Shown: positions 1-32,000 of the stretch, one piece after another | How the letters are laid out: each line of letters begins with the position of its first letter | Numbering within the stretch: the first letter of the stretch is position 1 | Source: Mycobacterium tuberculosis H37Rv | Lineage (GTDB): Bacteria > Actinomycetota > Actinomycetes > Mycobacteriales > Mycobacteriaceae | Direction: 5' to 3' | DNA: 32,000 bases | NCBI RefSeq assembly: GCF_000195955.2 | Contig: NC_000962.3 | Coordinates: forward strand, 3,450,001 to 3,482,000 | The notes under the pieces: model-generated | What the model was told of the DNA's origin: nothing | The model's database searches: none | What the model saw: the letters and a program-made list of their open reading frames with translations, nothing else | Translations under genes and position numbers: made by a program

Positions 1-923
1 ACCTGCGCAAAAACGTCATCCGGTCCGTATTACGTGGTGCCCGGCCACTGTTCGCTTCCCGCCGGCTGGGTATTGCCGGCCGTCGAGTCCTGCTGGCGAC
101 GCTGACGGCCGGCGCGCGCGCCCCCAAGGGCACCCGCTTTCAGCGCGTCAGCATCGCCGGTGTCCCGGTCCAGCGGGTGCAACCCCCCCATGCGGCAACC
201 AGCGGGACGCTGATCTACCTGCACGGCGGTGCCTACGCCCTGGGCAGCGCCCGGGGCTACCGCGGCCTGGCCGCCCAGCTCGCGGCGGCGGCCGGAATGA
301 CGGCGCTGGTCCCCGACTACACCCGCGCACCGCACGCCCACTATCCAGTGGCCCTCGAAGAGATGGCTGCGGTGTACACCCGCTTGCTCGACGACGGGCT
401 CGACCCGAAAACGACCGTCATCGCCGGTGATTCGGCTGGCGGAGGGTTGACCCTGGCGCTGGCCATGGCGCTGCGCGATCGCGGCATCCAGGCCCCGGCC
501 GCACTCGGCCTGATCTGCCCGTGGGCCGATCTCGCCGTCGACATCGAAGCGACGCGACCGGCGCTGCGCGATCCGCTCATTCTTCCGTCGATGTGCACCG
601 AATGGGCGCCGCGCTACGTAGGGTCCTCCGATCCGCGGCTGCCCGGTATCTCCCCGGTCTACGGCGACATGAGCGGCCTGCCGCCCATCGTCATGCAGAC
701 CGCGGGCGACGATCCGATCTGCGTTGACGCGGACAAGATCGAAACCGCCTGCGCCGCTTCGAAAACAAGCATCGAGCATCGCCGGTTCGCGGGCATGTGG
801 CACGACTTCCATCTGCAGGTCAGTCTGCTCCCCGAAGCCCGCGACGCGATCGCCGACCTCGGGGCAAGGCTGCGCGGCCACCTCCACCAATCGCAGGGAC
901 AACCACGGGGAGTAGTCAAATGA
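1..923 (+). CDS. lipR: Hormone-sensitive-lipase-family esterase/acetyl hydrolase (LipR, Rv3084-like). The 5' end is cut by the window edge by a few nt.
   Basis: Frame 3 is open from position 3 ([17 protein letters not shown]...) to TGA at 921-923. HGGAY oxyanion motif and GDSAGG nucleophile elbow are present. The ORF-track Met at 177 is internal. Confidence 0.9.
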
Positions 924-1750
924 GCTCATTCGAAGGCAAGGTCGCCGTCATCACCGGGGCCGGCTCGGGCATCGGCAGAGCGTTGGCACTCAACCTCTCC
1001 GAGAAGCGCGCAAAGCTTGCCCTTTCCGATGTCGACACCGACGGGCTGGCCAAAACCGTGCGCCTGGCTCAAGCGCTCGGCGCGCAGGTGAAGTCGGACC
1101 GGCTCGACGTCGCCGAACGCGAGGCGGTGCTGGCCCACGCCGACGCCGTCGTCGCACATTTCGGCACCGTGCACCAGGTCTACAACAACGCCGGCATCGC
1201 GTACAACGGCAACGTCGACAAGTCGGAGTTCAAGGACATCGAGCGCATCATCGACGTCGACTTCTGGGGCGTCGTCAACGGCACCAAAGCCTTTCTGCCG
1301 CACGTGATTGCCTCCGGCGACGGACACATCGTCAACATCTCCAGCCTGTTCGGGCTGATCGCGGTGCCCGGGCAAAGCGCCTACAACGCGGCCAAGTTCG
1401 CGGTGCGCGGCTTCACCGAGGCGCTGCGCCAGGAGATGCTGGTCGCCAGGCATCCGGTCAAGGTGACGTGCGTGCATCCCGGCGGCATCAAAACCGCCGT
1501 CGCGCGCAACGCCACCGTGGCCGACGGCGAGGACCAGCAGACGTTCGCGGAGTTCTTCGACCGCCGGCTGGCGCTGCATTCGCCGGAGATGGCCGCCAAA
1601 ACCATCGTCAACGGAGTCGCCAAGGGCCAGGCCCGCGTCGTGGTCGGCCTGGAGGCCAAAGCCGTCGATGTGCTCGCGCGCATCATGGGCTCGTCGTATC
1701 AGCGGCTGGTTGCCGCCGGCGTCGCCAAGTTCTTCCCCTGGGCCAAGTAG
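920..1750 (+). CDS. Short-chain dehydrogenase/reductase (Rv3085-like)
   Basis: The ATG at 920 overlaps the lipR stop (ATGA). TGAGSGIG Rossmann motif, NNAG and catalytic YNAAK. 276 aa. Confidence 0.9.
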
Positions 1751-1780
1751 GCCCATAGAGTTCTAGAAAGGGACACCACG

Positions 1781-2887
1781 ATGAAAACCACCGCGGCGGT
1801 ACTGTTCGAGGCGGGCAAACCGTTCGAGCTGATGGAGCTCGATCTCGACGGGCCGGGTCCGGGCGAGGTGTTGGTCAAATACACCGCCGCCGGGCTGTGC
1901 CATTCCGACCTGCACCTCACCGATGGTGATTTACCACCGCGGTTCCCGATCGTGGGCGGCCACGAAGGGTCCGGGGTCATCGAGGAGGTGGGTGCCGGCG
2001 TCACCAGGGTCAAGCCCGGAGACCACGTGGTGTGCAGCTTCATCCCGAACTGCGGGACTTGCCGCTACTGCTGCACCGGCCGGCAGAACCTGTGCGACAT
2101 GGGGGCCACCATCCTGGAGGGCTGCATGCCGGACGGCAGTTTCCGATTCCATTCCCAGGGAACAGATTTCGGCGCCATGTGCATGCTGGGCACGTTCGCC
2201 GAGCGGGCCACCGTCTCGCAGCATTCGGTGGTGAAGGTGGACGACTGGCTGCCACTGGAAACCGCGGTGCTGGTGGGCTGCGGCGTGCCGTCCGGTTGGG
2301 GCACCGCGGTCAATGCCGGAAACCTGCGGGCCGGCGACACCGCCGTCATCTACGGCGTCGGCGGCCTGGGCATCAACGCGGTCCAGGGCGCGACCGCCGC
2401 CGGCTGTAAGTACGTCGTGGTGGTGGACCCGGTGGCTTTCAAGCGCGAGACCGCGCTCAAGTTCGGCGCCACCCATGCCTTCGCCGACGCCGCCAGCGCG
2501 GCGGCCAAGGTCGACGAACTCACCTGGGGGCAGGGCGCCGACGCGGCGCTGATCCTGGTGGGCACCGTCGACGACGAGGTGGTCTCGGCCGCGACCGCGG
2601 TGATCGGCAAGGGCGGCACCGTCGTCATCACCGGGCTGGCGGACCCGGCCAAACTCACCGTGCACGTCTCCGGAACCGATTTGACGCTGCACGAGAAAAC
2701 GATCAAGGGCTCGCTGTTCGGTTCCTGCAATCCGCAATACGACATCGTGCGGCTGCTGCGCCTCTACGACGCCGGCCAGCTGATGCTGGACGAACTCGTG
2801 ACCACCACCTACAACCTCGAACAGGTGAACCAGGGCTACCAGGATCTGCGGGACGGCAAGAACATTCGGGGCGTGATCGTGCACTGA
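1781..2887 (+). CDS. adhD: Zinc-type alcohol dehydrogenase (AdhD, Rv3086-like)
   Basis: 368-aa ORF. GHEGSG catalytic-zinc motif, CGTCRYCCTGRQNLC structural-zinc cluster, GVGGLG NAD fold. AAAGGGA ribosome-binding site upstream. Confidence 0.9.
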   Translation: MKTTAAVLFEAGKPFELMELDLDGPGPGEVLVKYTAAGLCHSDLHLTDGDLPPRFPIVGGHEGSGVIEEVGAGVTRVKPGDHVVCSFIPNCGTCRYCCTGRQNLCDMGATILEGCMPDGSFRFHSQGTDFGAMCMLGTFAERATVSQHSVVKVDDWLPLETAVLVGCGVPSGWGTAVNAGNLRAGDTAVIYGVGGLGINAVQGATAAGCKYVVVVDPVAFKRETALKFGATHAFADAASAAAKVDELTWGQGADAALILVGTVDDEVVSAATAVIGKGGTVVITGLADPAKLTVHVSGTDLTLHEKTIKGSLFGSCNPQYDIVRLLRLYDAGQLMLDELVTTTYNLEQVNQGYQDLRDGKNIRGVIVH

Positions 2888-2921
2888 CCAGCTTCCACCA
2901 ACCACGAATCCAGAGAGGACG

Positions 2922-4343
2922 ATGATGCGCAGGCTCAACGGCGTTGACGCGCTGATGCTGTATCTCGACGGCGGCAGCGCCTACAACCACACCCTCAAGA
3001 TCAGCGTGCTCGACCCGTCGACCGACCCGGACGGCTGGTCGTGGCCGAAGGCGCGGCAGATGTTCGAGGAGCGCGCCCACCTGCTTCCGGTCTTCCGGCT
3101 GCGGTACCTGCCCACACCGCTGGGCCTGCATCACCCGATCTGGGTCGAGGATCCCGAATTCGACCTCGACGCGCACGTGCGCCGGGTCGTCTGTCCCGCC
3201 CCGGGCGGGATGGCGGAATTCTGCGCGCTCGTCGAGCAGATCTACGCCCACCCGCTGGATCGCGACCGCCCGCTGTGGCAGACCTGGGTGGTCGAGGGCC
3301 TCGACGGCGGCCGCGTCGCCCTGGTCACGCTGCTGCACCACGCCTACTCCGACGGCGTCGGCGTGCTGGACATGCTCGCCGCGTTCTACAACGACACGCC
3401 TGACGAGGCCCCCGTGGTTGCGCCCCCGTGGGAGCCGCCGCCGCTGCCGTCCACCCGGCAACGCCTCGGTTGGGCCCTGCGGGACCTGCCCTCCAGGCTC
3501 GGCAAGATCGCGCCGACCGTGCGGGCCGTTCGTGATCGGGTGCGCATCGAACGGGAGTTCGCCAAAGACGGCGACCGGCGCGTCCCGCCCACGTTCGACC
3601 GCTCCGCACCGCCGGGCCCGTTTCAGCGCGGGCTGTCGCGCAGCCGGCGGTTCTCCTGCGAATCGTTCCCGCTCGCCGAGGTTCGCGAGGTGAGCAAGAC
3701 GCTGGGCGTCACCATCAACGACGTCTTTTTGGCGTGTGTGGCCGGTGCCGTTCGTCGCTATCTGGAGCGTTGCGGCTCCCCTCCCACCGACGCGATGGTG
3801 GCCACGATGCCGCTCGCGGTCACCCCGGCGGCCGAGCGCGCCCACCCCGGCAACTACTCGTCGGTCGACTACGTCTGGCTACGCGCCGACATCGCCGACC
3901 CGCTCGAGCGGCTACACGCGACCCACCTCGCCGCCGAGGCCACCAAGCAGCACTTCGCCCAGACCAAGGACGCCGACGTCGGCGCGGTGGTCGAGCTGCT
4001 GCCGGAACGCCTCATCTCGGGCCTGGCGCGTGCCAACGCGCGCACCAAGGGCCGCTTCGACACCTTCAAGAACGTGGTCGTGTCCAACGTGCCGGGGCCG
4101 CGTGAGCCGCGGTATCTCGGCCGCTGGCGCGTCGACCAGTGGTTTTCCACCGGGCAGATCTCCCACGGCGCCACGCTCAACATGACCGTCTGGAGCTATT
4201 GCGACCAGTTCAACCTGTGCGTAATGGCCGACGCAGTCGCGGTTCGGAACACCTGGGAATTGCTCGGCGGCTTCCGCGCCTCGCACGAGGAGCTGCTCGC
4301 GGCGGCCCGTGCCCAAGCCACGCCCAAGGAGATGGCCACATGA
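2922..4343 (+). CDS. Wax-ester synthase / diacylglycerol acyltransferase family protein (Rv3087-like)
   Basis: 473-aa ORF with the HHAYSDG (HHxxxDG) acyltransferase motif. Tandem Met-Met start (2922/2925). Confidence 0.88.
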   Translation: MMRRLNGVDALMLYLDGGSAYNHTLKISVLDPSTDPDGWSWPKARQMFEERAHLLPVFRLRYLPTPLGLHHPIWVEDPEFDLDAHVRRVVCPAPGGMAEFCALVEQIYAHPLDRDRPLWQTWVVEGLDGGRVALVTLLHHAYSDGVGVLDMLAAFYNDTPDEAPVVAPPWEPPPLPSTRQRLGWALRDLPSRLGKIAPTVRAVRDRVRIEREFAKDGDRRVPPTFDRSAPPGPFQRGLSRSRRFSCESFPLAEVREVSKTLGVTINDVFLACVAGAVRRYLERCGSPPTDAMVATMPLAVTPAAERAHPGNYSSVDYVWLRADIADPLERLHATHLAAEATKQHFAQTKDADVGAVVELLPERLISGLARANARTKGRFDTFKNVVVSNVPGPREPRYLGRWRVDQWFSTGQISHGATLNMTVWSYCDQFNLCVMADAVAVRNTWELLGGFRASHEELLAAARAQATPKEMAT

Positions 4344-5764
4344 CCCGCATCAATCCGATCGATCTGTCCTTCCTGCTGCTGGAGCGGGCCAACCGGCCCA
4401 ACCACATGGCCGCCTACACGATCTTCGAAAAGCCGAAAGGACAGAAATCGTCGTTCGGGCCGCGCCTGTTCGATGCCTACCGGCACAGCCAGGCGGCCAA
4501 GCCCTTCAATCACAAGCTGAAATGGCTGGGCACAGATGTTGCGGCGTGGGAAACCGTCGAGCCCGACATGGGCTATCACATTCGACACCTCGCCCTGCCC
4601 GCACCGGGTTCCATGCAGCAGTTCCACGAAACGGTCTCGTTCCTCAACACCGGCCTGCTCGATAGGGGCCACCCGATGTGGGAGTGCTACATCATCGACG
4701 GCATCGAGCGCGGCCGGATCGCGATCCTGCTCAAGGTGCACCACGCGCTCATCGACGGTGAAGGCGGCCTGCGCGCGATGCGCAACTTCCTCTCCGATTC
4801 ACCGGACGACACGACGCTGGCCGGTCCCTGGATGTCGGCGCAGGGCGCCGACCGGCCACGGCGCACCCCCGCCACGGTGTCGCGCAGGGCGCAACTGCAA
4901 GGACAACTGCAAGGAATGATCAAGGGGCTGACCAAGCTGCCGAGCGGCCTGTTCGGCGTCAGCGCGGACGCGGCGGACCTTGGTGCGCAGGCACTGAGCC
5001 TCAAGGCGCGCAAGGCGTCCCTGCCCTTCACGGCGCGACGCACTCTGTTCAACAACACGGCGAAATCGGCGGCGCGCGCGTACGGGAACGTCGAGTTGCC
5101 GCTCGCCGACGTCAAGGCCCTGGCCAAGGCGACCGGCACCTCGGTCAACGACGTGGTGATGACGGTCATCGACGACGCGCTGCACCACTACCTCGCCGAA
5201 CACCAGGCGTCCACCGACCGGCCGCTGGTGGCGTTCATGCCGATGTCGCTGCGTGAGAAGTCGGGCGAGGGCGGTGGCAACCGGGTGAGCGCCGAACTGG
5301 TCCCGATGGGTGCACCCAAGGCGAGTCCCGTTGAGCGCCTTAAGGAAATCAACGCGGCGACCACACGCGCGAAGGACAAAGGGCGCGGCATGCAAACGAC
5401 GTCCCGCCAGGCCTACGCGCTGCTACTGCTCGGCAGCCTGACGGTGGCGGACGCCCTGCCCCTGCTCGGCAAGTTGCCGAGCGCGAATGTGGTGATATCA
5501 AACATGAAGGGGCCCACCGAGCAGCTCTACCTTGCCGGTGCGCCGCTGGTGGCGTTCAGTGGCCTGCCCATCGTGCCGCCGGGCGCCGGGCTTAACGTCA
5601 CCTTCGCCAGCATCAACACCGCGCTGTGCATCGCCATCGGCGCGGCACCGGAAGCCGTGCACGAACCCTCCCGGCTGGCCGAACTGATGCAACGGGCATT
5701 CACCGAGCTCCAAACCGAAGCCGGCACAACGAGTCCCACAACATCGAAGTCGAGAACCCCATGA
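4340..5764 (+). CDS. tgs4: WS/DGAT triacylglycerol synthase (Tgs4, Rv3088-like)
   Basis: The ATG at 4340 overlaps the preceding stop (ATGA). MTRINPIDLSFLLLE N-terminus and HHALIDG motif. The ORF-track start at 4139 is a spurious 5' extension. Confidence 0.9.
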   Translation: MTRINPIDLSFLLLERANRPNHMAAYTIFEKPKGQKSSFGPRLFDAYRHSQAAKPFNHKLKWLGTDVAAWETVEPDMGYHIRHLALPAPGSMQQFHETVSFLNTGLLDRGHPMWECYIIDGIERGRIAILLKVHHALIDGEGGLRAMRNFLSDSPDDTTLAGPWMSAQGADRPRRTPATVSRRAQLQGQLQGMIKGLTKLPSGLFGVSADAADLGAQALSLKARKASLPFTARRTLFNNTAKSAARAYGNVELPLADVKALAKATGTSVNDVVMTVIDDALHHYLAEHQASTDRPLVAFMPMSLREKSGEGGGNRVSAELVPMGAPKASPVERLKEINAATTRAKDKGRGMQTTSRQAYALLLLGSLTVADALPLLGKLPSANVVISNMKGPTEQLYLAGAPLVAFSGLPIVPPGAGLNVTFASINTALCIAIGAAPEAVHEPSRLAELMQRAFTELQTEAGTTSPTTSKSRTP

Positions 5765-7272
5765 AGAACATTGGCTGGATGCTCAGACAACGCGCGACCG
5801 TCTCGCCGCGGCTGCAAGCCTACGTCGAGCCGTCCACCGACGTCCGGATGACCTACGCGCAGATGAACGCGCTGGCGAACCGGTGCGCCGACGTGCTCAC
5901 CGCGCTGGGGATCGCCAAGGGCGACCGCGTGGCATTGCTGATGCCCAACAGCGTCGAGTTCTGTTGCCTGTTCTATGGCGCGGCCAAGCTCGGCGCGGTA
6001 GCGGTCCCTATCAACACCCGCCTCGCCGCACCCGAGGTGAGTTTCATCCTGTCCGACAGCGGCAGCAAGGTGGTGATCTACGGTGCGCCGTCGGCGCCGG
6101 TGATCGACGCCATCAGGGCGCAGGCCGACCCTCCGGGCACGGTCACCGACTGGATAGGCGCCGACTCGTTGGCCGAACGCCTGAGGTCGGCGGCCGCAGA
6201 CGAGCCGGCGGTCGAATGCGGCGGCGATGACAACTTGTTCATCATGTACACCTCGGGCACCACCGGACATCCCAAGGGAGTGGTGCATACCCACGAATCG
6301 GTGCATTCGGCGGCCAGTTCCTGGGCCTCGACGATCGACGTGCGCTACCGCGACCGCCTGCTGCTACCGCTGCCGATGTTCCACGTGGCGGCGTTGACGA
6401 CGGTCATCTTCAGCGCCATGCGCGGCGTCACGCTGATCTCGATGCCGCAGTTCGATGCGACGAAGGTGTGGTCACTGATCGTCGAGGAGCGGGTCTGTAT
6501 CGGTGGCGCCGTGCCGGCGATCCTCAACTTCATGCGCCAGGTGCCCGAGTTCGCCGAACTCGACGCGCCCGACTTCCGCTACTTCATCACCGGTGGCGCG
6601 CCCATGCCGGAGGCCCTGATCAAGATCTATGCCGCCAAGAACATCGAGGTCGTGCAGGGTTACGCACTCACCGAATCCTGTGGCGGCGGCACCCTGCTGC
6701 TCAGCGAAGACGCGCTGCGCAAAGCCGGCTCGGCCGGACGCGCCACCATGTTCACCGACGTGGCCGTGCGCGGTGACGACGGCGTGATCCGCGAGCACGG
6801 CGAAGGCGAAGTCGTGATCAAGTCCGACATCCTGCTCAAGGAATACTGGAATCGCCCGGAGGCCACCCGCGACGCTTTCGACAACGGTTGGTTCCGGACC
6901 GGCGACATCGGCGAAATCGATGATGAGGGCTATCTTTACATCAAGGACCGGCTGAAGGACATGATCATTTCCGGCGGCGAGAACGTCTACCCGGCCGAGA
7001 TCGAAAGTGTGATCATCGGCGTTCCCGGGGTCAGCGAGGTGGCGGTCATCGGCTTGCCCGACGAGAAGTGGGGCGAGATCGCCGCCGCCATCGTCGTTGC
7101 CGACCAGAACGAGGTCAGCGAGCAGCAGATCGTCGAGTACTGCGGAACCAGGCTCGCACGCTACAAGCTGCCCAAGAAGGTGATCTTCGCCGAGGCCATC
7201 CCCCGCAACCCGACCGGCAAGATCCTCAAAACGGTGCTGCGCGAACAGTATTCGGCGACGGTGCCGAAGTGA
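5761..7272 (+). CDS. fadD13: Fatty-acyl-CoA/AMP ligase (FadD13, Rv3089-like)
   Basis: The ATG at 5761 overlaps the tgs4 stop (ATGA). AMP-binding signature YTSGTTGHPKGV, plus GYALTE and TGDIGEIDDEGYLYIKDRLKD. 503 aa. Confidence 0.92.
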   Translation: MKNIGWMLRQRATVSPRLQAYVEPSTDVRMTYAQMNALANRCADVLTALGIAKGDRVALLMPNSVEFCCLFYGAAKLGAVAVPINTRLAAPEVSFILSDSGSKVVIYGAPSAPVIDAIRAQADPPGTVTDWIGADSLAERLRSAAADEPAVECGGDDNLFIMYTSGTTGHPKGVVHTHESVHSAASSWASTIDVRYRDRLLLPLPMFHVAALTTVIFSAMRGVTLISMPQFDATKVWSLIVEERVCIGGAVPAILNFMRQVPEFAELDAPDFRYFITGGAPMPEALIKIYAAKNIEVVQGYALTESCGGGTLLLSEDALRKAGSAGRATMFTDVAVRGDDGVIREHGEGEVVIKSDILLKEYWNRPEATRDAFDNGWFRTGDIGEIDDEGYLYIKDRLKDMIISGGENVYPAEIESVIIGVPGVSEVAVIGLPDEKWGEIAAAIVVADQNEVSEQQIVEYCGTRLARYKLPKKVIFAEAIPRNPTGKILKTVLREQYSATVPK

Positions 7273-7288
7273 TGCACGGCCCGAGCCG

Positions 7289-8071
7289 CTAGGACGGCGC
7301 GAGCCGCACGATGCCGGGAACGAGGTAGCGCGCAACGTACGCACGCAGCCCCTCGTCGTCATCGAGCGGGATCGGGCCCTCCGGCGCAGCGACCGGTAAT
7401 CCGTTGCCGTTGAGTGTGTTTGAGTTGCCCGTTCATGCGGCGGCGCTCGTCGATCTCCTCTTGCACCAGGGCCTCGACCGCCAGCCGCGAGCCGGTGATC
7501 CGGTCGTAGCTTCGGGTCCAGCGGCCGCCGCGGCTTGTCGCCCCATGCGGTTTGGATCACCCGCCGCGTGCTGCGGCTGGTGTCCAGCCAGGCGATTGCC
7601 CGCGCTCGCACCCGCTCGGCGCGCGGGTTGTCGGCGACCCCGAAGATGACCTCGGCGACGATGTCGAGCGCGATCGGGCCGGCGCGGTCTCGGAAACGGA
7701 CCTCCTCGCCCATTGGCCAGGTGGCGAGCGCCTTTCGGTCACGCGTTCCATGGCCCGCTCGTAGGACCTCAGCGCCTTTCCGCGGAAGGGCGGGCTGGCG
7801 TAGCGCCGGTCGGCGCGGTGCCTTCCATGCTGACCAGCGTGTGCTCGCCGAAGATCGCGTGGTGAGCCGGTCCATCGCCGGGGTCAGCTGAAGGACCGAG
7901 TTGCTCGCCGTGAAGACCCTCTTCACGTCTTCGGGATTGGGTCACGCACAGCGCGTCGACGGCTCCAGGCACGTTGAACAGGAAGCGATCAACCGAGTTT
8001 TGTGGTGCGCGCGTAAAACCGCTGGGGGCCAGCCAGTATTCGGCTCCAAATGCGATCGAGGATAGGCGCAC
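7289..8071 (-). pseudogene. Cytochrome P450 pseudogene remnant: N-terminal roughly 60%, several frameshifts, 3' part missing
   Basis: P450-like segments are spread over all three minus-strand frames: FNVPGAVDALCVTQ / PEDVKRVFTASNSVLQL / IFGEHTLVSMEG / RHRADRRYASPPFRGKALRSYERAMERVTERR / LATWPMGEEVRFRDRAGPIALDIVAEVIFGV / YDRITGSRLAVEALVQEEIDERRR. No I-helix, EXXR or Cys heme loop is seen before fadD13. Confidence 0.55.
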
Positions 8072-8210
8072 CCGGGGCCTCCATCGGGACTCTTCGAACT
8101 ACCACCGCTCACCTTGCAGTGCGACTACCAAGCCCGCCGACGTGTCTGCGGCGCAGTATTCTTCACGCACCTGGCCCGCGTACTCCCCGACCCAGCAAAG
8201 GAGTCCAGGA

Positions 8211-9098
8211 ATGACATGGCAGATCGTGTTCGTCGTGATATGCGTGATCGTCGCCGGCGTCGCGGCATTGTTCTGGCGACTCCCCTCCGATGACACGACG
8301 CGCAGCCGGGCCAAAACAGTGACAATAGCCGCCGTGGCAGCGGCGGCCGTGTTCTTCTTCTTGGGCTGTTTCACCATCGTTGGCACCCGCCAGTTCGCGA
8401 TTATGACCACCTTCGGCCGTCCCACCGGCGTAAGCCTGAACAACGGCTTCCACGGCAAGTGGCCCTGGCAGATGACCCATCCCATGGATGGTGCGGTGCA
8501 GATCGACAAGTACGTCAAGGAAGGCAACACCGATCAGCGCATCACGGTGCGGCTGGGCAATCAATCCACCGCGCTGGCAGACGTCAGCATCCGCTGGCAA
8601 CTCAAGCAGGCCGCTGCCCCGGAACTGTTCCAGCAGTACAAGACCTTCGACAACGTGCGCGTCAACCTGATCGAGCGCAACCTCTCGGTGGCGCTCAACG
8701 AGGTGTTCGCCGGCTTCAACCCGCTGGACCCGCGAAACCTCGACGTGTCCCCGCTGCCTTCGCTGGCCAAGCGCGCCGCCGACATCCTGCGCCAGGACGT
8801 GGGCGGGCAGGTCGACATTTTCGATGTCAATGTGCCCACCATCCAGTACGACCAGAGCACCGAGGACAAGATCAACCAGCTCAACCAGCAGCGCGCGCAG
8901 ACCTCGATCGCCCTGGAAGCACAGCGAACTGCCGAGGCCCAGGCCAAGGCCAACGAGATCCTGTCCCGCTCGATCAGCGACGACCCCAACGTGGTGGTGC
9001 AGAACTGCATTACGGCCGCGATCAACAAGGGAATCAGCCCGCTGGGTTGCTGGCCGGGAAGCTCAGCGCTACCCACCATCGCAGTGCCGGGACGGTAA
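8211..9098 (+). CDS. SPFH/band-7 (prohibitin/HflC-like) membrane-anchored protein (Rv3090-like)
   Basis: ATG at 8211 preceded by AAAGGAG. N-terminal TM helix (IVFVVICVIVAGVAALFW), a band-7-like core, and an Ala/Gln-rich coiled C-terminus. The ORF-track start at 7974 is an extension. Confidence 0.8.
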   Translation: MTWQIVFVVICVIVAGVAALFWRLPSDDTTRSRAKTVTIAAVAAAAVFFFLGCFTIVGTRQFAIMTTFGRPTGVSLNNGFHGKWPWQMTHPMDGAVQIDKYVKEGNTDQRITVRLGNQSTALADVSIRWQLKQAAAPELFQQYKTFDNVRVNLIERNLSVALNEVFAGFNPLDPRNLDVSPLPSLAKRAADILRQDVGGQVDIFDVNVPTIQYDQSTEDKINQLNQQRAQTSIALEAQRTAEAQAKANEILSRSISDDPNVVVQNCITAAINKGISPLGCWPGSSALPTIAVPGR

Positions 9099-9115
9099 CC
9101 GCGAAGATTGACCCC

Positions 9116-10807
9116 ATGCCGATCCCCTTTGCCGATGGGATGCTCAGCCGGCTGGGTCGCCGCGGGGCAGCGCTCGACCTGATCGAGGAGTTCGAGGACG
9201 AGTCCGGGGAGCCCCCCGCATCCCTGAGCCCCGCCGACCTGCTGGCCGCCGAACCGGCCCTGCTGCTGCAGAAGATGGAGAACCGCCTCGTCCGGCACCA
9301 CCTAGCCAATCCGGACGTGTTGAGCGGCGAACAGCTGCGCAAGCTGCGCTACATCCTCAATTTCGCCAGGCTGGCCGACTTCGAACCGGGGGCCGCGGGG
9401 CCGGGCGGAAGCCGCGGTCGCGGGGACATCTCGGTGGGCGGCCAAGTCGCGCCTTGGCGGTCCCGGGTCGTCGACGCGTTGTACGCACCGCTGCGCGAGG
9501 AGCCCGATCCGGTCACGGCGCTGGAGGGCGCGAAAGACGTGCTGGCGACGCTGGTCGACGACCAGGACGATCAGCGTCGAGTGCTCATCGAGCGCCACGG
9601 CAGCGACTTCTCCGCGACGGAACTCGACGCCGAGGTCGGCTACAAGAAGCTGGTGACCGTCCTCGGCGGCGGCGGGGGCGCGGGCTTCGTCTACATCGGC
9701 GGCATGCAACGGCTGCTGGCGGCCGGCCAGGTGCCCGACTACATGATCGGCTCGTCGTTCGGGTCGATCATCGGCAGCCTGGTGGCCCGTGAACTGCCGG
9801 TGCCGATCGACGAGTACGCCGAGTGGGCCAAAACGGTGTCCTACCGCGCCATCCTGGGCCCGGAGCGGCGGCGCAGCCGCCACGGGTTGGCCGGAATGTT
9901 CACCCTGCGCTTCGACCAGTTCGCCCATACCCTGCTCAGCCGTGCGGACGGCGAACGGATGCGCATGTCGGATCTGGCAATCCCGTTCGATGTCGTCGTC
10001 GCCGGTGTGCGCAGGCAGCCTTATGCGGCGCTGCCGTCCAGGTTCCGCCATCGCGAGCGGTCTACACTGACGTTGCGGTCGCTGCCGTTTCTGCCGATCG
10101 GTATCGGCCCGTGGGTGGCGGCACGCATGTGGCAAGTCGCGGCCTTCATCGACTTGCGGGTGGTCAAGCCGATCGTCATCAGCGCCGACGGCGCGACACG
10201 CGACGTCAACGTCGTTGACGCGGCGTCTTTCTCGTCGGCCATCCCCGGTGTGCTGCACCACGAAACCAGCGACCCGCGGATGCTGCCAATCCTCGACGAG
10301 TTGTGCGCCGACCAGGACGTCGCGGCGATGGTCGACGGCGGCGCGGCCAGCAACGTCCCGGTCGAATTGGCGTGGGAGCGGGTCCGCGACGGGCGGCTCG
10401 GCACCCGCAACGCGTGTTATCTGGCGTTCGACTGCTTCCATCCGCACTGGGACCCCCGACATCTGTGGCTGGTACCGATCACCCAGGCGGTCCAGCTGCA
10501 GATGGTGCGCAACCTGCCCTACGCCGACCACCTCGTCCGATTCGAGCCGACGCTGTCGCCGGTGAACCTGGCGCCGTCCGCGGCGGCCATCGACCGGGCT
10601 TGCCGGTGGGGGCGCGACAGCGTCGAACCGGCGATTGCGGTGACATCGGCGCTGCTGGAGCCGACGTGGTGGGAAGGCGACAGGCCCCCCGCCGCCGAAC
10701 CCAAGGAACGCACAAAGTCGGCGGCCTCGTCGATGAGCGCCGTGATGGCCGCGATTCAGGCGCCGACGGGCCGGTTTCGGCGATGGCGAAGCCGCCACCT
10801 GACCTAG
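9116..10807 (+). CDS. Patatin-like phospholipase (Rv3091-like)
   Basis: ATG at 9116, 17 nt after the SPFH gene. GGGGGAG oxyanion loop, GSSFG (GxSxG) nucleophile, and DGG catalytic Asp (MVDGGAASN). The track ORF 8459-10807 is an in-frame artefactual extension. Confidence 0.85.
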   Translation: MPIPFADGMLSRLGRRGAALDLIEEFEDESGEPPASLSPADLLAAEPALLLQKMENRLVRHHLANPDVLSGEQLRKLRYILNFARLADFEPGAAGPGGSRGRGDISVGGQVAPWRSRVVDALYAPLREEPDPVTALEGAKDVLATLVDDQDDQRRVLIERHGSDFSATELDAEVGYKKLVTVLGGGGGAGFVYIGGMQRLLAAGQVPDYMIGSSFGSIIGSLVARELPVPIDEYAEWAKTVSYRAILGPERRRSRHGLAGMFTLRFDQFAHTLLSRADGERMRMSDLAIPFDVVVAGVRRQPYAALPSRFRHRERSTLTLRSLPFLPIGIGPWVAARMWQVAAFIDLRVVKPIVISADGATRDVNVVDAASFSSAIPGVLHHETSDPRMLPILDELCADQDVAAMVDGGAASNVPVELAWERVRDGRLGTRNACYLAFDCFHPHWDPRHLWLVPITQAVQLQMVRNLPYADHLVRFEPTLSPVNLAPSAAAIDRACRWGRDSVEPAIAVTSALLEPTWWEGDRPPAAEPKERTKSAASSMSAVMAAIQAPTGRFRRWRSRHLT

Positions 10808-10813
10808 CGACGG

Positions 10814-11734
10814 CTACAGGGAACGCGACCTCGGCGGTCGAAAGCAAACCAGGTGCACAAGTGCAACAACAACGATTCCGATCACCAACCCAGTCGCCGC
10901 GCACGCCGCGGTGCTGACCAACCAGGTCAGCGCGCCACCAGCAGACCCCACCAGGTGGTCATCTAGGTGGTGAACCAGGCGGTACGGGGCGTGCCAGCCG
11001 AGGTGGTCGCTGCCCACAAGCACTATGTGGCCGCCCACCCAGAGCATGGCTCCCATCCCGACCGCTGACAGCGCCGATAGCAGTTTGGGCATCCCCGCGA
11101 CCAGGCCCCCGCCGATCCGCTGCCCGAATCGGGACGCGGTCTGGGTGAGGCGCAGGCCGACGTCGTCCATTTGGACGATGACGGCGACGACACCGTACAC
11201 CGCGGCGGTGATGACGAGGGCGACGATGACGAGGACGATGAGGCGCGGCACGAATGGCTGGTCGGCCACCTCGTTGAGGGCGATCACCATGATCTCGGCG
11301 GATAGGATGAAGTCGGTCCGGATCGCCCCGGCCACCAGCTCGCGTTCGGCGACCTGCGGCGCGGCGTCGTGGCCACGGCCGCCGATGACGCCGCACACCT
11401 TTTCGGCGCCCTCGTAGCACAGATACGTGGCGCCCAACATCAGCAGCGGGGTCAACAGCCACGGCACGAGCTGGCTGAGCAGCAATGCACCGGGAAGGAT
11501 GAGCAGCAGCTTGTTGCGCACCGACCCGATCGCGATGCGTTTGATGATCGGCAGCTCACGCTCAGCGGTGATCCGGTGGACGTATTGCGGCGTCACCGCC
11601 GTGTCGTCAATGACCACTCCCGCAGCCTTTGCCGTCGCACGACCGGCGGCGGCGCCGATGTCGTCAATCGAGGCGGCGGCCAGCCGTGCAAGAACCGCGA
11701 CATGGTCCAGCAGTCCGAACAGACCGCCGCTCAT
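10814..11734 (-). CDS. DUF808-family integral membrane protein (Rv3092c-like)
   Basis: Begins MSGGLFGLLDHVAVLARLAAASIDDIG..., typical of YedI/DUF808, with multiple TM segments. Met 171 of the 476-aa track ORF was chosen as the start because the upstream part overlaps the next gene. Confidence 0.75.
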   Translation of the reverse strand: MSGGLFGLLDHVAVLARLAAASIDDIGAAAGRATAKAAGVVIDDTAVTPQYVHRITAERELPIIKRIAIGSVRNKLLLILPGALLLSQLVPWLLTPLLMLGATYLCYEGAEKVCGVIGGRGHDAAPQVAERELVAGAIRTDFILSAEIMVIALNEVADQPFVPRLIVLVIVALVITAAVYGVVAVIVQMDDVGLRLTQTASRFGQRIGGGLVAGMPKLLSALSAVGMGAMLWVGGHIVLVGSDHLGWHAPYRLVHHLDDHLVGSAGGALTWLVSTAACAATGLVIGIVVVALVHLVCFRPPRSRSL

Positions 11735-11759
11735 CGCGACTCCGCCATCACGATCGAGG

Positions 11760-12764
11760 TTACCGTCTGCCGTCGTTGTCGCCAGCGGTGCCGTAGAGCC
11801 CGCCGGGTCGCAGCGCTCGCAGAGCCACCCGGCCCCCCGGGTCTTCAGCGGTGGCGGGCACGACCGCGACGCAATCGGCACCGGCATCCGCGTAGGCGCG
11901 GAGCCGGGCCGCCACTCGATCGGGGCTACCCAACGCACACACCCGGTCGAGCAGTTCGCTGGGGACAGCGACCGCCAGTTCGCGGCGAGTAGCCCGGGAC
12001 CGCGCGCTACGGACCAGGCCGTCGAAACCCAGCGCGCTGAACATTTCGCCATAGCCGGGCGGGGCGAGGTACACCGCCAGCTGAGCTGCCAGCTGGGAGT
12101 GCGCGGCCGCACCGGGGTTGACGGCGACCGGCACGCACACCGTGAGGCGCGGCGCGGCACGGCCGGCCGCGGCGGCTGCGCTGTCGATCGCCGCACGAAC
12201 CCGCCCGACACGGAACGGCGATGCCAGGTTGAGCACGACCTCATCGGCGTGCTGCGCGGCCAGGCGAATCATGCCAGGTCCAAACGCCCCCAACGCAATT
12301 CGCGTATCGGGCGCCGCACCGCGCAGCCGGAATCCGCGGCTGTTGACGTGACGGCCGCTGTATTCGACCCGCGCACCGGTAAATATCGACCGCAGGCATT
12401 CGATGGTTTCGCGCATGACCGGCACGTGGTGCGCCCAAGGTCGGCCATGCCAGCCGGCCACGATCGCCGGACTGGAAGCTCCCAGCGCGAGGTCAACCCG
12501 ACAGCCGGTGAGAGAAGCGACCGAACTGACCCCTAGCGCCAGCCCCACCGGACCGCGAACGCCGACGGCTAGCGGTCCGACCTTCAGCGTCATGTTTGGC
12601 GTGCGGAGCCCGATCGAGGTCGCGAGCGCGAACGCATCGTAGGTCGCCATTTCGCCGATCCACAGCGCAGCGAAACCCGTGTCAGCGGCCGCGAGCGCGA
12701 CATCGGTTGCCTCGTGGTCGGGGCGGTCAAGCCAGAACGGTAGGGCGACTTCGATATCGGTCAT
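11760..12764 (-). CDS. Luciferase-like (flavin/F420-dependent) oxidoreductase (Rv3093c-like)
   Basis: 334-aa ORF whose N-terminus and length resemble the luciferase-like monooxygenase (LLM) family. The start overlaps the upstream stop (ATGA at 12761-12764). Confidence 0.75.
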   Translation of the reverse strand: MTDIEVALPFWLDRPDHEATDVALAAADTGFAALWIGEMATYDAFALATSIGLRTPNMTLKVGPLAVGVRGPVGLALGVSSVASLTGCRVDLALGASSPAIVAGWHGRPWAHHVPVMRETIECLRSIFTGARVEYSGRHVNSRGFRLRGAAPDTRIALGAFGPGMIRLAAQHADEVVLNLASPFRVGRVRAAIDSAAAAAGRAAPRLTVCVPVAVNPGAAAHSQLAAQLAVYLAPPGYGEMFSALGFDGLVRSARSRATRRELAVAVPSELLDRVCALGSPDRVAARLRAYADAGADCVAVVPATAEDPGGRVALRALRPGGLYGTAGDNDGRR

Positions 12765-13891
12765 AGCATCGACACGTCGGCCGGCTGGTCGAGCAGGACA
12801 CGCCCGGGCAGTTCGCGTGATGCCTCGTTGACCTGGAAATGGGCGGTAGCGGTGAATGCGTCGCGGAACCGGCGCTGCAGCGGTGCGTTGTCGTAGATGG
12901 CGGTGCCGCCCGCCAGATCATACATGCTGCGCACCACGTCGGCCGAGGTCCGTACCGCGTGCGTGGCCGCCAACCGCAGCCGGTTGCGCATCGTCACCGG
13001 TACCGCCTCGGCATCGTGGCTGACCTGCCAGGCCGCCTCGATTACCTCGTAGAACAGGGCGCGGGCGGCGCCCAGCGCCGACTCGGCGGTTGCCGCCGCG
13101 GCTTGGGTCGCCGAACGTTCCGCCAAGGTCCGAGTGGACCCAAGCCCTTTCTTGCCGCCGGCCAGCTCGACCAGATCGTCAATCGCGGCGCGCGCATTGC
13201 CCAACGCAGCCGCGCCAATCGACAACGCGAAAAATCCAAACACCGGAAAGCGATACAGCGGCCGGTCCACGATTGGTCCGTCAAACACCGAGAACACGCG
13301 ATCAGCGGGCACGAAGACGTCGTCGGCAACGCAGTCGTGGCTGCCGGTGCCACGCAAACCCAATGTGTGCCAAGTGTCGAGGACCTGCAGCTCGTCCTTG
13401 TTCAGCGCGACGACCGACGGCACTTGCCGGTCGTCGACGAAGCAGCCGGCGAACATGATGTCCGCGTGGTTGATCCCGCTGCAAAACGGCCAGCGTCCGG
13501 ACACCACGACACCGCCGTCGACGGACCGGGCCGTGCCACGTGGCGCCCACACCCCCGCCGCGACACCCCGCCCCCCGCCGAACATTTCCTCGCGGCTGCG
13601 CGCCGGCAGGTAGGCGACCAGCAGGGCACTGGTAATCGCGATCGACACACACCATCCCGCTGACGCGTCACCACGCGCCACCGCCTCGGCGCACCGCAGC
13701 GCCCGCCCGGGTGCCAGCTCCGGCGCCGCAACCTCACGCGGCATGGTGGCGCGCAGCAAGCCGGCCTCGCGCAGCCGGGTCACCAGCTCGTCTGGCAGCC
13801 GACGATCGCGCTCGATTTCCGCGGATCGCGCTCGGGCCCACCGCGCGATCTTCTCGGCGAGGATCTCGATCTCGGTTTCGCTTTGGTTCAC
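12761..13891 (-). CDS. Acyl-CoA-dehydrogenase-fold flavin monooxygenase/dehydrogenase (Rv3094c-like)
   Basis: Acyl-CoA-dehydrogenase-like length and sequence. The GTG at 13891 has AGGAG 6 nt upstream. The longer ATG start at 13948 would place the operator palindrome inside the coding sequence, so it is disfavoured. Confidence 0.75.
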   Translation of the reverse strand: MNQSETEIEILAEKIARWARARSAEIERDRRLPDELVTRLREAGLLRATMPREVAAPELAPGRALRCAEAVARGDASAGWCVSIAITSALLVAYLPARSREEMFGGGRGVAAGVWAPRGTARSVDGGVVVSGRWPFCSGINHADIMFAGCFVDDRQVPSVVALNKDELQVLDTWHTLGLRGTGSHDCVADDVFVPADRVFSVFDGPIVDRPLYRFPVFGFFALSIGAAALGNARAAIDDLVELAGGKKGLGSTRTLAERSATQAAAATAESALGAARALFYEVIEAAWQVSHDAEAVPVTMRNRLRLAATHAVRTSADVVRSMYDLAGGTAIYDNAPLQRRFRDAFTATAHFQVNEASRELPGRVLLDQPADVSML

Positions 13892-13914
13892 GGGCGGCTC
13901 CTGATGACGGTGGC

Positions 13915-13955
13915 GGTTCAATGAAGTTACCACCCTTGGTTCAGTCATTGAACCA
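13915..13955. promoter_or_regulatory. Candidate operator in the divergent Rv3094c-like / HxlR promoter region
   Basis: Perfect 10-bp inverted repeat GGTTCAATGA (13915-13924) / TCATTGAACC (13945-13954), plus a nested palindrome TGGTTCA-gtcat-TGAACCA (13937-13955). That gives three GGTTCA half-sites. Confidence 0.55.
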
Positions 13956-13972
13956 GGTACAGTTGGTGGACC

Positions 13973-14449
13973 ATGGCCGTTTCCGATCTATCCCACCGCT
14001 TCGAAGGGGAGTCGGTCGGCCGGGCGCTCGAGCTAGTCGGTGAACGCTGGACGCTGCTTATCCTGCGTGAGGCGTTCTTCGGGGTGCGGCGGTTCGGTCA
14101 GCTCGCGCGGAACCTTGGCATTCCGCGGCCCACGCTGTCCTCGCGGCTGCGGATGCTCGTCGAGGTGGGTCTTTTTGACCGGGTGCCATATTCCTCCGAC
14201 CCCGAGCGACACGAGTACCGGCTCACCGAAGCGGGCCGCGATCTGTTCGCCGCGATCGTCGTCCTCATGCAGTGGGGGGATGAGTACTTGCCACGCCCAG
14301 AAGGACCACCGATCAAGCTGCGCCACCACACCTGCGGCGAGCACGCCGACCCACGCCTGATCTGTACCCACTGCGGCGAGGAGATCACCGCGCGCAATGT
14401 GACACCTGAACCGGGGCCGGGCTTTAAAGCCAAGCTGGCGTCCTCATAA
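13973..14449 (+). CDS. HxlR-family winged-helix transcriptional regulator (Rv3095-like)
   Basis: 158 aa. GERWTLLILREAFFGVRRFGQLARNLGIPRPTLSSRL is a typical HxlR helix-turn-helix. Divergent from the oxidoreductase operon. Confidence 0.85.
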   Translation: MAVSDLSHRFEGESVGRALELVGERWTLLILREAFFGVRRFGQLARNLGIPRPTLSSRLRMLVEVGLFDRVPYSSDPERHEYRLTEAGRDLFAAIVVLMQWGDEYLPRPEGPPIKLRHHTCGEHADPRLICTHCGEEITARNVTPEPGPGFKAKLASS

Positions 14450-14546
14450 CGATTCCCAACCTCAAATTGTTGCGAATCGATAATGCAAGCCGAACCACGT
14501 CGCCGAACAAGGCCGTACACCTTGGCCGGGAAACTATCGTCATTTT

Positions 14547-15686
14547 GTGCACCGTCGAACGGCCCTGAAGCTCCCGCTGCTGCTGGCGGCAGGCACGGTG
14601 CTGGGCCAAGCGCCGCGGGCCGCCGCCGAAGAACCAGGCCGGTGGTCGGCCGACCGCGCACATCGCTGGTATCAAGCGCACGGCTGGCTCGTCGGTGCAA
14701 ACTACATCACCTCGAACGCCATCAACCAGCTCGAGATGTTCCAGCCAGGCACATACGATCCCCGGCGCATCGACAACGAGCTGGGCCTTGCGCGGTTTCA
14801 CGGGTTCAACACCGTGCGAGTCTTCCTCCACGACCTGCTGTGGGCCCAAGACGCGCCCGGTTTCCAAACCCGGCTCGCGCAGTTCGTCGCCATCGCGGCG
14901 CGATACCACATCAAACCGCTCTTTGTCCTGTTCGACTCCTGCTGGGACCCGCTCCCCAGACCGGGTCGGCAGCGGGCGCCAAGGGCTGGGGTGCACAACT
15001 CCGGGTGGGTGCAAAGTCCGGGTGCTGAACGCCTCGATGACCGCCGCTATGCCAGCACGCTGTACAACTACGTCACGGGTGTGTTGGGCCAATTCCGCAA
15101 CGACGATCGCGTGTTGGGTTGGGACCTGTGGAATGAACCCGACAATCCCGCGCGCGTGTATCGCAAGGTGGAAAGGAAAGACAAGCTCGAGCGCGTCGCG
15201 GAGCTCCTCCCCCAAGTGTTCCGATGGGCCCGCACGGTCGATCCGGTTCAACCGCTGACCAGTGGTGTCTGGCAAGGGAATTGGGGAGATCCCGGACGCC
15301 GCAGCACCATCAGCGCCATTCAACTCGACAACGCCGACGTGATCACCTTCCACAGTTACGCCGCGCCGGCCGAATTCGAGGGCCGCATCGCTGAGCTCGC
15401 TCCGTTGCAGCGGCCAATCCTGTGCACCGAGTACCTGGCGCGGTCCCAAGGCAGCACTGTCGAGGGAATCCTGCCGATTGCTAAGCGGCACAACGTTGGT
15501 GCGTTCAATTGGGGTTTGGTGGCGGGAAAGACTCAGACCTATTTGCCGTGGGATTCGTGGGATCACCCCTACCGCGCGCCCCCGAAGGTGTGGTTTCACG
15601 ACCTGCTACACCCCAACGGCCGGCCGTATCGGGACGGCGAAGTTCAAACGATTCGGAAGCTGAACGGGATGCCGAGCCAGGACTAG
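14547..15686 (+). CDS. Secreted clan GH-A (GH5-like) glycoside hydrolase with Tat-type signal (Rv3096-like)
   Basis: GTG start. HRRTALKLPLLLAAG...AAA twin-arginine signal. WNEPDN acid/base motif and a CTEY candidate nucleophile strand. Confidence 0.75.
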   Translation: MHRRTALKLPLLLAAGTVLGQAPRAAAEEPGRWSADRAHRWYQAHGWLVGANYITSNAINQLEMFQPGTYDPRRIDNELGLARFHGFNTVRVFLHDLLWAQDAPGFQTRLAQFVAIAARYHIKPLFVLFDSCWDPLPRPGRQRAPRAGVHNSGWVQSPGAERLDDRRYASTLYNYVTGVLGQFRNDDRVLGWDLWNEPDNPARVYRKVERKDKLERVAELLPQVFRWARTVDPVQPLTSGVWQGNWGDPGRRSTISAIQLDNADVITFHSYAAPAEFEGRIAELAPLQRPILCTEYLARSQGSTVEGILPIAKRHNVGAFNWGLVAGKTQTYLPWDSWDHPYRAPPKVWFHDLLHPNGRPYRDGEVQTIRKLNGMPSQD

Positions 15687-15711
15687 GCTTTCCCCAGCCC
15701 GCATTGGGCGC

Positions 15712-15730
15712 GGCTCGCCGAATGCGAGCC
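15712..15730. terminator. Hairpin between convergent genes (possible bidirectional terminator)
   Basis: GGCTCGC-cgaat-GCGAGCC: 7-bp perfect stem, 5-nt loop, no U-tract. Confidence 0.3.
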
Positions 15731-15777
15731 CGACACCTACTGAAAACCATGTGCGCGGTCGGCCTGGCGGAACCGGA

Positions 15778-17091
15778 TCAGGCGGCGATACCGAGTTGCT
15801 GGTTAATCTGCGGCCAGGACAGCAAACCCCAGGGGGTGAGCAGTATCCAGTCGTGGATTTGCCAGGGGGCCAGTACGAAGCTGAACGGCGCTCCTTGGAC
15901 TACGGCTGTGTGCTCGAGGACAACCGCTTGTTGTGCGAGCGGATCAAGCGAGCCCGAATAGACATACGTCGGCGGAAGACCGTTCAGCGACCCATACAGC
16001 GGACTGACCAGCGGGTCGTTGACCGCAAGATTGCCTGCCCACGCCTGGCTGATCTGCCAGGTCCCCACATCGAGCCACGGGGACAGCAACACCATGGACG
16101 ACGGTACTGGGTTGCCCTGGCTCACCATGTATTGGGCGGCCGCCAGTGCGAGGTTGCCGCCCGCGGAGTCCCCGACCACGCTGACGTTGGAGACCCCGTG
16201 TTGCGCGATTTGCGTGGAGATGAGCCCGGCCATCGCCGGTACTACCGTCCCGGCAGTGCCTCCTTCCTGCACCAACGGGTAAATCGGCACTTGCACGGTC
16301 GCGCCGGTCTGGTAAGCCGTCACCGAGTAGTTGAGCCAGTGGAAGATTGACGGCGGCAGGATAAACGCGCCGCCGTGAATGGCAACCACGTATTCGCCGG
16401 TTGGATGAGCCGGCGTGATCTGCACGACGCTCATCCCGTCATAGGTGGTGTACTGGACCGTCTGTCCCAGCAGCGAGTTCAGCAACGGCGGTGGGGAGTT
16501 GCCAAGAAACCACGACAGCGGCGGTATGTCGCTGGCAATGAGCGCTAAAAGTGGATTGTTTGGGATTGCAAAGTGAGTTTCGAGCGCAGACAAACTCAGC
16601 AGGGGTTTCACCGGCCACAGCGAAGCGATGTCGAATCCGGCAGCCCCTGACGGCGTGCCGGTGAAGATCCCTGCCTGCGCCGCCGCGAAAGGCGGAACCT
16701 GCGTGAATCCGGCGGCCAGCGCCGTGGGGGCCCGCTGAATTTCCTGGTGAATCGTGGCAAAACCGTTCCCGATACCGCTGGCGAATTCACTCTGCAACAG
16801 CGAAGCGTTGGCCAGCTCGGCGGCGGCATACCCCTTGGCCGCGCCTGTCAATGCCTGCACAAACCGCTCATGAAACACCGCAAGCTGTGCGCTAAGAGCT
16901 TGATAGTCCTGACCATGGCCGGAAAACAAAGCCGCGATCGCGGCTGACACCTCGTCCTCGGCAGCGGCTAATACCGTCGTGGTGGCACCCGCGACACCCT
17001 GGCTCGCCGTCGCGACCACCGAACCAATCGAAGCCACGTCTGTGGCCGCGGCGGACATCACCTCCGGCAACGCAACAACATAAGACACCAC
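15778..17091 (-). CDS. lipY: PE-domain triacylglycerol lipase LipY (PE30, Rv3097c-like)
   Basis: GTG start. N-terminal PE domain (MVSYVVALPEVMSAAATDVASIG...). C-terminal HSL-family lipase with HGGAF and GDSAGG. Confidence 0.92.
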   Translation of the reverse strand: MVSYVVALPEVMSAAATDVASIGSVVATASQGVAGATTTVLAAAEDEVSAAIAALFSGHGQDYQALSAQLAVFHERFVQALTGAAKGYAAAELANASLLQSEFASGIGNGFATIHQEIQRAPTALAAGFTQVPPFAAAQAGIFTGTPSGAAGFDIASLWPVKPLLSLSALETHFAIPNNPLLALIASDIPPLSWFLGNSPPPLLNSLLGQTVQYTTYDGMSVVQITPAHPTGEYVVAIHGGAFILPPSIFHWLNYSVTAYQTGATVQVPIYPLVQEGGTAGTVVPAMAGLISTQIAQHGVSNVSVVGDSAGGNLALAAAQYMVSQGNPVPSSMVLLSPWLDVGTWQISQAWAGNLAVNDPLVSPLYGSLNGLPPTYVYSGSLDPLAQQAVVLEHTAVVQGAPFSFVLAPWQIHDWILLTPWGLLSWPQINQQLGIAA

Positions 17092-17242
17092 GCCGCTCCC
17101 GCCACCTCACGGCAACTTCCCCAGTTGCCCAGCCACTACCGATCGCCGAGTAGCCGGAGCTTATGCCCACGCCGAGTAGTCACGTGCCAGTTTGCGCGAA
17201 TTCCCAAAGTTAGACCGGCAAACGTGACGGCACCGATCCGTG

Positions 17243-17266
17243 TGGTGCAGCCGCCGGGAATCGAAC
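17243..17266 (-). repeat. Orphan tRNA-like 3' fragment (T-loop + 3' T-stem + acceptor + CCA), a direct repeat of the ssrA 3' end. Candidate att remnant.
   Basis: The minus strand reads GTTCGATTCCCGGCGGCTGCACCA. Positions 17244-17266 match 17968-17990 at 21 of 23 positions in the same orientation. No matching 5' T-stem or 5' acceptor lies upstream, so it is not a complete tRNA. Confidence 0.6.
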
Positions 17267-17411
17267 ACTCTCCGACGCAAAACGACCTGCGATTACGCGC
17301 GGGGCGTTGATGGCGTCAAGAAGGAATGAGGCGGCGAACGCGGGCGTTGGGGTGCCGCTATGCGTTGAACAATTGCTATACGATTGTGCAACATCAGCTA
17401 TCGTCGTACTC

Positions 17412-17612
17412 ATGACCGCGACCATCGGCTTCCGACCTACTGAAAAAGACGAGCAGATCATCAACGCCGCAATGCGCAGCGGCGAGCGCAAGAGCGACGT
17501 CATCCGGCGGGCACTGCAGCTGCTCGAACGGGAAGTGTGGATCAAGCAAGCTCGCACCGACGCTGAGCGACTTCGAGACGAGGATGTCTCCACTGAACCG
17601 GACGCGTGGTGA
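17412..17612 (+). CDS. Ribbon-helix-helix (CopG/MazE-like) antitoxin
   Basis: 66 aa: [38 protein letters not shown].... The stop overlaps the toxin start (GTGGTGA). Confidence 0.75.
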
Positions 17613-17926
17613 TTCGGGGAGCGGTCTACAGGGTCGACTTCGGCGATGCGAAGCGAGGCCACGAGCAACGCGGGCGGCGCTACGCCGTGGTCATCAGCCC
17701 CGGCTCGATGCCGTGGAGTGTAGTAACCGTGGTGCCGACGTCGACAAGCGCCCAACCTGCGGTTTTCCGACCAGAGCTGGAAGTCATGGGAACAAAGACA
17801 CGGTTCCTGGTGGATCAGATCCGGACGATCGGCATCGTCTATGTGCACGGCGATCCGGTCGACTATCTGGACCGTGACCAAATGGCCAAGGTGGAACACG
17901 CCGTGGCACGATACCTTGGTCTGTGA
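17606..17926 (+). CDS. MazF/PemK-family endoribonuclease toxin (Rv3098A-like)
   Basis: 106 aa with PemK hallmarks: [28 protein letters not shown] ... VVPTSTS ... LVDQIRTI. Confidence 0.8.
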
Positions 17927-17946
17927 TGGCCGTCGCATCTGCAAAT

Positions 17947-17964
17947 GGGCCACCGACCTGGCCC
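17947..17964 (-). terminator. Weak hairpin just 3' of the tmRNA gene
   Basis: GGGCCA-ggtcgg-TGGCCC on the minus strand, followed by ATTTGC. It begins 4 nt after the tmRNA 3' end. Confidence 0.3.
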
Positions 17965-17967
17965 TTC

Positions 17968-18334
17968 GGTGGAGCTGCCGGGAATCGAACCCGGGTCCTA
18001 CGGCATTCCCTCAAGGCTTCTCCGTGCGCAGTTCGCTATGCCTCTGCTCGGATCTCCCGGTCACGCGAACTAGCCGAGATGACGATCCCAGTCGCTGTGG
18101 TTGTCCCGAGGAGTCCCGCGACCGGACTCATCGGTGGATCCCTCTAGCTGATGCCAGGGTCCGGGCCGAGGGCGTTCCCGGTCTGACAGACTAGCCGTCG
18201 CTTAGGCAGCGAGAGCGTAGTCGCGCTGATGTGAATCGGCGCTTATTTGGTCGCAACGACGCTTACGGTGGTCTCTTGCCTGCACCGGCACGCTTCCCTT
18301 GATTCGATGCGCGAAGTCGAAACCGTTCAGCCCC
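17968..18334 (-). ncRNA. ssrA: tmRNA (SsrA)
   Basis: 5' GGGGCTGAACGGTTTCGAC and 3' GGGTTCGATTCCCGGCAGCTCCACC form a tRNA-Ala-like domain with G3:U. The internal tag ORF at 18202-18240 encodes ADSHQRDYALAA followed by a stop. Confidence 0.95.
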
Positions 18335-18367
18335 TCGCATCCCTGCCGACCTTCGGCAGGACCATCA

Positions 18368-18395
18368 ATCCTACGCCGCTCTCAACAACCGGCAA
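18368..18395 (-). promoter_or_regulatory. Candidate ssrA promoter
   Basis: The minus strand reads TTGCCG-16 nt-TAGGAT (TANNNT class), about 30 nt upstream of the mature 5' end. By-eye match only. Confidence 0.3.
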
Positions 18396-18412
18396 CGCCA
18401 TTAACTTCCCGG

Positions 18413-19264
18413 TCAGATCACGAAGTTCAGGCGCTCGAGGATGTGACCGGCCAGCTCCTTGTCGCCGCCGAGTTCCACATCCTGGCTGCGCGCCGGGCTC
18501 ATCGGGCGCCCGCCGGCGAGCCTGGTGAACTGCAGTCCGTCCAGGCGGATCGTCGCCGTCGGCGCCGGCCCACCGAAGTCGTCGACCACCCGCGCTCGAC
18601 CGTCCACGGAAACGCGGATGCTGCGAGACAGCGGGCCGGTCAGCTCCAACAGCACGCGGGAGCCGTCGGGCGCTTTGGCCAGCTTGCCGACGACGAACCC
18701 CATGGTGGCCGCTATCTCATCGAGGACCAGCGGTGACGCCGGCCCGCCGAGTTCGTCGTCGGACGACGGGCGCTGCACCGCCGCGCGGATGTCCTGTTCG
18801 TGCATCCAGCAGTCGAAGATGCGTATCCGCATGAACCGCCCGTAGCTGTCGGGGCCCGAGGGGGTGGTCGTCGGCGCATTCCATTCGTCATCGGAAAGGC
18901 TCGCTAAGACCTTGCGGCGCTGGCTAGTCACTGCGCGAAACCGCTCCAGCAAGCCCACACCCGATTCTGTGCCCAGATGACGCACCCAGCACTCGTTCAT
19001 CACGCCGATGGGGTTGCGGACATGCGCAAGCGCAGAGACGTCTGTGTCTGGTTCTGGTGCGGCGATGCCGAGCAGAAATGACTCGGTGCCGATGATGTGC
19101 GACACCACGGCCTTGACGTCCCAACCGGGCAGCGGACTCGTTGCCTGCCAGTCCGTCTCGAGCAGTCCATCGAGCAGCGCATCCAGGGAGTGCCAAACGG
19201 CGAACAGCCCGGCCAGCACGTCGGACTTGTCCAGTGTGGTAAGGGGACGGCCCGGTGTGGTCAC
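18413..19264 (-). CDS. DinB/MDMPI-N (mycothiol-dependent maleylpyruvate-isomerase-like) domain protein (Rv3099c-like)
   Basis: 283 aa, GTG start. The N-terminus LFAVWHSLDALLDGLLETDWQATSPLPGWDVKAVVSHIIGTE is typical of the actinobacterial DinB-like family. Confidence 0.7.
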   Translation of the reverse strand: MTTPGRPLTTLDKSDVLAGLFAVWHSLDALLDGLLETDWQATSPLPGWDVKAVVSHIIGTESFLLGIAAPEPDTDVSALAHVRNPIGVMNECWVRHLGTESGVGLLERFRAVTSQRRKVLASLSDDEWNAPTTTPSGPDSYGRFMRIRIFDCWMHEQDIRAAVQRPSSDDELGGPASPLVLDEIAATMGFVVGKLAKAPDGSRVLLELTGPLSRSIRVSVDGRARVVDDFGGPAPTATIRLDGLQFTRLAGGRPMSPARSQDVELGGDKELAGHILERLNFVI

Positions 19265-19300
19265 AAAGTGATGCTAAACCTCACATTGCCCAGTTCTCGA

Positions 19301-19783
19301 TCAGGTCATGCCCTTAGCGCGCCGACCCAACTCGCGGAGCACTTCACGCTGGGCATCACGACGGGCCATGTCCTGGCGTTTGTCGCGGGCTTGCTTGCCT
19401 CGGGCCAGCGCAAGCTCAACCTTGACCTTGCCTTCGGCGAAATACAGCGACAACGGCACCAGGGCGAAGTTGCCTTCGCGGATCTTGCCGACCAAGGTGT
19501 CGATCTGGCGGCGATGCAACAGCAGTTTGCGGTTGCGTCGCGGCTCGTGGTTGGTCCAGCTGCCGTGCCGGTATTCCGGGATGTGCGCGTTGCGCAGCCA
19601 CACTTCGCCGTCGTCGATGGTGGCGAACGAATCGGCCAGCGACGCCTGCCCTTCCCGCAGGCTCTTCACCTCCGTGCCTTGCAGCGCAACCCCGGCCTCG
19701 AACACCTCGATGATCGAATAGTTGTGCCGGGCTTTGCGATTGCTGGCAACGATCTGCCGGCCGCCACGCGACGACTTGGACAC
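19301..19783 (-). CDS. smpB: SsrA-binding protein SmpB
   Basis: The GTG at 19783 lies immediately after the ftsX stop. Contains IVASNRKARHNYSIIEVFEAGVALQGTEVKSLR... and a C-terminal basic tail. The track Met at 19861 overlaps ftsX. Confidence 0.92.
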   Translation of the reverse strand: MSKSSRGGRQIVASNRKARHNYSIIEVFEAGVALQGTEVKSLREGQASLADSFATIDDGEVWLRNAHIPEYRHGSWTNHEPRRNRKLLLHRRQIDTLVGKIREGNFALVPLSLYFAEGKVKVELALARGKQARDKRQDMARRDAQREVLRELGRRAKGMT

Positions 19784-19785
19784 AG

Positions 19786-20679
19786 CTATCGCCGCACGTA
19801 GAGGCGCAGCGTTAAGTAAGCCGTCAACCCCGACATCGCCACGCCCAACAGCAGCAGCCACGGCGTGATGAAGAGGATGTCCGCATAGTCAACCTTGGCA
19901 ATGAGATTGGCTTGATAAAACTGGTTGAGCGCATTCTCCAGGAACAAAGCCCGCACCACCATCAAGCCCGCTACGGCGATGCCGACACCCATCGTCGCGG
20001 CCAGCATCGCCTCCACTAGGAACGGCAGCTGGGTGTACCAGCGGCTGGCACCGACCAAGCGCATGATGCCGATTTCGGTGCGCCGCGTATAGGCAGCCAC
20101 TTGGACCATGTTGGCGATCAACAGAATCGCCCCGATGGCCTGAACCAGCGCGACCGCGAACGCGGCATTGCTCAAACCATCAAGGACCGCGAACAGCCGG
20201 TCAATCAGCTCCTTTTGATTCAGCACGTCCAAGACGCCGGGCTGCCCCTTCATAGCGGTGTCAAAGTCCTTGTGCTGCTCGGGGTTCTCCAGCTTGACAA
20301 TGAACGACGCCGGGAACGAATCCTTGCCCGCCACGTCCTTGAACTGGGGAAACTTGCGGATGGCATCGTCATAGGCCTGCTGGCGGTTAAGGAAACGCAC
20401 CGCTTTGACGTCGGATCGCGTTTCGATCTTCTCCCGTAACGCTTTGCACGCAGTGGTATCGCAGGACGAGTCGTTGGCGGAAACGTCTTCGGTGAGAAAG
20501 ACCTGAGATTCCACCCGGTCGAGATAGATGGCCCGGGAGCTGTCGGCCAACCGGACCACCAACATACCGCCGCCGAACAATCCGACCGAGATCGCGGTCG
20601 TCAGGATCATCGCGATCGTCATGGTGACATTGCGACGAAAGCCGGTCAGGACCTCATTTAGCAGGAAACCGAAACGCAC
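19786..20679 (-). CDS. ftsX: Cell-division ABC transporter permease FtsX
   Basis: 297 aa, GTG start. [17 protein letters not shown], four TM segments and a large extracellular loop. Confidence 0.92.
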
Positions 20680-21369
20680 TTAGCGATCCATCCCGTAGAC
20701 GCCACGCTGTTCGTCGCGTACCAGCCTGCCCAGGGACAACTCAACCACCCGTTGGCGCATCGAGTCGACGATGTGGTGGTCGTGCGTGGCCATCAGCACC
20801 GTCGTGCCGGTGCGGTTGATCCGCTCCAATAAGTCCATGATGTCCCTACTGGTCTCCGGGTCGAGGTTTCCGGTGGGCTCGTCGGCCAGCAGTACCAGCG
20901 GCCGGTTGACAAAGGCGCGGGCGATCGCAACGCGCTGTTGCTCGCCGCCCGACAGCTCGTCTGGCAGCCGATTGGCCTTGCCGGACAGACCGACCGTCTC
21001 GAGCACTTCGGGGACCACCCGGTTGATCGCGTCGGTGCGTTTGCCGATGACCTCCAATGCGAAGGCGACGTTGTCGTACACCGTCTTCTGCTGCAGCAAC
21101 CGAAAGTCCTGGAAGACGCAGCCGATCACCTGACGCAGCTTCGGTACGTGGCGACCGCGGAGTTTGTTGACATGAAACTTCGAGACCCGGACATCACCAC
21201 TGGTCGGCGTCTCCGCTGCCAGCAGCAGCCGCATGAAGGTTGACTTGCCCGAACCCGACGGGCCGATCAGGAAGACGAACTCACCCTTGTCGATCTTGAC
21301 GTTGATGTCATCCAACGCCGGACGCGCCGACGATTTGTACTGCTTGGTGACATGGTCCAGGGTGATCAT
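20680..21369 (-). CDS. ftsE: Cell-division ABC ATPase FtsE
   Basis: [11 protein letters not shown] start. Walker [10 protein letters not shown], signature LSGGEQQR, Walker B LLADEPTG. The stop abuts the ftsX start. Confidence 0.93.
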
Positions 21370-21412
21370 CACGGCACGCCAGTGTAGCGGTGAGATTAGC
21401 GGGCAGGCGAAA

Positions 21413-21850
21413 TCAACGGGTCGGTGGCTCGGATTTGGGGTAGGTGCCGGCCGTCGGACCCGGCCCGGGCTGCGGTAGCGGTGCCGGTGGTGTTGGGGTC
21501 GTGGTGCCCGGGCCGAACGGCGGCGGCAACTCAAACGGCGGCGGGACAGCCGAATCGGTCGTGGTTTCGGGCGGGCTGACCGGCGGTGTGCTCGACGTGG
21601 TGGTCGGCGTCGCCTTGACGGTGGGTGGTTGCACTCTGGTTCGCGGCACCCAGGTGTAGTCAGGATCGGGCACGAAGCCCGGCGGCACCACCTGGGTCGG
21701 CGGAGAGTCACCAGGACCTGGTGCCTGTGGCCTATAGGTCTCGTAAATCCACCACACCGCCAGGAACGCGGCGATCAACACCAGGGTCGACGTGCGGATC
21801 CGGCCGAACAGATAGCCCGGCCAGTGCCGTTTCTGGTTGCTGAGCTTCAC
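21413..21850 (-). CDS. Membrane-anchored proline/threonine-rich protein (Rv3103c-like); start uncertain
   Basis: One TM helix ([15 protein letters not shown]) followed by a Pro/Thr-rich tail. GTG at 21850 sits 1 nt after the upstream stop. The alternative ATG at 21889 overlaps the MscS gene. Confidence 0.55.
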
Positions 21851-21851
21851 G

Positions 21852-22778
21852 CTACTGCTCCGGACTTTCTGCCACCGCGGCCCGCGCATCGGCCGCGGTG
21901 ACTATCCCGGCGCGGGTGAGCGCGCGGATCACCAGCACCCGCAACTGCCGGCCCGCCTCGAACTGCTTGCCGGGTAGGGTGCGGGCCACCAGTCGCAGGG
22001 TGACGGTGTCCACTTCGATGCGCTCCACGCCCATGACCGTGGGCTCATCCAACAACAGCTCTCCCAGCAGCGAGTCGTGGCGCGCGTGCTCACACTCCTG
22101 ATGCAAGACCTCGTTCACGCGGCCGAGATCGGCGCTGGTCGGGACGGGGATGTCCACGACCGCGCGGGCCCAGTCCTTGGACAGGTTGACCGACTTGACG
22201 ATGTTCCCGTTGGGAACGGTGAACACCTCACCCTCGCTGGAACGCAGCTTGGTCACCCGCAGCGTGACGTCCTCCACCGTGCCGGCCGCGTTCTCCGGTG
22301 ACCCCACCATGCTGAGTTCGACCAAATCGCCGAACCCGTACTGCTTCTCCACGATGATGAAGAACCCGGCGAGTAGGTCCTGCACCAGGCGTTGGGCACC
22401 GAAGCCCAGCGCGGCGCCGAGCACCGCCGCCGGCCCCACCAACGCACCGACCGGAACCGGCAACACATCGATGACCTCGTACACAACGACGACATAGATG
22501 AGGACGATCGACACCCACGAGATCACCGACGCTACGGCCTGGCGGTGCTTGGTTGCCTCCGAGCGCACCAACGCGTCGCTTTCGGTAAACCCCAGGTCGA
22601 GGCGCCGGGTCACCCGGTTGGCAAGCCAAGTCACGAAGCGGGCCGCCAGCACCGCTGCGATCAGCAGCATGACGATGCGCAGGCCCCGGTTGAGGATCCA
22701 GTCGCCGATTTCACCGCGCCAGAAGTTATGCCAGTGCTGTGCTATCGAGGTGGCCAGAACTGTGCCGCTAGTCGTCAT
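21852..22778 (-). CDS. MscS-family mechanosensitive channel (Rv3104c-like)
   Basis: 308 aa from the ATG at 22778. TM helices followed by [27 protein letters not shown] and a beta-domain ([17 protein letters not shown]). The start overlaps the prfB 3' end by 11 nt. Confidence 0.8.
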
Positions 22779-23904
22779 TACGTCGATTGCGCCACCGGAT
22801 CCCGGCTTCCAGGAATCCGTCGAGGTCTCCATCCAGAACGGCCGCCGGATTGCCGACCTCGTACTCGGTGCGCAGATCCTTGACCATCTGATATGGGTGC
22901 AGCACATAGGAACGCATCTGGTTACCCCAGGAGCTGCCGCCGTCGGCCTTCAACGCGTCGAGCTCGGCGCGTTCTTCTAAGCGCTTGCGTTCCAACAACT
23001 TTGCTTGCAGAACCCGCATCGCCGCGATCTTGTTCTGCAGTTGGGACTTCTCGTTCTGGCAGGTGACCACGATACCGCTGGGAATGTGGGTGAGCCGCAC
23101 CGCTGAGTCTGTCGTGTTCACCGATTGCCCGCCGGGCCCGCTGGAGCGATAGACGTCGACGCGGACATCGCCCTCGGGGATGTCAATGTGGTCGGTGGTC
23201 TCCACCACCGGCAGCACTTCGACTTCGGCGAACGACGTCTGTCGCCGGCTCTGGTTGTCGAACGGGCTGATCCGCACCAGCCGGTGGGTGCCCTGTTCGA
23301 CCGACAACGTGCCGTAGGCGAACGGTGCGTGCACGGCGAACGTGGCGCTTTTGATGCCGGCTTCTTCGGCATAGGAGGTGTCGAACACCTCGACGGGGTA
23401 TTTGTGCTGCTCGGCCCAGCGGATATACATCCGCATCAGCATCTCGGCCCAGTCTGCGGCGTCCACCCCACCCGCGCCGGACCGGATGGTGACCAGCGCC
23501 TCACGCTCGTCGTATTCCCCCGACAGCAGGGTGCGCACCTCGGTGGCCTCGATGTCGGCGCGCAACGACTTGAGCTCCGCGTCGGCCTCGGCGACGGCAT
23601 CGGCGGCGGCCGCGCCCGCTTCCTCGGCGGCCAGCTCGTAGAGCACCGGCAGGTCGTCCAGGCGGCGCCTTAGCTCCTCGACGCGCCGCAGCTCTCCCTG
23701 GGTGTGCGACAACTCGCTGGTCACCCGCTGCGCCCGGGTCTGGTCGTCCCACAAGTGCGGATCAGATGCCTCATGCTCGAGCTTCTCGATGCGGCTGCGC
23801 AGACCCTCGACGTCGAGCACCCGCTCCACCGTGGTCAGGGTGCAGTCCAAGGCGGCGATGTCGGCTTGACGGTCGGGGTCCACAGCAGCCAAGGTTACCG
23901 GCAT
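22768..23904 (-). CDS. prfB: Peptide chain release factor 2
   Basis: 378-aa uninterrupted ORF containing SPF (RISPFDN) and GGQ (GPGGQSVN) motifs. Confidence 0.93.
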
Positions 23905-24006
23905 CAGCGTCTAGCATCAGATGACCGTCATGTGCACCGCACGACTGCGGCCCAGCCCATTCGCAGCCCCTTGCGCCGCAGCCGGGCACAACACAGAGGC
24001 TCGAGT

Positions 24007-25377
24007 ATGCGTCCCTATTACATCGCCATCGTGGGCTCCGGGCCGTCGGCGTTCTTCGCCGCGGCATCCTTGCTGAAGGCCGCCGACACGACCGAGGACC
24101 TCGACATGGCCGTCGACATGCTGGAGATGTTGCCGACTCCCTGGGGGCTGGTGCGCTCCGGGGTCGCGCCGGATCACCCCAAGATCAAGTCGATCAGCAA
24201 GCAATTCGAAAAGACGGCCGAGGACCCCCGCTTCCGCTTCTTCGGCAATGTGGTCGTCGGCGAACACGTCCAGCCCGGCGAGCTCTCCGAGCGCTACGAC
24301 GCCGTGATCTACGCCGTCGGCGCGCAGTCCGATCGCATGTTGAACATCCCCGGTGAGGACCTGCCGGGCAGTATCGCCGCCGTCGATTTCGTCGGCTGGT
24401 ACAACGCACATCCACACTTCGAGCAGGTATCACCCGATCTGTCGGGCGCCCGGGCCGTAGTTATCGGCAATGGAAACGTCGCGCTAGACGTGGCACGGAT
24501 TCTGCTCACCGATCCCGACGTGTTGGCACGCACCGATATCGCCGATCACGCTTTGGAATCGCTACGCCCACGCGGTATCCAGGAGGTGGTGATCGTCGGG
24601 CGCCGAGGTCCGCTGCAGGCCGCGTTCACCACGTTGGAGTTGCGCGAGCTGGCCGACCTCGACGGGGTTGACGTGGTGATCGATCCGGCGGAGCTGGACG
24701 GCATTACCGACGAGGACGCGGCCGCGGTGGGCAAGGTCTGCAAGCAGAACATCAAGGTGCTGCGTGGCTATGCGGACCGCGAACCCCGCCCGGGACACCG
24801 CCGCATGGTGTTCCGGTTCTTGACCTCTCCGATCGAGATCAAGGGCAAGCGCAAAGTGGAGCGGATCGTGCTGGGCCGCAACGAGCTGGTCTCCGACGGC
24901 AGCGGGCGAGTGGCGGCCAAGGACACCGGCGAGCGCGAGGAGCTGCCAGCTCAGCTGGTCGTGCGGTCGGTCGGCTACCGCGGGGTGCCCACGCCCGGGC
25001 TGCCGTTCGACGACCAGAGCGGGACCATCCCCAACGTCGGCGGCCGAATCAACGGCAGCCCCAACGAATACGTCGTCGGGTGGATCAAGCGCGGGCCGAC
25101 CGGGGTGATCGGGACCAACAAGAAGGACGCCCAAGACACCGTCGACACCTTGATCAAGAATCTTGGCAACGCCAAGGAGGGCGCCGAGTGCAAGAGCTTT
25201 CCGGAAGATCATGCCGACCAGGTGGCCGACTGGCTAGCAGCACGCCAGCCGAAGCTGGTCACGTCGGCCCACTGGCAGGTGATCGACGCTTTCGAGCGGG
25301 CCGCCGGCGAGCCGCACGGGCGTCCCCGGGTCAAGTTGGCCAGCCTGGCCGAGCTGTTGCGGATTGGGCTCGGCTGA
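24007..25377 (+). CDS. fprA: NADPH:ferredoxin (adrenodoxin-type) reductase FprA
   Basis: MRPYYIAIVGSGPSAFFAA FAD fold, second GNGNVALD NADP fold. 456 aa. The track ORF from 23704 is an extension. Confidence 0.92.
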   Translation: MRPYYIAIVGSGPSAFFAAASLLKAADTTEDLDMAVDMLEMLPTPWGLVRSGVAPDHPKIKSISKQFEKTAEDPRFRFFGNVVVGEHVQPGELSERYDAVIYAVGAQSDRMLNIPGEDLPGSIAAVDFVGWYNAHPHFEQVSPDLSGARAVVIGNGNVALDVARILLTDPDVLARTDIADHALESLRPRGIQEVVIVGRRGPLQAAFTTLELRELADLDGVDVVIDPAELDGITDEDAAAVGKVCKQNIKVLRGYADREPRPGHRRMVFRFLTSPIEIKGKRKVERIVLGRNELVSDGSGRVAAKDTGEREELPAQLVVRSVGYRGVPTPGLPFDDQSGTIPNVGGRINGSPNEYVVGWIKRGPTGVIGTNKKDAQDTVDTLIKNLGNAKEGAECKSFPEDHADQVADWLAARQPKLVTSAHWQVIDAFERAAGEPHGRPRVKLASLAELLRIGLG

Positions 25378-26961
25378 TCAGCGACCGAGCAACACCCCTG
25401 GGTTGAGGATCCCGGCCGGGTCGAGTGCGGACTTCGCCGCCCGCAGGGCCGCCGCGAACGGGTCGGGACGCTGCCGGTCATACCAAGCGCGGTGGTCGCG
25501 ACCGACCGCATGGTGGTGGGTGATGGTACCGCCACTGGCGCTGATCGCCTCGGACACGGCAGCCTTGATCTCGTCCCACTGCGCGTCGAGCGACCCCCAG
25601 CGCCCGCCGGCATAGATGCCGTAGTAAGGAGCCGGGCCGTCCGGGTAGACATGGGTGAATCGACAGGTCACTACTCCGGTCCCGCATACCTTCCAGATCG
25701 CGGTCCGAGCGGCATCGGTCACCGCGGCATGTAGAGTATCGAATCCGTCCCAGGTGCAAGCGGTTTCGAATGTTTCGGCGATAACTCCGCGGCGAACCAG
25801 CGCGTCTCGTTGATACGGCATGCGCAGAAACGCCGAGCGCCAGTTCGCGGCTGCGTTGTGTTCCGTTGCGTCGCTTGTAGTTCCGCGGCTACGTTGCGCG
25901 GTCACCGTGCCGCCGTGTTCGGCGGTGATCGCCACCGCCCGGTGCAGCCACGGGTCTATCGGGTGGTCGGCAGACTCGAACGCCAACACCAACAGCCCGC
26001 CACCAACGGACGTGCCGGCATTCAGCAACGCCTCGGCCGGATCCAACAGCCGGCAGTTGGCCGGGTACAGCCCCGCCTGAGCGATCGTCCGGGTCGCGGC
26101 GACCGCGGCGGCCCAGTCGTCAAACACCACGGACACCGTGACCTGCCATCGCGGACGGTGTTGCAGCCGCATCCACGCCTCGGTGATGATGCCAAGCGTC
26201 CCCTCGGACCCGAGGAACAACCGGTCCGGGGATGGTCCGGCACCGCTTCCGGGCAGCCGCCGGGACTCGCTGATCCCCACCGGGGTGACAATCCGCAGCG
26301 ATTCGGTCAAGTCGTCGATATGGGTATAGAGCGTGGCGAAGTGTCCGCCGGAGCGGGTGGCCAACCAGCCACCGAGAGTCGAGAAGCCGAAGGACTGCGG
26401 GAAATGGCGCAGTGTCAAATCGTGTGGGCGAAGCTGATGCTCGATCGAGGGGCCGAACGCACCCGCCTGGATGCGCGCGGCACGGCTGACACGGTCAATC
26501 TCAAGCACCGCGCTCATGGCAGTGACGTCGACCGTGACCACCGGCTCATCGAAGCGCGGCTCGACACCGCCAACCACCGAGCTGCCACCACCGTATGGGA
26601 TGACCGCAATCCCCTCGCGCGCACACCAATCCAGCACGTCGATCACGTCCTGCTCGCTGCGGGGTCGGGCGATGAGGTCGGGCAGGTGGTCGAGCTGGCC
26701 CTGCAGGTTGCGTGCGATGTCGCGATACGCTTTGCCGCGCGCGTGTCCGGCCCGATCGACGAGATCGCTTGAGCAGAGCGCGGCCAGCGATGCCGGCGGG
26801 CTGACCCGTGGGGCCGCCAAACCGAGCGCGGTCAGGTCCGGCGGCGGGTGGTCGCTCAGGTCATGGCCGGACACCAGTGCCGCGACTCGCGACTGTAGCG
26901 CTTGCGTCTCCTGATCGGAGAGCGCGTCCTCGACTGTGCCCCAACCCCACCACGAACGCAT
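25378..26961 (-). CDS. agpS: FAD-linked oxidase, alkyl-dihydroxyacetonephosphate-synthase-like (AgpS)
   Basis: 527-aa ORF with an FAD-binding PCMH-type region (VIPYGGGSSVVGG). Its stop is directly adjacent to the fprA stop. Confidence 0.85.
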   Translation of the reverse strand: MRSWWGWGTVEDALSDQETQALQSRVAALVSGHDLSDHPPPDLTALGLAAPRVSPPASLAALCSSDLVDRAGHARGKAYRDIARNLQGQLDHLPDLIARPRSEQDVIDVLDWCAREGIAVIPYGGGSSVVGGVEPRFDEPVVTVDVTAMSAVLEIDRVSRAARIQAGAFGPSIEHQLRPHDLTLRHFPQSFGFSTLGGWLATRSGGHFATLYTHIDDLTESLRIVTPVGISESRRLPGSGAGPSPDRLFLGSEGTLGIITEAWMRLQHRPRWQVTVSVVFDDWAAAVAATRTIAQAGLYPANCRLLDPAEALLNAGTSVGGGLLVLAFESADHPIDPWLHRAVAITAEHGGTVTAQRSRGTTSDATEHNAAANWRSAFLRMPYQRDALVRRGVIAETFETACTWDGFDTLHAAVTDAARTAIWKVCGTGVVTCRFTHVYPDGPAPYYGIYAGGRWGSLDAQWDEIKAAVSEAISASGGTITHHHAVGRDHRAWYDRQRPDPFAAALRAAKSALDPAGILNPGVLLGR

Positions 26962-26971
26962 GCTGATGGTG

Positions 26972-27175
26972 TCAGCGTTTGAGGACGATCATGGCTCCGC
27001 CGACGACCACCAGCACCAGGGCCGCGACGATAGCCCATCCAGCACCGGCTAGCCACCACATGACACCCAATGCGGCGAGTACCGGCGACAGCGCGAAGAA
27101 CACCATTACCGGGTGCTGCCTAATCACTGCGAGGGCACTGGTCGCCCGGACTCGATCGATTTCCTTGCCTGGCAT
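26972..27175 (-). CDS. Candidate small two-TM membrane protein upstream of agpS
   Basis: 67 aa: a polar N-terminus followed by two hydrophobic helices (VMVFFALSPVLAALGVMWWLAG / WAIVAALVLVVVGGAMIVL). About three quarters of codons end in G/C by my hand count. GAAGGG lies before the ATG, and the ORF ends 10 nt before the agpS start. Confidence 0.45.
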   Translation of the reverse strand: MPGKEIDRVRATSALAVIRQHPVMVFFALSPVLAALGVMWWLAGAGWAIVAALVLVVVGGAMIVLKR

Positions 27176-27648
27176 GCCCTTCAGGATGCCAGCTGACTAC
27201 CACAATGCAAGCAGCGATGAGCCGACGAACCGTCATCCTTGGCCTGCTCCCGCTCGCTGTTGTCGTCACGAATGGCGCACGATGCGGCGCACCAATGCCT
27301 GTGACCGAAGGCGGTTCGGGCTGTCATTGACAATTCATGAAGATGCCTGCCGCATCATATCCGTTGTGCCCGTTGTTCTAGAAGTCCGACGTGCTGAGCC
27401 TGCCCACCCGGCGACCCCATATCCGGAACCCCTCGCGCGCTGCAGCCGCTCACCTGGTCTGAACGAAAGCTCGCACATGAGTGGTCGGATTCCGCCCTAA
27501 CAACGCGCCATAAACGCAGGCTCATGCGCTGCGCCACGATGCGCCGATGCATTTCGGTAACGATTGTTAGTTAACCCTTGTACGAAACTCTCTTGAGGCG
27601 CTCTAACCGACTGCGTCCAAAGTGGAGGATCGAAAAGATGATAGGAAA

Positions 27649-28728
27649 ATGAGTACGCCTACGCTGCCTGATATGGTAGCTCCATCCCCGAGAGTGCGAG
27701 TAAAAGACCGTTGTCGCCGGATGATGGGGGACCTACGCCTTTCCGTTATCGATCAGTGCAATTTGCGATGCCGTTATTGTATGCCCGAAGAGCACTACAC
27801 ATGGTTGCCGCGGCAAGATTTGCTATCCGTCAAAGAAATCAGCGCCATTGTAGATGTTTTCCTTTCCGTTGGGGTAAGTAAAGTTCGAATCACCGGTGGC
27901 GAACCGCTGATCCGCCCAGATTTGCCGGAAATAGTGAGGACATTGAGCGCAAAGGTCGGCGAAGATTCAGGTCTGAGAGACTTAGCGATCACGACGAACG
28001 GCGTCCTTCTCGCCGACCGCGTTGACGGCCTGAAGGCTGCGGGTATGAAACGCATCACTGTCAGTCTTGATACGTTGCAACCCGAGCGCTTCAAGGCGAT
28101 AAGTCAGCGTAATAGCCACGATAAGGTCATCGCGGGTATCAAGGCTGTCGCAGCCGCGGGATTTACGGACACAAAAATAGACACAACGGTGATGCGTGGT
28201 GCCAATCACGATGAGCTGGCTGATCTGATCGAATTCGCTCGGACTGTTAACGCGGAAGTCAGGTTCATTGAGTACATGGACGTCGGCGGCGCAACTCACT
28301 GGGCATGGGAGAAGGTCTTTACCAAAGCGAACATGCTCGAGTCCCTTGAGAAACGGTATGGACGTATTGAGCCTTTGCCCAAACATGATACGGCGCCCGC
28401 CAATCGATATGCGCTTCCGGACGGAACTACCTTCGGAATTATCGCGTCGACAACGGAGCCATTCTGCGCAACCTGTGACCGTTCACGGTTGACCGCCGAT
28501 GGCTTATGGCTGCATTGCTTGTACGCAATATCGGGTATCAACCTAAGGGAGCCGCTGCGTGCAGGCGCGACTCACGATGACTTGGTGGAAACCGTGACAA
28601 CCGGATGGCGGCGACGAACGGATCGCGGAGCAGAGCAGCGTCTTGCCCAACGCGAGCGCGGAGTGTTCCTGCCATTAAGCACGTTAAAGGCCGACCCGCA
28701 TCTGGAGATGCACACCAGGGGCGGGTAA
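27649..28728 (+). CDS. moaA1: GTP 3',8-cyclase MoaA (radical SAM)
   Basis: ATG at 27649 after [14 protein letters not shown] radical-SAM cluster and a C-terminal CATCDRSRL second-cluster motif. Low-GC codon usage. Confidence 0.9.
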
Positions 28729-28778
28729 GCCGAACGAACAGTCGATTGATCAACGACTCCACAGTTGAGGAAGGAACC

Positions 28779-29174
28779 ATGACGGTCAGCACCCCTGAGC
28801 AACACGAGCAACGAGCATCCCACGATGCATCCGAGGGAAAGCACAACGTATGTCAGGGGAGGCTGGCCGCACTTGCCGACGCGGCCGTGTCAGAGAAACT
28901 CGGAGCACTACCTGGCTGGCAGCTTCTCGACATGCGACTCAGCCGCGCTTTTCAGTGCACAAATTTCGACCAATCCATTGACTTCATGAATAGGGTCGCA
29001 TCAATAGCAAACGATATCAATCACCATCCCGATATCGCTGTACTGGACAAGCGTTCGGTGCGCGTGACGGCGTGGACGCGCAAGCTGGGCTATCTGACCG
29101 ACATCGACTTCGATCTTGCGGCGTCCGTCGAGGCGATGTATGCGACAGAATTCGCTGACAGGCCAGCACGATGA
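28779..29174 (+). CDS. moaB1: Pterin-4a-carbinolamine dehydratase (PCD/DCoH) family protein, historically named MoaB1
   Basis: ATG at 28779 after GAGGAAGGA. Its length and the DINHHPD motif fit PCD and not the MoaB/MogA fold. Confidence 0.8.
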
Positions 29175-29683
29175 TCGACCATGCACTCGCGCTGACACAT
29201 ATCGATGAGCGTGGTGCGGCACGAATGGTCGATGTGTCCGAGAAACCCGTGACTTTGAGGGTTGCCAAAGCGTCAGGGCTCGTGATCATGAAGCCGTCTA
29301 CCTTGAGGATGATTTCCGACGGTGCCGCTGCTAAGGGTGACGTCATGGCGGCGGCCCGGATAGCTGGCATCGCGGCGGCGAAACGTACGGGTGATCTTAT
29401 TCCGCTATGCCACCCGTTAGGGCTCGACGCTGTCAGCGTCACTATCACGCCGTGCGAGCCTGACCGGGTGAAGATTCTGGCGACAACCACCACGCTGGGG
29501 CGTACCGGCGTGGAAATGGAAGCGTTGACCGCAGTTTCAGTCGCCGCCTTGACTATCTACGACATGTGCAAAGCCGTCGATCGAGCCATGGAGATTTCTC
29601 AGATCGTGCTCCAAGAGAAAAGCGGCGGCCGGTCCGGAGTTTATCGCCGAAGTGCTTCTGATTTGGCCTGTCAGTCCCGATAA
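29171..29683 (+). CDS. moaC1: Cyclic pyranopterin monophosphate synthase MoaC
   Basis: 170 aa. ATGA overlap with the preceding gene. [18 protein letters not shown]..., KGDV and IPLCHP motifs. Confidence 0.9.
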
Positions 29684-29699
29684 GTAGGTGAGTGTCTGA

Positions 29700-29951
29700 A
29701 TGATTAAAGTGAATGTTCTTTACTTCGGTGCCGTTCGTGAGGCGTGTGACGAAACGCCTCGGGAGGAAGTAGAGGTTCAGAACGGTACCGATGTCGGGAA
29801 TCTTGTTGATCAACTCCAGCAAAAATACCCTCGCCTTCGCGATCATTGTCAGCGAGTACAGATGGCGGTCAACCAATTCATCGCGCCGCTGTCGACCGTT
29901 CTCGGCGATGGTGATGAGGTCGCCTTCATCCCGCAGGTAGCCGGAGGCTGA
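29700..29951 (+). CDS. moaD1: Molybdopterin synthase sulfur-carrier subunit MoaD
   Basis: 83 aa, ubiquitin-like, ending in the obligatory C-terminal Gly-Gly (QVAGG). Confidence 0.88.
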   Translation: MIKVNVLYFGAVREACDETPREEVEVQNGTDVGNLVDQLQQKYPRLRDHCQRVQMAVNQFIAPLSTVLGDGDEVAFIPQVAGG

Positions 29952-30073
29952 ACAAGGGGATGACCGGCCGTGAATGCGCTCTCATCGTCGCCGCTGTTCG
30001 GCAACGTGGGAGTTCCAGTGCCGGCGTGCAGAACGACCGAAATTCGCCGCACCCGAATAGTCGGGTCGCATAG

Positions 30074-30742
30074 ATGACCAGCAGGGATGGATTCACCATC
30101 GTTTGGGATTGGAACGGGACGCTGTGCGACGACCGGACAATTCTTCTCGACGCGGTTGGGCAGACGCTGGTCAACGAGGGATTCGAGCCTCTTTCGCAAC
30201 AGCAGCTGATCCAACGGTTCGCACGCCCACTACGAACGTTTTTCGAGAATGCGTGCGGTCGAGATCTCTTGACGTCCGAGTGGGAACGCGTCCAATCCAC
30301 CTTTCGCCGAATCTATCGATCGCGAGAAGCTGAAGTCACACTCGTCGAAGATGCGTACGACGTTCTGGCGCAGGGAAACCGCAGCGCCGCTGGGCAGTTC
30401 TTATTATCGCTGGCGCCTCACGACGAGCTTATGCACTTCGTCCAAAAATACGGGATTGCCAAGTGGTTCAACGGAATCCGTGGCCGGACTCGGCCCGACC
30501 AAGAAAAACCCATGATGCTGGCAGAACTGATCATGCAGCGCTCTCTGAATCCCACTCGCGTGGTGCACATCGGCGATTCGCTTGAGGACGCCGCTGCTGC
30601 CAGCGCGGTCGGAGCCATTTCCGTCTTGGTCACCGGAGCTTCACTGCAGCCACCCGACCGAGTCATGCTCAAACAGTTGCAGCCCTTCGTTGCGAGTTCG
30701 CTGAAGCAAGCACTGCAGTACGCGGGTGGCGACGGTGATTGA
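30074..30742 (+). CDS. HAD-superfamily phosphatase-like protein (Rv3113-like) with atypical motif I
   Basis: Motif I is VWDWNGTL (Asp nucleophile, but Asn at the D+2 position). Motif IV is GDSLEDAAAA. Confidence 0.75.
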   Translation: MTSRDGFTIVWDWNGTLCDDRTILLDAVGQTLVNEGFEPLSQQQLIQRFARPLRTFFENACGRDLLTSEWERVQSTFRRIYRSREAEVTLVEDAYDVLAQGNRSAAGQFLLSLAPHDELMHFVQKYGIAKWFNGIRGRTRPDQEKPMMLAELIMQRSLNPTRVVHIGDSLEDAAAASAVGAISVLVTGASLQPPDRVMLKQLQPFVASSLKQALQYAGGDGD

Positions 30743-31289
30743 CGACGAAGGTACGCAGGTGGTGGCGGCGCGCCTGCCGTTCGGATGGTCAGCCGACAGT
30801 GGGGTGACAGCCGACATCATCGAGGCAGCGATGGAACTTGCGATCGACACAGCGCGACATGCCACGGCACCGTTTGGCGCTGCGCTGCTTGATGTTACGA
30901 CACTCCGAGCATTCTCGGGTGGCAACACCTATTTTGAATCGGGGGATCGCTTCGCTCACGCCGAAACCAACGTTCTACGGGCCGCAATGAGCACATTGCC
31001 GGAGCTTTCAAATCACGTGCTGATATCCACCGCCGAGCCATGCCCGATGTGCGCGGCGGCCAGCGTGCTCAGCGGAGTGAGAGCCATCATCTTCGGCACA
31101 TCAATCGAGACCCTTATCCAGTGCGGTTGGTTCCAAATCCGCATCAGCGCTTCGGATGTGGTGGCGGCCTCCACTCGTCCCACGCGTCCATCGGTGTATA
31201 GCGGTTTCCTCAGCCACAAGACGGACTTGTTGTACCGGAACTCCGAAAACCGACGAGCAATGAACCCCTGGACCGATCCATCGCATTGA
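30726..31289 (+). CDS. CDA-fold (cytidine/deoxycytidylate/guanine-type) zinc deaminase (Rv3114-like); start uncertain
   Basis: HAE (FAHAETNVL) and PCPMC zinc-ligand motifs. Candidate GTG starts at 30726, 30735 and 30759. The first overlaps the upstream gene by 17 nt. Confidence 0.75.
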   Translation: MATVIDDEGTQVVAARLPFGWSADSGVTADIIEAAMELAIDTARHATAPFGAALLDVTTLRAFSGGNTYFESGDRFAHAETNVLRAAMSTLPELSNHVLISTAEPCPMCAAASVLSGVRAIIFGTSIETLIQCGWFQIRISASDVVAASTRPTRPSVYSGFLSHKTDLLYRNSENRRAMNPWTDPSH

Positions 31290-31374
31290 CTCGGCTTGCC
31301 GACTACCTCACTGACCCAGGAGGAGAGTTACGTCCAGGGGTGTGGTGTACGGGCAGGTAAGGCCGGTGGGCGTG

Positions 31375-32000
31375 TCGTAGCCCAGTAGTGGGCGGTCATC
31401 GCGTGATCCTTCGAAACGACCAGCAAAAGTCAATCGAAGGAAATGACGCAATGACCTCTTCTCATCTTATCGACGCCGAGCAGCTTCTGGCTGACCAACT
31501 CGCACAGGCGAGCCCGGATCTGCTGCGCGGGCTGCTCTCGACGTTCATCGCCGCCTTGATGGGGGCTGAAGCCGACGCCCTGTGCGGGGCGGGCTACCGC
31601 GAACGCAGCGATGAGCGGTCCAATCAGCGCAACGGCTACCGCCACCGTGATTTCGACACCCGTGCCGCAACCATCGACGTCGCGATCCCCAAGCTGCGCC
31701 AGGGCAGCTATTTCCCGGACTGGCTGCTGCAGCGCCGCAAGCGAGCTGAACGCGCACTGACCAGCGTGGTGGCGACCTGCTACCTGCTGGGAGTATCCAC
31801 TCGCCGGATGGAGCGCCTGGTCGAAACACTTGGTGTGACAAAGCTTTCCAAGTCGCAAGTGTCGATCATGGCCAAAGAGCTCGACGAAGCCGTAGAGGCG
31901 TTTCGGACCCGCCCGCTCGATGCCGGCCCGTATACCTTCCTCGCCGCCGACGCCCTGGTGCTCAAGGTGCGCGAGGCAGGCCGCGTCGTCGGGGTGCACA
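31375..32000 (+). mobile_element. IS1081 (IS256 family), left part. The left boundary is approximate and the element runs off the window.
   Basis: Contains the sequences I recall as the diagnostic IS1081 PCR primers: TCGCGTGATCCTTCGAAACG at 31399, and the complement of GCCGTTGCGCTGATTGGACC at 31617-31636. I cannot place the terminal inverted repeat exactly. Confidence 0.8.
31450..32000 (+). CDS. IS1081 transposase (Mutator/IS256 family), N-terminal part; 3' end outside the window
   Basis: ATG at 31450: MTSSHLIDAEQLLADQLAQASPDLLRGLLSTFIAALMGAEADALCGAGYRERSDERSNQRNGYRHRDFDTRAATIDVAIPKLRQGSYFP.... The frame is open to the window end, and it is absent from the ORF track because it has no stop. 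Confidence 0.9.

Follow-up and report, generated by a model that had tools for sequence, protein, structure and literature searches.

A degenerate copy of the tmRNA gene 3′ end next to mazEF-mt11 of Mycobacterium tuberculosis is a probable relic attachment site

Results

A degenerate copy of the ssrA 3′ end

A short sequence next to lipY in M. tuberculosis H37Rv (17243-17266) is probably a relic attachment-site copy that remained after an element carrying the toxin-antitoxin (TA) pair mazEF-mt11 had integrated at ssrA, the tmRNA gene. The type of event is well known, and it is newly documented at this locus; literature searches, with key tmRNA-island papers outside their range, did not retrieve a published report of the repeat. 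The analyzed window has a length of 32,000 nt and represents about 3.45-3.48 Mb of the H37Rv sequence, and all coordinates refer to it.

The sequence GGTGGAGCTGCCGGGAATCGAAC (17968-17990, plus strand) recurs as GGTGCAGCCGCCGGGAATCGAAC at 17244-17266. The two core copies are identical at 21 of 23 positions and have the same orientation. Their starts are 724 nt apart, which leaves 701 nt in between, and this interval contains only mazEF-mt11 (Rv3098A and its antitoxin). A repeat search thus confirmed the degenerate direct copy that a sequence-only reading had noticed 701 bp from ssrA. In the Rfam structure line, the repeat begins with a single nucleotide of the 5′ T-stem strand, its final G. The T-loop (UUCGAUU), the 3′ strand of the T-stem (CCCGG), the 3′ strand of the acceptor stem (CAGCUCC), the A discriminator, and a CC follow. 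The similarity ends 5′ of this G; the block had originally been described as covering the T-loop to CC(A), with an abrupt 5′ edge. Both substitutions of the distal core are located in the acceptor strand (CAGCUCC to CgGCUgC), and T-loop and T-stem are unchanged.

The distal core is followed by an A at 17243, which completes a CCA; the ssrA gene itself has CCG. Searches of the region 17100-17450 with tRNA and tmRNA models (ARAGORN; Rfam, E up to 10) did not yield any match. As had been proposed, the distal copy has no 5′ half and is not a gene, and there is also no RNA homology 5′ of the T-loop that would characterize a tRNA or tmRNA pseudogene. What is present is a same-orientation direct repeat of a gene 3′ segment, situated downstream of the intact gene, with an identity that spans the T-loop region through the 3′ end and goes no further, as in an att scar. 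A hairpin following the distal core was considered as a relic terminator, and its fold was no better than those of shuffled sequences.

Several controls addressed the specificity of the repeat. The two cores are the sole matches with up to three mismatches in the 32-kb window, more degenerate copies with up to seven mismatches did not exceed chance, and 100 dinucleotide-preserving shuffles yielded no core match. As a location control, matches with up to three mismatches were collected from 83 mycobacterial loci comprising 1.475 Mb. The result was 69 ssrA ends, which are identical to the proximal core, and 12 extra copies, every one of which lay on the ssrA strand downstream of the gene, with no match at any other place. 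The 23-mer is therefore not a generic T-arm sequence, a possibility that the sequence-only reading had itself raised.

The compositional signal turned out to be weak, because the 701-bp interval is only at the 16th percentile among 701-bp windows (60.8% G+C versus 64.7% for the window). The low G+C contents of two 60-nt stretches that had been counted by hand were correct (46.7% and 55.0%).

Organization of the locus

The features of the locus are compiled in Table 1.

Table 1. Features of the ssrA-lipY region of M. tuberculosis H37Rv, with coordinates in the window
Feature	Position	Strand	Basis or remark
ssrA (tmRNA gene), tag peptide ADSHQRDYALAA	17968 (alternatively 17967)-18334	-	ARAGORN; Rfam RF00023, 133.6 bits, full length
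Proximal core, attL-type copy, functional ssrA 3′ end (last T-stem G, T-loop, 3′ T-stem, acceptor 3′ strand, ACC)	17968-17990	-	Repeat search and Rfam structure line
Hairpin GGGCCA-N6-UGGCCC, then AUUUG	17947-17964	-	Fold; 3 nt past the ssrA end
mazF-mt11 (Rv3098A), PemK/MazF-fold toxin	17606-17926	+	Pfam PF02452, E = 4e-16; published activity (PMC12274833)
mazE-mt11 antitoxin, 66 aa	17412-17612	+	66-aa partner kept beside every toxin homologue examined
Operator-like inverted repeat TTGAACAATTG-CTATA-CGATTGTGCAA, upstream of mazE	17365-17391		Read from the sequence
M. tuberculosis-specific spacer, end of cassette homology to distal core	17267-17330		Alignments with L006, L011, L092
Distal core, putative attR-type relic, GTTCGATTCCCGGCgGCTgCACCA	17243-17266	-	Probable displaced former ssrA 3′ end, no 5′ half
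lipY (PE-lipase), gene adjoining the distal core	15778-17091	-	

A PemK/MazF-fold toxin gene that follows a small overlapping antitoxin gene is the arrangement of a MazEF/PemIK type II TA system. The upstream partner and an overlap of 4-7 nt with the toxin gene are kept across all homologues examined. Most toxin homologues have 105 aa, and the true start of mazF-mt11 is probably the GTG at 17609; with this start, the toxin would likewise have 105 aa, and its gene would overlap the antitoxin stop codon by 4 bp (GTGA). The antitoxin may be of the RHH class, as had been proposed, or of the MazE/AbrB class; there was no Pfam match, and the only NCBIfam match, ParD-like (RHH-type), had an E value of 0.012 and was below the cut-off. 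The inverted repeat upstream of mazE-mt11 is nearly invariant across four mycobacterial copies of the cassette and may regulate the gene.

The hairpin between ssrA and the toxin gene lies 20 nt downstream of the toxin stop codon. It is likely the ssrA terminator that was supplied by the element and is shared with the convergent toxin gene. Its fold alone is no better than those of shuffled sequences (z = -0.87). However, a hairpin is found at the equivalent position in phage attP sites, and the junction of core, hairpin and toxin gene recurs in three further mycobacterial loci (L006, L011, L092).

The distal core is also present in another MTBC assembly (L174). The region upstream of lipY (about 17092-17205) is common to M. 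gastri and to the MAG L001, in which lipY directly follows ssrA and is closed off by a further core copy.

Spread and age of the mazEF-mt11 cassette

In M. gastri (L011) and in L006, the cassette is joined to ssrA by the same core-hairpin junction as in M. tuberculosis. The metagenome contig L092 has the cassette attached to a core copy outside any ssrA, as expected for an element that has been pushed deeper into an array. The right-hand neighbors of the cassette vary among the loci and include PE-lipY, PPE-lipY, and YkuD.

Four-fold-site identities between M. tuberculosis and the three other loci are about 81-83% for mazEF and 55-64% for the flanks. The difference is significant in all comparisons (Fisher p = 7.5e-4 for L011, 9.7e-4 for L006, and 5.6e-6 for L092). 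Judged by sequence divergence, the TA pair is younger than its flanks, and its distribution is patchy. A drift of about 10% per lineage predicts roughly two changes per 23 nt, which matches the distal core.

The counterpart of the distal copy is less clear in the other loci with the TA pair. Local-alignment tests were only marginal, with p values of about 0.03 for L006 and about 0.1 for L092 and no significance for L011, and the right-hand flanks of the four cassettes are too divergent for a reliable placement of degenerate copies. The homology between the cassettes is lost at about 17300-17330, where 40-75 nt still separate it from the M. tuberculosis distal copy, and therefore it is by inference that the arrival of the TA pair is linked to this copy.

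The TA pair is a compact module, and homologues with 72-89% amino acid identity were found in unrelated contexts in Jiangella, Microlunatus, Streptomyces, and Crossiella. The pair had no match in the phage collection and none in IMG/VR contigs, and matches on plasmids were only 41-44% identical. One locus (L094) has a TA pair with 88% identity and, 2.5 kb away, a weak match to an integrase. It was dropped as a candidate for an ssrA-linked element because it contains neither a core copy nor a tmRNA or tRNA gene that would tie it to ssrA.

Unoccupied sites in related species

The relatives were taken from the best 80 of more than 531 SmpB loci, which did not include M. kansasii, M. canettii, M. 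lacus, and M. riyadhense; three further relatives were recovered via Rv3099c orthologues. In M. shinjukuense (L091) and the related MAG L001, ssrA is followed by a spacer of 130-190 bp and then by lipY; the spacer contains neither a TA pair nor a second core copy. M. marinum (L090) has one core copy and no TA pair. The empty site that had been anticipated in relatives thus exists, in L091, in L001 (for the ssrA-lipY interval), and in L090.

The slot next to ssrA can also be occupied differently. In M. decipiens (L089), it contains other cargo, namely HEC-04. Integrase-less islets of 0.9-7 kb that are bounded by core copies are common in mycobacteria, and one of them (L040) carries a Phd/ParE TA pair.

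Integrases and phages at ssrA

K1 phages lysogenize M. tuberculosis; they integrate into the tmRNA gene through a common core of 24 bp, located at the very 3′ end of the gene (PMC3203893). The core region was matched by 206 mycobacteriophage records, and the proximal core is identical to the attP core of the Cluster K phages Validus and Milly. The phage matches to the distal copy were confined to the 23-24-bp core, with no homology in the flanks. Homologues of the phage integrase are found at mycobacterial ssrA genes, where they start 77-91 nt past the core, compared with 88 nt in the phage. They are intact in two loci (L043, L055), frameshifted in one (L023), and cut down to N-terminal stubs in two others (L031, L050). 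In M. decipiens, an integrase stub follows the distal core. An integrase family that uses this core is thus known, both from K1 phages and from the homologues adjoining ssrA.

The M. tuberculosis islet itself is not an intact genomic island or prophage, because it contains no integrase gene. No integrase or remnant was detected in or beside it anywhere in the window at E < 1e-3, and searches with E up to 50 yielded only noise. K-type arm-site pairs were not found in the islet either; a single arm-like heptamer inside mazE is uninformative. With att copies on both sides, the distal one with two mismatches, and no genes for recombination or transfer, the islet has the composition of a CIME-like element. 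An integrase-bearing element at ssrA that also carries this TA pair had been envisaged. Elements with an integrase and the same core were indeed found in mycobacteria and phages, but none in phages, viral contigs, plasmids, or the fetched loci had both the integrase and the TA pair.

Discussion

Proposed origin of the islet

We propose that an element with mazEF-mt11 recombined with ssrA at its 3′-terminal core of 22-24 bp. This reaction would have been catalyzed by a tyrosine integrase of the kind found in Cluster K mycobacteriophages, acting in or beside the T-loop. The element would have supplied its own core copy together with the terminator hairpin (17947-17990), and ssrA would have stayed intact because the element carried both. 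The old 3′ end of ssrA would have been displaced by 724 bp to its present position next to lipY and would since have drifted by two substitutions. The integrase would subsequently have been lost, and the TA pair, which is resistant to loss, would have stayed. Today, the islet would be inert DNA, with no known function of the distal copy's own. The attL/attR-type footprint of an islet integrated at ssrA, which had been suggested from the sequence, has withstood several checks. Three elements of the scheme go beyond the observed arrangement: a single event presumably generated both the TA insertion and the distal copy, the distal copy is presumably the older core, and an integrase presumably once belonged to the element.

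The last element is touched by an alternative that we regard as unlikely, though of some weight. The cassette may be an att-flanked, CIME-like mini-element that never had an integrase, or lost it once before spreading, and was mobilized in trans between mycobacteria by ssrA-specific integrases from phages, satellites, or islands. CIMEs are defined as decayed elements with flanking att sites that are mobilized by accretion (PMC7563491). M. tuberculosis, L006, L011, and L092 all share the integrase-less junction of core, hairpin, 20 nt, and toxin stop codon, although the TA pair is younger than the flanks in all four cassettes. The shared junction implies that the integrase was lost before the spread or was never part of the element. 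A homologous replacement from both sides is unlikely, because the right-hand neighbors differ between the loci, and the numerous other small core-bounded islets without integrase are also in line with mobilization in trans. However, the islet has no K-type arm-site pairs, only one of the four cassettes has a clear distal core, composites with an integrase-bearing element, whether free or in tandem, were not encountered, and the low synonymous divergence could have other causes.

A slightly smaller chance is given to the possibility that an older integration, distinct from that of the TA pair, left the distal copy as its scar, for example as the boundary of a lipY cassette or the trace of a vanished element, and that the TA pair came separately, perhaps by replacing earlier cargo. 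The gap of 40-75 nt between the end of the cassette homology and the copy would be explained in this way. In M. gastri, the TA pair and the shared lipY upstream region occur without a recognizable copy, lipY of L001 is within its own core-bounded islet, and the corresponding slot of M. decipiens is filled with HEC-04. On the other hand, a gene-proximal integration always puts the copy beyond the newcomer, exactly as observed, the two changes in 23 nt agree with the divergence of the TA pair itself, and the TA-less relatives examined do not have a copy between ssrA and lipY.

It is very improbable that the adjacency of the TA pair and ssrA reflects a selected coupling of a ribonuclease toxin with ribosome rescue and not a preference for an integration site. 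MazF-type cleavage of mRNAs in general yields non-stop messages, which are rescued by tmRNA, and the adjacency is found in three mycobacterial lineages. However, the sole reported target of MazF-mt11 in mycobacteria is the 3′ end of 16S rRNA (PMC12274833), the close homologues in other actinobacteria are mostly located away from ssrA, and the functional link between an mRNA interferase and tmRNA that had been put forward is not upheld. In addition, other species have unrelated cargo in the same slot, and in L092 and L175 the cassette no longer adjoins ssrA. The integration site accounts for the position of the TA pair beside tmRNA, and a functional link is not needed.

An origin of the similarity by chance, from a generic tRNA T-arm, or from a fragment of another tRNA or tmRNA pseudogene is effectively refuted: GGTTCGA(A/T)TCC is common to the T-arms of many tRNAs, and tmRNA mimics tRNA-Ala, whose 3′ end was matched at four mismatches in L044 and L047, but the match to ssrA is better (two mismatches), none of the 100 shuffles matched, ARAGORN and Rfam were silent at the distal site, and copies with up to three mismatches in the 1.475 Mb of mycobacterial loci occurred only downstream of ssrA on the same strand.

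Comparison with known systems

Integration at ssrA, as proposed here, has its closest counterpart in the K1 phages of Cluster K (Adephagia, CrimD, Validus). They share the common core of 22-24 bp at the 3′ terminus of ssrA and the terminator hairpin after the core, and the distance from core to integrase in the phage (88 nt) falls within the range in mycobacterial genomes (77-91 nt). In contrast, the islet of M. tuberculosis has a size of only 0.7 kb, is devoid of an integrase, phage genes, and recognizable arm-type sites, and its MazEF cargo has no homologue in the phage collection.

Sublocation classes, "traffic at the tmRNA gene", and tandem as well as decayed islands at tRNA and tmRNA genes were reportedly described by Williams in 2002 and 2003. 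An additive island model has been presented for the tycheposons of Prochlorococcus (bioRxiv 10.1101/2020.12.28.424599). Such tandem or decayed islands resemble the present locus in the order of intact gene, cargo, and displaced partial gene copy, and in that older arrivals are pushed outward by newer ones. Scattered integrase fragments and partial tRNA copies are features that they have in common with mycobacterial ssrA arrays. They differ in integrase lineage and host, and the mycobacterial cassettes are very small, several of them with TA or defense-type genes.

Streptococcal CIMEs also have att sites on both sides, lack recombination and transfer genes, are small, have kept their cargo, and form arrays at the 3′ end of a conserved gene (PMC7563491). 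However, they originate from ICEs or IMEs, and conjugation moves them once accretion has taken place, whereas such an origin or mobility would be hypothetical for the islet, and one of its att copies is degenerate. Other TA modules of M. tuberculosis have been described in genomic islands (PMC4906023), and they resemble the present case as horizontally acquired type II TA pairs in islets with a slightly lower G+C content. The difference is that the case of mazEF-mt11 allows one to name the site of integration, the att scar, and the likely family of the integrase.

Significance

The preferred reading, integration of the element at ssrA, would explain in concrete terms where one of the TA systems of M. 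tuberculosis, roughly 70 in number, came from. mazEF-mt11 would have arrived by site-specific integration after the split from relatives that do not have the TA pair. M. tuberculosis is now without intact prophages, but its ancestor would have met tmRNA-specific integrases of the Cluster K phage type.

On a wider scale, the mycobacterial region downstream of ssrA, together with lipY, appears to consist of accreted cassettes in an array, and several of these carry TA or defense-type cargo. We tentatively consider, as a rather doubtful generalization, that the position after ssrA acts as an exchange slot. It would accept tiny, core-flanked cassettes that have no integrase and spread via borrowed integrases of Cluster K-type phages or satellites. 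Its cargo would serve addiction or anti-phage functions, with MazEF-mt11 in M. tuberculosis, M. gastri, and others, Phd-ParE in L040, and HEC-04 in M. decipiens as examples. MazEF-mt11 might then act against phages that integrate into the tmRNA gene. As the T-loop and T-stem parts are intact in both cores, such a phage might still excise or move the islet. For the vectors with Cluster K-type integrases that are used in M. tuberculosis genetics, the presence of a second, near-perfect core at a distance of 724 bp could matter.

Repetition of the ssrA 3′ end

In the window, which spans roughly positions 3,450,001-3,482,000 of M. tuberculosis H37Rv, the genes ftsX, smpB, Rv3099c and ssrA follow one another on the minus strand, and beyond them lie mazEF-mt11 (+), lipY (−) and Rv3096. 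A second MTBC assembly was 99.97% identical to the window across 12.3 kb. The sequence-only reading had described a displaced copy of the ssrA 3′ end, and this description was accurate with respect to ARAGORN and Rfam placement of ssrA, identity, orientation and the spacing of 701 nt; "downstream" was also the right word, ssrA being a minus-strand gene. According to the Rfam structure line, the repeat block runs from the final G of the 5′ T-stem strand through T-loop, 3′ T-stem and acceptor 3′ strand to the discriminator and CC. Both substitutions of the distal copy are located in the acceptor strand, and it carries CCA versus CCG in the ssrA gene. Past the edges of the block, ARAGORN and Rfam found no tRNA- or tmRNA-like sequence. 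With up to three mismatches, no third core match was present in the 32-kb window and none arose in 100 shuffles; with up to seven, no additional degenerate copy stood out in the window.

Features of the M. tuberculosis islet and of comparison loci
Locus	Feature	Position	Strand	Remarks
M. tuberculosis	ssrA	17968-18334	−	ARAGORN and Rfam
M. tuberculosis	hairpin	17947-17964		3 nt past ssrA end
M. tuberculosis	mazF-mt11 toxin gene (Rv3098A)	17606-17926	+	Pfam PemK match, E = 4e-16
M. tuberculosis	antitoxin gene	from ATG 17412		66 aa, conserved form
M. tuberculosis	conserved inverted repeat	17365-17391		ahead of antitoxin gene
M. tuberculosis	distal core copy	17244-17266	as ssrA	21/23 identical to last 23 nt of ssrA
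M. decipiens (L089)	candidate defence ATPase HEC-04	9773-11260		full-length PADLOC match, E = 5e-219
M. decipiens (L089)	degenerate core	11555-11576		3 mismatches
M. decipiens (L089)	integrase N-terminal stub	11689-11915
L040 (mycobacterial MAG)	Phd/YefM antitoxin and ParE toxin	11815-12705		alone between ssrA and core repeat
L001 (MAG)	lipY and cNMP-binding protein	11983-14198		core-bounded islet right after ssrA
L043, L055	intact integrase homologue			RusA-like and major-head-protein genes nearby
L023	frameshifted integrase homologue			primase-like gene nearby
L031, L050	integrase N-terminal stubs
Other islets	aldose epimerase; short-chain dehydrogenase; Ser/Thr kinase; PE-lipase			islet cargo

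Content of the islet

MazF-mt11 has been described as an endoribonuclease that cuts off the anti-Shine-Dalgarno end of 16S rRNA (PMC12274833). GTG 17609 is the probable start codon of the toxin gene; its product would then have 105 aa and the gene a GTGA overlap, in line with most homologues. The 2025 paper lists the MazE-mt11 gene at 3467307-3467612 (PMC12274833), corresponding to the ORF 17307-17612; this 101-aa form starts at a TTG in DNA that is absent from the other cassette copies. An antisense ORF of 247 aa (17210-17953, minus strand) covers the entire islet and the distal core, and is most likely spurious, its frame being kept free of stops by the opposite-strand TA genes.

The strong compositional contrast claimed earlier was not found. 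The anomaly is weak, with a G+C content of 60.8% in the islet versus 64.7% in the window, and a GC3 of 0.72 versus 0.80–0.82 in smpB, Rv3099c and ftsX. A functional link between toxin and tmRNA, also proposed, is unsupported: the published target is 16S rRNA (PMC12274833), and homologues elsewhere are mostly far from ssrA. Instead, mazEF-mt11 would lie beside ssrA because the att site is there.

A recombination system cognate to the core

K1 mycobacteriophages use the tmRNA gene as their integration site, through a common core of 24 bp at the gene's extreme 3′ end; they carry a terminator beside the core and lysogenise M. tuberculosis (PMC3203893). Validus and Milly have attP cores that do not differ from the ssrA core and integrase genes that begin 88 nt past it, and 206 Mycobacterium phage records match the 3′ part of ssrA. 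Integrase homologues were also found 77–91 nt past the ssrA core in other mycobacterial loci. A recombination system cognate to the core therefore exists.

Empty sites and age of the cassette

The comparison set comprised SmpB-anchored mycobacterial loci (the best 80 of more than 531) and three close relatives found via Rv3099c orthologues. Empty sites, which the sequence-only reading had proposed to look for, were present. In M. shinjukuense, ssrA is separated from PPE-lipY by about 190 bp, and in the MAG L001 from PE-lipY by about 135 bp, both intervals lacking TA pair and core copy; the lipY upstream sequence is common to L001 and M. tuberculosis. M. marinum has one core copy only and no TA pair. 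In M. decipiens, the closest relative sampled (86% four-fold identity in smpB), the slot is occupied by HEC-04, followed by a degenerate core and an integrase stub. LipY carries an N-terminal PE domain in M. tuberculosis, L001 and M. gastri but a PPE domain in the mycobacterial locus L006 and M. shinjukuense, which suggests that domains were swapped here.

The cassette recurred in M. gastri and L006 with 92–97% aa identity, including the junction at which the hairpin lies between core and toxin stop. On the metagenome contig L092 (97% aa, 91% nt) it adjoins a perfect core copy outside any ssrA, which would fit a cassette shoved outward by a later arrival. In a further locus (L175) the distance to ssrA is 4.7 kb, and no core adjoins the cassette. 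Four-fold degenerate sites of mazEF were 81–83% identical between M. tuberculosis and M. gastri, L006 and L092, versus 55–64% for the flanking smpB, Rv3099c, ftsX, lipY and Rv3096 (Fisher p = 7.5e-4, 9.7e-4 and 5.6e-6, respectively). Judged by these sites, the cassette is of more recent origin than the DNA around it. Drift of about 10% per lineage predicts about two changes per 23 neutral bases, and two were observed in the distal copy.

Outside mycobacteria, Jiangella, Microlunatus, Streptomyces, Crossiella and Streptosporangiales carry the compact pair at 72–89% aa identity in unrelated surroundings, a distribution that clearly marks it as a mobile module. In Crossiella equi (L084/L085), about 160 bp separate the end of the homologue from a tRNA-Leu(TAG) gene (6476-6551), and in Streptomyces inhibens (L083) another homologue lies 4.5 kb downstream of ssrA (988-1355); these may be further RNA-gene-linked insertions.

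Origin of the islet

The most economical explanation, which we regard as likely, is that proposed by the sequence-only reading. An element bearing mazEF-mt11 would have integrated at the ssrA core and provided ssrA with a fresh core and terminator; the former 3′ end would have been displaced to 17243-17266 and drifted, and the integrase would have been lost while the addiction module stayed. The empty sites, the younger TA pair, the K1-type integrases and the same-strand core copies uphold such a decayed, ssrA-integrated islet. The M. tuberculosis islet contained no integrase trace or arm-site pair, and no integrase-bearing relative with the mazEF-mt11 pair was found among phages, IMG/VR viral contigs and plasmids. 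The left junction lacks an integrase in all four cassettes, although they are younger than their flanks, so either the integrase was lost before the spread or the cassette was mobilised in trans; the latter we consider unlikely. The distal copy is not clear in the other cassettes (L006, p ~0.03; L092, p ~0.1; M. gastri, not significant), and cassette homology stops 40–75 nt short of the M. tuberculosis distal copy. Scarring of tmRNA genes at att sites is textbook knowledge; in the searchable literature, which does not include some key older papers, neither the core repeat nor an ssrA-integration origin for Rv3098A was reported.

Core-bounded islets at other ssrA genes

A 22-mer scan of 1.475 Mb in 83 mycobacterial loci, allowing up to three mismatches, yielded 69 ssrA ends plus 12 additional copies, every one of the latter on the same strand, 0.9–6.7 kb downstream of ssrA; no copies occurred at any other place. 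On this evidence, a distal-copy scar is typical for the ssrA site. The islets bounded in this way are mostly smaller than an integrase would need. The L040 TA pair is unrelated to mazEF-mt11, and beyond it lies a second islet, whose far boundary is a third core copy (16555). The islets resemble tRNA- and tmRNA-linked islands, for which additive outward pushing was described (bioRxiv 10.1101/2020.12.28.424599), and their att-flanked, gene-poor make-up agrees with how CIMEs are defined (PMC7563491).

Most core copies (L001-L092) are followed by 10–12 purine-rich nt that lead into a GC hairpin, gaaGGGCC and cgAGAAaGnnGC being examples; the ssrA terminator thus appears to be supplied by each cassette itself. 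Additional overlapping "permuted tmRNA" calls by ARAGORN beside a normal ssrA (L020, 14294-15149; L059, 13464-14340) are probably artefacts. One locus labelled as an uncultured Gammaproteobacteria MAG (L060) has mycobacterial-type smpB, Rv3099c and ssrA and is probably mis-binned. The tag peptide is ADSHQRDYALAA in most mycobacteria, versus the unusually long, internally repeated AKVALTPAKVALQSDFALAA encoded by the tmRNAs of two Mycolicibacter loci (L044, 11407-11797; L047, 12267-12657).
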